Origin: an uncultured Trueperaceae bacterium | GTDB taxonomy: Bacteria; Deinococcota; Deinococci; Deinococcales; Trueperaceae | DNA: 64,000 nucleotides | Reading direction: 5' to 3' | Assembly (NCBI GenBank): GCA_963799485.1 | Contig: CAWCXJ010000012.1 | Location: 137,172 to 201,171, forward strand | Part shown: positions 1 to 64,000 of the stretch, in pieces | Layout of the letters: each line of letters starts with the position of its first letter | How positions within the stretch are numbered: position 1 is the first letter of the stretch | Notes under the pieces: generated by a model | Databases searched by the model: none | What the model saw: only the letters and a program-made list of their open reading frames with translations | What the model was told of the DNA's origin: nothing | Translations under genes and position numbers: made by a program

Positions 1-507
1 TCTCAAACCCCCGGCGGCCCTGCGCCGTGGGCCGTGCGGTATACGGTCACTGCCGATGTTGAACTAGGCGCTTCTGTCACCGGGCTCGAGGCCCGTTGTG
101 GTGAAAACCGGGCGTACCGACAGCTCGTTTCAGGAAGTTTTGCCTGTGTGCATAACAGCGCCGATACGGTGAAGGTCAGGTTCGTGGTCGCCGGCGAGAC
201 CGCCGCGAGCGCCGAAGCTGTCCCGGACATCACCGAAAATAGCGGCGTAGCGTTCGCCGGGCGCTGGCGCTACAGCTCACGCGGCGTGACCGAAACCTTT
301 GCCATCGTTAAGGGCAGCGAAACCGCAGGGGAGAGCGCCGACGGGCGTTTCAAGCTCTTTACCGTCGGGCTGCGCGAAGGACTCGTCGCCGAATTTACGG
401 TAGACGGGCGCACCGTCGTATTGACCCCGACGCCGGCTGACGACGGAAAACAGCTCTTTGAGGGCCGTGTATACGGGCTGGTGCTCGCGCCCCTACCCAC
501 CAACTAA
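1..507 (+). CDS. Hypothetical protein, probably 5'-truncated by the window edge
   Basis: Frame is open from base 1 to TAA at 505-507; beta-rich composition; no family recognised. Confidence 0.55.
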   Translation, partial: SQTPGGPAPWAVRYTVTADVELGASVTGLEARCGENRAYRQLVSGSFACVHNSADTVKVRFVVAGETAASAEAVPDITENSGVAFAGRWRYSSRGVTETFAIVKGSETAGESADGRFKLFTVGLREGLVAEFTVDGRTVVLTPTPADDGKQLFEGRVYGLVLAPLPTN

Positions 508-563
508 AGGACAGCCGAGCGGGTCACATTATCGTTCTTACAGGCGTGTCACAATAACGTCAC

Positions 564-914
564 GTGACAGACAATCCCGCCTCGCTCAGCGTAATTCTGG
601 CTCTAGGCGGCTGCATAATTTTGTGGCTGGTGGCTCGAGACGCTCTGCCGCTGCCACATGTTTCTAAAGAGCGAATCGTCGTCGTTTTGCTCTGGGCCGG
701 TCTGATAGGTCTTTTGTGGGTCTCGGATTATCCGGCGGCGTGGCGCGTCCCTGAAATGGTCGAATACTTGGCGGAAACGACGCTTTCGGTGTTTCGTATC
801 CTCCTCGTGACCGCGACCGGTACGGTACTTTTCGGCAGCATGGTTGCGATGCTCTTTTTTACCCGGCCCAAATCTCGCCGCCGTACCAAGCTGGACCAAC
901 CCAAGCTAGACTAA
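564..914 (+). CDS. Small hypothetical membrane protein (about 3 TM helices)
   Basis: Three hydrophobic stretches and a basic C-terminal tail; tightly spaced with co-oriented neighbours. Confidence 0.6.
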   Translation: MTDNPASLSVILALGGCIILWLVARDALPLPHVSKERIVVVLLWAGLIGLLWVSDYPAAWRVPEMVEYLAETTLSVFRILLVTATGTVLFGSMVAMLFFTRPKSRRRTKLDQPKLD

Positions 915-918
915 TCAG

Positions 919-1497
919 GTGAAACCTAACCGCGCAGAGAAAACACAAGCGAAAACACACGAGAAAACACATCAGACTGCCGTCGTCATCATTCCGCCCA
1001 AAAGGGTGTGGGAACCCGTTCAAGCGATTCGCCGAGTACACGACAAGCAGTTTCGGCGCTGGATGCCGCATCTGACGCTGCTCTATCCGTTTGCGCCCAA
1101 ACGCGACTTTACCCGCATTTTACCCGAGCTTGCCGAAGCAGGTTGGGCGCAGGGACCGTTCGAACTGACGCTGGCGCGCTTTGATTCGTTTCGGCACGGA
1201 CGCAATTACACGGTGTGGTTGGAACCTGCGCCCGCCGAACCCCTCAGCAAGCTCTACCGGGCGCTGACGAAAGCTTTGCCGCAGTTTTCCGACACCGGCT
1301 CGTTTAGAGACGGCTTTACGCCGCACCTGAGCGTCGGACAAGTCGAAGGCGCAGGCAAGCTTAAAAAGCTTTTGGCAGAACTGAACGGGAACTGGGAACC
1401 GCAGCGGTTCTCTGTTACCGAGCTGTCTTTAATCTCGCGTAAGGGGCCGCCCAACGATATTTTTCAGGTTGACCGGCAGATTACCCTGGGGGGATAG
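919..1497 (+). CDS. 2H phosphoesterase (2'-5' RNA ligase superfamily)
   Basis: Two HxT/S motifs (PHLTL, PHLSV) about 85 aa apart. Confidence 0.85.
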   Translation: MKPNRAEKTQAKTHEKTHQTAVVIIPPKRVWEPVQAIRRVHDKQFRRWMPHLTLLYPFAPKRDFTRILPELAEAGWAQGPFELTLARFDSFRHGRNYTVWLEPAPAEPLSKLYRALTKALPQFSDTGSFRDGFTPHLSVGQVEGAGKLKKLLAELNGNWEPQRFSVTELSLISRKGPPNDIFQVDRQITLGG

Positions 1498-1726
1498 GTC
1501 ACAGCGAGCTGGTGTGGCACTTGTCCCGGTAACTGCCCACGAAGCTCGCCAGTATCACTTCAGAGTGCGTGTCCCGGACTGGTTTCATGCTCTAGAGCCG
1601 GCTTAAACAAAAGGGTAACTGCCAAAAGTGGCAAGTATCCTTATGGTCAGATACACGCTCTGTCCGATATTCGCCCGGTAGCATGCAAATTATAAAAATG
1701 CCGTACAGCGCCGCTTCCGGCAAAGG

Positions 1727-1763
1727 CCCGCCCGACCGGTCAAACCGTCGGGCGGGCCAAAAT
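1727..1763 (-). terminator. GC-rich hairpin, probable terminator of citrate synthase
   Basis: GGCCCGCCCGAC...GTCGGGCGGGCC about 30 nt after the stop codon. Confidence 0.55.
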
Positions 1764-1790
1764 CCTGACTCCAACTAGCGCATCAGAGAC

Positions 1791-2933
1791 CTAACGCGAC
1801 TCCAGCGGCGTAAACGTCTTGCCTTTTTCGCCCTCGTAAGAAAGTTTAGGCCGCATCAGGCGGTTGTCGGCGTACTGCTCTAAAAGGTGCGCCATCCAAC
1901 CCGGCGTCCGGGAGACGGTAAAGATGGGTGTGTACATCTCGCCGGGAAACCCGAGCATCCGGTAGACCGACGCGGAGAAAAAATCGACGTTGGGCCTGAC
2001 CTGTTTGCCTTTTTTGTCCATCTCGCGCTCCATGACCCGCTCCATCTCCTGCGACATCTCGAACCACTTCGAATCGCCGGACTCTTCGGCGAGTTTTTCG
2101 GAGACGCCCTCCAAAATCGCTGCGCGCGGGTCGAGCACGCGGTAGACGCGGTGCCCGAAACCGGGGATGCGGGCTTTGGGTTCCGAGAGTTTTTTCATCA
2201 CGAAGTCTTCGACCGCTTCGACGCTGCCGATTTCTTCTAACATCTGCATCACTGCCGTATTCGCGCCCCCGTGAAGCGGCCCCTTGAGTGAGCCAATGGC
2301 GGCGGTGATAGCGCTGTACACGTCGGTCAGGGTCGAAGCGGTCGCCCGCGCCACGAAGGTACTCGCGTTCGAGCCGTGTTCGGCGTGCAGCACGAGCGCC
2401 ACGTCCATCACGCGCACGGCGGCCTCGGAAGGCTCTTCACCGCTGGTCATATAAAGAAAGTTCGCGGCGAGCGGCAGGTCGGGGTGCGGCGCGACGGGTT
2501 CTCGAGCTTCGCGGATACGCTGCAAGGCGGCGGTCAGGGTAACGATTTGCGCGGTCAGCCGGAGTCCGATGCGGCGCACGTTCTCGAGGTCAACGCCGTC
2601 GCTCTCTGTGTCCGACGCGGCAAGGAACGAAACGGCGGTGCGTAGGGCGTGCATCGGGCTTTCTTCTCTGGGGAAGTGCCGCAACACGTCGATGGCGTCA
2701 TCAGGTACGGTGAAGTGAGGTTTGAGCGACGTATGAAAATCGGAAAGCTCGCTCTCGGTGGGCAGCGAACCGTTCCACAACAAGTAGACCACCTCTTCAA
2801 ACGAGGCTTTGTCGGCCAACTCGCGGATGTCGTAGCCGCGGTAGATGAGTTCGCCCTTCATCCCGTCGATGCTGCAGATTTCGCTGGTGTCGATAACTAC
2901 CCCGTCGAGTCCGCGCTGAATCGTTTCGTCCAT
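1791..2933 (-). CDS. gltA: Citrate synthase / 2-methylcitrate synthase family
   Basis: GELIYRGY, LHAEHGSNAST, GPLHGGAN, GFGHRVY, PNVDF motifs; GGAGGA RBS before ATG at 2933. Confidence 0.9.
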   Translation of the reverse strand: MDETIQRGLDGVVIDTSEICSIDGMKGELIYRGYDIRELADKASFEEVVYLLWNGSLPTESELSDFHTSLKPHFTVPDDAIDVLRHFPREESPMHALRTAVSFLAASDTESDGVDLENVRRIGLRLTAQIVTLTAALQRIREAREPVAPHPDLPLAANFLYMTSGEEPSEAAVRVMDVALVLHAEHGSNASTFVARATASTLTDVYSAITAAIGSLKGPLHGGANTAVMQMLEEIGSVEAVEDFVMKKLSEPKARIPGFGHRVYRVLDPRAAILEGVSEKLAEESGDSKWFEMSQEMERVMEREMDKKGKQVRPNVDFFSASVYRMLGFPGEMYTPIFTVSRTPGWMAHLLEQYADNRLMRPKLSYEGEKGKTFTPLESR

Positions 2934-3039
2934 AAATTCCTCCATTAGGTCGCTTTTTTGCTGTTGCTTTTCTGCTATTACTCTAGTGTAGCTGCCCGCC
3001 GCGCAGGTCATGGTAAGGTCTGTGGGCTTTTGCGGGTTT

Positions 3040-3963
3040 CTAGCTTGCCGCGCTCTCCGGGTCGCTGTTTTTATCCCCGTCCGGCTCACGGTCACCGCGT
3101 AAAACGCTCAAGACGGTTTCACCGTAGCGCGAACGCTTGATCGGCCCGACCCCCTTGACGGTGCCGAGTTCGCCTAACGTTTGGGGATTTGCAGCAGCAA
3201 GCTGGGTGAGCGTGTCGTTGGTAAAGACGATATAGGCCGGGACACCCTCGGCCTTGGCAGTTTCGCGCCGCCACGCCTCGAGCCGCTTGAGCCGAGTATC
3301 GGCCTCTACTGAGAGTGCGGTTTGCGGTTGCGGCTGAGCGGCGACAGCAGGTGCTTCGGTATGGGTCGGGGTGTCCGTTTGCGCTACGCGCTCAGGTTCG
3401 GCTGCGGGTGTAAAGGGCGGGGCAGACTCGCTCGCCGGTGTAGGTGCGCCGTCCGTGCCGTCTGAAAACGCCGGGCTAGCTGTTTGGACGGGTGTCTGAG
3501 CGGGTGTGTAGCTACCTGAAGCGGGTGTTTCGGGCGTATCCGTGTTCCCTTCGCGGTAGAGCAAATAGGCCCCGGCAGCCACCAGCACGAGCGCAAACGC
3601 CACCGAACCGAGGAGCCCGAACGAGCCCAACGCGACAAGCGCGCCCAGCACTGCAAAGATACCCGCGCTGTAGAGCGCCCAGCGGTTGGGCTTGGGTTCG
3701 GTGCGGTCGATGGCGAAAAACCCGGCTGCCAAACTCAAGAGCATCCCGCTGTCGGTGCCTATAAGTGTGCCGACGGCGATACCCATCAAGACGCCGCCTG
3801 CGACCAGAAAATTGTAATTTTGACGCGACACATAGCCGACCAGAAAGATCGCGCTGATAAGCGCCAGCCAGAGCCAGTCCGCGCCGCCGATGCGTGAGAG
3901 CAGCATAATGACGCCGATAGTGATAAGCGCGTAGGCCAGTAGGCGCTGTGGTCTCGTTTTCAT
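3040..3963 (-). CDS. Membrane protein with Pro/Ala/Thr linker and C-terminal HRDC domain
   Basis: Several N-terminal TM segments; LEAWRRETAKAEGVPAYIVFTNDTL...KGVGPIK is a typical HRDC signature; GGAGG RBS. Confidence 0.8.
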   Translation of the reverse strand: MKTRPQRLLAYALITIGVIMLLSRIGGADWLWLALISAIFLVGYVSRQNYNFLVAGGVLMGIAVGTLIGTDSGMLLSLAAGFFAIDRTEPKPNRWALYSAGIFAVLGALVALGSFGLLGSVAFALVLVAAGAYLLYREGNTDTPETPASGSYTPAQTPVQTASPAFSDGTDGAPTPASESAPPFTPAAEPERVAQTDTPTHTEAPAVAAQPQPQTALSVEADTRLKRLEAWRRETAKAEGVPAYIVFTNDTLTQLAAANPQTLGELGTVKGVGPIKRSRYGETVLSVLRGDREPDGDKNSDPESAAS

Positions 3964-4254
3964 CCGGGCCTCCTCGTCCGCCCATGATAGCGCACCCCGG
4001 CCATGTAACGAACCTTCCGTCTTTGCGTGTTTGCCGCATAGCTATCTGTCCTATAGGTATACGCGAATGTATTACATGTATGTACAAAGTGTAACCATGT
4101 AAGGAACGTGAGGTTTTCACACGCGCAGAGTGCTAGCATATACCCAACATGTGTGACATCCGCTCGAGGGGACGATGAAACCGCCGGAACAGCCACTACG
4201 ACGCGTTACCAGCATCACACGGCTGTTCACGCTGCTGTTTACGCCGCCTCTTGA

Positions 4255-5436
<1,182 letters not shown>

Positions 5437-5450
5437 TGGAGAGGGTTTAG

Positions 5451-6425
5451 GTGGCGCAGCTCAACTTTGTACAGACGGTCGCGCATACCCTGAGCTTTGA
5501 AATGGCCCTCGACGATAACGTCGTGCTGCTCGGCGAAGATGTCGGCAAACGCGGCGGCGTCTTTCTAGCCACTGAAGGGCTTTTTGAGCGTTACGGCCCC
5601 GACCGGGTCATCGACACACCCTTGTCCGAAGCGGCGATTATCGGCGCGGCGGTCGGCATGGCGGCGCACGGCCTCCGGCCCGTCGCCGAAATCCAGTTTT
5701 CGGATTACGTCTATCCGGGTTTCGACCAACTGGTCTCGCAGGCCGCCAAGCTCCGTTACCGTTCCGGTGGACAGTTTTTCGCGCCGATGGTCGTGCGGAT
5801 GCCTGCCGGGGGCGGCGTCAAAGGCGGTCATCACCACTCGCAAAACCCCGAAACGCACTTTGTTCACACGCCCGGCCTCAAGGTGGTTTATCCGTCGTCG
5901 CCCGCCGACGCCAAAGGACTCTTGAGTACCGCCATCCGCGACGACGACCCGGTGATTTTTATGGAACCCAAACGCCTCTACCGGGCCTTCAAAGAAGAGG
6001 TGCCGGACGGCGAACACCTGATTCCGCTCGGGCAGGCGCGTGTCAAACGCGAAGGCGACGACGTGGTGCTCATTTCTTACGGTGCCAGCGTTGCGGAAAC
6101 CCTTAAAGCTGCCGACGCGCTCTCCAAACAGGGGATTTCAGCTAAGGTTATCGATTTGCGTTCGCTGTTGCCGTGGGACAAGGGGGTGGTTTTGGAGGCC
6201 GTCGCAAAGCTCGGACGCGTCGTGCTGGTCTCCGAAGCGCCCAGAACCGGCGGCTTTGTGAGCGAAGTTGCCGCGACCATTTCCGAAGAGGTTTTGGATA
6301 TGCTGCTCGCGCCGCCCGTTCGCGTCACGGGTTTTGATACACCGTATCCCTACGCTCAAGACAGGCTCTATCTGCCGGGGGTAAACCGCATTTTGAAGGC
6401 GGTGCAGCGGGTACTCGAGTACTGA
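5451..6425 (+). CDS. 2-oxoacid dehydrogenase E1 beta
   Basis: [29 protein letters not shown] motifs. Confidence 0.95.
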
Positions 6426-6616
6426 TGCTCCCCGTAAACCTGTTTGTTTCACCGGATACTGCCGCAGCTTACGCCCAGGGCCATCCGTATTTTCATCCGC
6501 CGGTTGTTTTGAAACGTAAGCTGACCGAACAACTTAAACCCTTCTTTTACGGCGAAGAAACCTTCCCTTTCGCCGGTTTTATCTGGCTACTTAGGAGAGA
6601 TTCGCGTCATGCCTAG
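6425..6616 (+). pseudogene. Probable internally deleted class I SAM methyltransferase remnant
   Basis: N-part (NLFVSPDTAAAYAQGHPYFHP) and C-part (LKPFFYGEETFPFAGFIWLLR) resemble the termini of small class I methyltransferases; no GxGxG core; overlaps both neighbours. Confidence 0.45.
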
Positions 6617-7973
6617 AGAACTCGTACTCCCCGAACTCGCCGAGTCGGTCGTCGAAGGTGAAATCGTCAAATGGCTCGTCGCCGAGGGCGAGCGCGTCGA
6701 GGAAGACCAACCGGTTGTCGAGGTCATGACCGATAAAGTCACCGTCGAACTGCCGAGCCCGTTTGCCGGAGTGCTGGAAACGCAGCTTGTCGCCGAGGGG
6801 GATGTGGTCGCGGTTCACGCGCCGATTGCCCGCTTTGCCGACGAAGCGGTCGGCGAACAAGCGGCGGGCGCAACCGAAACACCGTCACCGACAGCCGATT
6901 TGGTTCAAGTTGAAGCGGCAGACGACACAGAAGACGATACGGCTGAAGACACAGAAGGTACAGACGACGGCGACGCGCGCAGTTTGTTCCGGGCATCCAA
7001 AGATGACGACGCTGAACCGGTCTATCAGGTTTTACGGCAAGAAACAGCCCGTGAGCCTGAACGTACGGGGCCTTACGGTCGCCCGGTGGCGGTTCCGGCA
7101 GCGCGTAAACTCGCCCGTGAGTTGGGCGTAGAGCTGAGCGCCGTTTCCGGGAGTGGCCCGAACGGGCGTATCCGCGTAGACGACGTGCGGCGTGCTGCCG
7201 AGCAAGGTGAGACTCAAACGCCGACTACGCCCAAAGCGCCCGCGTACAAAACGCCTGCGGGCTACGAAGGTCGTGAGGAGCGCGTCCCCGTCCGGGGTTT
7301 ACGGCGCGCCATTTCAAACCAGATGGTCGCCTCGCACTTGCAGACCGTCCGGACACTGCATGTTGACGAAGTAGACGCTACCGAGTTGGTCGCGCTGCGA
7401 TCACGCCTCAAACCGCTTGCCGAAAAACGCGGGGTCAAGCTCTCGTATCTGCCGTTTATCATGAAGGCGACGGTGGCGGCGCTGAAAGCCTTTCCGGTGG
7501 TGAACTCGAGCCTCGACGAAGCCGCGAGTGAGGTCGTGCTCAAGCGGTTTTATAACCTGGGTTTAGCGGTCGCCACCGACGTCGGTCTAGTCGTGCCGGT
7601 CATCAAAGACGTCGATAAAAAGAGCGTGCTCGAGGTCGCCCAAGAGGTCGGTACACTCGCCGTAAAAGCGAGGGACGGCAAACTCGCGCCCGAAGACGTG
7701 AAGGGCGGCACCTTTAGCGTCACCAACATCGGCTCACTCGGCGGACTTTTCAGCTTTCCGATTATCAATGTTCCCGAAGCTGCCATTTTAGGCGTCCACA
7801 GCATCAAAAAACGTCCGGCGGTGATGCCGGACGATTCGGTTCAGGCGCGGCAGATGCTCTATCTGTCCCTGTCGTTCGACCACCGCATCATCGACGGGGC
7901 GGAGGCAGCGCAGTTTACGAGCTACTTGATCGAACTGCTCACGACGCCCGAAGCGCTCCTGCTAGAAAGCTGA
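6609..7973 (+). CDS. Dihydrolipoamide acyltransferase E2
   Basis: Lipoyl domain (EVMTDKVTVE), E3-binding domain (PAARKLARE...GSGPNGRI), catalytic DHRIIDG. Confidence 0.95.
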   Translation: MPRELVLPELAESVVEGEIVKWLVAEGERVEEDQPVVEVMTDKVTVELPSPFAGVLETQLVAEGDVVAVHAPIARFADEAVGEQAAGATETPSPTADLVQVEAADDTEDDTAEDTEGTDDGDARSLFRASKDDDAEPVYQVLRQETAREPERTGPYGRPVAVPAARKLARELGVELSAVSGSGPNGRIRVDDVRRAAEQGETQTPTTPKAPAYKTPAGYEGREERVPVRGLRRAISNQMVASHLQTVRTLHVDEVDATELVALRSRLKPLAEKRGVKLSYLPFIMKATVAALKAFPVVNSSLDEAASEVVLKRFYNLGLAVATDVGLVVPVIKDVDKKSVLEVAQEVGTLAVKARDGKLAPEDVKGGTFSVTNIGSLGGLFSFPIINVPEAAILGVHSIKKRPAVMPDDSVQARQMLYLSLSFDHRIIDGAEAAQFTSYLIELLTTPEALLLES

Positions 7974-8105
7974 GCTGCGTAGCCGGATGTTCCCGGTACT
8001 CCAGGCGGGCGGACGCACCAGCAGGGTGTCGATCAACCAAAACAGAGCATAACCAAGACGGAGCATAACCAAAGACAGAGAGGCGCGCCGCTGGGCCGCG
8101 CCCAG

Positions 8106-9383
8106 CTAAAAACTGGCAAACCCCCGCTCCCGCGCCCAGATCACCGCTTCAGTCCGGGAGTGCACCCCGAGCTTGTCGTAGAGGTTGGTAATGTAGTTGC
8201 GTACCGTTTGCTCGGCGAGCCCCAAGTCGGCGGCGATGGCGTCGTTGCTCCGGCCACTCGCGATATGCTCCAACACCTGCTTTTCACGTTTGGTCAGCGC
8301 GGCGACCTCCGCCGTATTAACGCGCTTGCCCGAACGTTTGGCCCGCGCCTGCGCAAGTTTTTCCATCAAGGAGCGGCTGAACCAGGCGGCGTCTTGCATC
8401 ACCTCGCCTATCGCCTGTGTCAGCTCTTCTTCGGACTGTTTGCGTTCGGTAATATCGAAAAACATCTGCAGCAAACAGGGTGCGCCGCCCATCTCGACGG
8501 TCTCGGCGGACGCCAGGATGTCGCGGACGCCGCCCGCTTTCGTCCGAAACTGGAGTTCCAGGTCGTGATAACCCTGAGCGTCCCGTAAGGCTGCCGCTAT
8601 TGCCCTTTGGTCTTCAGGTGAGGCCCACATCCCCAGGGTTCGGTTCGTCTGACCGACGGCTTCGGCAGCGGTGTAACCGGTCAGCTTTTCAAAGCTCAGG
8701 TTGACGTCGAGAAAGCGCCCCTCACCGAGGGTCGTCAGGCAGGTTGCCACCGGGCCGACGCGAAACGCCTGTTCAAACCGCCTTTCGCTGTTCAGCAGCT
8801 GCTCCTTGGCCTTTTCGTGTTCGGCAACTTCCGCTTGAAGTTGCGTGTTGGCGGTGCGAAGGTCCAGAGTCCTTTCGCCGACCCGCGTCTCGAGCTGTTC
8901 GTTTGCCGTGTCTTGTGCGAGGAGCAAGTCGCGTACCTGATACTGCCGTTTGCGGGCAGTTAGCGCCGCGCGCACGACCGTGATGAGCGTCGGGACGCGG
9001 AGGGGGCGCTCGAGCACCGTCGCGGCGCTCAAGTTCCCCAAACCGCCCAGCCCCGACCATGACGCGCCGACCAAGAGCACGAGCGGCAGGTCCGACCAGC
9101 CCGGTTGCGTTTCGGCGGCGCGCTTTACGGCGGCGAGCGTCGCCGCCGTAAGCGCCTCTTCGGTGAGTAGTAGCACCCCCACGCCCGCGCTCAGCTGCGC
9201 CGCGAGGTCGCCGCCGGAGACTGTATCAAAGGCCGCGCACGGCAGACCGGCTGCTGAGAGCGCCCGGCATAACAGCAGGGCGTCTCGTCCCAGCGGAGCC
9301 AAAACCAAAACGCGCTCCGCCGGACTCGTTACCGGCTCCGTTACAGAAGCGGTTCCGGGGCCGGTTGGCGGTTCAGTCGTCAT
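8106..9383 (-). CDS. Pseudo-receiver + coiled coil + PAS/PAC + LuxR-HTH transcriptional regulator
   Basis: N-terminal ERVLVLAPLGRDA...LLTEEAL...WSDLP domain; PAS (FLDVN..FEKLTGY...DITERK); LTKREKQVL...QTVRNY...KLGVHSR. Confidence 0.88.
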   Translation of the reverse strand: MTTEPPTGPGTASVTEPVTSPAERVLVLAPLGRDALLLCRALSAAGLPCAAFDTVSGGDLAAQLSAGVGVLLLTEEALTAATLAAVKRAAETQPGWSDLPLVLLVGASWSGLGGLGNLSAATVLERPLRVPTLITVVRAALTARKRQYQVRDLLLAQDTANEQLETRVGERTLDLRTANTQLQAEVAEHEKAKEQLLNSERRFEQAFRVGPVATCLTTLGEGRFLDVNLSFEKLTGYTAAEAVGQTNRTLGMWASPEDQRAIAAALRDAQGYHDLELQFRTKAGGVRDILASAETVEMGGAPCLLQMFFDITERKQSEEELTQAIGEVMQDAAWFSRSLMEKLAQARAKRSGKRVNTAEVAALTKREKQVLEHIASGRSNDAIAADLGLAEQTVRNYITNLYDKLGVHSRTEAVIWARERGFASF

Positions 9384-10887
9384 CTTGAGCGCGCCGCGTC
9401 AGCAAGTCTTCAGCGCGGCCCTGGTAGGTCGGCGTGCCCGTCAGGACGCCGCTAAACATGGTGATGGGGTCGCCGACCTGAATCCCGGCAGGGGTAATCC
9501 GCAGCTCCCGAATGGTATCTTCGTGCGGCCCGTAACGTTTTTTGATGACCGAAACCGCGAGCCGGAGGTGGCCTTCGGCCTCGAAGTGCCGCAACAGCAG
9601 CACCGTGTCGGCTAGGTAACTGATGTCTAGGGGCTCGAGTTCACCGCTCCCGAGCACGCCCCGTTCGGCCATAATCAAAAACGTCAGGACGCCCTTCCAG
9701 CTCAGGTAGGTGAGCAGCTCGTGAAGTTGCGCGACGAGCAGCGTTTCTTGCGGCATGGCGTTCAAGTAGCCCGTCAAGCTGTCGATGACCACCACCTTGG
9801 CCCCGCCTTTGCCCACGGCCTCCCGGACGATGTGCGCAAACTCGCCGGGTGACAGCTCCCCGGCGTCCACTTGTTGCAGCCGCACTGTGCCCGCCTCGAG
9901 CTGCGGCCTCAGGTCGAGCCCCATTCCCTGCGAGCGCACGTGAAAAGTTTCGGGGCGCTCGTCGAACAAAAACACCGCCGCGCGTTCGCCACGGGCAGCG
10001 GCGGTGTGGGCGTAAAGCGTGGCGAGCGAGCTTTTGCCGGTGCCGGTCGGGCCGACCAGCAAACAGGCGGTGCCGAACTCGAGGCCGCCCCCCAACAGGT
10101 GGTCGAGTTCGCCGACGCCGCTCTCGGCGACCGTCCGCTGCCTCGCGCCGTCGTCAGAAGACGCGGGCGTCTCGAGGCGCGGAAAAACCTCCAGCCCGCC
10201 CGTGCGGATACGAAAGCTGTGGTAGCCGCCGTGGTAGGTCATCCCGCGCCCCTTGTCGAGTTTGAGCCGCCGCCGCACGTCGCCGTAGTCGGGCGCGCGC
10301 TGCTCGAGCAGCAGCGCCCCGTGCGCCACGGTCGCGAGCTGCCGGTCGCCCTGCTCGACCGGTTCACCGGTTAAAAAGAGCGAGGTACACTCGAGGTCGC
10401 TTAAAACCTGCTTGAACATCAGGAGCTGCGAGCGGTAGCGCAGCGGGTTGTCGGTCAGCAGCCGAATCTGCTCGATGGGGTCAAAGACCAGGCGCTCGGG
10501 TTTGGTTCGGGTGATGACCGCCATAATCGCCTCGGTCGTCTCTTTAAGCTCGACCTCGGCGGTGTGAAAGACCGTCTGCTCGGCAGTGATGTAAAGGGCC
10601 GCTTCACCTGCTGAAAACTCGTGGACGGGCATCCCGCCAAGCGACCAGCCGTGCGACGCGGCAATCTCGCGGAGCTCCCGTTCGGTGTGCGACAGCGTGA
10701 TGTAAAGGACGCGCTCGCCGCGCCGTAAACCCTCCAGGAGAAACTGCAAGCCGAGGGTCGTCTTGCCGGTACCGGGCGTACCCTGAACCAGGTACAGCCA
10801 GCCGCGCGGCAAGCCGCCGTTCAGCACCGTGTCGAGCCCGGTCACGCCGGTCGCGGCTTTTTCCGGGCCCGTCTCCATCCGGTTCAT
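9373..10887 (-). CDS. KaiC-like double RecA-fold ATPase
   Basis: Two Walker A motifs (GTPGTGKT, GPTGTGKS), VVIDSL Walker B, DISYLAD, VIKKR; overlaps the downstream regulator. Confidence 0.92.
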   Translation of the reverse strand: MNRMETGPEKAATGVTGLDTVLNGGLPRGWLYLVQGTPGTGKTTLGLQFLLEGLRRGERVLYITLSHTERELREIAASHGWSLGGMPVHEFSAGEAALYITAEQTVFHTAEVELKETTEAIMAVITRTKPERLVFDPIEQIRLLTDNPLRYRSQLLMFKQVLSDLECTSLFLTGEPVEQGDRQLATVAHGALLLEQRAPDYGDVRRRLKLDKGRGMTYHGGYHSFRIRTGGLEVFPRLETPASSDDGARQRTVAESGVGELDHLLGGGLEFGTACLLVGPTGTGKSSLATLYAHTAAARGERAAVFLFDERPETFHVRSQGMGLDLRPQLEAGTVRLQQVDAGELSPGEFAHIVREAVGKGGAKVVVIDSLTGYLNAMPQETLLVAQLHELLTYLSWKGVLTFLIMAERGVLGSGELEPLDISYLADTVLLLRHFEAEGHLRLAVSVIKKRYGPHEDTIRELRITPAGIQVGDPITMFSGVLTGTPTYQGRAEDLLTRRAQDDD

Positions 10888-11052
10888 CAGGGTCGCCCGG
10901 GCCGAAGGCAGGTTGGTCGGCCCGGATCGGGTGACGTTCGTACTGCTTTTCTGGTGTTTTGGCGTCTAGTATCTAAGTAACTCATCTGTCGGTATGATAT
11001 ACCTAACCGTGTAATTCAAATTGTTATCTTCCCGCAAAGCTGAACCCGTGTC

Positions 11053-11120
11053 TAGGGGTTGAAACCCTTAGAGAACTGGTACTCGGGCCTCTGTAAGCGT
11101 CTTGGAAGGTTTGTTTTAAT
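11053..11120 (+). promoter_or_regulatory. Composite promoter copy 1 (palindrome + CTCTG + TGn -10) upstream of GGDEF gene
   Basis: TAGGGGTTGAAACCCTTA 11053-11070, CTCTG 11089-11093, TGtTTTAAT 11112-11120. Confidence 0.6.
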
Positions 11121-11216
11121 AACGCGGTAACACTCCGTTGGGGGCGGACCGGCAATAGACGACCTGCAAACGACCTGCAAACGACCTGCGCCTAGCGCCG
11201 CCGTCTGCAGTTTGTT

Positions 11217-12197
11217 TTGTCGGAGGCCCCGGCGAGCGCTCAACGTGTCAAGGCGCAGAGATTTAGGGAGGGTGTAACTATCAACCGAGCTGTTCTCGAG
11301 GCCACCCTCAACACCCTGAGCGAACCGCTGCTGGTTATCGGTTCCGACCGGCGGGTGACGTTTGTCAACGCGGCGTGGCGACGTTTGCGGGAGCAGCTAG
11401 GGGAACCGGACGGGGATAAGGCGTGGCTCGAGCCGGTTTACGGCACCGCTTACCAAGCCGGGTGCGGAAACCTGCTCAGTAACGAGGCAGCAAGGGGTGT
11501 CGAGGCTGTTCTGGGCGGAACTCTGCCCCGTTACGAGACTGTTTTTAAGTGCGCCGCCGGGTACGAAAGCCGTACCCTCAAACTCGAGGTGTTGCCGCTG
11601 GCACTAGGCTGCCCCGGCGCGCTGCTCAGCTACCATGACCTCACCGAACAGACGCGGCGTGAAACGGAAATCTACAACCTGGCGAACTTAGACCCGCTGA
11701 CCGGACTATTTAACCGGCGTTTGTTCTTCGCCGAGGCCGAACGGGTGCTGGCGCTTGCCGAGCGGCACGGGCACCCTTTTACGCTCCTCTACCTAGACCT
11801 CGACGGTTTCAAGGCGGTAAACGACTCGAGCGGTCATGAAGTCGGCGACGAGGTGCTCTGCAGGGTGGCGGCGAGGTTGGGCGGGTGCCTGCGTAAAAGC
11901 GACCTGTTGGCACGTCTGGGCGGTGACGAGTTTTTGCTGCTGTTGCCGGAAACGGATGAACGGGAGAGTTTGGTAACGGTCAAGCGCTGCTTGGAGAGCC
12001 TTACCCGACCTTTTACGGTTGACGGTCATACCATCACGCTTACGGGCAGTTTCGGGGTTGCCCACTATCCGACTCATGCCCGCACGATTGACGAACTGGT
12101 GCGGCTGGCGGATAAGGCTATGTACCAGGCCAAAGCGAACGGCGGCGGCGTCCGGGTCGTCCCTAGAGCGACTGTTCACCGCAGCGCTTACCACTAA
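11217..12197 (+). CDS. PAS-GGDEF diguanylate cyclase
   Basis: DPLTGLFNRR, DLDGFKAVND, RxxD I-site (RKSD), intact GGDEF, ADKAMY; start codon uncertain. Confidence 0.92.
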   Translation: MSEAPASAQRVKAQRFREGVTINRAVLEATLNTLSEPLLVIGSDRRVTFVNAAWRRLREQLGEPDGDKAWLEPVYGTAYQAGCGNLLSNEAARGVEAVLGGTLPRYETVFKCAAGYESRTLKLEVLPLALGCPGALLSYHDLTEQTRRETEIYNLANLDPLTGLFNRRLFFAEAERVLALAERHGHPFTLLYLDLDGFKAVNDSSGHEVGDEVLCRVAARLGGCLRKSDLLARLGGDEFLLLLPETDERESLVTVKRCLESLTRPFTVDGHTITLTGSFGVAHYPTHARTIDELVRLADKAMYQAKANGGGVRVVPRATVHRSAYH

Positions 12198-12219
12198 AGG
12201 AAAGACACGTTAGGCCGAA

Positions 12220-12287
12220 CCGGGGTTAAAACCCCTAACGTTTTAGTCTATGTACCTCTGGCTGCGGCGCAACCTTCTTGTTAGGGT
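12220..12287 (+). promoter_or_regulatory. Composite promoter copy 2 upstream of desaturase-like gene
   Basis: CCGGGGTTAAAACCCCTA 12220-12237, CTCTG 12256-12260, TGtTAGGGT 12279-12287. Confidence 0.6.
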
Positions 12288-12451
12288 TGTAGCTGTAGAC
12301 AGGTGTTTTATACGCTTTCCAACTGAGCTGTGCGCACGAAACCGTAAATGCCACCATAAATGTCACCGTTTCAAACAGTTTTAGTACCCGGCCTTGTCCG
12401 GTCGTAACGACCCAGCAGACCGCTACTTACTTTCAAGCAAAGGAGCCCTCC

Positions 12452-13537
12452 TTGTCGAGCCTGACCATCCCCCCCGCGAGCATCCTAGACGACCTCCGCA
12501 GCCGCACGCCCGCCGGTATGCTGAGCCGCCAGGAAAAAGACCGGCTGATCGAACGCGGCTTTTTGGGTCTTTACCGCTGGTACACCGCCCGCAGCCAGGA
12601 GACGCGCAACTGGAACCCGGACAAATCGTTCGCCTGGCGCAACCTGCGCAAAGACTTCTCCGAACCGCTGATGCAGATTTTGCAGGGCTTCTTTGCCGTC
12701 GAGTACTACACCCCCGACTACGTCGACGAAATCCTGAACCTGGTACGCCGCTCTCACGGGCGCAGCCACTTCCAGCTCCGCTGGGGTTCCGAAGAAGAAA
12801 AACACGCCGACACCTGGGAGAACTCGCTTTTGTTCTCGCAGCAGCGCACGCCCGGCTTTATCGAGTCGTATAAAGAAGACCTGCGCGCCAGCGTCCACCG
12901 CAGTTTATGGGAAGGCGACGCGCTGCGTAACCTCGTCTACACGGTGTTTCAAGAACGCGCCACCCAGCTCAACTACCTCAACCTGCTCAAGATCGCCAAC
13001 GGCAAGTCGGACAAACCGCAGCACCAGAACGACGCCGACCCGGTGCTAGCGCGTGTGGCCCAGACGATTGCCACCGACGAAGCCGCGCACTACAACTTCT
13101 TTCTAGAAGGCGTCAGACTTTTCTTGTACTACTACCCGCAGCGCACTTTAGAGGCCATCCAAGACGTGATCACGCACTTTACGATGCCGGCGAACAACAT
13201 CGTGCCGGATTGGGACAAGTTCAACTACGCGGTCTACAAAGCCGGGATTTACGGCCCCCGTGAATACGCCCGCGACGTGGTGCAGGTGGTGTTTCGCAAC
13301 CTGGGGATCGAGAGCCGGAAAAAGCTCGAGGAGGGCATCAAAAAAGGCCGCATCGTCCCGAGCAAAGCAGACGACGGCACGCAGCTGACCGCCATCTGGG
13401 ACTCGTTCGATTACGGGCTGGTCGAGGGCGACGTGCAGCGGATTTACGGCAAGATTACCAGGCACGAGCGTGACTTCGGGCGTTATGAGCTTGACCCCAC
13501 CGACTTTGTACCAAATCCCGAGTGGCCGGGGAAGTAA
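12452..13537 (+). CDS. Acyl-ACP desaturase-like ferritin-fold diiron protein
   Basis: Two ExxH motifs (WGSEEEKH, TDEAAH), QERAT, FTMP; AAGGAG RBS before TTG. Confidence 0.8.
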   Translation: MSSLTIPPASILDDLRSRTPAGMLSRQEKDRLIERGFLGLYRWYTARSQETRNWNPDKSFAWRNLRKDFSEPLMQILQGFFAVEYYTPDYVDEILNLVRRSHGRSHFQLRWGSEEEKHADTWENSLLFSQQRTPGFIESYKEDLRASVHRSLWEGDALRNLVYTVFQERATQLNYLNLLKIANGKSDKPQHQNDADPVLARVAQTIATDEAAHYNFFLEGVRLFLYYYPQRTLEAIQDVITHFTMPANNIVPDWDKFNYAVYKAGIYGPREYARDVVQVVFRNLGIESRKKLEEGIKKGRIVPSKADDGTQLTAIWDSFDYGLVEGDVQRIYGKITRHERDFGRYELDPTDFVPNPEWPGK

Positions 13538-13569
13538 CGCCTCCAAAGGCCTGCGTGTCAGATTACAGT

Positions 13570-13610
13570 AAAAAGGCCTGAACGTAGAGGGGGGGTAGTA
13601 CGTTCAGGCC
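13570..13610 (-). terminator. Intrinsic terminator, U-tract on minus strand (may act in both directions)
   Basis: 12-bp stem GGCCTGAACGTA/TACGTTCAGGCC preceded by AAAAA on the plus strand. Confidence 0.7.
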
Positions 13611-13712
13611 GCAAAACGTTCACGAAACCGTGGTACTTGCTCCCCCAGCAACCGTTTTTCGCAACTCTGCCCGTCGCCCCTGCGGTTGTTGGGCGCATCC
13701 CGGTTTCACCCA
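13570..13712 (-). ncRNA. Candidate structured small RNA
   Basis: Nested complementary segments forming a long rod, bounded by the shared promoter motif and a terminator; no family recognised. Confidence 0.35.
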
Positions 13713-13714
13713 TC

Positions 13715-13781
13715 ATTAAACAAAACGGTGTCGGGCTGGAACAGAGGTGGCTGTCAAATATATAAGGGGTTTTTACCCCGG
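13715..13781 (-). promoter_or_regulatory. Composite promoter copy 3 (minus strand)
   Basis: GGGGTTTTTACCCC 13766-13779; minus-strand CTCTG 13746-13742; TG-TTTAAT 13722-13715. Confidence 0.55.
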
Positions 13782-13868
13782 TTTTCTACCTTTACCGGAA
13801 CCGGCACATGGAGCCTGGTCGGGCCGGTTCGCTTCACCGTTTTACGGCGGGTGAACGCAAGCAACCTT

Positions 13869-14186
13869 TTACCCGACCCTCTCAGCCGAGCAAAAACACA
13901 TACGCCGCAACATCAGCAGATGGGCGTGCAGCACCTCTAACGCCGTCACGCTGAGGATGTTGGTTTCGTAGCAGGTGGCGAGGGTCTCGAGGTTCTCTCT
14001 TACCAGACCGTAGGCCCTACTGCTCGCGTGGTCGCGGTAGCCGGGTAGACGTGCGTAAAGTTCATCAATCGTTCTCTGAATCTCCTCGTGGTAGCCGCGC
14101 GCCGAGGTAAACTCCCAAGGCCGTTCAAAGTGCCCCTCGAGGCTGGGTTCTGGAAAACTGTCTGTAAGGCAATCTGTGTTACGCAC
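13869..14186 (-). CDS. Hypothetical helical protein
   Basis: ORF with GGAGG before an in-frame GTG at 14186; no family recognised. Confidence 0.4.
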   Translation of the reverse strand: MRNTDCLTDSFPEPSLEGHFERPWEFTSARGYHEEIQRTIDELYARLPGYRDHASSRAYGLVRENLETLATCYETNILSVTALEVLHAHLLMLRRMCFCSAERVG

Positions 14187-14229
14187 CGCCACCTCCACGC
14201 CTGTAATAGCCTGTTGCACCGAAGGGCAC

Positions 14230-14537
14230 TTAAAAGGTACTCCCCAAGTCGGTTTTGTCTTTATCCGCAGTTTCGGTTCGTTCGACCGCTATTTTTTCAC
14301 GCCTGAACGTGACCTGCGGTGCGTCCGTATGTTCCGAGCGCTGCGTCGTCACCCGCACCTCTGCGACGAGCATCAGCTGTTTGCCGACGACCGGCACCGC
14401 TTCGTAACGGAACACAATCACCGTGTCGCTCTCATAACGCTTTACGGCGTCTCTGCTAAAGCCGCTGCTGGTCAGCTCGCCAACCACCTGTCGGACGTAG
14501 CGAGACTGCCAAAAACACCGATTACACTGTTCATCAT
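14230..14537 (-). pseudogene. Frameshifted, internally deleted YsnF/AvaK (DUF2382)-type stress protein
   Basis: AAAGGAG RBS + MMNSVIGVFGSLATS, frame change near 14490 into QVVGELTSSGFSRDAV, then EAVPVVGKQLMLVAEVRVT...VTFRREKIAVER. Confidence 0.6.
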
Positions 14538-15274
14538 GGTTTTCTCCTTTGCGCTAATTACAGCTGCTTCAACCGCAAATTTGAAGAGGTTCTTACCCCT
14601 GCTCGCTAGGTGTTTGAACCCTACGGCTTGCGCTTTACGGCCTGAACCGGCTACTTTGAACCCGGTACTTTTGAACCCGGTACTTTTGAACCATCATCCA
14701 CTCGAGGTCACCGGCGCGAAGTTCTAGTGAGCTGATGGTCGCCTTCCGGGGTTTGTTTGCCGCGTCAGCGCCACATTACGGCAAAAACCGATGCGTTTAT
14801 TCCCGGCTATGCGCGCTGGACTGGAAGCTCATACAGAAAACTCACACAGACGGTTGTGCTTCTCCGAGTTTCGCACCCGTCAACCCGGCAATGACCGTTT
14901 GAGGGTTTGCAAGCTTGGCCTGTAAACATGCATAAATACCAGAAGTCGGTGTTTTAAGCCTAGTACTCCCACCCAGATACATCTGTTGTGTGCCGCTTGC
15001 GTCTGCTAGATTGCAACTGAAGCGTCGTGCTCGGCACACCGCAGCTCAACACACCGCAAAAGCAACTTCATAGAACACGACAAACAAGCACGACAAGCCG
15101 CGTAGCCGGATCGGCTTTTTAGAAAAGCACCGGATTTTGGGCTCGAGCGTCCTTCAGGCGCACATAACATTCAGGCGCACATAAGCTGTCGGCAACACGA
15201 GCAGGAGCCAAAGTTAGGAGTCGGGGTAGTTATGACGGATTGGCACGGCACACAAGCTGAACTCGGGGCGGTTC

Positions 15275-15925
15275 TTGACTGCTATTACCGACGGGCTTTT
15301 CGTGCTCGATAGCGACTGGCGTTTTACTTTCCTAAACGCACCGGCGGAGCAGTGGTGGCGCGCGCACGAGGAAAAACCGGGCCAAGCAAACCTCGCCGGC
15401 GCAAATGCCTGGGAGACATTCCCGGAAACCGTCGGTAGCGACCTCTACGAAGCTTGCCACCACGCGTCCCGGGCACAGACCCCCGGCAAGCTCGAGCTTT
15501 ACGCCGCGTCCCGCAAGCAGTGGCTTATGCTGCGCCTTTATCCGTTCCCTGACGGGCTTTGTGTTTATTTTGTGGACGTAAGTGACTACAAGCAGCTAGA
15601 ACACGAGCTGCTCGGGGCACTTCAAGAGATAGCTAGCGAAACCCTGTGGTTTAACCATTCACTCACCGATAAGCTGGCGCAAACTGCCGCCAAGACGCGC
15701 AGGGCCGCCGCAAAAGCCGCCGCGCCGCCGCTGACCCGGCGCGAAAAGCAGGTTTTAGAACATATCGCCAGAGGGCACGATGACCGCTACATCGCCGCCG
15801 CTCTGGGCCTTGTCGAGCAGACTGTGCGTAACTACATCACGCGTCTTTACGCAAAACTGGGGGTTCATTCACGCGCTGAAGCCGTCGTCTGGGCGCGTGA
15901 ACGCGGGCTTGGCAGAACCGAATAG
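15275..15925 (+). CDS. PAS + LuxR-HTH transcriptional regulator (5' end possibly frameshifted)
   Basis: AITDGLFVLDSDWRFTFLN PAS start; LTRREKQVL...KLGVHSRAEAVVWARERG; C-terminus paralogous to 8106..9383. Confidence 0.85.
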   Translation: MTAITDGLFVLDSDWRFTFLNAPAEQWWRAHEEKPGQANLAGANAWETFPETVGSDLYEACHHASRAQTPGKLELYAASRKQWLMLRLYPFPDGLCVYFVDVSDYKQLEHELLGALQEIASETLWFNHSLTDKLAQTAAKTRRAAAKAAAPPLTRREKQVLEHIARGHDDRYIAAALGLVEQTVRNYITRLYAKLGVHSRAEAVVWARERGLGRTE

Positions 15926-16055
15926 AGCAGCGAACCCTGTACAGGCGAATTACAGACTGCACCTCTACGTTCCCGACCACAATTTTTCGGTAAATATGTT
16001 TGACAAATAGTTGACAGCGCGCGCGAGTAGCCGGTGACGCACCCGTAATCCCTAT

Positions 16056-16123
16056 TAGGGGTAGCTACCCCTACGTAACCGGTCTTTACTTCTCTGGTGT
16101 GCCCTTTTAGAAATTGCTAACTT
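16056..16123 (+). promoter_or_regulatory. Composite promoter copy 4 with perfect 18-bp palindrome
   Basis: TAGGGGTAGCTACCCCTA 16056-16073, CTCTG 16092-16096, TGcTAACTT 16115-16123. Confidence 0.65.
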
Positions 16124-16345
16124 TGAAAGGCACGTTAACGGCTCGAGCTCGCTTTTTGTCTGAGAGTTACATGGGGTGGGAGTGGCTAAAATTAGATGTT
16201 TTGTAAGACGCAGCAAGGTTCAAAGCTTTGGGGCTTGCTAAGTTTCAAGGGTACAAGGTGACTCGAGTCTACCTTTTGTCTGGGGGTTACAGGGGGTAAC
16301 TGAGGCTGGATGTTTTGTAGGGAGCCGTACAGGTCTAAACGGTTA
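16114..16345. repeat. Degenerate tandem duplication, period about 121 bp
   Basis: Both units contain, in order, TTGCTAA, CTCGAG, TTTTGTCTG..GTTACA.GGGGT, GATGTTTTGTA. Confidence 0.7.
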
Positions 16346-16597
16346 GGTAACCAAAAGGAGAAATGTGCAGGCCGGTGAACACGCCTCGAGCTTTCAGTGG
16401 ACAGCCGTCGGCGCGAGCAGCGGTACCGACTACGAAAACTCGGGTTCGGAACCGACGACGGTCATCACGCAGTAATAGCGACAGCAACAACGACAGTAAG
16501 GCAACCGTAAAGCGCTAAACGAACTACCAAAACCGCTGGGCAGGTGAGCTCACCTGCCCAGCCGCAATCCCCACCTTTTCCAGCAAAGGAGCAGCAC

Positions 16598-17167
16598 ATG
16601 AATATCCGTAACGGGTGGCGCACCGCCGTCACCGACACTACCGGTAACACCTCACGACGTTTTCCTCGAGCCTTACGCAGTTATCTACTCGCCTTCGGCG
16701 CGCTTCTCCTTTTGACGACGGCCTGCAACAACCCGGCGCAAACCCAGGACCCGACGCTCAACGAAGAACTGACGGCGCTTCAGGCCCAGGTCGGCGACTT
16801 CGAGTCGCAAGTGACCGAACAGACCCAGGCGCTGCAAGACGCACGTGCGCGTGTCAACGAATTAGAGGCCCGGCTCGCCGAACAGCAGCAGCAGGTCGCA
16901 GAGGCCGAAACGGTGGTGCAGGAGCGTGACCAGTTCAGGCAACAACTTGCGGCGCGGCAGACTGCCTTGCAGAGAGCGCAGGCGCGGATTCGGAACCTGG
17001 AACAGCGGCGCGAGCTGACGCTCGAGGAGCGCTTAGCGTCGATCAACCAGCGGATCGATATTCTTCAGCAGGAGCGCGCCCAGCTCAATGGTCAGGCCGG
17101 GGGTCAGGCCGGGCCGGGAACGCAAGCTCCGGCAACGAACGAGGTTGGGGCCGACTCCACCCCGTAA
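16598..17167 (+). CDS. Coiled-coil lipoprotein
   Basis: AAGGAG RBS, lipobox-like LTTAC, Gln/Glu/Arg-rich heptads. Confidence 0.75.
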   Translation: MNIRNGWRTAVTDTTGNTSRRFPRALRSYLLAFGALLLLTTACNNPAQTQDPTLNEELTALQAQVGDFESQVTEQTQALQDARARVNELEARLAEQQQQVAEAETVVQERDQFRQQLAARQTALQRAQARIRNLEQRRELTLEERLASINQRIDILQQERAQLNGQAGGQAGPGTQAPATNEVGADSTP

Positions 17168-17281
17168 AGCTTATTGATTGAGCGCGCGGCGCACTTCGCC
17201 GCGCTTCAACCAACATTTTTTACGCGGCGCTTGTCAAACAACCGTTACAGGATATGGGCTACCCAGAGGAGAGCCTAGAAA

Positions 17282-17437
17282 ATGTCAACGACAACAGCAA
17301 ACCCAAAAGGCTCGAGCACCGCTACCGGACTGTCTGATGCTGTGAGTACAGGTCGTCAGGTCGCGGCTGAACTCGTCAACCGTGGCTTTGACTGGGGCGT
17401 GGTGACGCTCGGGCGCGAAGTGTTTACTGCGCTGTGA
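17282..17437 (+). pseudogene. Short ORF resembling a truncated general-stress protein N-terminus
   Basis: GAGGAG RBS; TATGLSDAVSTGRQVAAELVNRGFD parallels the remnant at 14230-14537. Confidence 0.35.
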
Positions 17438-18458
17438 CAGGCCGAACGTTACGCACGAGCAGCACCGCGTCGTTAAAGTCGTTGAGCCGGTTCGACTCGT
17501 CGGTAGCGAGGACAAACCCGCCGTCCCCCAGCGGATAGGCCCGGACGTGATGCGGCGAGGTATCGAAGGTATTGCGCGCGTCTTCGGTATAGACGGTGCG
17601 CTGCTCGAAAAAGCGGGTCGTCGGCCACACGGAATAAAAACCGAAAGGCTCAGCGGGCGGCGTAAAGCTCACGACCCCCGCTGCAACCTCTGTGGCTACG
17701 GGCGTAATGACGGGCTCGAGCCTTTGACCGTTAAGCGTCGGGAAGATGGGAAGGCTTAAAAGCGGTTGCAACGATTCGGCGTTACTCGCGCCGTAAAAAC
17801 CAAACTCGAATACCGGCGCGACGTCCGGAACGGCGAACGTGGCGAGCACCTGAACCGTAACCGGCTGTGCGGGGTCGGCGCGGACGAATGTTTGCGCGGA
17901 AACCTCGTCGCCCAGGGGATAATTTGCCGGTTCATCGACCAGCGGAGAGGTTGCGGGGTCTTGGTCGCCGGTTTGCAAGCCGAAACCGTAGGTGTCGAAA
18001 ATCCACTGCAGGGAAGGCTCGAGGGTCCCGTTCTGGCCCTGAACGTGGAGGCCGCCCAAAGCGACCTGCACCGTGTTACTACCGGCTGCGTTACCACCGG
18101 CTGCGTTACTGCCCGCAAGGTTGAGCAAAGCTTGTTGGGGGCCGAGATTACCTGCAACCGGCGTAAACGTCACGGTAAGCTCTCGGCTCTGACCGGCGCT
18201 GAGGCTAAAAGTTGACGTGCCTTGGAGCGCAAACTGCGCCGCATCTTCACCGGTCACGGTAGCTGAAACCTTGAGCACACCCGTCCCGGTATTTGTTACT
18301 TCTACGGTACGCGCGTCGTTTGAGATGTCGCCACCCGCGTTAAAAACCACTACGTCGCGGCTTGGCGTCAAACCTCCGGTTACAGTACCTCCCGGCACGC
18401 CACAACTCGCTAAAACTACGCCCAGCACGAGCGTTAAAGGTAAAGCTGGATATTTCAA
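17424..18458 (-). CDS. Lipoprotein with Ig-like (ASH/choice-of-anchor D-like) domain and C-terminal beta domain
   Basis: Lipobox LASC; VEVTNTGTGVL...LSAGQSRELTVTFTP; C-terminal DFNDAV. Confidence 0.75.
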   Translation of the reverse strand: MKYPALPLTLVLGVVLASCGVPGGTVTGGLTPSRDVVVFNAGGDISNDARTVEVTNTGTGVLKVSATVTGEDAAQFALQGTSTFSLSAGQSRELTVTFTPVAGNLGPQQALLNLAGSNAAGGNAAGSNTVQVALGGLHVQGQNGTLEPSLQWIFDTYGFGLQTGDQDPATSPLVDEPANYPLGDEVSAQTFVRADPAQPVTVQVLATFAVPDVAPVFEFGFYGASNAESLQPLLSLPIFPTLNGQRLEPVITPVATEVAAGVVSFTPPAEPFGFYSVWPTTRFFEQRTVYTEDARNTFDTSPHHVRAYPLGDGGFVLATDESNRLNDFNDAVLLVRNVRPVTAQ

Positions 18459-18633
18459 GGTAACCCACCCCTTTCAGAAGGCGACCTTAGCACAAGCGGA
18501 TGAGGGTGCCGCTGGGCAAATGCACCTGCACGTTGGCGAGTAGGTTGGCGCGGGCCGACCGTAAGCTGTAGCGGCGACGGCTCCGAAACCCCTAGCTCAC
18601 GCTTCTCCCGAAAAACACTTTAGAATATCTTTT

Positions 18634-18843
18634 ATGAGGCGTTATGCGTTACTACGACCTACCGAACTCGCACAGCTCGCAGAGCTCAGCGAACGGCACG
18701 AAGAGCTGATGCGGCGGCTCGAGACCGGCGAACCCGACCCGCTACTAGGGCCCCGCGACGTGCAGCTTGAAATCCGGCAGCTCCGCCAGGAGGCGCTTAA
18801 GGTGCTGAAAAGCGTGTCGCAAAATATCGAACAGCTCCCTTGA
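18634..18843 (+). CDS. Small hypothetical protein
   Basis: TAGAAT 7 nt before ATG (leaderless pattern); 9 nt gap to the next gene. Confidence 0.55.
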   Translation: MRRYALLRPTELAQLAELSERHEELMRRLETGEPDPLLGPRDVQLEIRQLRQEALKVLKSVSQNIEQLP

Positions 18844-18852
18844 GCCCTTGTT

Positions 18853-19764
18853 ATGAACCCTAGCGCCACCCTGATCCACAACGCGCACGCCGCCGGTCGA
18901 TTGCGTCTTTCGACCGCGCGCATCATCGAGCTTTTGGCGGAAGCCGGTTACGACGCCGAGCACATTCCGACCGAGAGTGAAGCCGAACTTGCTAACGTCC
19001 TTACGAACCCCGGCGAACTCGTCGTGGCAGCGGGCGGCGACGGCACGATTCGCGGCGTCGCGCTGGCTTTAGCTGCGTCAGGGTCAGCCGTCCCTTTAGC
19101 CCTCGCACCTTTAGGCACCGCTAACAATATCGCGCACACGCTGGGGCTGACCGACGTGACCGAAAACTTGTTGCGTGGCCTCGCTACCCCTTACGCGCGC
19201 CCCTTCGACCTCGGTCTGATTCGCGCGCCGTGGGGTCAGGCGCGGTTTCTCGAGGCGTTCGGGGTCGGCTTGTTCGCGCACGGCATGGAGAAATACAACC
19301 CAGGCGAGGGCAAAAGCCTCTTTCGGGCGGCACAAGCGGCGATTGAAACCCTGACGCAGTACGAGGCGCGCGAGTGGCAGCTCGAGCTCGACGGGCGCGA
19401 CCTCTCGGGCCGTTACCTGCTGCTCGAGGTGATGAACACCACGTCGATGGGGCTGCGCCTGCGCCTCGCACCTGACGCCGACCCGAGCGACGGTCTGTTC
19501 GACGTCGTGCGAGTGCGCGAAGACAAGCGGATCAGCTTCCAGACGTACTTCCGCAAACTTACGGCGGGTGACTTGGAGACCCTGCCCAACATCGACATCG
19601 TTCGGGGGCGGCGGCTCAAGCTTCTTTGGGACGGGCAGCCCCTGCACTTCGACGAAGAGGTGCGCGGCGACGACCCGGCGCGTGTTCCCGGTGGTGAAAT
19701 CGACATCGAGCTGCAGCCGGGCGCGCTCACGTTGTGGCTGCCCGAGCAGGCTCGAGCCCCGTAA
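18853..19764 (+). CDS. Diacylglycerol/lipid kinase family protein
   Basis: AAGGDGT, PLGTANNIA, DGLFDV motifs. Confidence 0.9.
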   Translation: MNPSATLIHNAHAAGRLRLSTARIIELLAEAGYDAEHIPTESEAELANVLTNPGELVVAAGGDGTIRGVALALAASGSAVPLALAPLGTANNIAHTLGLTDVTENLLRGLATPYARPFDLGLIRAPWGQARFLEAFGVGLFAHGMEKYNPGEGKSLFRAAQAAIETLTQYEAREWQLELDGRDLSGRYLLLEVMNTTSMGLRLRLAPDADPSDGLFDVVRVREDKRISFQTYFRKLTAGDLETLPNIDIVRGRRLKLLWDGQPLHFDEEVRGDDPARVPGGEIDIELQPGALTLWLPEQARAP

Positions 19765-19780
19765 ACGTACACTTAACTTT

Positions 19781-20482
19781 ATGAAAATCGACCTCCACCT
19801 CCACACCGAAGCTTCGTTCGATTGCGTGGTGCCGCTGCCGCAACTTTTACTGCAGGTCGGGCGCGCGGGTATCGATGTTCAGGCCGTGACCGACCACAAC
19901 GAAATCTGGGGCGCAGAAAAGCTTAGGGCGTTGGCCGCTGCGCGCCGTAAAACCCACCCTGAAACGCCGCAGATTATCGTCGGCGAAGAGGTCAGTACCC
20001 GCGAGGGCGAAATTATCGGGCTCTTTTTAACCGAGCGAATTCCCCGTGACCTGAGCCCCGAGGAAACAGTCGCCCGTATCCGGGCGCAGGGCGGGCTGGT
20101 GCTCTTGCCGCACGGCTTCGACCCGCTGAAAAAGAAACGGCTCAAACCCGAGGCTTTGGCGCGTATTGCCGGTGACGTCGATATCGTCGAGAGTTTTAAC
20201 GCGCGTATCTCGAGGCCGCGCTGGAACCGCGCCGGGGCTGTGTGGGCGGACGCGCGCGGCCTCCCGAAAAGCGGCGGCTCGGACGCGCACACCCTCGCCG
20301 ACGTAGGCGACGCCTGGACTGAAACGCCGCAACGCGACGTGAGCACGCCGGAGGGACTGCTCGAGGCGGTGCGCGCAGGTGAGGTGGCGGGCCGCTGGAC
20401 GCATCCGCTTCTAGCGTTTGGCTACAAGCTGTGGGATTCGGGCTTTGCCATTTCAAAGCGTTACGTTTCCGGCAGACGTTAG
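19781..20482 (+). CDS. PHP-domain metallophosphoesterase
   Basis: DLHLHT, VTDHN, GEEV, PH, GGSDAH. Confidence 0.9.
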   Translation: MKIDLHLHTEASFDCVVPLPQLLLQVGRAGIDVQAVTDHNEIWGAEKLRALAAARRKTHPETPQIIVGEEVSTREGEIIGLFLTERIPRDLSPEETVARIRAQGGLVLLPHGFDPLKKKRLKPEALARIAGDVDIVESFNARISRPRWNRAGAVWADARGLPKSGGSDAHTLADVGDAWTETPQRDVSTPEGLLEAVRAGEVAGRWTHPLLAFGYKLWDSGFAISKRYVSGRR

Positions 20483-20736
20483 GTTTAGGCTCCGCGTCCC
20501 CGAGTTTCGCGTCTAAAGCGCCGTAAAAGGCGCGCTCAGGTTGTATTACGGTATTTGGTCGATCACTGTAACCGTTGTGAAAACCCCAACTCGCACACGC
20601 GGCGTTCGCAACCTCTCGTATTACTTCCCATGTTACCGCCTATATCCTGTCCTGGACGACGCTTTTTCATATGTAGCTTTCATATGTGGCGTAGCCGGGT
20701 CGCTAGTCCCTGCGCTATACTCGCTCAAGGAGGGTT

Positions 20737-22200
20737 GTGTCCCATCTAGACGAGGCGCTCGAGCTGCTGCTGGCGCGCACCCACAGAGACCCCGAACTCG
20801 CTGCGGCGCTGCGAACCCTCTTGGAGGGTGTTTTGGCGCGTTTACCCGAGCCCGGGCCGGTCGCTGGGCCCGTACCCGAATCTGCGCCGGTCGCAGTAGC
20901 CCCCGCAGAACCGGCGTCTGCTCCTGAAGCCGAGTTAAACGGTGAGACAACCGGTGCGCTAACCGACGAGATAACCTTCGTCGAGTGGCCCGAGTTGGGA
21001 GCCGTAGGCAGAAATCTGCAGCTCAAGGCGGGTGCGTGCCGCTGGGTAGCGGCCTACGGCTACACCGAAGAACCCGCGGCCCTCGGCGAACGCTACGCGC
21101 TGCTCGACCACGCGAAAGCGGCAGGGTGTTTTTTGTGGATGTTTGACCGCGTCCGCGTCAATCCCTACAACACGGCCGGGCTCACCACCCTGGCTGAACT
21201 GTTCGAGTTGACGGCGCAGGCGCTGAACTTCTGGCGCGACGCCGGCGACACGCCCGAGGAGCGGGCAGCCGATCACCTCCTGGCGGACGCGCAGGCGGCG
21301 GTGCGCGCCGCTGCCTGGACGCTGGCCGGCTATAGCGACCCCGATCAGTACGACCTCTACAAAGCGCTAAAACTGAGCGCGCAAGCCTCGAGAACCTATT
21401 TGCCGCAGCTCAGTCTGGGCTACCGCCCCCCGGCGCTGGGCGAACTCACGGTGCGGCTGGCAGCGCTTGGCGAGGCCAGGCAAGCGCGCGAGGCGCGGGC
21501 GCGGGCAAGCAAAAAACTTTACGGCAAGGCGCACTATCACATCAAGCTGGTTGCTAAAAACCCGGCCGACATGGCCCAGTGGCGCAAGGTCGATGAGGCC
21601 GTGCGCGAGCTGCTGGCGCAGGGCGAAGCGGTCGCGGGTCTCCTCGAGCCGCTCCGGGGGCGCGCCGTACCCCCGGATTTGTCCCGGCTCGCCGCGCTGC
21701 TGAGGTTGCCTTTAGCCGCGCCGCCCGCACCCGTGGGGCAAACCTCGTTCGTCCCCGCCGCGCCGCAACTGCCGGAAAGCGCGAGCGAGGCGGTGAGGCG
21801 CGTCGGGCAGCTTTTGGCAGGGCGTGAAATCCTGATCGTCGGCGGCGACGAACGCAAAGAGGCGGTCGCGGGGCTTGCCGCGGCGTTCGGTTGCCGCGTG
21901 CGGTGGCTCGAGACCGCGCCGCACACCTCGCTGTCGCTGCTCGAGCCTGCCGTGACCGAAAGTGTCGCGGTCGTCTTGCTGCTGATCCGCTGGTCGAGCC
22001 ATGTTTACGGCGAACTCGCGCACGTCTGCAAGGCGCGGGGCGTGCCGCTGGTCAGGCTCGCGGGGGGCTATAACCCCAACCGGGTCGCGCACGACGTGCT
22101 GGGGCAAGCGGCGGCGCGGCTCAGCCCGGATAGTAGACCTGACAACAAACTTGACGACGCTGACGATACCGACGACAAAGCGCTCGAGCACACGGCCTGA
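20737..22200 (+). CDS. Uncharacterised protein with C-terminal DUF2325-like alpha/beta domain
   Basis: AAGGAGG RBS; ILIVGG...LLIRWSSH...VCKARGVP pattern. Confidence 0.7.
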   Translation: MSHLDEALELLLARTHRDPELAAALRTLLEGVLARLPEPGPVAGPVPESAPVAVAPAEPASAPEAELNGETTGALTDEITFVEWPELGAVGRNLQLKAGACRWVAAYGYTEEPAALGERYALLDHAKAAGCFLWMFDRVRVNPYNTAGLTTLAELFELTAQALNFWRDAGDTPEERAADHLLADAQAAVRAAAWTLAGYSDPDQYDLYKALKLSAQASRTYLPQLSLGYRPPALGELTVRLAALGEARQAREARARASKKLYGKAHYHIKLVAKNPADMAQWRKVDEAVRELLAQGEAVAGLLEPLRGRAVPPDLSRLAALLRLPLAAPPAPVGQTSFVPAAPQLPESASEAVRRVGQLLAGREILIVGGDERKEAVAGLAAAFGCRVRWLETAPHTSLSLLEPAVTESVAVVLLLIRWSSHVYGELAHVCKARGVPLVRLAGGYNPNRVAHDVLGQAAARLSPDSRPDNKLDDADDTDDKALEHTA

Positions 22201-22410
22201 AGGCCCAGGCTCGTGAAAAAACGCCCGCCGAATTGTTCACCTGCCGCCGCGCCACGTCACCGTAAACCCGGTCGAGAAGTCGGGACGGGGCACGGTGTCG
22301 GCGTCGATGTCTCGGTAACTGAACGCCCCCTTGGGGGCGGCCCAGCCCCCGCAGCCGCTATATCCGACTGGTGCGGTAAACGCGTCACTGTGAACTTTCG
22401 GCGCAGCTAA

Positions 22411-23892
22411 ATGGATTTTTATCTGCTCGTCGCCAGCCTGCTCGTCGTCGCCGCCGTTCTGAGTACCCGCGCCACCCAGCGTTTCGGTTTACCGGCGCTC
22501 GTACTTTTTGTCGCTATCGGGATGCTGGCCGGGAGCAGCGGGCTCGGACGGATTCGTTTCGACGACTACGCGCTCAGCCTCGAGGTCGGTCTGGTCGCGC
22601 TGGCGATCATCTTGTTCAGCGGCGGTCTAGACACCCGGATGCGGCTCTTTCGGGCGTCTTTGGCACCGGCTCTCAGCCTTTCGACGGTAGGTGTCGTGAT
22701 TACGATGGGGGTGGTGGGCGGCGCGGCCTGGCTGCTCACGCCGCTCGGCTTCGTGCAGAGCCTTTTGCTGGGCGCGGTACTCGCCCCGACCGACGCCGCC
22801 GCCACCTTCAGCGTCTTAAAAGGGCGCGGTATCCCGGCGCGCCTGCGCGGGGTGCTCGAGACCGAATCGGGGACGAACGATCCGGTGGGTATCTACCTTA
22901 CGGTGGCCTTGACGACGGTGCTCGTCAGCGGTCAGGCCAACGGCCTGAGCCTCATCGGTGGCGTCGCCCTGCAGCTCGCGCTGGGCGGCGTTTTGGGGTA
23001 CTTGTGGGGTTTAGCGCTCGTGTGGCTTTTTAACCACGTCAAGCTGGACAGCTCCGGGCTCTATCCGCTGCTGGCCCTCGCCAGCGGACTGTTCGCCTAC
23101 AGCGCGACCAACCTAGTAGGCGGAAACGGCTTTTTGGCGGTCTACCTGATGGGCCTCGTCGTCGGCAACCGGCGCGTTCCGCACCGGCAAAACCTCGCCT
23201 ACTTTATGGAAGGGCTCGCCTGGGGCGCACAAATCGTGATGTTTTTGCTGCTCGGTTTGCTCGTTTTTCCCGACGAACTTCCCGGTATCTTGCCGGTTGC
23301 GCTGCTCCTGACGCTCGTCTTGACCCTCATCGCCCGCCCGCTGGCGGTGGTTTTGTGCCTCGAGCCCATCCAAAGATTGACGCAACACCACAGTTTTACC
23401 TGGCAAGAGTACAGCCTGCTCAGCGGCGCGGGTCTCAAGGGAGCCGTGCCAATTATTCTCGCTATCTTTCCGCTTCTGAACCGGGTCGATAACGGCAACG
23501 CGATCTTCAACATCGTCTTCGTGGTCGTCGTCGTAAGCACGACCCTGCAGGGGCTCGCCATCGGCCCCTTGGCCAAGCGCCTGGGGCTCCTCAAACAAGA
23601 ACCGCCGGAGTCGCCCTTGCGGATTGAACTCGGCGGCGTCGCACCCCCCGGCAGCGCGGTACTCGACGTGTTTTTAGAGCCCGATACCCGCGCCGTAGGC
23701 CGACCGCTGCGCGATTTACGGCTCTCTCAAGACGTGATTATCGCCGCTATCTACCGGGACGGAGAGCTCATCACGCCGCGCGGCGAGGTCGTGTTTAGAG
23801 CGGGCGACCACGTTTTTGTCATTACCAGAGACGTCGATAAAATCGGTATTCCGGCAGCTTTCGTCGCGAAACGGCGCGAGGGTGAGGCTTAG
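22411..23892 (+). CDS. K+/H+ antiporter (NhaP2/CvrA type) with TrkA-C domain
   Basis: PTDAAA, ETESGTNDP, GLKGAVPIILA; C-terminal IAAIYRDGELITPRG. Confidence 0.92.
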   Translation: MDFYLLVASLLVVAAVLSTRATQRFGLPALVLFVAIGMLAGSSGLGRIRFDDYALSLEVGLVALAIILFSGGLDTRMRLFRASLAPALSLSTVGVVITMGVVGGAAWLLTPLGFVQSLLLGAVLAPTDAAATFSVLKGRGIPARLRGVLETESGTNDPVGIYLTVALTTVLVSGQANGLSLIGGVALQLALGGVLGYLWGLALVWLFNHVKLDSSGLYPLLALASGLFAYSATNLVGGNGFLAVYLMGLVVGNRRVPHRQNLAYFMEGLAWGAQIVMFLLLGLLVFPDELPGILPVALLLTLVLTLIARPLAVVLCLEPIQRLTQHHSFTWQEYSLLSGAGLKGAVPIILAIFPLLNRVDNGNAIFNIVFVVVVVSTTLQGLAIGPLAKRLGLLKQEPPESPLRIELGGVAPPGSAVLDVFLEPDTRAVGRPLRDLRLSQDVIIAAIYRDGELITPRGEVVFRAGDHVFVITRDVDKIGIPAAFVAKRREGEA

Positions 23893-23912
23893 GTTCGGGG
23901 TAACGCTTTGGC

Positions 23913-24290
23913 TTGCCCCGAGCTTCAGCGGGATTCGGCGAGGGTTTTCACTTCGCCCTGCCGCTGTTGCAACAAGCGACACTCTTGTCAACTTGTGACC
24001 AGGCTACCGCATTTAACCGCAACGAGGACGACGACATCCCGGCACTCTCGAGAGAAGGCTTGCAGATTACCACCGACGCGACCATCCGTTTTCGCATCGA
24101 CCCGGCTCAGGCCGACGCCATCTTTCAAACGCTCGGCACCGACTACGAAAACACCTTGATCCGCCCGCAGGTGCGCTCGGTCATCCGCGACCGGATCGCG
24201 CAGTACAACGCCGCCGAGGTCATCAGCACGCAGCGAACCACTCCAGCAGGGTATCAAAACTACGCTCGCACAAGAACTCGAGCTGCTTTA
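23913..24290 (+). pseudogene. SPFH/prohibitin (band 7) gene fragment
   Basis: GEGFHFALP, ALSREGLQITTDATIRFRID, LIRPQVRSVIRD; lacks N-terminus, changes frame after STQRT and is truncated. Confidence 0.7.
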
Positions 24291-25184
24291 GGTCGGTGCA
24301 ACCCTGCGCGCGACCCGTTGTTCGCGCCGCTTGGCGTAACTTACGACAGCGATACCGGCGAGCGCGACAATGCCTCCCACCAGCGTTAAGGGGGACGGCA
24401 CTTCAGCGAGCAGGAGCCACGAAAAGAACAAGCTGAAGACCGGGACGGCGTAGAGAAACGTCGTCGCCAAAGTCACCGGTAACTTGGAAATCGCATAAGA
24501 AAACTGTGCGTAGGCGACCGCCGCCGGAAACACCCCGATGTAGACCGTCGCCGCCAGCGGCAGCGTTCCCGCGCCCGCGACATCGGTAAAAAAACCGGGC
24601 AAAAAGACGAGCAGCGGCAGTGTCCCGGCCCAGGTGCAAAAAGCTGTGACCTCGACGGCCCGGTAGCGCGCGAAGAGCGGTTTTTGCAACACCGTAAAAA
24701 ACGCCGTGGAAAGTGCCGACAAGAGAATTAAAAAAGCAAAAGGGTTGAGGCTGAGGCCCGCGCTGTCGCCCAGCACAATCAGCAGCACGCCCACGAAAGA
24801 GACCCCGGTACCGACCCAACCGAGCCGCGACAGCCGGTCGCGGAGAACGAAAAAGGCCACGATCGCCGTAAGCGCCGGGGCTGTGGCGATAATCAGGCTG
24901 GCCGCCCCCGCCGAGACGTGCAGCTCGCCGTAGTTGAGCGCGAGGTGGTAAATGGTAATTCCTAAAAGTCCGGCGAGAAAAAACGTCGGCAGGTCGCGCC
25001 GGTCAGGAAACAGGCGTCTTTTCGTTGCCGCCAGATAGACCGCAAAACACAGCGACGCCACGAGAAAACGCAGCAGCGTCAGGTCAGCCGCCGAGAGCCC
25101 CTCGAGCCCCAGTTTGATTGCCGGAAACGCCGAACCCCACAGCACCGCGAGGACGAATAGATTAAAGAACATACCCCAGGTCAT
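24288..25184 (-). CDS. EamA/DMT family transporter
   Basis: LWGSAF, LLRF, about 10 TM segments in two repeats. Confidence 0.9.
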   Translation of the reverse strand: MTWGMFFNLFVLAVLWGSAFPAIKLGLEGLSAADLTLLRFLVASLCFAVYLAATKRRLFPDRRDLPTFFLAGLLGITIYHLALNYGELHVSAGAASLIIATAPALTAIVAFFVLRDRLSRLGWVGTGVSFVGVLLIVLGDSAGLSLNPFAFLILLSALSTAFFTVLQKPLFARYRAVEVTAFCTWAGTLPLLVFLPGFFTDVAGAGTLPLAATVYIGVFPAAVAYAQFSYAISKLPVTLATTFLYAVPVFSLFFSWLLLAEVPSPLTLVGGIVALAGIAVVSYAKRREQRVARRVAPT

Positions 25185-25248
25185 AAAGACAGGCTACCCC
25201 GTAACTCGGGAGTAGCCTATCTGGTTTCGTGTTCAAAGTGTCCGGCCT

Positions 25249-26233
25249 TTAAGAAGGCAGCGCCACCGGGCGACCGCACGCGCAGCTTTCAGACTCGCGT
25301 ATCATTTTGGTCTGGCCTTCGCGGTACCAGAGGGTGTCGCAGTCGGGGCAGCGGATTTCGTTTTGCGAAATGCTGCGGAGCGCGTCGGACTCCAGCCAAC
25401 GCGCCTCCCCGCACCAGTGACAGACGACTTCAGCGCCGCCGTCCTCTGCAATCATCCGCTCGCGCTCTTCGGGCGAAAAGTAAGCGAGGGCGTCCAGGGC
25501 TTTTTCGTCCGAACAGCGGCATTCAAAACGGAGCGGCAAGGCGTCGGGCGTGAGTAGTTTGAAATCCAGACCCCAGCACAGCTCTTCGATGATTTCAATG
25601 AGCGACGCGCGGCGCATCGCGTCGGTGAATTGGCCCAACGCGCGGACGTTGGCCTCGAGCAAATCTAGCGCCGCGTCGTCGGCGTCGGGCAGCGCCTGCA
25701 AGATGACGCCGCCGGATTTGACCACACCGGAGGGCTCTATATACACCCCCAACAGTACCGCCGAACGAATCTGCTCGGACTGCGCCAAAAAAACCGCGAC
25801 GTCTTCAGCGATTTCACCTGTGACCAAATCCACCGAACTGCTGTACGGGTCGCCGTAAGGCGCGTGCGCGCGGATGACCTGCAGGTCGCCCTTGCCGAGC
25901 GCCCCGCCGACGTTGAGTTTGCCGTCCGGACGAGGCGGCAGCGTCGCGTCCGGATGATTGACGTAACCGCGCACCGCACCGTCTAGTCCCGCGTCGGCAA
26001 TCACGCCGCCGAGCGGCCCGTCCCCGCGCAAACGGAGCGTCACGCGGTCTTGCGGGTTTTTGAGGAGAACGTGCGATAAGAGCAGCGCCCCGGTCAGGGT
26101 GCGGCCCAGAGCTGCGGTCGCGGTTGGGGAGGTGTCGTGACGGACACGCGCGTATTCGACGAGTCTGGGTGGTGTCGGCGGCGACCACGCGGACGCCGCC
26201 AGCGGCTGCGACGCCGCGAAGCAGGTAAGACAT
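25249..26233 (-). CDS. hslO: Hsp33 redox chaperone with apparent frameshift near 26164
   Basis: SPTATAALGR, GDGPLG, GEIAED, SEQ, CRC...CHWC; N-terminus MSYLLRGVAA is in a different frame. Confidence 0.85.
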
Positions 26234-26470
26234 GGGTTGTCCTTTCGGATTACAAAACTCAAGTATTGCTAGTGCCGCCCCAAGGCGGCGTAACCAGAGA
26301 ATTATACGGTTTGGAGGCAAGTTTCAGGGTAAGGCTCAAGACGACCTTACCGCAACGCGGCAGCGCCTACTCGCAGCTCGAGCGCGAAGCGGTATCTACA
26401 GGTGTACGCCCTCGGCCCAACTTGCGATAAACCGTGAGGGGTCGTTGCGCCCGGTGTGTCGCTGTGCCTG

Positions 26471-27013
26471 CTAGCGGTCGTCCTTTCCGAAATGCTCTTG
26501 ATAACGCTCCAAAGCCTCCCGGATAACGTTGTGAGCGTCCCCCAACCCCAAAAAATCGCTGACTTTGACGTCCCGCTTCAGCGTGTCCTGATAGTCCTCG
26601 AAAAACCACTCGAGCTTCTCGCGTTCGTAAGCAGGCAGGTCGGAGAGGGTCTTGTGGTCTTTATACATCGGGTCGGTAACGTGAACACAGATGAGCTTGT
26701 CGTCCCTTTCGTCGCGGTCGGTCAGAACGAAGATACCGAGGGGCCGAACCTGCACCAGACTCAGCGGCGCAACCGGGTTTTGCATCAGTACCAACACGTC
26801 TAGCGGGTCGCCGTCGGTGGCGAGGGTGCGCGGCAAAAAGCCGTAGTTAGCAGGATAAGGAACCGGCGGGTGCATGATGCGGTTGACGCTTAAGAGGCCG
26901 AGCGCCTTGTCAAGCTCGTACTTCGTCGTGTCGCCGCGCGGCACCTCGACGACTGCGCGCATCTCAAAGGGAGCATTGTCACCGATAGGAACGTCGTGCC
27001 AGGGATGGGTCAT
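26471..27013 (-). CDS. ppa: Inorganic pyrophosphatase (family I)
   Basis: KYELDK, YPANYG, DGDPLDV, DDK. Confidence 0.95.
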   Translation of the reverse strand: MTHPWHDVPIGDNAPFEMRAVVEVPRGDTTKYELDKALGLLSVNRIMHPPVPYPANYGFLPRTLATDGDPLDVLVLMQNPVAPLSLVQVRPLGIFVLTDRDERDDKLICVHVTDPMYKDHKTLSDLPAYEREKLEWFFEDYQDTLKRDVKVSDFLGLGDAHNVIREALERYQEHFGKDDR

Positions 27014-27033
27014 AAGCCCAGCATAGATTATCT

Positions 27034-29299
<2,266 letters not shown>

Positions 29300-29313
29300 G
29301 CCTAGAGCGTATC

Positions 29314-29939
29314 TCAAAAAGCCCTGCAAGGTAGGGGAACTGCATAAAAAGGGATGCGCTCGAGCCACCCATGCCCAGGGTCGGTAAGCGTGAGCGCCTG
29401 AGGTAACCAACGTTTCCGGCTCGTATCCAGCTTTGGGTAGACGGTCTCAAAATCCCTCTGGTCTTGACGCCGCTCACCAGTACCGGTGTTTTTGCTCTTA
29501 AAAAGCAGTACGAGTTCAGGGGCGAGGAACGGAACGCCTGTCGGGGACTGCAAAAAAGCTTTTTCAGCAGGGCAGGTGATGCGTGGGTCGCGGCGATACG
29601 TCCAGGTCTCCGCGTTCATATCGGTGAGCTGAACGTCGATAAACATGCCCTCTCGGTGCGCGTGAATCTGGATTTGAGGTTCTTTGGGGCTGCCCATAGG
29701 CCACGGCTCGAGTTGCCCGCCTAGCGGCAAAACGAGCTGCCAACCCCGGTCTGTCAGATGCTGCCGTAAATCGGATATAGCCGTGCGTGAGACGACCACA
29801 TCAACATCGTGATGGACGCGGCTGACGCGGTTTGTAAAAAGCTCGAGCGCCCAGCCACTCCCGACAAACCAGGGGTGCGCGAAGGTACCGAGTTCGTAAG
29901 CCCCGCGTTCAACCGGCGTAAACCCGTAAAACGCCGTCC
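29314..29939 (-). pseudogene. Aminoglycoside-2''-adenylyltransferase-like nucleotidyltransferase lacking its start
   Basis: Frame extends upstream of the ORF call to PWFVGSGWALELF..RVHHDVDV, but is preceded by in-frame TAG (29940-29942); APELVLLFK motif. Confidence 0.65.
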
Positions 29940-29962
29940 ACTACGCTTCTGATTGTTTGCCC

Positions 29963-30400
29963 TTACGCCTCGGCTGCGTCGCCGAAGTCCGACAAGCCGA
30001 CCTGTTCGACGACTTCCTGCGCCACCCAAATCGGCGCGTCCGTGCGGACTGCCAGGGCGAGGGCGTCCGAGGGGCGGGCGTCAAGCTCGAGTTCAATTCC
30101 CCGGTTCTCGAGCACGACTCGCCCGTAAAAGGTGCCGCCTTCAGAAGTCGTCACGAGTTCGGTGACTTCGACGCGTTTTACGGTTGCGCCGAGCAGCTCG
30201 AGCCCTGAGAGCATCAAATCGTGCGACAGGGGCCGTGTGGGGGGCTCCGCGCTCCGGCCCGCGAGAATCGAGAGGGCCTCGAGGTGGCCTATCGTAATCG
30301 GCACAAACTCACCCGAGAGCGTTTTTAACAGCACGATAAAAAATTCGCCGTTGCCGGCGACCGCCACGTCTTCTAACACCGCTTCGACGAGTCCGTTCAT
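29963..30400 (-). CDS. Bifunctional nuclease family (DUF151)
   Basis: PITIG..EA, RPLSHDL, DARPSDALALA. Confidence 0.92.
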   Translation of the reverse strand: MNGLVEAVLEDVAVAGNGEFFIVLLKTLSGEFVPITIGHLEALSILAGRSAEPPTRPLSHDLMLSGLELLGATVKRVEVTELVTTSEGGTFYGRVVLENRGIELELDARPSDALALAVRTDAPIWVAQEVVEQVGLSDFGDAAEA

Positions 30401-30609
30401 GAGATTAGCTTACTCGTTTTGCCAGGAGTGTTGACGAGCCTGCGCAAATTTTTGCTCAAGCGTAAAGCCGATCTGTGCGGAGAACAGAGAATACAGGCAG
30501 GAGAATGCAGAACGAGACCGCTAGATTCTCCCTTCTGTATTCTGCTTTCTCGTGCAACCGAATTCACGCGAGCCAAATCTCCGAATCGACTTGCTAAACT
30601 GTCCCTAAT

Positions 30610-32028
30610 ATGCCTGAACTCGAGCCCGTCATCGGCCTGGAAGTCCACTTGGCCTTAAGCACCAGAAGCAAGATGTTTTGCGCCTGCTCCGCCGAAACCT
30701 TCGGCGACCCCCCCAACACGCACACCTGCCCGGTCTGCCTGGGTCTCCCCGGCAGCTTGCCGACCCCCAACCGCGAAGCCTTTGAAAAAGCCCTGACGCT
30801 CTCCCTCGCACTCGGCTGTTCTGTACCGGAACGCACGCAGTTTCACCGTAAAAACTACTTCTACCCCGACGCGCCGAAAAACTATCAGATCAGCCAGTAC
30901 GACCATCCGGTAGGGGAAGGCGGCACCCTGACGCTCTCTACGGGGCGGTGTATCGGTATCACCCGTTGTCACTTGGAAGAGGACGCCGGACGCTCGCAGC
31001 ACCCGACTTACGCCGACTACAGCCTCGTAGACCTGAACCGGGCCGGCGCGCCACTGGTCGAGATGGTCACAGAACCCGACCTTCGCACGCCGGAAGAGGC
31101 GAGGGAGTTCTTGAACACCGTTCGGGCCGTAGCAAGGGCCCTCGGCGTCTCGGACGCAAACCCCGAAGCGGGCAAGATGCGCGCCGATGTCAACGTTTCG
31201 GTGCGGCGACCGGGAGAGCCGTTCGGTACCAAGGTCGAAGTCAAAAACCTCAACTCGTTTAGGAGCGTGCAGCGGGCTTTGGAGTTTGAAATCAAACGGC
31301 AGAGCCGGATTATAGAAGACGGCGGCAGCGTCCGGCAAGACACGCTCGGTTGGGACGAGGGCGGGCAGAAGACGTATTTGCTGCGGACCAAAGAGGGCGA
31401 GGCCGACTACCGCTACTTCCCCGACCCCGATTTGCCGCCCTTTTATATTGATGAGGACTGGCTTACGCGCCTCAGAACCGCCATGCCGGAGCTGCCGGAC
31501 GCCAAAGCCGCGCGTTACGCCGCGCTCGGAGTACGCGCGGAAAGCGCGGCGCTGCTCGCTTATGACGTGGATTTCTCAAGGTTTTTTGACGCGGCCCTCG
31601 AGTTCCAAAACAACGCCCAAGCTCTCGCCAACTGGCTGAGCGGCGACGTGACGGGCTACCTCAACACGCACGGTTTGACGCTGACGAGTTCCCGGCTGAC
31701 CCCGGAACATCTTGCTGGACTCGTCGGTTTGGTCGAGGCCGACACGATTTCAGGCAAAATCGCCAAGGATTTGCTGCCCGAAGTCGTCGGTGGGGCAGAC
31801 CCGGCGGCGTTGGTGAGAGAGCGGGGGCTCGAGCAAGTCACCGACACGGCAGCTTTAGAGGGCGTGGTCGCACAGGTTCTAGCTGAAAACCCGAAGCTGG
31901 TCGCAGAGGCCAAGGCGAACCCTAAAGCGGTCAACGCGCTTTTAGGCCGGGTGATAAAAGCAAGTGGCGGCAAGGCGAACCCGGCGCGGGTGCGTGAACT
32001 TATCACCGAGAAATTAGCAGGGAGCTGA
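30610..32028 (+). CDS. gatB: Asp/Glu-tRNA amidotransferase subunit B
   Basis: [30 protein letters not shown]. Confidence 0.97.
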
Positions 32029-32102
32029 TGGTAGGTAAAGATATGCTCAGCCTCTGTACCCGCCGACACGAGCCCCGTAAACCTGCCCGGTAAGATACTC
32101 CT

Positions 32103-32792
32103 ATGAACCTTATGGCTGTTTTTGCCCATCCTGACGATGAACTCGGTTGTGTCGGTACGTTGGCCAAACATGCGGCGCGTGGCGACCGTGTGATGCTCGT
32201 CTGGACGACACACGGCGAGTTGGCAAGTCAGTTCGGCGACACCGACCACGCCGAGGTGCGGCGTGTGCGGCAAGAGCACGGCGCTTGGGTTGCGGGGCAG
32301 CTCGGGGCCGAATATCACTTTTTCGATATGGGCGACTCACGCATGACCGGGAGCCGTAACGAAGGTTTGGCTTTGGCCCGTCTTTACGCAGACTTCAAGC
32401 CCGACGCCGTCATCGGCTGGAGCGACGACCACGCGCACCCCGACCACCGGATGAGCGCCAAAATCGCCTTCGACGCGGTTACGCTGGCGCGGATCCCCAA
32501 AATCATCAATGAAGAGTTAGCGGAGCGGCTCGAGCCCCACCGTAAACCTGTCCGGTTTTATCAGTACCCCTCGGCGGGTTCGGCGTATCCAACCTTGCAC
32601 GTCGATGTGTCGGAACACGTAGAGGTCGGTGAACGCGTGTTTGCCTACTACCGCGACTTTTACGGTTGGGACGCCCGTCCCGAATGGTTTAAGCGTAACC
32701 TGACGGCGCGCGGCGCTGAAGCGGGCGTGAAGTTTGCCGAGGCGTTTCAGTTTCGGGGGCGTTTCGTGCCGGCGCGGGTGTATCTGCCCTGA
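32103..32792 (+). CDS. PIG-L/LmbE family deacetylase
   Basis: AHPDDE and HPDH zinc motifs. Confidence 0.9.
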   Translation: MNLMAVFAHPDDELGCVGTLAKHAARGDRVMLVWTTHGELASQFGDTDHAEVRRVRQEHGAWVAGQLGAEYHFFDMGDSRMTGSRNEGLALARLYADFKPDAVIGWSDDHAHPDHRMSAKIAFDAVTLARIPKIINEELAERLEPHRKPVRFYQYPSAGSAYPTLHVDVSEHVEVGERVFAYYRDFYGWDARPEWFKRNLTARGAEAGVKFAEAFQFRGRFVPARVYLP

Positions 32793-33005
32793 CCTGCGCC
32801 CTTGCAGTATTGCTGCACACGGCTCTCTCACGCTGCCTCGTCATGATAACGGTATGGTCTTTAGCACCGCTGCAAGTTTAACCGCAAGTGTGGCTGCTTG
32901 TTCACCCGCTCCCGGACTGTTAGAATGCCCAGGTTTGACGTGCAGGGGGACTGTCGGCAGGTATGTTAGTATCTGCCAATCTGCCGCCGCAACTGAGAGG
33001 GTTTC

Positions 33006-34100
33006 GTGAAGGTGTTTCGTACTGCAGTTATATTTTTAGGCTTGCTCTTTCTGCTCCCGCTAGGGGCGGCGCAAGAGATTGCCGAACGTTCGACCCCTGA
33101 ACTGCTCCGCTACGGCAGGGCGCTTTATGAGCGGGGTGAGTGCTTTTCGTCGCGCTACTTGTTTCAGCAGGTGCTGGAGCGGGAGCCGCAAAATCCGGAA
33201 GCGCTCTCCGGCAAGGGCAGGGCGCTTATCTGCGAAGGGTCGTTCGACGAAGGCATCGGCGCGCTTGAACAGGTTGCCGAACTCGCCCCCAACGCGGTCG
33301 GCGTCTATACCCAGCTGGCTGAAGCGTATCTAGAGCAGTACCAGCGTGACCCGAAAACGCACGAGGGGCGGCTTCAAGACGCGCTCGGCGCGCTCGAGCA
33401 GGCCGACGCACAGGGCGCGAACAGCGCGGCAGTGATGAACCTGCGCGGCGTCGTCTACTACCGTCAGGGCGATTTGCAGCAGGCTAAAGACGCGCTCGAG
33501 CAAGCGACCGAACAAGCCCCCGATGTAGCCGACTATCAACGCAATCTGGGTCTCGTCTATGTGCAACTCGGTGATACCGAGGCGGCGGTAAAAACGCTGC
33601 GGCGGGCGGTTTCTTTAGAGCCCGACAATGCGCTCGGTCACAATCAGCTCGGTCAGGCGTACCTACTTTCAGAGCGCTGCGACGACGCGGTGTTCGAGTT
33701 GGAGCAGGCGGCGACGCTCGCCCCGAACGAAGCTGCGGTCAACCTCAACCTGGGCATTGCCAACTTCGACTGTAAAAACTTCGAAGCGGCGCGCCCCTAC
33801 TTCGAAAAGGTTATCGCGCTGGAACCGACCGCGTTCGCTCCGGCGTATACTTACCTAGCGCGGATCGACCTCGAGGCGAACGACTTCGACTCGGCTGTGA
33901 CGCAAGCGACCAAAGGGGCGCTCTTGCCCCCCGCCAACGCCGAAGCCTACTACTGGCTCGGTCAGGCGTATGCGGCGCGTGGCGGCACGGCAAGTGACGG
34001 TACGCTCGACAGCGATAAAGCCGAGGACGCCTACCGGCGGGCGCTCGAGCTAGACCCCTTGTACGTTCCGGCGCAAGACGCGCTGGACGCCGCTAGGTGA
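33006..34100 (+). CDS. Secreted tetratricopeptide-repeat protein
   Basis: Signal peptide; multiple TPR units (NLG..Y...G....A). Confidence 0.88.
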   Translation: MKVFRTAVIFLGLLFLLPLGAAQEIAERSTPELLRYGRALYERGECFSSRYLFQQVLEREPQNPEALSGKGRALICEGSFDEGIGALEQVAELAPNAVGVYTQLAEAYLEQYQRDPKTHEGRLQDALGALEQADAQGANSAAVMNLRGVVYYRQGDLQQAKDALEQATEQAPDVADYQRNLGLVYVQLGDTEAAVKTLRRAVSLEPDNALGHNQLGQAYLLSERCDDAVFELEQAATLAPNEAAVNLNLGIANFDCKNFEAARPYFEKVIALEPTAFAPAYTYLARIDLEANDFDSAVTQATKGALLPPANAEAYYWLGQAYAARGGTASDGTLDSDKAEDAYRRALELDPLYVPAQDALDAAR

Positions 34101-34216
34101 CACCAACACCGGGCACCCCCTAACGGGTTTTCAGAGGGCCGAAGCAGCAGCGGGATGTCTGCTTTACGCCTCACTTTGTAACCAAACTTTTGCTCAACGT
34201 CCCGCTCTGGAGGCAC

Positions 34217-35038
34217 ATGTCGTACTTAGGTATGAAACAACTGCTAGAGGCCGGGGTTCACTTCGGTCACGAAACCAAACGCTGGAACCCGAGGTTCAAG
34301 CGCTACATCTTTGCCGAGCGCAACGGGATTTTTATCATCGACTTGCAAAAGACACTGGTCGAGTCGGACAAGGCGTTCGAGTATCTCAAAGACACGGCGG
34401 CGCGTGGCGGTACCATCCTTTTCGTCGGTACCAAAAAGCAGGCGCAGGAGATTTTGGCGGCTGAAGCCAAGCGTTGCGGGATGCCGTACTTAAACGAGCG
34501 CTGGTTGGGCGGAACCTTAACCAACTTCAAGACCATCCGCGCCCGCGTCGAACGGCTCAAACAGCTCGAGGCCATGTTCGAAGACGAGTCGATCCTCCGC
34601 TACGGTAAAAAAGAGCAGATCGACCTCGGCAAAGAGTTGCAACGCTTGCAACGTTACCTGGGCGGTATCAAAGAGATGACCCGCCTGCCGGACGTGTTGT
34701 TCATTATCGACCCGACCAAAGAGGCGATTGCCGTGCGTGAGGCGAATAAGCTCGGGATTCCGGTCGTCGCTTTGGCCGACACCGATTCCGACCCGGACGT
34801 GCTCGACTACATCGTCCCCGGTAACGACGACGCCATCCGCTCGATTCAGCTGGTCACGGCGCGGCTTGCCGATACCATCGTCGAGGTACGTGGCGGCGCT
34901 GCCGACGCGCCCGCGCCGAGCGAAGCCGCTACCGACGAGGAAGGTCGCCAGACCATCCCGACGCCGCTGTCTTCGCCTGAACGCACCATCACCGAGGCAG
35001 CGCAGCGTGGCTCCGGCCCTGCCGACGACCAAGGTTAA
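34217..35038 (+). CDS. rpsB: 30S ribosomal protein S2
   Basis: [36 protein letters not shown]. Confidence 0.98.
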
Positions 35039-35190
35039 ATAATCGGTTAGATAACCGGGCCTGAGCATTCACCCTCACTTCTCCGGCGGGGCCTTCGGGT
35101 CTCGCCTGTGCGCTGCCTACGCTTAAAGTGACGGTAGAACCAGTTACCTAAAACTCATACCTAAAACGCAGTACCCCGAAAGGAAATCTA

Positions 35191-35784
35191 ATGGCTGTTA
35201 CAATGGACGATATTAAAAAACTCCGCGCTATGACCGGCGCAGGCATGATGGACGTCAAAAAGACCCTCGAGGAAACAGACGGCGACGTCGAGCGCGCCGC
35301 AACGCTCTTGCGTGAACGCGGTATCGCCAAAGCTGCCAAAAAAGCCGACCGTGAAGCGCGTGAAGGCTTTGTCGGGTCGTATATTCACCACAACGGCAAG
35401 ATTGCGACCTTAGTCGAACTCAACTGCGAAACCGATTTTGTGGCCCGTAACGATCAGTTTCAGGCGCTCGCCCGCGACCTTGCAATTCACACCGCGATGG
35501 CGAACCCGGCCTATAAAAGCCGTGACGACGTACCCGCCGAGGTCATCGAAGCCGAACGCACGGTTCTGACCGAGCAGGCCAAGCAAGAGGGTAAGCCCGA
35601 CAACGTGGTCGCCAAAATGGTCGAAGGCCGAATCAACAAGTACCTGCAGGAAGTGTGCCTTTTGGAGCAGCCCTTTATCAAAGACGACAAAAAGACCGTC
35701 GAGCAGCTCGTCAAAGAAGCCGTTGCTACAATGGGTGAAAACATCCAGGTCGGTTCTTTTTACCGCATCGCTATCGGCGAATAA
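35191..35784 (+). CDS. tsf: Elongation factor Ts (short form)
   Basis: TGAGMMD, NCETDFVA. Confidence 0.97.
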   Translation: MAVTMDDIKKLRAMTGAGMMDVKKTLEETDGDVERAATLLRERGIAKAAKKADREAREGFVGSYIHHNGKIATLVELNCETDFVARNDQFQALARDLAIHTAMANPAYKSRDDVPAEVIEAERTVLTEQAKQEGKPDNVVAKMVEGRINKYLQEVCLLEQPFIKDDKKTVEQLVKEAVATMGENIQVGSFYRIAIGE

Positions 35785-35795
35785 TGCGGGCCTGA

Positions 35796-36515
<720 letters not shown>

Positions 36516-36537
36516 GCTGAGAATTAGAGGAGGAACT

Positions 36538-37101
36538 GTGAGCGAACTAGGGAGCATAACGTCGAGCCTCCGGGCGAGCATGGAAAAAACCCTCGAGGCG
36601 TTTGAAAACAATATCGGTATGGTCAGGACGGGCCGCGCCAATCCTGCCGTTTTGAACCGTATCCAGGTCGATTATTACGGCTCGAGTACCCCCTTGAATC
36701 AGCTGGCGACGGTCTCGAGCCCCGACCCCCGGACACTGCTGATTACGCCGTTCGACAAAAGTGCTATCCGCGAGATCGAACGGGCTATTCGTGAGAGCGA
36801 CCTGGGTTTCAACCCGAACAACCGTGGCGACAACATCTTTATCAGCGTTCCGGCGTTAAACGACGAGCGCCGCCGCGCCCTGGTCAAGCAGGTCAAAAAC
36901 ATGGCGGAAGAGGCCAAAGTTGCGCTCCGTAACCACCGCCGCGACGCCAACGACGAACTCAAAGAGTACCGTAAAGAAAACCTTTTGACCGAAGACGACG
37001 TGCGTCAGGGCGAGGGTGAAGTGCAGAAATTGACCGATACTTACGTCGGAACGATTGACAAACGGGTCAAGGCCAAAGAAGAAGACATTATGGCGGTGTA
37101 G
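36538..37101 (+). CDS. frr: Ribosome recycling factor
   Basis: RTGRANP, VDYYG, RNHRRD. Confidence 0.97.
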   Translation: MSELGSITSSLRASMEKTLEAFENNIGMVRTGRANPAVLNRIQVDYYGSSTPLNQLATVSSPDPRTLLITPFDKSAIREIERAIRESDLGFNPNNRGDNIFISVPALNDERRRALVKQVKNMAEEAKVALRNHRRDANDELKEYRKENLLTEDDVRQGEGEVQKLTDTYVGTIDKRVKAKEEDIMAV

Positions 37102-37507
37102 GCTCATATCAAGTTGCTGCCCCTAAACCATAAAGTCTCGCGGTCTATACGGGGAGGTTTTACGGTTCAGGACACTTAACGCTTCTACTTGACGCTTCGT
37201 GGCAACTGCCGAAAACGTCCTGGTAAATCTCCCCTGAGCTGTCCCTAAACGTCAAAGTTCGGGCGGCGCTTTTATCTAGCCGTGCTCAGCGCGGAACGTT
37301 GCCGTAACCGCTGCTGTAACCGCTTGTAGTAACCGGAGCTCTCGGGCCTCGAGGTCGGCTTGGGGCGTGCGCGGCACATCACCGTGGTTGCCGGGTTTTG
37401 CCGTGACAAAAGCCCGAGGCTCGAGTCGTGTGTAGCCGACACCGATACAACTGCTCCCGTTTAACTCTGCGGGAGCAGTTGAAGATTTAGGTTTAGTGCC
37501 GGCGACG

Positions 37508-39406
37508 TTACTTCTGCGAGGTACCCGCCACGAGCGCCGGTTCGCCGATGGCCCCGGCATTTTGCGGTACAGCTTCCTGGAGTGCGCGCTCGTCCGGAAT
37601 ACCTTTGCGAAGCGGCAATTCGGGGATAAAGAAAACGATAAGCGTGCCCACGGCGATAATGGCAAAGCTGACCCAAAAGAGCAGGCGGATGCTCTCGGCA
37701 AAGCCTTGTTCGACAGCCCTCAAGACCTGCGCCGAAAGCGTTTGGGCCTGCGTGTTGAGTCCTGCTCGCAGCTGCTCGAGTGCCTGCGCCTTGGCTGCCG
37801 CTGAAAGCGGTGGTGCAGCCCGAACGAGGTCTTTGACTTGTGCCGGGGTCTGTGCGCCGTTTAGCAGCGCCACGCGCGCCGCTGCGTTCCCGCCGACTGC
37901 CGCCTCGGTTTGCGCGTAAAGCCGGTCGAACCCGGCGGCAATGCTCGCGCCGATATCGCCTCCTGCGCCCGCACCCTGGAGCGCGCCGATATCGAACTTC
38001 TGCGACTGCAACGCCGGAATATCCGGCAGATGTTTGGGAATCGCCGTCCCGACGCTGAGCGTCAGCAGCGAGCCGAAAACCGCTAAACCGATGGTCGAAC
38101 CGATCTGCCGAAAAAACTGGCTTGCGCCCGTTGCCACGCCGAGTTGAGCTTGCGGTACGGCGTTTTGAATTGCCAGGGTAAAAAGGCTTTGCGCCGGGCC
38201 GAGGCCGATACCGACGATCACCATCCGCCAGGCAAGCCCGAGCTGGGTCGTATCCAGACTGATGCTCGTCAGGGTAAAGACGCCTGCGAGCAGCATGAGC
38301 GACCCGAAGATCATAAAGAGTTTGTAGCGCCCGGTGCGCGTGACCAAGAGCCCCGTCAGCGTCGAACTGGCGATCAGCCCCGCCATCAGCGGTAACAGCG
38401 TAAACCCGGAATTGGTCGCGCTGATGCCCAGTACCAGCTGCATAAAGAGCGGCAAGAACATGATGATGCCCAAAAACGCGATGTTGATGATAAACGACGC
38501 GCCGTTGGCGATGCTAAAGACCGGCACGCGGAACAGCTCGAGCGGCAAAATCGGGTTTTTTACGCGCAATTCGACCACTACAAACATAACGAGCGAAAGT
38601 GCCGCGACCCCGAACAAAATCAAAATCGTCGGTGAGGCCCACGGATAGGTCGAACCGCCCCAGGTCAGCGCCAACAGCAGCGGCACGAACGCGCTCAGGA
38701 TGAGCCCGGCCCCGGCAAAGTCGATCTTGCCGCCGCCCGACCCGGCTTTCAGGAGCGGCATTTTGCTGGCAATCAGATAGAGCGCGACAAGTCCGAGCGG
38801 AAGGTTCACGTAAAACACCCAGCGCCAGCCCGCGACGGCGTAGCCGAGGAGCGTCACGGAGCCGTGGTCGGTAAAAAAGCCGCCGATTATCGGGCCGAGT
38901 ACCGACGCGAGGCCGAACACGCCGCCGAACAGCCCCTGATAGCGGCCCCGTTCGGCGGGTGGGAAGATGTCGGCGATGATGGCAAACGCGCTCGAGAACA
39001 GCGCCGCACCGCCCAAGCCCTGAATCGCCCGGAAGACGATCAGCTGCGTCATCCCCGAACCGAGCAGCGGCAGCGCGCCGAACTCCCCGGCCAGCCCGCA
39101 GAGCACCGAACCAACCAGAAAGAGCGAGACGCCGAAGCTCAAAATCGGTTTGCGCCCGTACATGTCGGACAACTTGCCGTAAATCGGCACCATCACGGTT
39201 GAGGCGAGCAAATACGCGGTCGTCACCCAGGTGTAGAGCGACAAACCGTCGAGGTCGGCGATAATACGCGGCATGGCGGTCGAGACAATCGTGTTGTCGA
39301 GCGCGCCGAGCAAAAAGACGACGAGCACTGCGCCGAGCGTGAGGTTGCGCTCGCTTTTGGTAAATGCGCGCTGAGCCACTTGAGTTTGAGCTATAGGTTG
39401 AGACAT
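37508..39406 (-). CDS. DHA2 (EmrB/QacA-type) MFS efflux transporter
   Basis: [26 protein letters not shown]; large loop before the last TM. Confidence 0.93.
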
Positions 39407-39900
39407 TATTCTCCTACGGGTGTAAGGTCGGGCGTTTTTTTAGCGTTATCAGGTGAAGCATTGAGCTGGTCGCTCAGGGTCTCGAGTAAACCCAGAAACT
39501 GTTCTTGAGCGTCGCCGAGGCCGGCAAGAAAGGGCTCGAGCAGCCCTTCGACGCTGCCGCGCACTTCAGCGTGTAACTTTTTTCCGGCAGGGGTCGTCTC
39601 GAGGCGTGTCCGGCGCGAATCGTGTGCGTCGATTGCCTTTTCTATCAAACCCGCCTGAAAAAGCGTTTGCAAAATCCGACTCGTCGTATCTTTGGGGAGT
39701 TTGAGGCGTTCGGCAAGTTCGGTCGGATAACGCACGCCTCTTGCAATCGCTGCGAGTACCAGAAAATCTCGGTACGAGAGGCCGTGCGTAGTTTCCAGAA
39801 GAGGATTGACGTAATCGTGAACAGCGCGGCCGATACGCCAATGCGCGGCAAAAAAGCGGGAAGCGGCTGAGCTTGGAGGGGGAGTGTCGGGTGGATGCAT
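39406..39900 (-). CDS. MarR family regulator
   Basis: Winged HTH, DAHDSRR...TPAG. Confidence 0.9.
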
Positions 39901-39905
39901 ACCTC

Positions 39906-39960
39906 AATAGTTGTACGCCTAACTAGTTGAATATTTCAACTATCTACGAGCACAACTATT
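39906..39960. promoter_or_regulatory. Probable MarR operator array
   Basis: TAGTTGAA-TAT-TTCAACTA (39924-39942) flanked symmetrically by AATAGTTGT and ACAACTATT. Confidence 0.75.
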
Positions 39961-40275
39961 TTATATTCTCTGAAACCTGCTGTTACCGGACCGTGCCGTA
40001 AATCTCGCGTATCACCTAGGTAAAACCCGTCACCCTGATGAACCTGAAGTCAGGCGAGGGGGTTTTCGCCTGCCGAACGCTCGGTTTACGGCGGTTCAGC
40101 AGGCTCTAAGTAGCGTTTACGCCTTGGGATAGACCGTTACCACTGCAACAACCGGCACCGCGATTTCGGGAAAAAGGTCGCGCCCCTGTGTAACTGTCGA
40201 GGCCAAACGGGCCGAGCGTACCGAAAACGCTGACGGTCGCCACGTAGCGGGTCACAAACAGTCTTACCGGATTTT

Positions 40276-41532
40276 TCACGGCTGATCCGCGAGGACACTG
40301 ACCGGCACGCCGTCCTGGAGGTCGGACGGCACCGGATAAACGACCCGGGTGCCCGGTTGCAACCCCCGGACGATGATTTCGTCACCGGCTTCGTTGACGA
40401 CGTTGACCGCCTGACGTTGGGTCGCGCCGCCTGTAACGGTAAATACGTAACTCTGACCGCCGCTCGTTTGCACCGCCCCGGAGGGAAGTTTGATCCCCTG
40501 GGCCAGCGTCAGCTCGTAGTCGAGCTGCGTCACCGTACCGGTCGGAATCCGGTCTTCGGACGGGTAGAGCTTGGCCGTAACTTCAACCAGCCGGGTCTGC
40601 CCCGGAACCTGCGACGTGCGGAGAATCTGCGCGGCGTAGTCGAGCCCGCTATAGCTGATCCAGACCTGCCCGGCCTCTTGAAGGCGGGTGGCGTCTTCGA
40701 CCGGGACGCTAAAGCGGGCGAGCTGCTCCTCGGAGCTGACCAGTCTAAAAGCGGGGCTACCCGCGCCGATAAACTCGCCCTGTTCGACGAGCACCTCGGC
40801 GACTTCACCCGCGTAAGGTGCGGTGATGTTGGTTTCGGCGAGGGCGCGTTCGGCCTGACGCAGCTGGGTTTCGGCTCCCTGAATCTGCAAGCGGAGCAGC
40901 TCCAAGTTTTCACTCGGTGCGCGCTCTGCCTGCGCGAGCGCGTCTTGTGTCTGCTGGTACGCCGCCTGCGCGCTCTCGAGCTGCGCTTTGAGCTGGGTCA
41001 GCTCGGTTTGCGCGATGCCGCCCGAACCGAATAACCGCTGCCCCTGCGTGTACTGCTGCCGGGCTAGCTCGAGGTTCGTCTCTGCGCCTCTTAGCGCATC
41101 TTGCGTTTGGGTCAGGCTGTCCCGCGCCGCACGCTGGGCGCTCGTCAGGTTGATGCGGGCGCTCTGCACGGCGGTGCGCGCACTGTCTACCTGAAGTTGC
41201 AGGTCTACCGGGTCGAGCCGAACCACGGTGTCACCCGCGCTCACCCCGCTGCCCGTTTGCATGACGATACTCGCCACTTGCCCGGAGGTACCCGCCGCCA
41301 CCTGACTGTCCTGCGCCGGTTCGATCGTTACCGAGGCGCTCCGCGAGGTGCTGAGGGTTCCTCGCTCGGCCACGACGACGCGCACTGCGCGGGTTGCCGC
41401 CGACCCCGGCGTCCCGGCCTGAGCGCTGTTTTGGGCGCTAGCTTGGGTGCTGTCCTGGGCGTTGGCCGGGTTGCACACAGCGAGTGCGGCGACGAGCACT
41501 GCGAACAGTAGCGGCGTTAGCTTGGCGTTCAT
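40276..41532 (-). CDS. Efflux periplasmic adaptor (membrane fusion protein)
   Basis: Lipoyl-like halves flanking a long coiled coil, ITAPYAGEV. Confidence 0.9.
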   Translation of the reverse strand: MNAKLTPLLFAVLVAALAVCNPANAQDSTQASAQNSAQAGTPGSAATRAVRVVVAERGTLSTSRSASVTIEPAQDSQVAAGTSGQVASIVMQTGSGVSAGDTVVRLDPVDLQLQVDSARTAVQSARINLTSAQRAARDSLTQTQDALRGAETNLELARQQYTQGQRLFGSGGIAQTELTQLKAQLESAQAAYQQTQDALAQAERAPSENLELLRLQIQGAETQLRQAERALAETNITAPYAGEVAEVLVEQGEFIGAGSPAFRLVSSEEQLARFSVPVEDATRLQEAGQVWISYSGLDYAAQILRTSQVPGQTRLVEVTAKLYPSEDRIPTGTVTQLDYELTLAQGIKLPSGAVQTSGGQSYVFTVTGGATQRQAVNVVNEAGDEIIVRGLQPGTRVVYPVPSDLQDGVPVSVLADQP

Positions 41533-42599
41533 TTTTCCTCCTGATGGCTGGCGGTTCTAGGATTAGGCGGCGGGGCGTCGAGTTCAGCGGGCCCGGCGAG
41601 GTCGACGAGGGTGCCGCTTTGCAGCTCGAGCAGCGCGTTTAACAGGTCGTAGCGTGCGCTCTGCGCGCCCTGTTCGGCCTGGGCACGTTGCAACTCGGCT
41701 TGGCTGAGCGCCAGTCTCGAGATCAGGCCGCCTTTGAAACGTTGCTGCTGGGCCGCTAAGCGTTCGTCTGTATTTTGCAGCGTTTCTTGCGCCACCCGGT
41801 AGCGCTCTCTGGCGCTTTGCGCCTGGTTAAAGAGCGTGCGTACCTGGATACGAAAACCGCGCCGGGCTTCGGCGTCGCCGGCACGCGCGTTGGCGAGTGC
41901 GCTTTGGGCACCCTCGAGCTGCGTCGGGGACGCGTAAGACGGGTCGAGCACCGCGTCGGCAAGTTCCGCCCCGGCAAGTTCCTGCGCGGCCTGCACGACG
42001 GTCGGGTGCCGCGTCGCCGCCTCGAAGACGGTGTCGAGTGCGGGAACCGGGACGAGATAAGCATCGGAAAAGTCGGTCAGTTGTGCGGCGCTAAGCTCGC
42101 GGCCCAACAGACCCGCTAAGTTACTCAGCGCGACGTTTAGCCCGTCCTGGGCCGAACGCAGCCCGTTACGGGCTTCGTCCAGACTGACCTGCGCTTCATC
42201 GACGTCGGTTTGCACCGCGCTCCCACCCTCGAGCCGGATTTGGGCCAACTCGCGGGCTTTTTCGCCGAGCGCCTCCCCGCGCCGCGCGACGGTTACCCCT
42301 TCGCGCGCCTCCAACACACCCGTATAGGCCGAGGCGATCTCCTGGAGCGCCGCATAAAAGGTCTGTACATAGGTGACCCGGGCGAGTTCTAGACGCTGCC
42401 GTGCCTGAAGCTTGTCGCTCCGCACCGTAAGGGGGTCTCTTTCGACCCGCTGCCGGTTGAGCGCGGCGTCTTGCAGCTCGGTACGCGCGCTCAAGACGGC
42501 GGGTCGCTGCGGCGCTTGCCGCAGCGCGTCGGTCAGACTCAGGAGGGCTTGTGCTTGAGCAGACGCGATAAGCAGGACCAGGACGAAAAACCATTTCAC
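41529..42599 (-). CDS. TolC family outer-membrane factor
   Basis: Signal peptide, OEP-like helices (RLEGG...D, RFKGGLIS). Confidence 0.8.
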   Translation of the reverse strand: MKWFFVLVLLIASAQAQALLSLTDALRQAPQRPAVLSARTELQDAALNRQRVERDPLTVRSDKLQARQRLELARVTYVQTFYAALQEIASAYTGVLEAREGVTVARRGEALGEKARELAQIRLEGGSAVQTDVDEAQVSLDEARNGLRSAQDGLNVALSNLAGLLGRELSAAQLTDFSDAYLVPVPALDTVFEAATRHPTVVQAAQELAGAELADAVLDPSYASPTQLEGAQSALANARAGDAEARRGFRIQVRTLFNQAQSARERYRVAQETLQNTDERLAAQQQRFKGGLISRLALSQAELQRAQAEQGAQSARYDLLNALLELQSGTLVDLAGPAELDAPPPNPRTASHQEEK

Positions 42600-44314
42600 C
42601 CTAGTACCTCCGAAGGGGGTAACGCGTAAAAGCCGTAAATGTCGAGCAGCGCTTGCAGGGCGCTCTGCCGCGCCTGGCGCAACTCCAAAGCTGTTTGTAA
42701 CAGTTCTACGAGCGCCTGCTGCGTTTCGAGCGGCGTGATCAAACCGAGTTCCTGACGCTGCTGATTCTCCCTAAAGTCTGCCTGCGCGTTGCGAAACTGA
42801 AGCTGCTCGAGCGTCAGGGTGCGCTCTGCTTGTACCCGGCTGCTTCTCAGCGCGGCCCTTTGTACCGCGGCCCCGGCGCGGCTCGCCTGCAACCCGGCGC
42901 GCGCGGCCCCCAGCTGCTCTTTGGCAGCGTCAAGCGCGTCAAAACCACCAAGCGGAATCGTTGCCGAAACCCCCACCGTAAAATTGCTCCGGATAGCACT
43001 CTCAGGCAGCGTGCGGGCCGGATTCTGATAGCTGTAGCCGACGCTCGGTTGCAGGGTGCGCGACTCGATCGAGGCGGAAAGCGAAGATCTGTCGTCCAGG
43101 TTGTAATTGTAACTCGCCTGTACCGTCGGATAGACCTCGCGGCGCGCGCCACCGACCCCGACTGCGGCCTGCGCGACGGGAACTTCGGCGCGCAGTACCG
43201 CCAGGGGCGTTCTGGTCGGAGGTTGAGGCAGCGCTGCCAGAAGTTCAAAGCTGGGCGCGGGCGTATCGCCGACCAGGTTCGTAAGATTCAGCCGGGCAAC
43301 CGCGACGTTCTCGCGGGCGTTCCGGGCAAAGTTCTGCGCTTCTTGAAAGTTCACCTGGGCGTCACGCAGCTCGCGCGCGTTGGCTGCGCCCAGCTCGAAG
43401 CGCGTCCGCGTCGCAGCGAGCGCGTCTTGGGCCAGCGCCACGCCTTCTTGTGAGAGTTCCAAAGACTGTTCGGCAAGCCGCAGGTTGAGCGCCGCGCCGA
43501 GGGCGCGCGTCTCGAGCCCGGTCAAGGCTTCGCGGTAGTCGAGCAAGCTGTTTCTGACGGCGAGTTCTGCCTGACGCACGGCGTCGGCCACGTCACCAAA
43601 AGGAAAAGGCCGAAAGCTCACGTTCGCCGAAACCTGTTCGGACGTGGTCGGGATGCCCCCCTCGGCTTGGCTGACAGCAAGCCCCTGTGCGGTTACGGCG
43701 TCCTTTAGCCTCAGGCTGGTCAGGCCCGCTGTGGTCTCGAGCTGCGCCGGGCCGCGCAGGGCTTTTAACTGCGCTTCGGCAGCCCGCAGCGCGGCGCGGG
43801 CGGCGGCAAGCTCAGGGTTCCCGGCGAGCGCCGCGAAAAAGGTGTCGAGCTGCGCCTGCCGCGCCGCGAGCGCCGCTTCCTGCGCTTGCAATTTTTTTAG
43901 CCGTGCTTGCAAGGCTGCCGCGCGCGGCTCCAACGCCTCGAAACGCGCCTGTAACGCGGCCTTTTGAGCGGTAAGCGCGGTTTTTTGCAACTTCAGCGCC
44001 TGCTGCTGCGCGCCGGAGCCGCGTTGTTGTGCCAACGCTTCTTCCTGTCTGCTCAAGGCTTGCGCTTGGGTCGCTAACGCTTCTCGCTGCGTTTCCAGGC
44101 CACGCCGCTCCTGTTGCAGTTCTGCTTCCTGCGCTTCCAGCACTGCGCGCCTGGCTTTTAGCGCCTGCGCGGTGGGGACAGGTGCAGTGTTCTCGAGTGC
44201 AGGTATTTGTGCTTGTTGTACATCTTGTGCGGAAGCAGAGGTGAGGGCCGCGCTCGTTGCGAGGGCTACCACCAAAAGCAGCGCAGGTAAAGCCGGCGTG
44301 CGAACTAGTGCCAC
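42596..44314 (-). CDS. TolC family outer-membrane factor with N-terminal coiled coil
   Basis: NPEL, RFELGAA, ELGLIT OEP motifs; Gln/Ala/Leu heptads at N-terminus. Confidence 0.8.
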   Translation of the reverse strand: MALVRTPALPALLLVVALATSAALTSASAQDVQQAQIPALENTAPVPTAQALKARRAVLEAQEAELQQERRGLETQREALATQAQALSRQEEALAQQRGSGAQQQALKLQKTALTAQKAALQARFEALEPRAAALQARLKKLQAQEAALAARQAQLDTFFAALAGNPELAAARAALRAAEAQLKALRGPAQLETTAGLTSLRLKDAVTAQGLAVSQAEGGIPTTSEQVSANVSFRPFPFGDVADAVRQAELAVRNSLLDYREALTGLETRALGAALNLRLAEQSLELSQEGVALAQDALAATRTRFELGAANARELRDAQVNFQEAQNFARNARENVAVARLNLTNLVGDTPAPSFELLAALPQPPTRTPLAVLRAEVPVAQAAVGVGGARREVYPTVQASYNYNLDDRSSLSASIESRTLQPSVGYSYQNPARTLPESAIRSNFTVGVSATIPLGGFDALDAAKEQLGAARAGLQASRAGAAVQRAALRSSRVQAERTLTLEQLQFRNAQADFRENQQRQELGLITPLETQQALVELLQTALELRQARQSALQALLDIYGFYALPPSEVLG

Positions 44315-45108
44315 TGCCGCTCCTGCCGTTTGGTACGACCGGGGTTACTAGCGACCAGCTTGCCGGGTCTTGATAGCGTCTTCCTTGGTGTACGCTGAGC
44401 TGTAGGGTGTAGCAGAAATTCCATACAGACAGTATAGGCAGACCTTGTAAAGAGTTCTGCAAGCGGATGTAAAGATTGGGCGAAGACCGGAGTTTGGTAA
44501 CGTCTTTTCGGGAGATGCACTTGTAATTGATCGCTGATTGTCTTTACAAATGTACGGCTGGTACCCTTGCTGGTTTATCTCGCTAAAATGTTTGCGCCGA
44601 CACGCCGGACAGCCTCAAAGAACATCGAGCTTAGGTAGCTCGAGCCGCCTGCAAGTCATCACCTACTGAATCCTACGTGGTTATCCGGGAAGTCGGGATG
44701 GTCGCCTTGAAATCAGCTCACTTTTCACCCGCCCGGAGCACCGTCAAAAGCCAGCAGTGCAGCCCCGGGCAGATAGCCGAGCAGCACGGTACAACGCCCG
44801 GAACCTTTCCCCGACCGGTCGGCCCGGACGAGTACGGTAGAACCGTCCCGACGCTGACCTGTCCGAGCGGCGAAACGTCTTTCTACGATCGCCCTTAGCA
44901 GATATCTTCTGGTCGGCGATACCTTCTGTCTAAACTTCGCTGACCGGCACGCACACTTAATAATGACACCTGTATCGCTCGTGGAAATGCCCATAGACAA
45001 AACGGCGTAAAAACTTCCCCGGGCGCTCTTTCCAGCCGTCGCCGTGTCAAAAATCGGCTGCCGTTTTACCCTTTCAACGTTTCAGCCCGCCAAAAGCGCC
45101 GCGCCACG

Positions 45109-45137
45109 TTGACGCTTTTTTGTCTAAAACTTATACT
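45109..45137 (+). promoter_or_regulatory. Sigma70-type promoter of the urate operon
   Basis: TTGACG-N17-TATACT. Confidence 0.7.
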
Positions 45138-45208
45138 CGCTTCACGGTTTCCGCGCGCCCGGTTTCGTGAAACAGTTACATTTTGCCCGGACACCCGACA
45201 GGAGACCG

Positions 45209-45724
45209 ATGTCACTTTCAGTTGCGGCGCTGAACGCACTTGACGAACCTGAATTTGTCGCCGCGCTCGCGGACGTGTTCGAGCACTCACCGTGGGTCGC
45301 TGCCGGAGCCTACAGCGAGCGTCCGTTCGGGTCGCTGGGCGAACTTCACAGTGCAATGTGTGAGGTCGTGGGGGCGTCGGGTACCGAGGCGCAGCTAGGG
45401 CTTATCCGCGCGCATCCCGACCTCGCGGGCAAAGCGGCGCGCGCCGGAGCGTTGACGGCGGCCTCGAGCTTTGAGCAAGCCGGAGCCGGCTTAGACCGTC
45501 TGACCGGGGCTGAATACAGGCGGTTTCACGCGCTTAACGGTGCGTACCAGGCGCGTTTTGACTTTCCTTTTATCTTGGCGGTCAAAGGCCACACCAAAGA
45601 GAGTGTGCTGGCGGCGTTTGAAGCGCGGCTCCCGAACGCGCCCGAGGCCGAGCGCAAAGCAGCCCTCACCCAAATCTACCAAATCGCACGCTTTCGCCTG
45701 GAGGCGCTGCTAGGAGTTTTATGA
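45209..45724 (+). CDS. uraD: OHCU decarboxylase
   Basis: FEHSPW, AHPDL, EQAGAGL, FDFPFI; AGGAG RBS. Confidence 0.93.
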   Translation: MSLSVAALNALDEPEFVAALADVFEHSPWVAAGAYSERPFGSLGELHSAMCEVVGASGTEAQLGLIRAHPDLAGKAARAGALTAASSFEQAGAGLDRLTGAEYRRFHALNGAYQARFDFPFILAVKGHTKESVLAAFEARLPNAPEAERKAALTQIYQIARFRLEALLGVL

Positions 45725-45771
45725 CCAAGGCGAGACTATGACTAGGGCGGAATTGTGACGAAGGCGAGCTT

Positions 45772-46722
45772 ATGACCAGCGTGAAGATTGCGTCTATCGA
45801 TTACGGCAAGGGCGGTATCGGCTGCTACCGTTTTGCCGCGAAGCCGCTCGTCGTTGCCGCGATTCCCGAATCGGCGTTTACGGGGCGCGGGAACGAGCTT
45901 TTCGGCGTCGAGGTCGACGTGCAGGTGTTGGGTGGCCCTTTTACGGCGGCGTATACAGACGGCGACAACCACAACGTCGTAGCGACGGACACGATGAAAA
46001 ACTTTGTTTTAGCGCAGGCTCTGGCGTTTGAAGGGAGTACCCTCGAGGCGTTTTTAGACTTCCTCGGACGGGCGTTTTTGGCAACTTATACGGATATGAA
46101 GGCGCTCCACGTGACCGGGCGTGAGTTGCGGTTTGAAGGGATGACCGCCCCGGACGGCGACGGCTTTTCCCCCAGCACCGTACTTTTTTCGCGTTCACGC
46201 GACGATTACGGCGCGGCGGAACTTTTGCTCGAGCGTACCCCCGGCGGCGTCGCCCTGACCGACCACGAGTGCGGGCGGCTCGAGTTGCAGCTTCTCAAAA
46301 CGACCGGCAGCTCGTTTGCGAGTTTTGCCCGCGACGCCCACACCACCCTTCCTGAAACTCAAGACCGCCCGCTCTATCTCTACTTGGACGTGTTCTGGCG
46401 TTACGCCGACCCCGCACAAGTGGTTTCCGAAGACACCACCCATTACGTCCCTGCCGAACAGGTGCGCGACCTCGCCGCCACCGTCTTTCACGACTTTAAC
46501 AGCCGTTCGATTCAGCACCTTGTTTACGAAATGGGGACGCGTCTTCTGGCACGCTTTTCCCAACTCGCCGAAGTCCGTTTCGAAGCGCAAAACCGGCTTT
46601 GGGACAAGGCGTTCGAGACCGACAAACCTGCTGAAAAACCTGCGGTGCAGGTACGCACCGACCCGCGTCCCCCTTACGGGCAGATCGGTTTGACGTTGAC
46701 CCGTGATGATGCCGGAAGCTAG
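45772..46722 (+). CDS. pucL: Urate oxidase (uricase)
   Basis: YGK, VATDTMKN, TLPETQDRPL, SIQ. Confidence 0.93.
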   Translation: MTSVKIASIDYGKGGIGCYRFAAKPLVVAAIPESAFTGRGNELFGVEVDVQVLGGPFTAAYTDGDNHNVVATDTMKNFVLAQALAFEGSTLEAFLDFLGRAFLATYTDMKALHVTGRELRFEGMTAPDGDGFSPSTVLFSRSRDDYGAAELLLERTPGGVALTDHECGRLELQLLKTTGSSFASFARDAHTTLPETQDRPLYLYLDVFWRYADPAQVVSEDTTHYVPAEQVRDLAATVFHDFNSRSIQHLVYEMGTRLLARFSQLAEVRFEAQNRLWDKAFETDKPAEKPAVQVRTDPRPPYGQIGLTLTRDDAGS

Positions 46723-47067
46723 ATGAGCGGGCTCAGCACCCATGTTCTCGATACGGCGCGCGGCCTTCCTGCTGCGGGGGTGTCTATGCAGCTCTGGCGA
46801 CTTACCGGGGAAGAGCGTAGTTTGCTGGGGACGTACACCACGAACGAAGATGGACGCGCGACACTCTTGTCCGGTGACGCCTTACAAGTCGGGACATACG
46901 AGCTGATTTTTGCTGTCGGGACGTACTTACGCACTTTTCAGGCTGCGCCCGAACCGGCTTTTTTGGAGGATGTCCCGGTGCGTTTCGGCGTGCCTGACGC
47001 GGGCGCACACTACCACGTGCCGCTCCTCTTGTCGCCCTACAGCTACAGCACCTACCGGGGCAGCTGA
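46723..47067 (+). CDS. uraH: 5-hydroxyisourate hydrolase
   Basis: STHVLD, HYHVPLL, C-terminal YRGS. Confidence 0.96.
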   Translation: MSGLSTHVLDTARGLPAAGVSMQLWRLTGEERSLLGTYTTNEDGRATLLSGDALQVGTYELIFAVGTYLRTFQAAPEPAFLEDVPVRFGVPDAGAHYHVPLLLSPYSYSTYRGS

Positions 47068-47095
47068 GGCCCGGTCTTGTTTATGTTTGAGCTGT

Positions 47096-48424
47096 ATGGC
47101 TGAGCTGGTTGTTCGGGGCGGCTTGCTGGTTTCGCCGGACGGGGTGATGCGAGCTGACCTGGCGGTCGAAGGGGGCGTCGTCGCCCAAGTAGGGGAGGTC
47201 GGAGCGGGCCGCACCGAAATAGACGCCGAAGGGCTCCATATCTTTCCGGGCCTTATCGACGCACATGTGCATTTTAACGAACCGGGCCGGACGCACTGGG
47301 AAGGCTTCGCGTCTGGGAGCGCCGCACTCGCTGCCGGGGGCGCGACGCTCTTTTTCGAGATGCCCTTAAACGCCCACCCGCCGCTCCTGACGCCCGCCGA
47401 ATTTGCCACCAAGCGCGCCGCAGCGGAGCGGTCGTCCGTTACCGATTTTGCCCTCTGGGGCGGCTTGACGCCGGACAATTTGGGCGAGCTGCCGGCGCTC
47501 GCGGCGTGCGGGGTGGTCGGGTTCAAGGCGTTTATGGCGAACAGCGGGATTGACGAATTTCGGGCGGTCGACGACGTTACGTTGCTCGCGGGGATGAGAC
47601 AAGCTGCCGCGCTGGACCTACCCGTCGCCGTTCACGCCGAAAGCGAGAGCTTAACCCAGGCTTTGAGCGCCAAAATTCGCGCGGCAGGCGGGCGGAGCAT
47701 TACAGATTATCTGGCCTCGAGACCCCCTGTCGCCGAACTCGCGGCCATTCAGCGTGCTTTACTTTTCGCTGAAACAACCGGAGCCGACCTGCACATCGTT
47801 CACGTCAGTACGGCGCGGGGTGTGAAGCTTGTGCGTGAGGCCGCCGCGCGGGGCGTCCACGCAACCTGCGAGACCTGCCCACACTATCTGTACTTTTCTG
47901 AGGACGATTTACGGCGTAAAGGCGCGGCGCTCAAATGTGCGCCGCCGCTCCGCTCCGAGGCCGAACGCAGGGCGCTGCTGGGGACGCTGGGTGACCTCGA
48001 GCTGATCGCCTCAGACCACTCGCCCGCGCCACCCGACCTCAAAACCTCAGCCGACCTTTTCGAGGTCTGGGGCGGGATTTCAGGGGTGCAGGCGACACTT
48101 GGCGCGCTGCTGAGTTTGGGCGTTTCACCCGAGCAGCTTGCGCGGTTGACGGCGCGGGGGCCAGCTGAACGGTTCCGTCTGAAGGGTAAAGGGCGGTTAG
48201 AAACCGGTTTCGACGCTGATTTCTCTCTGGTTGACCTGAACGACACGACGACCTTCGACGAAACCACCTTGCTGACGCGTTACAAAGACGGGGCGTACTC
48301 CGGCGAAACGCTTCGGGGCCGCGTCCGGGCCACCTACTTACGCGGTAGAGCTATTTTTGCTGACGGTCGGATTATCGCTGAACCAGCAGGCAAGCTCGTC
48401 ACGCCTGAAAGGATTTCCCATTGA
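47096..48424 (+). CDS. allB: Allantoinase
   Basis: DAHVHFNEPG, EMPLN, KCAPP, SDHSP; operon context. Confidence 0.92.
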   Translation: MAELVVRGGLLVSPDGVMRADLAVEGGVVAQVGEVGAGRTEIDAEGLHIFPGLIDAHVHFNEPGRTHWEGFASGSAALAAGGATLFFEMPLNAHPPLLTPAEFATKRAAAERSSVTDFALWGGLTPDNLGELPALAACGVVGFKAFMANSGIDEFRAVDDVTLLAGMRQAAALDLPVAVHAESESLTQALSAKIRAAGGRSITDYLASRPPVAELAAIQRALLFAETTGADLHIVHVSTARGVKLVREAAARGVHATCETCPHYLYFSEDDLRRKGAALKCAPPLRSEAERRALLGTLGDLELIASDHSPAPPDLKTSADLFEVWGGISGVQATLGALLSLGVSPEQLARLTARGPAERFRLKGKGRLETGFDADFSLVDLNDTTTFDETTLLTRYKDGAYSGETLRGRVRATYLRGRAIFADGRIIAEPAGKLVTPERISH

Positions 48425-49194
48425 CTTTGCCCGCATCGACTTTGCCTGATTTTACGGCGCTCGGTCAGACCCGCACACGGCTCACCGCGTCGCACGCCCT
48501 GATTGCGCCTGACGGACACGTCCGCACGCAGTTGCCGGGGTGGAGAAATACATCTGTCGTCGTTCTCATCTCCGCGCAACTCGGCGCACGTTTTACGCAG
48601 TATCTCGCCCACCTGGAAGCGGGCGGTGAGGCGGCGGCAACAGCCTATGAGCGGTTTGTCTTCGTGGTTTCGGGGAAGGTGGGGCTGGGGCTTTCCGGCA
48701 CCCACACCCTGACAGTGTCCGATTACGTCTATCTACCTGCGGGCGTGCCTGCAACCCTTTACGCCGACGTCCCCGCAACGCTCTGCGTGTTTGAACGCCG
48801 TTATTTGCCGCTACCCGGCGTGTCTGCGCCTGAAATTGTTTTCGGCAACGAACGCGAAACTTTTGGCGAAGCCTTTATGGGTGACGACGGCGTGCATGTC
48901 CGCAAGCTCTTGCCTGAACACCCCGGTTTCGACCTGATGCTCAGCACGATGACCTTTCAACCCGGCAGAAGTTTGCCCTTTGCCGAAACGCACGTGATGG
49001 AACACGGCTTGTTGATGCTCTCGGGCGGTGGTATCTACAAACTCTCCGAAAGCTGGTATCCCGTGACTGAGGGCGACGTGATCTACATGGCCCCGTACTG
49101 CCCGCAGTGGTTCGGGGCGTTAGGCGAGACCGAGGCGAAATACTTACTTTACAAAGACGCGTTCCGCGACCCGTTCGCGCTCTCGGAAGGCTGA
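48421..49194 (+). CDS. allE: (S)-ureidoglycine aminohydrolase (bicupin)
   Basis: ETHVMEHG, MAPYCPQ, YLLYKD. Confidence 0.92.
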   Translation: MTLPASTLPDFTALGQTRTRLTASHALIAPDGHVRTQLPGWRNTSVVVLISAQLGARFTQYLAHLEAGGEAAATAYERFVFVVSGKVGLGLSGTHTLTVSDYVYLPAGVPATLYADVPATLCVFERRYLPLPGVSAPEIVFGNERETFGEAFMGDDGVHVRKLLPEHPGFDLMLSTMTFQPGRSLPFAETHVMEHGLLMLSGGGIYKLSESWYPVTEGDVIYMAPYCPQWFGALGETEAKYLLYKDAFRDPFALSEG

Positions 49195-50426
49195 TGGACG
49201 TCGACGCTGCGCGGTTGACCGAACAGTTAGCGACGCTCGCCGGATTTTCCGACGCGCCTGCTCCGGCAGTGACCCGCGTCGTTTACACCCAGGCCGATTT
49301 GGACGCGAGAGCCTACCTCAAGACCCTGATTGCCGAAGTGGGGCTTTCTATACGTGAAGACGCGCTCGGCAACCTCTTTGCTCGTTGGGAAGGGCAGGGG
49401 CCCACCTTGCCCGCCGTAGCGACAGGTTCGCACATCGACGCGGTTCCGTTTTCCGGGCGTTTCGACGGTACGGTTGGAGTGCTGGGCGGTCTTGAAGCGA
49501 TTCGTGTGCTTAGGAGCTCAGGCTTTCAGCCGCGCCGGAGTCTGGAACTCATCTTGTTTACTGCCGAAGAACCGACGCGCTTCGGGGTAGGGTGTTTCGG
49601 CAGTCGGGCGCTGGCAGGTGTTTTGAGTCCGGACGCGCTCGCCGAGCTTAAAGGGGAAGACGGCTCGAGTGTCCTCGAGGCCGCTCGGCGAGCAGGTTTT
49701 ACCGGAGATTTGAACAAGGTGAAGCTCGAGCCCGGACATTATCACGCTTTTACCGAACTCCACATCGAACAGGGGCCGAGGCTCGCGGCGGCTGGTATTC
49801 CTATCGGAGTGGTAAGTGCAGTGGCGGCCCCTGCAACGCTGCACGTGACCTTAAACGGTTCGGGCGGACACGCGGGCGCGGTGTTGATGCGCGAACGCCG
49901 GGACGCGCTCGTAGCCGGGGCCGAAATCGCGTTAGCGGTCGAGGCGGCGGCACTTGCGACCGGTGCGCCCGATTCCGTTGCGACAGTCGGCATCTTCGAC
50001 GTGCATCCGAGAGCGGTCAACAGTATCGCGGGCCGTGTCTTTCTGACTATAGATGTGCGCGATACCGACCTTGAGCGGCGCGACAAGGTGGTGACGCGAA
50101 TTCAAAAAGATATCTCGGCAATCTCGCGAAAAAGAGGCGTTGAAGCTGCCGTAGAAATCTTAAACGCCGACCCACCCGCGACCTGCGCGTCCGAAATTGT
50201 CGGAGCCGCCCACGCCGCCGCCGAAGCCGAAGGCTTGAGCGCCCAGACACTCGTCAGCCGCGCCTACCACGACACCTTGTTCATGGCCCGCGTGTGTCCG
50301 GTCGGGATGATTTTTATTCCGTCTCAAAACGGTTACAGCCACCGCCCGGACGAGTACAGCAGCCCCGAAGAAATCGTGCAGGGCGTGCGGGTACTGGCGC
50401 GGACGCTGGGGGCGCTGGCAGAGTGA
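49194..50426 (+). CDS. M20 amidohydrolase, ureidoglycolate-amidohydrolase-like
   Basis: GSHID, AEE, ELHIEQG, GHAG, SRAYHD. Confidence 0.85.
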   Translation: MDVDAARLTEQLATLAGFSDAPAPAVTRVVYTQADLDARAYLKTLIAEVGLSIREDALGNLFARWEGQGPTLPAVATGSHIDAVPFSGRFDGTVGVLGGLEAIRVLRSSGFQPRRSLELILFTAEEPTRFGVGCFGSRALAGVLSPDALAELKGEDGSSVLEAARRAGFTGDLNKVKLEPGHYHAFTELHIEQGPRLAAAGIPIGVVSAVAAPATLHVTLNGSGGHAGAVLMRERRDALVAGAEIALAVEAAALATGAPDSVATVGIFDVHPRAVNSIAGRVFLTIDVRDTDLERRDKVVTRIQKDISAISRKRGVEAAVEILNADPPATCASEIVGAAHAAAEAEGLSAQTLVSRAYHDTLFMARVCPVGMIFIPSQNGYSHRPDEYSSPEEIVQGVRVLARTLGALAE

Positions 50427-50946
50427 CGACGATGATGTCGCTCCAGTACGTTCAGGCGGTACGTCAGGAAAGCCGGTCGGTCGCCAAAGGCGGTATTAAA
50501 GCTTTGAGGTTTCAGCACTGTCATTTACGCTGTAATGTTTACGCCATATTATTTACGCCGTAACCGGTTGTTCAGGCCAGAGCAAATTACGACTTCTTTT
50601 TGTGAAAGCTCTCCCGGCGCCTCAGTGACAACACGTCTTGGTGACAACATGCAAGGACAACTAAACCTGCGGCAGCTTTAACGTGACTGACTCTCAAAGC
50701 AGGTGTCGAGGCTAAACGTCTTAGAGCAGATCGGGACCGCGATGACCTCTTCAAACTCCTCGCGACTTTGCGGTTGCCCGACTTTGGTACGCTGCCGTTT
50801 GAACAAGCCCGCCGCAGCGTGCTAGACTACTACGTTGGGTACCGTGACACACTACTTAAGTCAAGCACGGCCTACCAAGTAAGGGGCACAAGGTTGCGTT
50901 CACCCTATTAGATACGCGGCTTTAGCCACCAGAAAGAGGCACAGCT

Positions 50947-51213
50947 ATGATTACCAAAGAGCAAAAAAGCGAAATTTTTACCGAATTTGGCGGTAGCGCC
51001 CAAAATACCGGTTCGACCGAAGTGCAGGTGGCGATGCTGACCACCCGTATCAATCAGCTCAGCCAGCACTTGCAAGCCAACCGCAAAGACCACCACGGTC
51101 GCCGGGGGCTCCTGACGATGGTCGGACGCCGTAAACGACTTTTGAAGTACCTCGAGGCCAAAGACTTCGACGGTTATAAAGCGCTTATTGCCCGTCTGGG
51201 TTTGCGCCGCTAA
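50947..51213 (+). CDS. rpsO: 30S ribosomal protein S15
   Basis: [17 protein letters not shown]. Confidence 0.98.
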
Positions 51214-51390
51214 CTTGCCTTATCCGCTTACGGAGACGCTACGACAGCCAAACTAAGGCTCAGCCGGGTGAGGTCGCACGCGATTTTGCCCGGTTTTGAG
51301 TTACGCCCTATTTTACGAATTGCACGACTATTCTGCGCGACCGGAACCGCTATTTTGTGACAAAGACTATCCAAAACAAAAGGAGTTTAG

Positions 51391-53577
51391 GTGAATATTC
51401 CAGAAGCTAAACGCTACAGCACCACGCTGGGAGGGCGCGAGCTGGTGCTAGAAACCGGCAAATACGCCAAGCTCGTGTCCGGCAGCGTCACGGTGCGTTA
51501 CGGCGATACGGTCGTGCTCGTGACCGCGCACATGTCGGACTCGGCGGGTACGACCGACTTTTTGCCGCTGACGGTCGAATACGAAGAGCGGCACTACGCC
51601 ATCGGCAAGATTCCGGGGTCGTTTATGAAACGCGAGGGTCGCCCCGGCACCCAAGCCACGCTCAACGCCCGCATCACCGACCGGCAGATTCGGCCTCTCT
51701 TTCCCAAAGGCTTACGCAACGAAGTACAGGTCATCATTACAGTGCTTTCAGCCGACCGGCAAAACGACCCGGCGATGATCGCCGCGATCGGTGCGTCGGC
51801 AGCACTAAGCATCTCAAACATTCCCTGGGACGGGCCGACCGCGTGTATCAGCGTCGGTTATGACGAGGGTCAATACGTCCTCTACCCGACGTTTCAGCAG
51901 CTTGAAGGCTCCGCGCTCGAGCTTACCGTCGCCGCGTCCAGGGACGCCGTGCTGATGGTCGAAGCGAGCGCCGACGAATTACCCGAAGACGTGATGGTCG
52001 GGGCCATCGAGTTTGCCCAGCGCGAGCTGCAACCCGTTTTAGCGCTGATTGAAACCATGAAGCGCGAAGTCGGTCACGAAAAAGCCACCTTCGAGGCGAA
52101 AGCGTCCGTGTCCGACGGAGAAAAAGAGAGCATGTACCAGAGCGCGGTTCACGCCGGGCTTAAAGATGCGCTGCTGACACCCAACAAAAAAGACCGCAGC
52201 GCAGCGACGAAAACGCTCCGCGACACGCTGATCGCCGCACGTGTCCCGGACGCTGACTCCGACGAAGACAAAGCACAGATTGCCCTCTTAAAAGAGGCGT
52301 TTTCAGCGGCGGTGCAACGCGAATCGCGGCGGATGGTGCTAGAAGACCATCTCCGCGCCGACAACCGTAAACCGGACGAGATTCGGCCCATCTGGATCGA
52401 AGCGGGCGTACTGCCCAAAGCGCACGGCTCGGTGGTGTTTACCCGCGGCGAAACGCAGGTTCTAGGCGTCGCCACGCTCGGTACCGGCAAAGACGACCGG
52501 CTGATCGACGACCTTGGCCTCGAGACCAGTGAAACATTCATGCTTCACTACAACTTCCCGCCCTTTTCGACGGGCGAAGTCAAACGGCTCCGGGGTATCT
52601 CGCGGCGTGAACTCGGGCACGGCAACCTGGCAAGACGTGCGCTCGAGCGGATGATTCCCAGCCAGGAAGATTTCGGTTACGTCATCCGGGTCGTCGCGGA
52701 AACCTTGGAGTCCAACGGCTCGTCGTCGATGGCGTCGGTCTGCGCCGCCACCTTGTCGATGATGGACGCGGGCGTTCCGCTCAAAAAACCCGTCGCCGGA
52801 ATTGCGATGGGGCTTATTAAAGAGGGCGACGACTACCAGATTTTGTCCGATATTCTGGGCTCCGAAGACGCCTTGGGCGATATGGACTTCAAGGTGACAG
52901 GCACCCGCGACGGCGTTACGGCCTTGCAGATGGACATCAAGATTCAGGGCATCACCGCCGAGATTATGAAAGCGGCGTTGGCGCAGGCCCGCGTCGGCCG
53001 CACGCACATCTTGAGCATTATGGACGAAACCCTGAGCGCCCCGCGCAGCGAAGTCTCAAAGAACGCGCCGCGGATCGTGTCGGTGCAGATTCCTACCGAA
53101 AAAATCGGCAGTGTGATCGGGCCGGGCGGCAAGCAGATTCGTGAACTCGAGGCGATGGGCGTCCAGATCGACGTGGGCGAAGACGGTCTGATTAAGATCT
53201 ACAGCGAAGACGCGAGCGCCGCCGACGCCGTAAAAACGCAGATCGAAGGGCTGACGGCAACGCCCGAAGTCGGTAAAACCTACGACGGTAAAGTTGTCAA
53301 AGTCGCCGATTTCGGTGCGTTCGTCAATATCTTCCCCGGTACCGACGGACTCTTGCACATCTCACAGGTTGCCGAAGAGCGTGTTCAGAACGTCGAGGAC
53401 TTTCTCAAAGTCGGCGACCAGTTACAGGTCAAAATTGCCGGCATCGACAACCGCGGCAAACTTGATTTGATCCGGCCTGAACTCGAGGGAAAAATTGCGC
53501 CGCGGGCCCCGCGCTCTAGCGCCCCGCGAGGCGACCGTTCAAACGGCAACCGCGACCGCGGTTCACGCCGTCCGTAA
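51391..53577 (+). CDS. pnp: Polyribonucleotide nucleotidyltransferase
   Basis: RNase PH domains (FTRGETQ, ESNGSSSMAS, GDMDFK), KH and S1. Confidence 0.98.
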   Translation: MNIPEAKRYSTTLGGRELVLETGKYAKLVSGSVTVRYGDTVVLVTAHMSDSAGTTDFLPLTVEYEERHYAIGKIPGSFMKREGRPGTQATLNARITDRQIRPLFPKGLRNEVQVIITVLSADRQNDPAMIAAIGASAALSISNIPWDGPTACISVGYDEGQYVLYPTFQQLEGSALELTVAASRDAVLMVEASADELPEDVMVGAIEFAQRELQPVLALIETMKREVGHEKATFEAKASVSDGEKESMYQSAVHAGLKDALLTPNKKDRSAATKTLRDTLIAARVPDADSDEDKAQIALLKEAFSAAVQRESRRMVLEDHLRADNRKPDEIRPIWIEAGVLPKAHGSVVFTRGETQVLGVATLGTGKDDRLIDDLGLETSETFMLHYNFPPFSTGEVKRLRGISRRELGHGNLARRALERMIPSQEDFGYVIRVVAETLESNGSSSMASVCAATLSMMDAGVPLKKPVAGIAMGLIKEGDDYQILSDILGSEDALGDMDFKVTGTRDGVTALQMDIKIQGITAEIMKAALAQARVGRTHILSIMDETLSAPRSEVSKNAPRIVSVQIPTEKIGSVIGPGGKQIRELEAMGVQIDVGEDGLIKIYSEDASAADAVKTQIEGLTATPEVGKTYDGKVVKVADFGAFVNIFPGTDGLLHISQVAEERVQNVEDFLKVGDQLQVKIAGIDNRGKLDLIRPELEGKIAPRAPRSSAPRGDRSNGNRDRGSRRP

Positions 53578-53819
53578 AAAACGCCTGGGCAGCTCTCGGA
53601 GTCTTGTTCCTACAAGCTGCTCGGGCGTCCGCATAACCTTAAACCTGCCGGATACCCAACCGGAGACCGACTTGTAACGCGGTAGGGCCACACCGCCGAA
53701 CAGCTACTATGCTATGGCCGACAAATCAACGAGGCTGCCGTCTCCCCGAACGAGCACGCCTGTCTACCCAAGCACGTACCCAGGGGGCCGTAAACCCTGC
53801 GGCATCCACAAGGAGATTT

Positions 53820-55553
53820 ATGAACCGTCCTCGCAGACGTGAACCCAACAGCAACCGTAACGGCAGCCGAACCGCTGCCCAAGACGGAGACAGAGAAGCA
53901 GACGCGCCTAACAAGGCGCTCCGCATCATCCCGATTGGCGGGATGGGCGAAATCGGCAAAAACATGTTCGCTCTAGAATACGAAGACGAAATCATGCTCA
54001 TCGACGGCGGCCTGGCCTTTCCCGACGCCGACATGCTGGGCGTCGACATTTTAGTCCCCCGTATCGACTGGGTGATCGAAAACGCTGCCCGTATCAAGGG
54101 CTGGGTTTTGACCCACGGTCACGAAGACCATATCGGCGGACTGCCGTATATGATCAAGCTCTTGCCTAAAATTCCGATGTACGGCGCAAAGCTGACGCTC
54201 GGGCTGCTCCGCGGCAAGTTCGACGAGTTTCGCCTCAAAGAGTCCGACGCCGACCTCCGCGAAATCTCGACCGACGAGCGCATCAAGGTGTCGAAATACT
54301 TTACCGTCGATTTTTTCCGGATGACGCACTCGATCCCCGACAATTCGGGGCTGATTATCCACACCCCCATCGGTCGCGTCGTGCATTCAGGCGATTTCAA
54401 ACTCGATTACAACCCCGCCGACGGCAAAACGAGCCACCTGCACAAACTCGCGCAAGCTGGGCAAGAGGGCGTCTTGGCGCTCATTTCGGACTCGACCAAC
54501 GCCGAACGCCCCGGTTATACGCCGAGCGAACGCGACGTGATGATCGCCGTCGATCAGCTTGTTTCCAAAGCCTCCGGGCGCGTCATCGTTACCACCTTCG
54601 CCTCACACGTCCATAGGTTGCAAAACTTTATCCGGGTTGCCGAAACGTACGACCGGCGCGTCGTCGTCGAAGGCCGCTCGATGGTCAAAAACACCCGCAT
54701 CGCCCAAGAACTCGGCTACTTGGAGGTCAAGCACCCGCTGGTGAGTTCCGACGAGATGAACAACTTGGCCGATGATAAGGTGCTGTTTTTATGTACCGGT
54801 TCGCAGGGGCAACCGATGGCGGCGCTCTCTAGGCTCGCGTCAGGTACGCACCGTAAGATCAGCCTCAAACAGGGTGACACTGTGATCTTGTCGTCGAACC
54901 CGATTCCCGGCAACGAAGAGGCGGTCGGGCGCGTCATCAATGAACTTTACGGCAAGGGCGTGTCGGTCTTTTACCCGCCGACCTACCGCGTTCACGCCTC
55001 GGGGCACGCCTCGCAAGAGGAACTCAAGCTGGTTTTGGACCTCACCCGACCCAAGTTCTTTTTGCCGTGGCACGGTGAGGTGCGGCATCAGGTCAACCAT
55101 AAACGGCTGGCCGAACAGATGGCGACGCCACCGCAAAAGACGCTGGTCGCAGAAAACGGCGATATCTTCGAGCTGACCCGGAGCGACCTTAAAAAAGTCG
55201 GACAGATCGACGCGGGCGTTGTTTTAATCGACTCGGTCGGCAAAACCGGCGAAGAGGTCACTGAACCCATCATCCGCGACCGGCAGACGCTCTCGTCAGA
55301 AGGCGTCGTGGTCATTATGGCGCTTGCGGGTAAAAGCCCTTCGGTCGAGGTCATTACCAGGGGCGTCTCGCAAAACCACCGCGAACTCAACGGGGAGATT
55401 GAAAAAATTGCCCTGGAGAGCCTGAAACGCGGCGTCCGCGAAAAACGCACGCTCTCAGACATCCGCGATGACATCTTCTATCCGGTGCGGCGGCACCTGC
55501 GTAAAGCGACGGGCCGCAACCCGCTGATTGTGCCGACGGTGTTGGAGGGCTAG
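53820..55553 (+). CDS. rnj: Ribonuclease J
   Basis: GGMGEIGKN, THGHEDHIG, HASGH; AAGGAG RBS. Confidence 0.96.
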   Translation: MNRPRRREPNSNRNGSRTAAQDGDREADAPNKALRIIPIGGMGEIGKNMFALEYEDEIMLIDGGLAFPDADMLGVDILVPRIDWVIENAARIKGWVLTHGHEDHIGGLPYMIKLLPKIPMYGAKLTLGLLRGKFDEFRLKESDADLREISTDERIKVSKYFTVDFFRMTHSIPDNSGLIIHTPIGRVVHSGDFKLDYNPADGKTSHLHKLAQAGQEGVLALISDSTNAERPGYTPSERDVMIAVDQLVSKASGRVIVTTFASHVHRLQNFIRVAETYDRRVVVEGRSMVKNTRIAQELGYLEVKHPLVSSDEMNNLADDKVLFLCTGSQGQPMAALSRLASGTHRKISLKQGDTVILSSNPIPGNEEAVGRVINELYGKGVSVFYPPTYRVHASGHASQEELKLVLDLTRPKFFLPWHGEVRHQVNHKRLAEQMATPPQKTLVAENGDIFELTRSDLKKVGQIDAGVVLIDSVGKTGEEVTEPIIRDRQTLSSEGVVVIMALAGKSPSVEVITRGVSQNHRELNGEIEKIALESLKRGVREKRTLSDIRDDIFYPVRRHLRKATGRNPLIVPTVLEG

Positions 55554-55582
55554 CTACCTCACCTAACCCGTTTTCATTTATG

Positions 55583-55614
55583 AGAGACACGACTTAGGTT
55601 CTGTCTCTTTTTTT
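55583..55614 (+). terminator. Intrinsic terminator after rnj
   Basis: AGAGACA...TGTCTCT followed by a T-run. Confidence 0.65.
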
Positions 55615-55897
55615 ACGGCTGCTATAAACACAGATTTTCGCAAAGCTTGGCAACAGGTTAAAGTTACGTTGCCCCGGATTTAAGCAAGTCTTCATCGAAC
55701 CTTTAACTTCCCTGAACTTAAGTTTCGCTTAAGCTTTCGTTCTTAAGCTCAGCACATAAAGTTCTAAGAAAGGGAGATCCAGGCCACCGTTAAAGACTGT
55801 TTTGCTCGAGCAACATCCTATTTTACGTCTAAACCCCTGGCTCAAACGGTCTTCACCCTCTCAGCGAAGCGACGCTAAAACGTCGGAAAGGTTCATC

Positions 55898-57133
55898 ATG
55901 AAACGCATTTTATTTTTTGGACTGTTACTCCTAGCTGCCTGTTCGCAGGCTCCTGTCCCTGAGGCCGGTGCCGACCTTGCCGCCCAGCGTTTGGGGACGC
56001 GCGCCGACGACGCCGTTACGAGCGTTGCAGTAGACACCAAACTCGGCGCAGTTTACGTCATCGGTTCGACCGAAGGCTCGCTCGACGGTGCGAACAAAGG
56101 CAATACCGACGTCTTTTTGCGGCGCTATAACCGCAGCGGTAAGGTCGTCTGGAAGCGCCAGCTCGGGTCCAGCGGTTACGACGGGGTTGGAGGCGTCACC
56201 ACGGACGTTCAGGGGTTCGTTTACGCCGGTTACACATTGGACTCGTCCAAAGGGACGGTGAGCAAAATCGATAAACTCCGCAGCGACGGCGCACTCGTCT
56301 GGAGCCGGACAGTTGAGACCAAAACCTCGTATGGTTATGAACCGGTCAACGTGTCTGCCCTAGCTGTTGATAAAAACGGGAACGTTTACGCGGGCGGTGC
56401 CCTGTACGAAACCATGTTCTTGTTCAAATACTCGAGCAAAGGTTCGTGGTTGTGGACAAGGAGGGTAGACGGCGGCGGGATTTTCTTCTATCCGACGGGT
56501 ATCGGTACGGATGCGGGCGGCAACGTCTACGTTACCGCAAACGATATGGACGACTGCTGCCTCTGGAACGCGCTGCTCAAGTACAGCCCTGACGGAACGC
56601 AGCTCTTTAACAAAACTATCAGCTTTAAGACGAACGAGCTCGAGCTGACCGGGCTTCAGGTTCAGGGCGACGCGCTCTACGTTTCAGGAACCAAACACTA
56701 TAACTGGGGCGGTGACTACGACAGAAAATACGACGGTGACGGCTTCGTCGCCAAATACTCACTGAGCGGCGTAAAAACGTGGCAAAAAGGGTTCGGCACG
56801 GGCGCATATGACGTCGCAAACGGTATGTCGGTCGGCGCTGACGGCAGTGTCTACGTCACAGGGTATACCTACGGCGCACTAGGCGGCGTTCGTCAGGGCG
56901 GCAGCGACATCTTCTTACGCAAGTTCAGCACCGGCGGCAGTACCCTCTGGACAAAGCAGATTGGTTCTAAAGGCGACGACTCCGGGTACACCGTTGCTGC
57001 GTACAGCAACGATGAACTTTACCTCGTCGGGAGTGCGGGCGGCGCACTTCCGGGCGGCACCTACCGGGGTGGGTACGACGGGTTTTTAAGCCGCACCGAC
57101 GGCGCGGGCAAACCGGTTTGGACAGACCAGTAA
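55898..57133 (+). CDS. SBBP-repeat beta-propeller lipoprotein
   Basis: Lipobox LAAC; repeats of D..GNVYV.G and F..KY...G...W.KQ.G. Confidence 0.85.
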   Translation: MKRILFFGLLLLAACSQAPVPEAGADLAAQRLGTRADDAVTSVAVDTKLGAVYVIGSTEGSLDGANKGNTDVFLRRYNRSGKVVWKRQLGSSGYDGVGGVTTDVQGFVYAGYTLDSSKGTVSKIDKLRSDGALVWSRTVETKTSYGYEPVNVSALAVDKNGNVYAGGALYETMFLFKYSSKGSWLWTRRVDGGGIFFYPTGIGTDAGGNVYVTANDMDDCCLWNALLKYSPDGTQLFNKTISFKTNELELTGLQVQGDALYVSGTKHYNWGGDYDRKYDGDGFVAKYSLSGVKTWQKGFGTGAYDVANGMSVGADGSVYVTGYTYGALGGVRQGGSDIFLRKFSTGGSTLWTKQIGSKGDDSGYTVAAYSNDELYLVGSAGGALPGGTYRGGYDGFLSRTDGAGKPVWTDQ

Positions 57134-57144
57134 GCAGCTAGTTA

Positions 57145-57166
57145 AAAGGGGGCTCGAGCCCCCTTT
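57145..57166. terminator. Bidirectional terminator between convergent genes
   Basis: Perfect palindrome AAAGGGGGCTCGAGCCCCCTTT. Confidence 0.7.
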
Positions 57167-57175
57167 CTCACGCCC

Positions 57176-57553
57176 TTAGACCAACCAGTCTCCCGCTGCA
57201 ACTTTGGTGACGCCTGAAGCCGCCAACCGCTGCTGGTTGACGTAGACATACGTCCAGACCGCCTCGCCAGAGGGTTGCACCGTAACGAGGACGCGCGCGT
57301 ATTCGGGCGGGGTGAGGTCGAGGCCCTCGAGCGCGTCGAGTACCGGGAGCGCCGCTTCAATATCCGCGAAAGTCAAGACAACGCCGTAAACGCGGCCTGT
57401 GCCCGGAACTATAGCCGGGTAGCCTTCCGGGTCGAAGTGCAGCAGCTCAAAGCCCTCCAGATAAGCCGGGGCCGTTTGCGTAACGCCACGTGCCAGCGCG
57501 TAGTTGGAACCGCCCGGTTTGAGGGTGCCGTAAACGAAGATTTTTGCGGTCAC
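57176..57553 (-). CDS. Gamma-glutamylcyclotransferase family
   Basis: FVYGTLK, YPA, LDALEG. Confidence 0.9.
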   Translation of the reverse strand: MTAKIFVYGTLKPGGSNYALARGVTQTAPAYLEGFELLHFDPEGYPAIVPGTGRVYGVVLTFADIEAALPVLDALEGLDLTPPEYARVLVTVQPSGEAVWTYVYVNQQRLAASGVTKVAAGDWLV

Positions 57554-57562
57554 GGCAGCTTA

Positions 57563-58126
57563 TTATTTGAGCGCAACATCTCGAAACGTCCATAGAGCCA
57601 ACTTATCCAGAAGCTCAGTTATTTCACGCTCGGCAAGCAGCAGATTTCTGTGTCCGGCTCGCACTAAACCTTCCTCAACGGCGTGGTCAGTCCAGGCGAT
57701 AAGGTGGTTGTAATATCCGTTTACGTTGAGGACGCCGCACGGCTTCGCCTGCACCCCGATTTGCGTCCAAGTCAGCATCTCGAACAGTTCGTCTAGTGTC
57801 CCGTAACCGCCGGGCAAAGCGATAAACGCATCTGCCAGCTCTGCCATACGCGCTTTGCGGGTGAGCATATCGGGGACGACCTCGAGGCGTGAAAGCCTAG
57901 CATGTGCGATTTCGCGCGCGACCAAGCTTTGCGGGATAACGCCGACGACCTCACCGCCCGCAGCGAGAGCGGCGTCCGCTAAAACGCCCATCAGCCCGAT
58001 ATGGCCACCACCGTAAACGAGGACGAAACCGCGTCTTGCTATTTCATAACCCATCTCGCGTGCCGCTTGGACGTAGGACTCCTTGACGCCGCTACTGCCG
58101 CCGCAAAAAACCGCAACACAGTTCAT
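57563..58126 (-). CDS. LOG family nucleotide phosphoribohydrolase
   Basis: VYGGG..GLMG, PGGYGTLDE. Confidence 0.92.
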   Translation of the reverse strand: MNCVAVFCGGSSGVKESYVQAAREMGYEIARRGFVLVYGGGHIGLMGVLADAALAAGGEVVGVIPQSLVAREIAHARLSRLEVVPDMLTRKARMAELADAFIALPGGYGTLDELFEMLTWTQIGVQAKPCGVLNVNGYYNHLIAWTDHAVEEGLVRAGHRNLLLAEREITELLDKLALWTFRDVALK

Positions 58127-58247
58127 ATCTCCGCCTGAGAAAAAGAGGTGACAGTTTGGCTATGTAAGCTGCAAATTCTTCGGAGATTCATAAAACATAT
58201 CTTAAGGTCTACCTGACCTGTGGTACATCAAACCTCACTTTTGTTAG

Positions 58248-58964
58248 CTACGTCCCGAGCGTCAGCACGCAGAGCGGCATCTCGCTCGTCCCGTCCACCT
58301 GCAACAGCCGCGCCAATTCATCGTCGTAAAACTCGGCGCGCATCGTCGCGGCGAGGCCCAGACCGACGGCGGCCAACATCGCACACTGCGCCGCTGCGCC
58401 CGCCTCGAGGTACAAATAGCGGTACGCCCGGCTTTTCGAGCCATCGTCGATACGACCCGGCAATCCCGTGTAGGCGACAATCGCCGCGCACGCGCTGATG
58501 TCGGTATCGCCTAGAAGCGCGTCGGCTAAGTCTAGGCTCGGTTCGGTACGCTGAAGATGCTCTAAAGCGTGTTCGCGCGGGTTGTAGTGGTACACACCGG
58601 GAAACACGTCCTCGATCTGCCGGACGATGAGGTAGGTTTCGAGTCCGGCAATCGGCACCGCCGTCGCGTGGGTGCGCTGACCGCCGTAGGTAAACCCGGA
58701 GGTCGCCCAGAGCAGCTGTGACACGTCACTCTGACGCAGGCGGCCCCCTTCAGGGATGCTCGCCCGCGTCGTCGAAAGCGTCGCCCACAACCCCCGGCCT
58801 TCGGAGAGTTCGGGAACCGGCAGCGAGGCGACCTCGAGCGGGTTGGCGTAGACCTTGAACGGACTGACGACCTTGCCCGTTTTCGGTGGCAACGCGCCCC
58901 GGCGATACTTGGTCTGCGCCTGAAAGCTTTCGCCTATCGTTTTGTCGCGACTGCTAGACAACAC
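58248..58964 (-). CDS. SagB/ThcOx-type nitroreductase-fold protein
   Basis: SQLLWA, GVYHY, RAYRYLYLEAG, FYDD. Confidence 0.85.
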   Translation of the reverse strand: MLSSSRDKTIGESFQAQTKYRRGALPPKTGKVVSPFKVYANPLEVASLPVPELSEGRGLWATLSTTRASIPEGGRLRQSDVSQLLWATSGFTYGGQRTHATAVPIAGLETYLIVRQIEDVFPGVYHYNPREHALEHLQRTEPSLDLADALLGDTDISACAAIVAYTGLPGRIDDGSKSRAYRYLYLEAGAAAQCAMLAAVGLGLAATMRAEFYDDELARLLQVDGTSEMPLCVLTLGT

Positions 58965-59081
58965 GGCTCCTTAAACGTACCTACCCGCAGCTACTTGCCT
59001 AAAGTGTAACATTCCCGTCTTAGGGGCAGAACGGCACTTCATAACGACACCCCGACGCTGGCGCAGAGGTTACCTTGGTGT

Positions 59082-60113
59082 ATGACGCCCTTCGCCGCCA
59101 ACCTGCTGGAATGGTTCGCTGCTTGTGGGCGGCGTTTGCCGTGGCGCGAGGCGCGCACCCCTTACCGCGTGTGGGTCTCTGAAACGATGCTGCAGCAGAC
59201 GCAGGTCGGCACCGTCATCCCGTATTTCGAGCGCTGGCTGACGCGTTTTCCAACGCTCGAGTCGCTCGCCGCCGCGCCCCTTGATGACGCCCTCAAAGCG
59301 TGGGAAGGGCTCGGCTACTACCGCCGCGCCCGCCTGCTTCATGAAGGTGCAAAACGCGTTGTCACGGATTACGGGGGCACGTTGCCGGAAATCTATGACG
59401 AGCTGCTGACATTACCCGGAATCGGCCCCTATACCGCCGCCGCAATTGCGGCGCTGGCCTTTGGCGAGGCTGTGCTGGCAGTCGACGGCAACGTTAAACG
59501 GGTGGCCTCGAGGCTCTTTTGTCTCTCCGGCGAACCTGCCCCGCGCGCCGTAAAAGAAAAGTTGGAGCCCCACCTCCCTCATACCCAAGCCGGAGCTTTT
59601 AACGAAGCGTTGATGGAACTCGGCGCGACGCTCTGCACGCCGCGCCCGCCCCACTGTGCCGCGTGTCCGGTCAGCGCTTACTGTGAAGCATTTCAGACGG
59701 GACGGGTAGCCGAGTTTCCGGAAGCAAAAGCCCGTAAAAAGGTGCCGCATCATAGGCGCTTTGCACTCGTTTGCGCAAAAGGGGGGGCGCTCTGGCTCCG
59801 TCGGCGTGGTGAAAACGAAATGCTGGGGGGACTCTGGGGTTTTGTTCTGAGCGACGCGGCCCCGGCAGGTAGGCAGTTAGCGCCCGTTCAGCACGCCTAC
59901 ACGCATTTCAAAATTACGGCGACGCCCGTTTTGACGGCTGAGCCGCCCGACTCCGGGAGTTGGGTCGAGCTGGATAATATAGCGGCCTTTGCGCTGTCAA
60001 CGCTCGACCACAAAATTCTCGCTAAAACTCTCGCTGTGCTTGACGCATATAAGGCGTCGCACGAACTGGGCCGAGCGCAGGTCGAAACGCTTTTGGAGCC
60101 GAAAAGCTTGTAA
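59082..60113 (+). CDS. mutY: A/G-specific adenine glycosylase
   Basis: WVSETMLQQT, WEGLGYY, HhH LPGIGPYTA, four-Cys FeS motif. Confidence 0.95.
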   Translation: MTPFAANLLEWFAACGRRLPWREARTPYRVWVSETMLQQTQVGTVIPYFERWLTRFPTLESLAAAPLDDALKAWEGLGYYRRARLLHEGAKRVVTDYGGTLPEIYDELLTLPGIGPYTAAAIAALAFGEAVLAVDGNVKRVASRLFCLSGEPAPRAVKEKLEPHLPHTQAGAFNEALMELGATLCTPRPPHCAACPVSAYCEAFQTGRVAEFPEAKARKKVPHHRRFALVCAKGGALWLRRRGENEMLGGLWGFVLSDAAPAGRQLAPVQHAYTHFKITATPVLTAEPPDSGSWVELDNIAAFALSTLDHKILAKTLAVLDAYKASHELGRAQVETLLEPKSL

Positions 60114-60240
60114 ACTCAGGGCTCGCCCCGGCATACTTCACGGCGCAAAACCGTTTGCATTAGCGGGCCAAAAATGATACTTTAGTTCTCTTGAGCCTGG
60201 CTCGAGGGCCGCGCCGGGTTGGTAGCGAACCGGCTTTACG

Positions 60241-60317
60241 GTGGGTGTAGCTCAGTAGGTTAGAGCATCGGATTGTGGTTCCGAGGGTCGTGGGTTCAAA
60301 TCCCATCATCCACCCCA
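60241..60317 (+). tRNA. tRNA-His(GTG)
   Basis: Cloverleaf, anticodon GTG, G-1 at 60240, C discriminator, encoded CCA. Confidence 0.96.
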
Positions 60318-60320
60318 ACA

Positions 60321-60366
60321 AGTTAAAGGTATTATCTTTAATGCATTAAAGATAATACCTTTAACT
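60321..60366. repeat. 46-bp perfect AT-rich palindrome in the tRNA spacer
   Basis: AGTTAAAGGTATTATCTTTAATG|CATTAAAGATAATACCTTTAACT. Confidence 0.9.
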
Positions 60367-60369
60367 CTT

Positions 60370-60454
60370 GCGAGGATGGCGGAACTGGTAGACGCGCTAG
60401 ATTTAGGATCTAGTACCGCAAGGTGTGTGGGTTCAAGTCCCATTCCTCGCACCA
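60370..60454 (+). tRNA. tRNA-Leu(TAG)
   Basis: Cloverleaf with long variable arm, anticodon TAG, encoded CCA. Confidence 0.96.
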
Positions 60455-60456
60455 AC

Positions 60457-60480
60457 AGCAAGCCTCGGCTTGCTTTTTTT
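60457..60480 (+). terminator. Intrinsic terminator after the tRNAs
   Basis: AGCAAGCC-TC-GGCTTGCT + T-run. Confidence 0.8.
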
Positions 60481-60711
60481 ATAGTTACTCGCGCTGCACT
60501 ACTACCTATTCACAACTACCGAGTTCAAGTTACGCAGGTATTATTCTCTAACGTGACGTGAACGTAACCACCAGGGTAAATCACGTTTTTTGGGGTGGTC
60601 TAAGCCGGATAATAGTTGCACTACAGGTTAGACTAGACCGTTTCGCCGCACTCCGCCAAGCTGCGGCACCCCAAACTGCAGCACCCCAAACTGCGGCACT
60701 TAGGAGAGTTC

Positions 60712-62163
60712 ATGCAAACGCATATCGTAGAAAGAGACGCCGAGCGCGCTAAGATCAAGGTCGAAATCCCCGCAGACGACGTTTCAAAAACGTACCAACA
60801 GGTTTTGAGCAGTATCTCGCGGCAAATTCGCGTTCCCGGTTTTCGCCCCGGTAAAGCGCCGCGCGGCGTGATCGAAACGCGTGTCGGCAAAGACGCCATC
60901 GCTCAGGAGGTGCGCGACGCGCTCGTACAGACGTACTTTCCGCAAGCAGTAGAAGAGCTGTCGCTAACGCCGGTTTCGCAGCACCTGCACGCACACGAAC
61001 CCATAGACGGCGAAGACTACGCTTTCGAGGCCGAAGTCGAGCTTTACCCCGATTTCGAGCTGCCGGATACCTCACAGATCGTCTTCGACACCGAGCAAGA
61101 GCCGGTAACAGACGAGTTGCTACAAGAAAATATCGAGGCGCTCCGCCGCCAGAATGCAACGCTGATTCCGGTCGAGCGTCCAGCACGAGCCGGGGATTAT
61201 CTGCTGGTCGAAACGGTGAGCGAAGCGGGTGGGGAAGGCTCGAGCATCCCCGTAGACTTGGAAAACGTCGCCCCGGAGCTTGCCGAGCAGTTCTTGGGCA
61301 AAAGCATCAGCGACGAAATCGAGCTAACCCTTGCGGAAGAAAAAGACGAAGACGCCGATGTGGACGAAGCAGCTGAAACAGCCGAGGCCGACGCAGAGGT
61401 GGATGCAGCAGATACGGAAGTAGATGCGGCAGCTACCGAAGGCGTAGAGCCTACACCTGAACCCACGACCCTGCGCGTCGTCGTCAAAGACGTCAAGGAA
61501 AAAGAACTCCCCGAAGCCGACGACGAGTTTGCCCGGACGCTGGGTTTAGAGACCTGGGCCGAGGTCGAAGCGCAGCTCCGCACGAACCTGGAGCTACAAT
61601 TCGCGCAGGACGCGCTCGCCGCGCAGCAGGAAGAATTTACCGAAAAACTTCTTTTAGAGACCAACGTCGCCGTCCCGCCGAGCCTCAAAACGCGCCGTAA
61701 AAGCAGCTTGTTGCAAAACCTGGCGCGCGACCTCGAGGGCCGCGGCGCGACGCTGCAAGGCTACCTGGAAAGCTTGGACGCCGAAGCGGGCAAACGCGAA
61801 GAGTTCGACCGTGAACTCGACGAAGCAGCTGAAAACGCCGTCAAACGCGATTTGGTGCTGGAAAGATTGCTCGAGCAGCGTGGCACAGTTCTCGCCAACG
61901 AAGAGTTCGACGCGGCGCTCGCTTACACCGCGCAGCGTCAAAACAGTACGCCGCAAGCGCTGCGGCAAGAACTCGGTGAGTCGGGTTTAGCCAACTACCG
62001 TTTTCTTCTTACCCGTGATAAAGCCGTGCGTGAGACCGTCCAAGAACTGCTCGCCGCGCAAACCGCTGACGCTTCTCAGCCAACGCAACCCCAGCCAGAC
62101 AGTGTTCAAGCTGACAGCCAGCGTGACAATGACGCCGAAACTCCGGTAGAATCCGAAGTATAA
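60712..62163 (+). CDS. tig: Trigger factor
   Basis: VPGFRPGKAP, LPEADDEFA; upstream of clpP. Confidence 0.95.
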   Translation: MQTHIVERDAERAKIKVEIPADDVSKTYQQVLSSISRQIRVPGFRPGKAPRGVIETRVGKDAIAQEVRDALVQTYFPQAVEELSLTPVSQHLHAHEPIDGEDYAFEAEVELYPDFELPDTSQIVFDTEQEPVTDELLQENIEALRRQNATLIPVERPARAGDYLLVETVSEAGGEGSSIPVDLENVAPELAEQFLGKSISDEIELTLAEEKDEDADVDEAAETAEADAEVDAADTEVDAAATEGVEPTPEPTTLRVVVKDVKEKELPEADDEFARTLGLETWAEVEAQLRTNLELQFAQDALAAQQEEFTEKLLLETNVAVPPSLKTRRKSSLLQNLARDLEGRGATLQGYLESLDAEAGKREEFDRELDEAAENAVKRDLVLERLLEQRGTVLANEEFDAALAYTAQRQNSTPQALRQELGESGLANYRFLLTRDKAVRETVQELLAAQTADASQPTQPQPDSVQADSQRDNDAETPVESEV

Positions 62164-62183
62164 ATAGCAGCGAGGAGCGCGTT

Positions 62184-62816
62184 ATGCCCTTAGTCCCCTA
62201 CGTTATCGAACAAACCGGGCGCGGTGAACGGATGTACGACGTTTACAGCCGCCTCTTAAAAGAGCGCATCATCTTTTTGGGTTCGCCCATCGACTCGGAA
62301 GTCGCCAACGTCATCGTCGCGCAGCTTCTCCTACTCGACTCGCAGTCGTCTGAACAAGAGATCAGCATGTTTATCAACTGTCCCGGCGGTGAGGTTTACG
62401 CCGGACTCGCCATCTACGACACGATGCAGTTTATCAGCGCGCCGGTTGCCACAACTTGCGTCGGTATCGCCATGTCGATGGGTTCGGTGATTCTGATGGC
62501 CGGGGCCGAAGGCAAACGGGCCGCCTTGCCGCACAGCCGCATCATGATCCATCAGGGTTCGTCGGGGTTTCGCGGCAACACGCCGGACGTCGAGGTGCAA
62601 GCCAAAGAGGTGTTGTATCTACGCGACCAGATGGTTGACCTCTATGAGCGCCACACGAACCGCAGTTACACCCGCGAAAAACTCCTGCGCGATATGGAGC
62701 GCGACTTATTTATGAACCCCGAAGCCGCGCGAGAGTACGGCCTCATCGACCGGGTAGTCGAACCGCGGGGGTTAGGGCGTTTTACGGGTGCCGGACTTCC
62801 CGAGGGAGACGAGTAG
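62184..62816 (+). CDS. clpP: ATP-dependent Clp protease proteolytic subunit
   Basis: DVYSRLLKERIIFLG, AMSMG, IMIHQ. Confidence 0.97.
   Translation: MPLVPYVIEQTGRGERMYDVYSRLLKERIIFLGSPIDSEVANVIVAQLLLLDSQSSEQEISMFINCPGGEVYAGLAIYDTMQFISAPVATTCVGIAMSMGSVILMAGAEGKRAALPHSRIMIHQGSSGFRGNTPDVEVQAKEVLYLRDQMVDLYERHTNRSYTREKLLRDMERDLFMNPEAAREYGLIDRVVEPRGLGRFTGAGLPEGDE

Positions 62817-64000
<1,184 letters not shown>

Follow-up and report, generated by a model that had tools for sequence, protein, structure and literature searches.

A putative kinase-free circuit linking a KaiB-less KaiC-like ATPase to a LuxR-type regulator in a Trueperaceae bacterium

The closest described system is the module reported by De Luca 2011, in which a KaiB-less KaiC protein with SY, TY, or SF is normally followed by a gene for a kinase with a shared, conserved N-terminal domain; the 2 genes were shown to be co-transcribed, and the domain was proposed to be a KaiC-interaction module. 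The group I KaiC of Pseudomonas protegens CHA0 also has an SY/TY site and no KaiB, and its output is a hybrid kinase. According to the available portion of the preprint on this protein (Terrettaz et al., bioRxiv 10.1101/2022.01.26.477890), it binds strongly to the full-length kinase in two-hybrid experiments and is phosphorylated twice; its authors name as open the steps that connect non-clock KaiC modules to transcription and the signal that KaiC senses, their first question being the regulator downstream of the hybrid kinase. In cyanobacteria, the KaiC-SasA/CikA-RpaA pathway likewise relays the state of KaiC to transcription but, unlike the cassette analyzed here, needs KaiA and KaiB and phosphotransfer to RpaA. 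CikA and KaiA also use pseudo-receiver domains, although the CikA one binds KaiB and not KaiC, as stated in the accessible part of PMC12632262. How bacterial pseudo-receivers are switched is called a mystery by Bourret et al. 2025. A similar gene layout occurs in Leptolyngbya boryana, where the KaiC-like gene for LbKaiC2 lies 3 bp before a kinase gene; the likeness, drawn from the layout, extends to its one CI glutamate, its one serine at the phosphosite and its hexamer-like oligomer, but LbKaiC2 differs in its kinase partner and in that no autophosphorylation was detected; this and its low ATPase activity weigh against the reading proposed below (PMC11680916, from the accessible text).

The cassette analyzed here lies on the minus strand of the window, the whole 64,000-nucleotide stretch of DNA from an uncultured Trueperaceae bacterium. 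It consists of a gene for a KaiC-like double RecA-fold ATPase of 504 amino acids (9373..10887) and a gene for a transcription regulator of 425 amino acids (8106..9383), comprising a pseudo-receiver, a coiled coil, a PAS domain, a linker helix and a LuxR helix-turn-helix (HTH). The end of the ATPase gene and the start of the regulator gene share 11 bp, in agreement with the overlap that had been read from the sequence. A domain profile search of the regulator likewise found the PAS and LuxR domains that had been described and no match to HisKA or HATPase. Whereas the De Luca 2011 partner was "systematically" a histidine kinase, and the P. protegens CHA0 output is a hybrid kinase in the available text, the DNA-binding domain is here on the same chain as the shared domain. 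What is new is the output, with the domain fused to PAS-LuxR, GGDEF or GGDEF-EAL instead of to a kinase; no kinase-free form of the KaiC plus Nt_HK module was found in the literature searched, though the De Luca and Terrettaz supplements may name non-kinase partners. KaiB and KaiA had been reported missing from the window, and neither had a match in the whole genome (99.99% complete), in a search that detected the Synechococcus positive control. Each genome carries a single KaiC-like gene and a single copy of the N-terminal domain. Because the regulator bears the disabled receiver domain usual on the kinases that partner this ATPase, direct control of expression by the ATPase is likely. We consider it fairly probable, from the sequences, that the KaiB-less ATPase docks on the pseudo-receiver and switches DNA binding directly, without a kinase. 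No sigma-70-like promoter was found, terminator-like matches were at chance level, and the intergenic region upstream of kaiC held no inverted repeat with arms of at least 6 bp; a common operator 5' of kaiC was discarded, the best 10-mer being present in 7 of 10 LuxR loci but in 5 to 7 after shuffling.

The ATPase matches the Pfam KaiC model PF06745 twice (E 2e-67) and is below the NCBIfam clock-KaiC cut-offs (226 versus 408 bits and 129 versus 546). As the original prediction had stated, neither Walker A motif is disrupted (G36-T43 and G279-S286). The CI domain (10168..10863) has the Walker A sequence GTPGTGKT and an intact K212/R214 finger, and the CII domain (9418..10125) has GPTGTGKS and a K449/R451 finger. 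Alignment to solved KaiC places Ser423-Tyr424 (9616..9621) at the S431/T432 phosphosite positions, also as predicted, and SY occupies them in 36 of 55 aligned relatives. Two points had been overlooked: KaiC E77/E78 of CI correspond to Ser66-His67, and E318/E319 of CII to Asp309-Glu310, residues whose catalytic roles are given in the accessible part of PMC9171630. Because its catalytic glutamates are gone, CI is probably a nucleotide-binding scaffold more than a catalyst. The CI pair is SE in Pseudomonas group I and SH here; at the glutamate position, the residue is H in 10/10 LuxR-coupled, Q in 8/8 GGDEF-coupled and E in 2/2 GGDEF-EAL-coupled ATPases. The idea that losing this glutamate marks kinase-free partners was rejected because Q is found also in kinase-coupled ATPases (L216 and G072); on this alignment, the loss is a trait of the clade, independent of kinase-free output. 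The ATPase belongs to the KaiB-less SY/TY subfamily (the "dark-blue" group of De Luca, Pseudomonas group I type) and is 47-50% identical to its top Pseudomonas matches. In a tree made by a quick method with long-branch outgroups, 55 pseudo-receiver-linked ATPases, including the Pseudomonas SY/TY KaiCs, form a single clade (SH-aLRT 99) from which group II and III types fall apart, and the 10 LuxR-coupled sequences are joined (SH-aLRT 99); the "HK" label in this tree is a default that takes in 5 to 6 cut partners.

The N-terminal domain of the regulator (about amino acids 23-145, 8949..9317) is above the cut-off of no Pfam model but matches receiver structure profiles. Its structural model (pLDDT 91) has the strand and helix order of a (beta-alpha)5 receiver fold and superimposes on the DgcR REC domain with Z 15.0 and rmsd 2.5 over 128 aligned positions. 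The top 50 structural matches are mostly receiver domains and none is titled KaiB or SasA, although a KaiB/SasA-like fold could sit beyond that list. The KaiC-binding domain of KaiB and the SasA N terminus has a thioredoxin-like fold. De Luca 2011 likened the domain to KaiB/SasA-N and weakly to a receiver, whereas the model here matches receivers, with Z up to 15.0. In the profile alignment, all 5 receiver active-site residues (DD, D, T/S, and K) are replaced: the acidic pocket reads A29-P30, the phospho-Asp site E75, the Thr site V105 and the Lys site R126. In a census of 272 aligned domains, the pocket is A/P in 253 of 269, the phospho-Asp site is E in 212 and D in 20, and the Lys site is R in 267; W96 is invariant (272/272) and S97 nearly so (271/272). 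By the definition of Bourret 2025, alignment and model make this an aspartate-less pseudo-receiver, and the active-site residues largely rule out the ordinary phospho-receiver that had been named as a competing possibility. The same profile covers this domain and the adjacent-gene partners in 31/31 top Pseudomonas loci, in line with the stated rule that a kinase with this domain usually follows the subfamily; the domain is probably of the De Luca "RtaNt" type. The profile collects 861 clusters at 50% identity (E up to 1e-30). Three weak matches from a different family of Deinococcota proved to be ordinary receivers, and one in genome G001, at the C-terminal end of a 1124-amino-acid kinase-like open reading frame (ORF) with no KaiC match nearby, was also discarded. 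Helix 110-134 reaches the end of the model and is followed by a long helix (8784..8948), judged from its sequence a likely coiled coil that extends receiver helix 5.

The domain is closely tied to the ATPase gene. When metagenome loci were selected on the domain only, kaiC was directly upstream in 74 of 80, and in the remaining 6 the contig ends less than 300 bp upstream. The survey of 128 Trueperaceae genomes gave 28 strong domain loci, of which 27 follow kaiC and the 28th is at a contig start. The outputs behind the domain are LuxR in 12, GGDEF in 11, GGDEF-EAL in 2, HisKA_3, the only kinase, in 1, a cut partner in 1 and a decayed GGDEF in 1; outside the family, HWE and SpoIIE occur behind the same domain. 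A kinase or receiver gene was found in none of the 10 LuxR loci examined (15-24 kb each), which agrees with the kinase-free system that had been proposed. The idea of a KaiC-docking module, also part of that proposal, fits this linkage but is not new, as De Luca 2011 had put it forward for kinases. Distances between ATPases and domains correlate (Spearman 0.78, 55 pairs), and this was not taken as a sign of co-evolution because kin share both genes.

Complex prediction with the ATPase entered as a monomer gave 0.50 for the ATPase with the domain and 0.02 for the best control, in a score band that is more often wrong than right unless the pairing is likely beforehand. At least 97% of contacts are shared between runs, with a partner pLDDT of at least 81. 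Of 157 solved complexes, 116 reached the prediction mark, as did 2 of 215 mismatches; at 0.60 or lower, it was reached by 18 of the solved complexes and both mismatches. The prediction gives weak support to binding between the ATPase and the pseudo-receiver. The published pull-down of PP_3835 (amino acids 1-138) belongs to a group III (SS) system and was set aside as proof of such binding, since group III-like loci lack this domain: a PAS-type kinase precedes kaiC there and a single-domain receiver follows it. If docking occurs, the ATPase would form a hexamer, and the nucleotide of CII or the phosphorylation state of Ser423/Tyr424 would shift with growth phase or stress, as is reported of Pseudomonas group I KaiC. 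Helix 5 and the coiled coil would then transmit binding at the pseudo-receiver to the dimer register of the downstream domain, and binding could either activate or sequester the regulator. HisKA, HisKA_3, HWE, GGDEF, SpoIIE, and LuxR outputs all act as dimers, so this one mechanism could suit them all.

The rest of the regulator offers possible second inputs. The PAS domain (about amino acids 201-315, 8439..8783) matches PF13426 (E 4.9e-8) and TIGR00229 (E 5e-16), and no LOV cysteine motif was seen in it; the LuxR/GerE HTH (amino acids 362-417, 8124..8306) matches PF00196 (E 5e-21). Between them, a linker helix with W334-F-S-R337 (8334..8438) has as its best PDB match Vibrio cholerae VpsT (3kln/3klo, E 3.5e-13), which also combines a pseudo-receiver with a LuxR HTH. 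Receptors of c-di-GMP of the VpsT type have the consensus W[F/L/M][T/S]R. WFSR aligns with the c-di-GMP-binding WLTR segment of VpsT, and R337 with R134, needed for c-di-GMP binding by VpsT, assuming a one-residue chain offset. However, the helix lies in the receiver itself in VpsT and after the PAS domain here, about 190 residues past the pseudo-receiver, VpsT I141 is Ala in the regulator, and VpsT has no known KaiC partner. WFSR is present in 28 of 33 relatives and is also common in PAS-LuxR proteins without the domain. The helix and neighboring GGDEF genes hint at a c-di-GMP input, but the helix may be a mere remnant of a NarL/CsgD-type receiver tail.

These second inputs bear on an alternative, unlikely in our judgment, in which the pair binds but the signal mainly runs from the PAS or c-di-GMP state to the ATPase or, with the ATPase a passive sink, leads to nothing useful, and the regulator's own sensors set DNA binding. 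In its favor are the PAS domain and VpsT-like helix of the regulator and the lost CI glutamates. PAS-linker-LuxR proteins without the pseudo-receiver, moreover, number 4 paralogs in this genome and are widespread in Proteobacteria, and that part can therefore probably work alone. Against it, the partner bears the sole signalling output of the cassette, and in many partners no sensor domain is present, the pseudo-receiver being directly followed by GGDEF, HisKA_3, or SpoIIE; the ATPase is therefore the only evident input there.

It is improbable that the pseudo-receiver merely survives from a kinase gene that recombined with PAS-LuxR, its link to the ATPase being historical and no longer functional. 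The distribution of the cassette is patchy (12 of 128 family genomes and none of 5 from the same genus), G072 contains decayed copies and this lineage has an expanded PAS-LuxR family, all of which favor such a leftover. However, the two genes of the LuxR form stay side by side and undamaged in 5 genera, with ATPase identities of 54-67%; the protein retains the invariant W-S, P, and R-Q residues, and the fusion outlived exchanges of the PAS domain (PAS_4 only, PAS_9 only, or both). The domain tree (135 columns) gave no resolution between a single and multiple origins of the fusion. Rather remote is the reading in which the ATPase phosphorylates Ser or Thr residues of its partner, for example, Ser97 of the WSD motif, instead of serving as an allosteric ligand: the conservation of W96 and S97 and the autokinase chemistry of KaiC proteins speak for it, but the kinase base of Synechococcus KaiC, E318, is Asp309 here, and KaiC phosphotransfer is known only inside the hexamer.

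Phosphorylation of the domain as an ordinary receiver by a histidine kinase elsewhere is very improbable and largely refuted by the sequence, since Glu75, the Ala-Pro in place of the Mg-binding pair, the Val and the Arg oppose it despite the receiver fold, the Asp of 20/272 relatives and about 26 kinase-like ORFs in the genome (by rough local profiles). Just as improbable is a minimal circadian oscillator that drives transcription directly: a double-domain KaiC with 2 phosphorylatable residues at the clock sites and the hourglass role suggested by De Luca 2011 would suit it, but KaiA and KaiB are absent from the genome, the CI glutamates are lost and the CII pair is DE, the protein is below the clock-KaiC cut-offs, and Pseudomonas relatives track culture age and not circadian cues.

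Under direct control by the ATPase, both questions, on the path from KaiC to transcription and on pseudo-receiver switching, could be directly tested with 2 proteins and 1 promoter, because the cassette holds both a candidate switch and a transcriptional readout, with no phosphorelay to disentangle. The swapping of outputs behind a single domain would also widen the 2011 suggestion, made for a family of kinases, into that of a general input module coupled to KaiC. A broader reading, which we hold tentatively and at somewhat less than even chances, is that the N-terminal pseudo-receiver is a dedicated and portable KaiC-reading input domain, an unrecognized signalling class for any dimeric output (HisKA, HisKA_3, HWE, GGDEF, GGDEF-EAL, SpoIIE, or LuxR) with the ATPase as sensor, the LuxR form being a minimal ATPase-to-promoter circuit and possibly an AND gate with c-di-GMP. 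The c-di-GMP in such a gate would come from the neighboring cyclase and act via the VpsT-like helix. The neighbor is a divergent PAS-GGDEF gene with an intact GGDEF motif (11217..12197, plus strand), a recurrent neighbor that is a candidate part of the system only; in 9 of 10 LuxR loci, the cassette has a GGDEF gene no more than about 4.5 kb away.

The cassette comprises two minus-strand genes, one for a 504-aa KaiC-like ATPase (9373-10887) and one for a 425-aa regulator (8106-9383), the ORFs of which overlap, as originally predicted; the overlap is 11 bp. The ATPase contains two KaiC domains, CI and CII (PF06745, E 2e-67), and scores below the clock-KaiC cut-offs. Alignment confirmed that both Walker A motifs are intact, as are both K/R fingers, and that the KaiC phosphosites are SY (S423-Y424). 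The CI catalytic pair (E77/E78 of Synechococcus KaiC; roles described in the available text of PMC9171630) is S66-H67, and the CII pair is D309-E310. The regulator consists of an N-terminal domain without a Pfam match, a long helix, a PAS domain and a LuxR HTH, and domain profile searches found no kinase domain in it, in agreement with the prediction. The source genome (99.99% complete, 4.63% contamination) encodes one such ATPase and one such N-terminal domain, and gave no match to KaiA or KaiB, extending genome-wide the absence predicted for the window.

The N-terminal domain is a pseudo-receiver. Searched against the PDB, a 32-copy profile matched structures of receiver domains (lowest E 5e-7), and receivers were nearly all of the 60 matches listed among 113 sequences at E <=1. 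Its AlphaFold2 model (pLDDT 91, pTM 0.87; 5 strands and 5 helices, the last helix long) resembles receiver domains with Z up to 15.0 (rmsd 2.5, 128 aligned). In an alignment of 272 copies, receiver active-site residues are mostly lost: Ala/Pro (253/269) stand in for the Mg-binding pair, Glu takes the phospho-Asp position in 212 copies, with Asp kept in 20, and Arg occupies the Lys position in 267, while W96 is invariant and S97 is present in 271. With A29, P30, E75, V105 and R126 at the active-site positions, the window domain is an aspartate-less pseudo-receiver as defined in the available text of Bourret (PMC12632262).

The domain is tightly linked to the ATPase. Metagenomes scanned with the domain alone gave 425 confirmed relatives, and of the 80 top-scoring ones, 74 have a KaiC-like gene ending directly upstream. 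In the other 6 the contig offers less than 300 bp on that side; in one, the 238 bp present gave no match. The next gene carried the domain in 31/31 top-scoring Pseudomonas ATPase loci (the 30 best of the search plus L131) and lacked it in 11 distant group II/III-type loci. In Trueperaceae, 27 of 28 strong domain loci lie directly behind kaiC and 1 is at a contig start. The domain family includes 861 clusters at 50% identity reaching E 1e-30, and 55 paired ATPases formed one clade against 5 outgroups (SH-aLRT 99, quick tree). The predicted association of this subfamily with kinases bearing the same domain holds: the available text of De Luca 2011 (PMC3164672) describes a KaiC group systematically followed by a kinase whose conserved N-terminal domain was proposed as a KaiC-interaction module. 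The partner logic differs in three Pseudomonas group II-type loci, in which the kinase after the KaiC-like gene has a coiled-coil N-terminus; in one (L134), a 144-aa ORF precedes the KaiC-like gene.

The output behind the domain has been swapped. Of the 120 top-scoring homologues of this region, 90 carry HATPase_c and 28 LuxR, and 2 have no annotated output. Local profiles applied to the 150 top-scoring representatives identified 98 kinases, 4 LuxR proteins without a kinase domain, a single kinase ending in a LuxR tail and 2 GGDEF/EAL proteins; 45 had no call, 33 of them below 330 aa, and Pfam assigned the 12 longer ones to HWE (8), HisKA (1), SpoIIE (1) or no output (2). Of 128 Trueperaceae genomes, 25 have the ATPase, and the 28 strong loci encode PAS-LuxR (12, from 5 genera), GGDEF (11), GGDEF-EAL (2), HisKA_3 (1, behind a frameshifted ATPase) or a decayed GGDEF (1), or are cut (1); strong domain matches were confined to this family among 364 genomes of the phylum. 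The LuxR cassette is kinase-free, as predicted, with no kinase or receiver gene found in 10/10 LuxR loci (15-24 kb each). A GGDEF gene lies near 9/10 of these cassettes, although the genomes are related and the loci not independent; the source genome, of 3.66 Mb, contains 16 GGDEF ORFs altogether. Whereas the partner in De Luca's module is a kinase, here it is a PAS-LuxR regulator. The literature searched (mostly titles and abstract starts, outside subscription journals) yielded no kinase-free partner, no paper on KaiC and Trueperaceae, and De Luca alone for KaiC and RtaNt. The LuxR cassette is a real, conserved and new form of the known KaiC-kinase module.

Other variants were seen. In seven GGDEF-coupled ATPases on a long branch, the CI catalytic site has Gln, and the residue at T432 is Glu (SE, TE or RE), possibly a built-in phosphomimic that would drive a sensor-less diguanylate cyclase. 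Genome G072 has two decaying cassettes: in one, the ATPase is frameshifted and the pseudo-receiver-HisKA_3 kinase that follows is intact; in the other, a remnant of the ATPase precedes a pseudo-receiver-GGDEF gene that is itself broken. Further fusions join the domain to a SpoIIE/PP2C phosphatase (P0206) and to an all-in-one PAS-HisKA-REC-REC-LuxR protein (P0211).

The simplest history would be that a PAS-LuxR gene replaced the partner's kinase half and the pseudo-receiver stayed with the ATPase. The source genome has 4 domain-free PAS-linker-LuxR paralogs, from a family expanded in this lineage and widespread in Proteobacteria; the 10 LuxR-coupled ATPase rows of the quick tree form one group (SH-aLRT 99), and the cassette is absent from 5/5 same-genus genomes. 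One PAS-LuxR paralog (15275-15925, plus strand), 4.4 kb from the ATPase start, has a very similar HTH, WFNH instead of WFSR and no pseudo-receiver, and may be a heterodimer partner or competitor of the regulator.

The complex prediction that had been proposed for ATPase and domain points weakly to binding. ESMFold2 with paired alignments of 55 rows scored 0.50 versus 0.02 for the best control, with at least 97% of contacts shared between runs and partner pLDDT of at least 81. The score mark was reached by 116/157 solved complexes and 2/215 mismatches, but the band at <=0.60 holds just 18/157 solved complexes and both mismatches. According to the available text of the Terrettaz preprint, two-hybrid assays showed strong binding of P. 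protegens group I KaiC to its full-length kinase, and this KaiC has three phosphorylation states in stationary phase. Its domain-level pull-down concerns the group III kinase PP_3835, which we discarded as evidence because group III-like loci lack the domain. LbKaiC2, of similar layout, showed no autophosphorylation (PMC11680916, available text).

In the reading that we favour, and consider reasonably probable, CII nucleotide or S423/Y424 phosphorylation would set the ATPase oligomer state, the oligomer in that state would bind the pseudo-receiver, and binding would change the dimer register via the coiled coil, switching the HTH. Reversed or passive coupling seems unlikely to us. A relic fusion is a still poorer prospect, and the ATPase acting as a trans-kinase on its partner is quite improbable. 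An ordinary phospho-Asp receiver, similar in fold, was not borne out by the active-site residues and, like a clock built on this KaiC-like protein in a genome free of KaiA and KaiB matches, is scarcely credible.

A c-di-GMP input through the regulator is doubtful. Of the PDB entries, VpsT matches the regulator's C-terminal half best (E 3.5e-13), and its WLTR aligns with W334-F-S-R337; assuming a one-residue offset, R337 would match R134, needed for c-di-GMP binding by VpsT (PMC3359988, available text). WFSR occurs in 28/33 domain-bearing LuxR proteins and 10/10 genome copies. Because domain-free relatives often have it as well (16/33 in Deinococcota, 28/40 in others), the motif is a trait of the whole family, perhaps just a receiver-tail remnant. 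In the Proteobacteria (Burkholderia, Pseudomonas, Serratia and others), the PAS-LuxR family with this VpsT-like helix in 28/40 is a candidate group of unrecognised c-di-GMP receptors.

The gene neighbourhood hints at envelope or osmotic stress targets, because genes for GH94/glucoamylase, desaturase, DAG-kinase-like and Crp-like proteins neighbour the cassettes. Among 18 compared loci, a GH94/glucoamylase protein of ~2,900 aa, presumably cyclic beta-1,2-glucan synthase-like, occurs in 7, some of LuxR and some of GGDEF output; a convergent fatty-acid desaturase occurs in 6, a DAG-kinase-like gene in 3 and a Crp-like gene in 3. Near the window cassette, an FA_desaturase_2-family gene (12452-13537, plus strand) and a DAGK_cat/YegS gene (18853-19764, plus strand) echo these neighbours, the desaturase being from a different family.

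Follow-up and report, generated by a model that had tools for sequence, protein, structure and literature searches.

DevR (DosR) of Mycobacterium tuberculosis, in the accessible parts of the reports, acts at tandem strong and weak boxes centred at −42.5 and −63.5 (PMC3177182), and residues K179, K182 and N183 of its recognition helix read the box (PMC13486717). The modules of Pseudomonas putida and P. protegens lack KaiA/B and have a double-domain KaiC whose gene shares an operon with that of a signalling partner. According to the accessible portion of that study, these KaiC and histidine kinase modules are linked to stress resistance, KaiC binds the neighbouring kinase via the N-terminal domain of the kinase, and the mechanism of stand-alone KaiC is largely unknown (bioRxiv 10.1101/2022.01.26.477890). 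EL222, VqmA and the Streptomyces PAS-LuxR proteins are PAS/LOV-HTH one-component activators having a PAS domain and a LuxR-type HTH. Here, we describe a locus that resembles each of these, in a window of 64,000 nucleotides (the whole stretch of DNA analysed) from an uncultured Trueperaceae bacterium. We propose, with a probability of roughly 0.7, that the stretches with two tandem GGGGT-N4-ACCCC boxes, 23 bp apart, are activator-dependent promoters read by the HTH of the protein encoded at 8106–9383, a protein whose activity would be set by a KaiC-like ATPase.

The ATPase gene (9373–10887, minus strand) encodes a 504-aa double-domain protein matching PF06745 in two stretches, and the Walker A G/K are invariant in both halves among 14 homologues. 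Its scores are below both cut-offs of the circadian KaiC models (226 against 408 bits and 129 against 546 bits), so that by this measure it is not a cyanobacterial clock KaiC, and no kaiA or kaiB was identified near this gene. The start of the regulator gene overlaps the kaiC stop (9373–9383); by this overlap the double-domain KaiC is co-transcribed with a signalling partner, as in the Pseudomonas modules. The same gene order is present in 11 other genomes and in the metagenomic locus L167. Unlike in Pseudomonas, the output of the partner is a DNA-binding domain, so that a phosphorelay is not needed, and no sensor histidine kinase was found among the 13 ORFs scanned with Pfam between 8106 and 22200. 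Moreover, the binding site and the regulon can be predicted here, neither being given for the Pseudomonas systems in the accessible portion of that work.

The partner (8106–9383, minus strand; 425 aa) is composed of a receiver-like domain, a coiled coil, a PAS domain and a NarL-type HTH, and is the candidate activator. Pfam matches to PAS and to GerE (PF00196, E = 5e-21) place its HTH in the GerE/NarL class, its PDB matches include NarL, DosR and VraR chains, and its recognition helix is EQTVRNYIT. The structure model has a (beta-alpha)5 topology at the N-terminus and a 78-residue helix. As the fold search gave solely PAS and HTH structures among the matches listed, the receiver-like assignment is based on this topology and on a feature hit of 0.90; the Pfam scan of this domain gave no Response_reg match. 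A29-P30 follow beta-1 and T74-E75-E76 follow beta-3, and hence the acidic pocket and phospho-Asp, at the positions that we take to be canonical for receivers, are missing. The PAS/LOV-HTH activators are the top structural matches of the protein, which differs from them by the extra receiver-like domain and the 78-residue helix, by an identity of 16–21% and by its coupling to kaiC. Over 138 aa, its N-terminal domain shares 41% identity with the corresponding domain of a kinase (P0118), and in the genome G054 a domain of this type forms a fusion with a kinase next to a broken kaiC.

The first-pass annotation had reported four intergenic GGGGT-N4-ACCCY cores at 11055, 12222, 13766 and 16058, each followed by CTCTG and a TG-preceded −10-like hexamer. 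All four cores are present between identified genes, and the one at 11055 reads GGGGTTGAAACCCT. S1, between kaiC and the GGDEF gene on the plus strand, has the distal box GGGGT-TGAA-ACCCT (11055–11068, about −65.5), a degenerate proximal box ending in CCTCTG (11078–11093, about −42.5) and the −10-like TTTAAT (11115–11120), with a start expected at about 11127. S2, also on the plus strand, has the boxes GGGGT-TAAA-ACCCC (12222–12235) and AGTCT-ATGT-ACCTC-TG (12245–12260) and the −10 TAGGGT (12282–12287), with an expected start at about 12294. S3 is on the minus strand with GGGGT-AAAA-ACCCC (13766–13779), a proximal element ending in ACCTCTG that is 1 nt nearer than in the other copies (13742–13757), TTTAAT (13715–13720) and a predicted start at about 13708. 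In S4, on the plus strand, GGGGT-AGCT-ACCCC (16058–16071) is followed by GGTCT-TTAC-TTCTC-TG (16081–16096) and TAACTT (16118–16123), and the predicted start is at about 16130.

In these four copies, CTCTG begins at position 35 from the first G (34 in the minus-strand S3), which is 19, 19, 18 and 19 nt from the end of the 18-mer, exactly as claimed. The hexamers TTTAAT, TAGGGT, TTTAAT and TAACTT begin at 61, 61, 60 and 61, that is 53.5, 53.5, 52.5 and 53.5 nt from the palindrome centre. The positions and spacing of the hexamers stand, but an extended −10 is not supported: in S3 the TG abuts the hexamer and the TGn spacing is not formed, and a conserved extended −10 was rejected, as 10 of the 17 sites from relatives have a C two positions ahead of the hexamer. 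A canonical TAnnnT hexamer is seen in S2 and S4 alone; the −11 A is absent from S1 and S3.

A fifth, weaker copy (S5) at 14622 on the minus strand had been overlooked. It has a degenerate distal box, AGGGT-TCAA-ACACC (14609–14622), a near-perfect proximal one, GGGGT-AAGA-ACCTC-TT (14584–14599; score 14.3 at exactly +23), and a TGTAAT that is −10-like and, as in S1 and S3, non-canonical (14557–14562), with a predicted start at about 14550, directly before a ribosome site. Hence, the island appears to contain four promoter-like stretches with a common two-box signature, and probably a fifth. From the four boxes alone, the offset profile gave a weak peak at +23 (mean −11.6), the highest once the main box and the ±1 shoulders beside it are set aside. 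Because a near-perfect second box is present in S5 and in several relatives' promoters (nine matches from the genera g11, g28 and g39), we read CTCTG as the right half-site of another box, placed 23 bp further downstream, much as the first-pass annotation had suspected. The two boxes would be centred at about −65.5 and −42.5, the latter value holding provided that the hexamer at 61–66 serves as the −10.

In its design, the promoter follows ordinary NarL/DosR-type logic, the unit being an inverted repeat of about 18 bp and the strong and weak boxes standing in tandem and in fixed phase; the 23-bp spacing occurs in 25 sites, with either box as the strong one. As in DosR/DevR, to the extent that the accessible sources describe it, the palindrome is of 18 bp with G-rich and C-rich halves and a 4-bp spacer, one of the tandem strong and weak boxes is centred at −42.5 (here by prediction), and the recognition helix has the same pattern, with K179/K182/N183 corresponding by eye to Q/R/N. 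Unlike in DosR/DevR, the half-site is GGGGT instead of GGGAC and the spacing 23 instead of 21 bp; the regulator has a receiver-like domain, a coiled coil and a PAS domain and no canonical phospho-receiver, and a KaiC-like ATPase takes the place of the sensor kinase. We found no published account of this composite promoter in a literature search.

Of the 12 distinct GGGGT-N4-ACCCY loci in the genome, four fall inside 5.1 kb, a clustering reached in 4 of 200,000 random placements for a motif that was picked after the fact. CTCTG is found at offset 34/35 after all four clustered boxes and after none of the remaining eight. Across the whole genome, the perfect palindrome is no commoner with N4 than with other spacers (7 for N4, 8 for N6 and 8 for N9), and therefore the signal lies in the clustering and the composite layout.

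The core AGGGGT-N4-ACCCCT is also that of AACAAGGGGTTGCAACCCCTTGTT, a 24-mer which we call REP-like by analogy and which has 20 copies in G008 and 17 in G021, with look-alikes in this genome on the contigs C6 and C8. The island boxes could be decayed copies of this element having no regulatory role. However, the element is invariant and dispersed, with no second box or −10: among 30 copies (60 orientations), one had the second element and one a −10 in the right place. In the island, the boxes differ at their centres and have no AACA/TGTT arms, and they do not occur as many near-identical dispersed copies devoid of promoter geometry; neither G008 nor G021 has the composite. This reading is largely refuted, and we consider it highly improbable.

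A scan of the genome and relatives, as the first-pass annotation had proposed, covered 128 family genomes; 12 of them had the composite pattern and 1 had the reversed pattern that served as control, and the spacing was kept across genera. The composite or its strong-proximal form was observed in 10 of the 12 Trueperaceae genomes having kaiC and the receiver-like-PAS-LuxR gene; as seven of these ten belong to the genus g39, the independent lineages are four (g1, g11, g28 and g39). G132 and G133 have the gene pair with just a diverged look-alike of the motif. The composite was found in none of the 10 genomes whose same N-terminal domain has no LuxR match near it (read as GGDEF or kinase fusions, G089 excepted). 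Thirteen kaiC-regulator loci had 25 sites in 218 kb, whereas 43 control loci had 2 poor sites in 782 kb. Promoters with a strong proximal and a weak distal box are present in G015, G047, G118, G119, G120, G121, G122 and G125; the proximal-only pattern is noisy, with 15 of 128 genomes against 10 with control matches, and 7 of its 16 matches are background-like.

A model made from 17 relatives' sites placed S2, S4 and S1 at ranks 1, 2 and 3 and S5 at rank 6 of 7,307,690 positions, the training sites having been chosen with window-derived rules and the patterns tuned after some relatives had been seen; S3 ranked just 8845 in this rigid model. G24, G25, G33 and C34, positions unused in the selection, are conserved in 12, 14, 15 and 12 of the 17 sites, respectively. 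A first strict pattern matched one of 40 relatives, before leuS in G003, and was treated as chance. TCT[AG] at −37 occurred in 6 of 275 leaderless-type promoters and was rejected as an element of promoters in general.

A metagenome scan gave 80 loci, of which the best four (L167–L170) were examined. In L167, the closest orthologue locus among them (64%/75%), the 4 kb upstream of kaiC are free of boxes, the downstream side lying beyond the fragment, and L168 has boxes without the second element. None of the 30 loci from a genome contig scan was a kaiC-linked orthologue by match range, and an alignment-profile search at E 1e-70 listed paralogues and missed distant carriers. Other PAS-LuxR paralogues and intact DUF2382 operons had weak, mostly intragenic-looking composite scores only, and several paralogues with QTVRNY have no composite nearby. 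By these counts, the two-box signature in relatives appears to recur almost only beside the pair of kaiC and the DNA-binding protein, which makes the kaiC-coupled protein the likely direct activator.

The kaiC-linked proteins all have EQTVRNY[IV]T and form one, weakly supported clade (81/74). A second PAS-LuxR gene inside the island (15233–15925, plus strand), which has no receiver-like domain, encodes the same recognition helix and belongs to the same clade; this protein or another QTVRNY paralogue, such as the one on C7 with TQTVRNY, might be the main or joint reader of the same promoters. A TTG start at 15275 could yield a 216-aa product (15275–15925), but the frame is broken after about 16 codons, the natural-looking ATG being 1 nt out of frame, and the branch is long (1.26). 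In motif-bearing relatives, the locus contains no second LuxR gene, and the composite is missing from genomes with many other paralogues. As the kaiC-linked protein is the sole subfamily member of four carriers (G119, G120, G121 and G125), the activator is likely this protein and not the frameshifted one, and we regard a role of the latter or of another paralogue as unlikely. The first-pass annotation had assigned the boxes to one or both local NarL/LuxR-type proteins; the comparison argues for activator-type boxes near −65 with a local reader, and for the kaiC-coupled protein as that reader.

FNR sites have a 5-4-5 spacing and lie near −42. A Crp/Fnr-type protein or another factor could thus read the boxes, the kaiC link being inherited gene order only; the proximal centre at −42.5 fits, and a Crp-like gene is present in 6 of 19 loci searched. 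This gene is, however, missing from the kaiC loci of G047, G121 and G125 and from the island, and is itself preceded by a composite site. No composite lies near its counterpart on the chromosome of this genome (62%, C7), and the helix of the Crp-like protein, STRETVSK, is of the CRP type, which reads GTGA. We find such a reader quite improbable.

Repressor operators or architectural sites would agree with the overlap of the proximal box with the −35 region and with the spacing on the kaiC side, where the distance from box to −10 varies from 58 to 70. Because of this variation, no case is made for direct autoregulation. The fixed phase to the −10 across genera suits activation better than repression; no sigma-70 −35/−10 match was found in the region, and no box lies over a −10 or a start. 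These observations make repression or architecture very unlikely and favour activation.

The predicted S1 target is a PAS-GGDEF diguanylate cyclase identified by Pfam (11217–12197, plus strand; start codon uncertain), and in G047, G120 and other relatives, too, a composite site is followed by a GGDEF gene. Behind S2 is an acyl-ACP-desaturase-like gene (12438–13537, plus strand; PF03405) that is 99.45% identical over 1098 nt to C9:47232–46135, the duplicate spanning from the ribosome site to the stop. No box was found upstream of the C9 copy or of 13 orthologues (absent in 14 of 14; best score 5.6 compared with 23.7). The native desaturase (the C9 copy) thus appears to have been duplicated behind S2, a rewiring of the island.

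On the minus strand, an intrinsic terminator-like hairpin with a 12-bp stem and T5 (13570–13610) would end the S3 transcript and possibly that of S5. The short predicted S3 transcript (13611–13708, minus strand; about 135 nt with the terminator) is a candidate sRNA or a leftover leader. Its fold z is −2.5, terminator included, Rfam gave no match across 7900–19000, and five same-genus genomes had no DNA match to it; an sRNA is doubtful. S5 precedes a broken YsnF/AvaK-like (DUF2382) gene (14230–14538, minus strand; PF09557), in which the beginning of one operon gene runs out of frame into the end of the following one; intact operons are present in G001 and G005. Downstream in the same unit is a small conserved gene (13869–14219, minus strand; about 100–116 aa) with homologues in three of five same-genus genomes, in two of them after DUF2382 genes. 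A coiled-coil lipoprotein-like ORF (16544–17167, plus strand), about 470 nt downstream of S4 and behind a hairpin at 16535–16562, is a possible S4 target. The predicted targets are therefore the diguanylate cyclase, the desaturase and the YsnF-like remnant, joined in relatives by an lmo0937-family protein, and the island here seems partly decayed and partly rewired.

KaiC probably controls the regulator. It would bind the receiver-like N-terminal domain, which is without the canonical acidic residues. The regulator would dimerise via the coiled coil and bind the strong box and then, cooperatively, the weak box (−65.5 and −42.5), and the proximal dimer, overlapping the −35 region, would recruit sigma-A polymerase to promoters having a −10 element alone. 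The output would be a small, mostly local stress-type regulon of diguanylate cyclase, fatty-acid desaturase and YsnF-like genes, to which relatives would add lmo0937-family, DAGK-like and Crp-like genes. More tentatively, a non-clock KaiC may gate the activator directly via a swappable docking domain, which elsewhere in the family is attached to a kinase or to a diguanylate cyclase. No shorter route would then be known from the nucleotide or phosphorylation state of a KaiC hexamer to transcription; the operator would be defined, and the stress regulon would have recruited unrelated fatty-acid desaturases on two occasions.

Two genes and a 66-bp promoter would make a minimal KaiC read-out, and a reporter could show the KaiC state and any timing behaviour. 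The locus also supplies a PAS-LuxR subfamily, from a family that has been little studied, with a predicted operator, and it would exemplify how a regulon gains a member when a gene is precisely duplicated behind a promoter already in place.

All four GGGGT-N4-ACCCY boxes reported in the first-pass annotation, at 11055 (S1), 12222 (S2), 13766 (S3, minus strand) and 16058 (S4), were recovered, together with their CTCTG and hexamer offsets. The palindrome by itself showed no enrichment relative to other spacers in the genome count. Of the 12 GGGGT-N4-ACCCY loci of the whole genome, four cluster within 5.1 kb, an arrangement seen in 4 of 200,000 simulations. CTCTG follows 4/4 of these clustered boxes versus 0/8 of the remaining loci. 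The proposed -10-like hexamers stood in part: those of S2 and S4 are canonical TAnnnT, while the other copies lack it, and the S3 spacing is 1 nt shorter than in the others. No sigma-70 -35/-10 pair was found between 10800 and 17500. In Deinococcus deserti, 94% of starts have a -10 motif before them, and a general -35 was not detected (PMC4007540), so that promoters with only a -10 are nothing unusual in the phylum. Taking the hexamer as the -10, the box centres would lie at -65.5 and -42.5. DevR promoters, as described in PMC3177182, likewise have tandem boxes, one strong and one weak, as in tgs1 at -42.5/-63.5.

CTCTG had also been suggested to belong to a second site, and the comparison with relatives supports this. 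In a fifth copy, S5 (minus strand), a near-perfect box, GGGGT-AAGA-ACCTC, lies exactly 23 bp beyond a weak one (14609–14622), and TGTAAT occurs at the same offset as in the other copies, directly before the ribosome site of a DUF2382 remnant. A promoter class with a weak first box and a strong second box, GGGGT-N4-GCCTCTG, was observed in the related genomes G015, G047, G118, G119, G120, G121, G122 and G125. Among 17 non-redundant strong-first sites, G24, G25, G33 and C34, which lie outside the selection criteria, are conserved. We therefore read CTCTG as the right half-site of a further box of this type, the second in each promoter. CTCTG as a general promoter element was rejected, as it occurs in only 6/275 leaderless-type promoters.

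In a scan of 7.3 million positions of the source genome, G000, with a matrix built only from relatives' sites, the top three ranks went to S2, S4 and S1, in that order, and S5 came sixth. S3 ranked 8845 because of its 1-nt shift. No site comparable to S1, S2, S4 or S5 was found elsewhere among these positions, so the predicted regulon would be local. The composite pattern matched 12/128 family genomes versus 1/128 for a reversed control; pattern tuning used part of the same data, and the carriers, kin from four lineages, do not count as independent. A kaiC gene followed by a receiver-like–PAS–LuxR gene was found in 12 genomes (G000, G015, G047, G118–G123, G125, G132, G133), and 10 of these have the composite; in G132 and G133, which form a subclade of their own, there is only a diverged look-alike with about the same spacing. 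Three of the 116 other genomes matched: in G124 both matches adjoin 5' ends of kaiC that are truncated where the contigs stop, in G003 the match adjoins, close to the start of a contig, a homologue of a regulon gene of 102 aa, and that in G061, without a linked gene, is probably due to chance. In ten genomes this N-terminal domain is present but not in the LuxR form (fused to GGDEF where read, to a kinase in G054), and 0/10 have the composite. A scan of the kaiC–regulator loci found 25 sites in 218 kb, versus 2 in 782 kb of control loci. On the kaiC side the distance from box to -10 is not constant (58–70), and no box was found within 4 kb upstream of kaiC in the closest of the orthologue loci examined (L167).

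Either or both local LuxR proteins had been put forward as readers of the boxes. The likely reader is the 425-aa PAS-LuxR protein (8106–9383, minus), whose gene overlaps that of the KaiC-like ATPase (9373–10887, minus): G119, G120, G121 and G125 each have this kaiC-linked protein as their one subfamily member. The case is weaker for the second (15275–15925, plus), which has the same recognition helix but a start out of frame and a long branch. Multi-PAS LuxR one-component regulators are expanded family-wide (contig positions C5:79928, C7:11271 and C13:394602 in G000, and many relatives); their EVMxDxxWFS linker is conserved, and their recognition helices vary. Reading by a Crp-like protein is unlikely, its gene being patchy among the loci and itself downstream of a composite site. 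It is still less probable that the boxes are copies of a REP-like palindrome: a 24-mer built on this core abounds in G008 and G021, yet it lacks the geometry (second element 1/60, -10 1/60 orientations). G008 has 20 copies of this dispersed perfect palindrome, AACAAGGGGTTGCAACCCCTTGTT, and G021 has 17 variants of it (L085–L114); look-alikes lie at C6:251677 and C8:302483 of G000, and a form centred on TTTAAA occurs 6 times in G017.

In the structure model of the kaiC-linked regulator, a (beta-alpha)5 N-terminal domain (modest confidence) is followed by a helix (130–207), PAS and HTH. The acidic residues canonical in receivers are replaced, and a feature search returned unnamed clusters and, as no more than a lead, a Response_reg cluster (0.90). 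The structural matches, among those listed, cover PAS/HTH (EL222, VqmA, YtvA, FixL), and the N-terminal domain also stands at the start of a histidine kinase (41% identity across 138 aa). In Pseudomonas, the cited preprint reports that KaiC binds its neighbouring kinase and aids stress resistance, with contact most likely via an N-terminal domain, termed PAS by its authors (bioRxiv 10.1101/2022.01.26.477890). The N-terminal domain here may be a module for docking KaiC whose three outputs can be exchanged for one another. The receiver-like domain accompanies kaiC as a GGDEF fusion in several genera and, in G054, as a histidine kinase fusion beside a frameshifted kaiC (L126–L135, L313); such fusions would constitute a modular KaiC output system. 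In relatives kaiC looks leaderless, with TAnnAT 6–7 nt before the ATG (L117, L118, L119, L120, L017), whereas in the window TATCAT lies >100 nt before the start.

The window forms the end of contig C12 of G000, and names borne by related proteins and records point to Trueperaceae (Deinococcota) as the family. Beyond kaiC, the island continues with PAS-GGDEF, acyl-ACP-desaturase-like, DUF2382 remnant, second PAS-LuxR and lipoprotein-like genes. It is patchy, since kaiC was not found in the 5 same-genus genomes. Its intergenic DNA contains exact short tandem duplications: ACGACCTGCAA x3 (11160–11191), TTTGAACCCGGTACT x2–3 (14651–14692) and TTCAGGCGCACATAA x2 (15153–15185). In the first part of the GGDEF gene, within 11217–11300, a good ribosome site at ~11267 is followed by no in-frame ATG/GTG/TTG, and the start codon of the gene may be non-canonical or damaged. 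The desaturase that S2 is predicted to drive (12438–13535), of a different family than the membrane desaturase of relatives, is a 99.45% duplicate, from ribosome site to stop, of a native gene (C9:47232–46135); the box is absent from that gene and all 13 orthologues. The duplicate is possibly an assembly artefact. G001 has a second desaturase copy as a 52-codon remnant. S3 would give a ~135-nt transcript ending in a 12-bp terminator; it had no match in Rfam or same-genus genomes and may be a leftover. A composite site in G003 (L257:364–525) precedes an RNA of ~85 nt with an 11-bp hairpin and U-tract (z -3.1). The S5 unit corresponds to an operon that is intact in G001 and G005 but here carries a deletion and a frameshift. 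YsnF/AvaK-like DUF2382 operons, with up to three tandem genes and small unknown genes (L281:6830–10298, L282:8904–13400, L025:5862–8664), are divergent from GNTVRNY-type PAS-LuxR genes.

In relatives, the sites lie before an lmo0937/DUF5670 gene (48 aa) accompanied by a 73-aa gene, before DAGK-like, GGDEF and 102-aa genes, and before a 73-aa/Crp-like/membrane desaturase unit. The window has DAGK/YegS-like, PHP and 487-aa unknown genes beyond the island (18853–22200); no composite site was found before this DAGK-like gene, although such genes are targets in relatives. YsnF-like proteins are general-stress proteins. In Listeria, lmo0937 is reported as lower in sigB mutants (PMC7690807) and after sigma-B inhibition (PMC3225968). 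From both we infer a stress role for the predicted regulon.

No published description of this KaiC/PAS-LuxR system in Truepera, Deinococcus or Trueperaceae was found among the papers listed from a largely non-subscription literature. Judged from sequence, the composite sites appear real and conserved, and would form a local regulon attached to an unusual one-component regulator with predicted coupling to KaiC. The DosR-like promoter logic of the regulon is ordinary.
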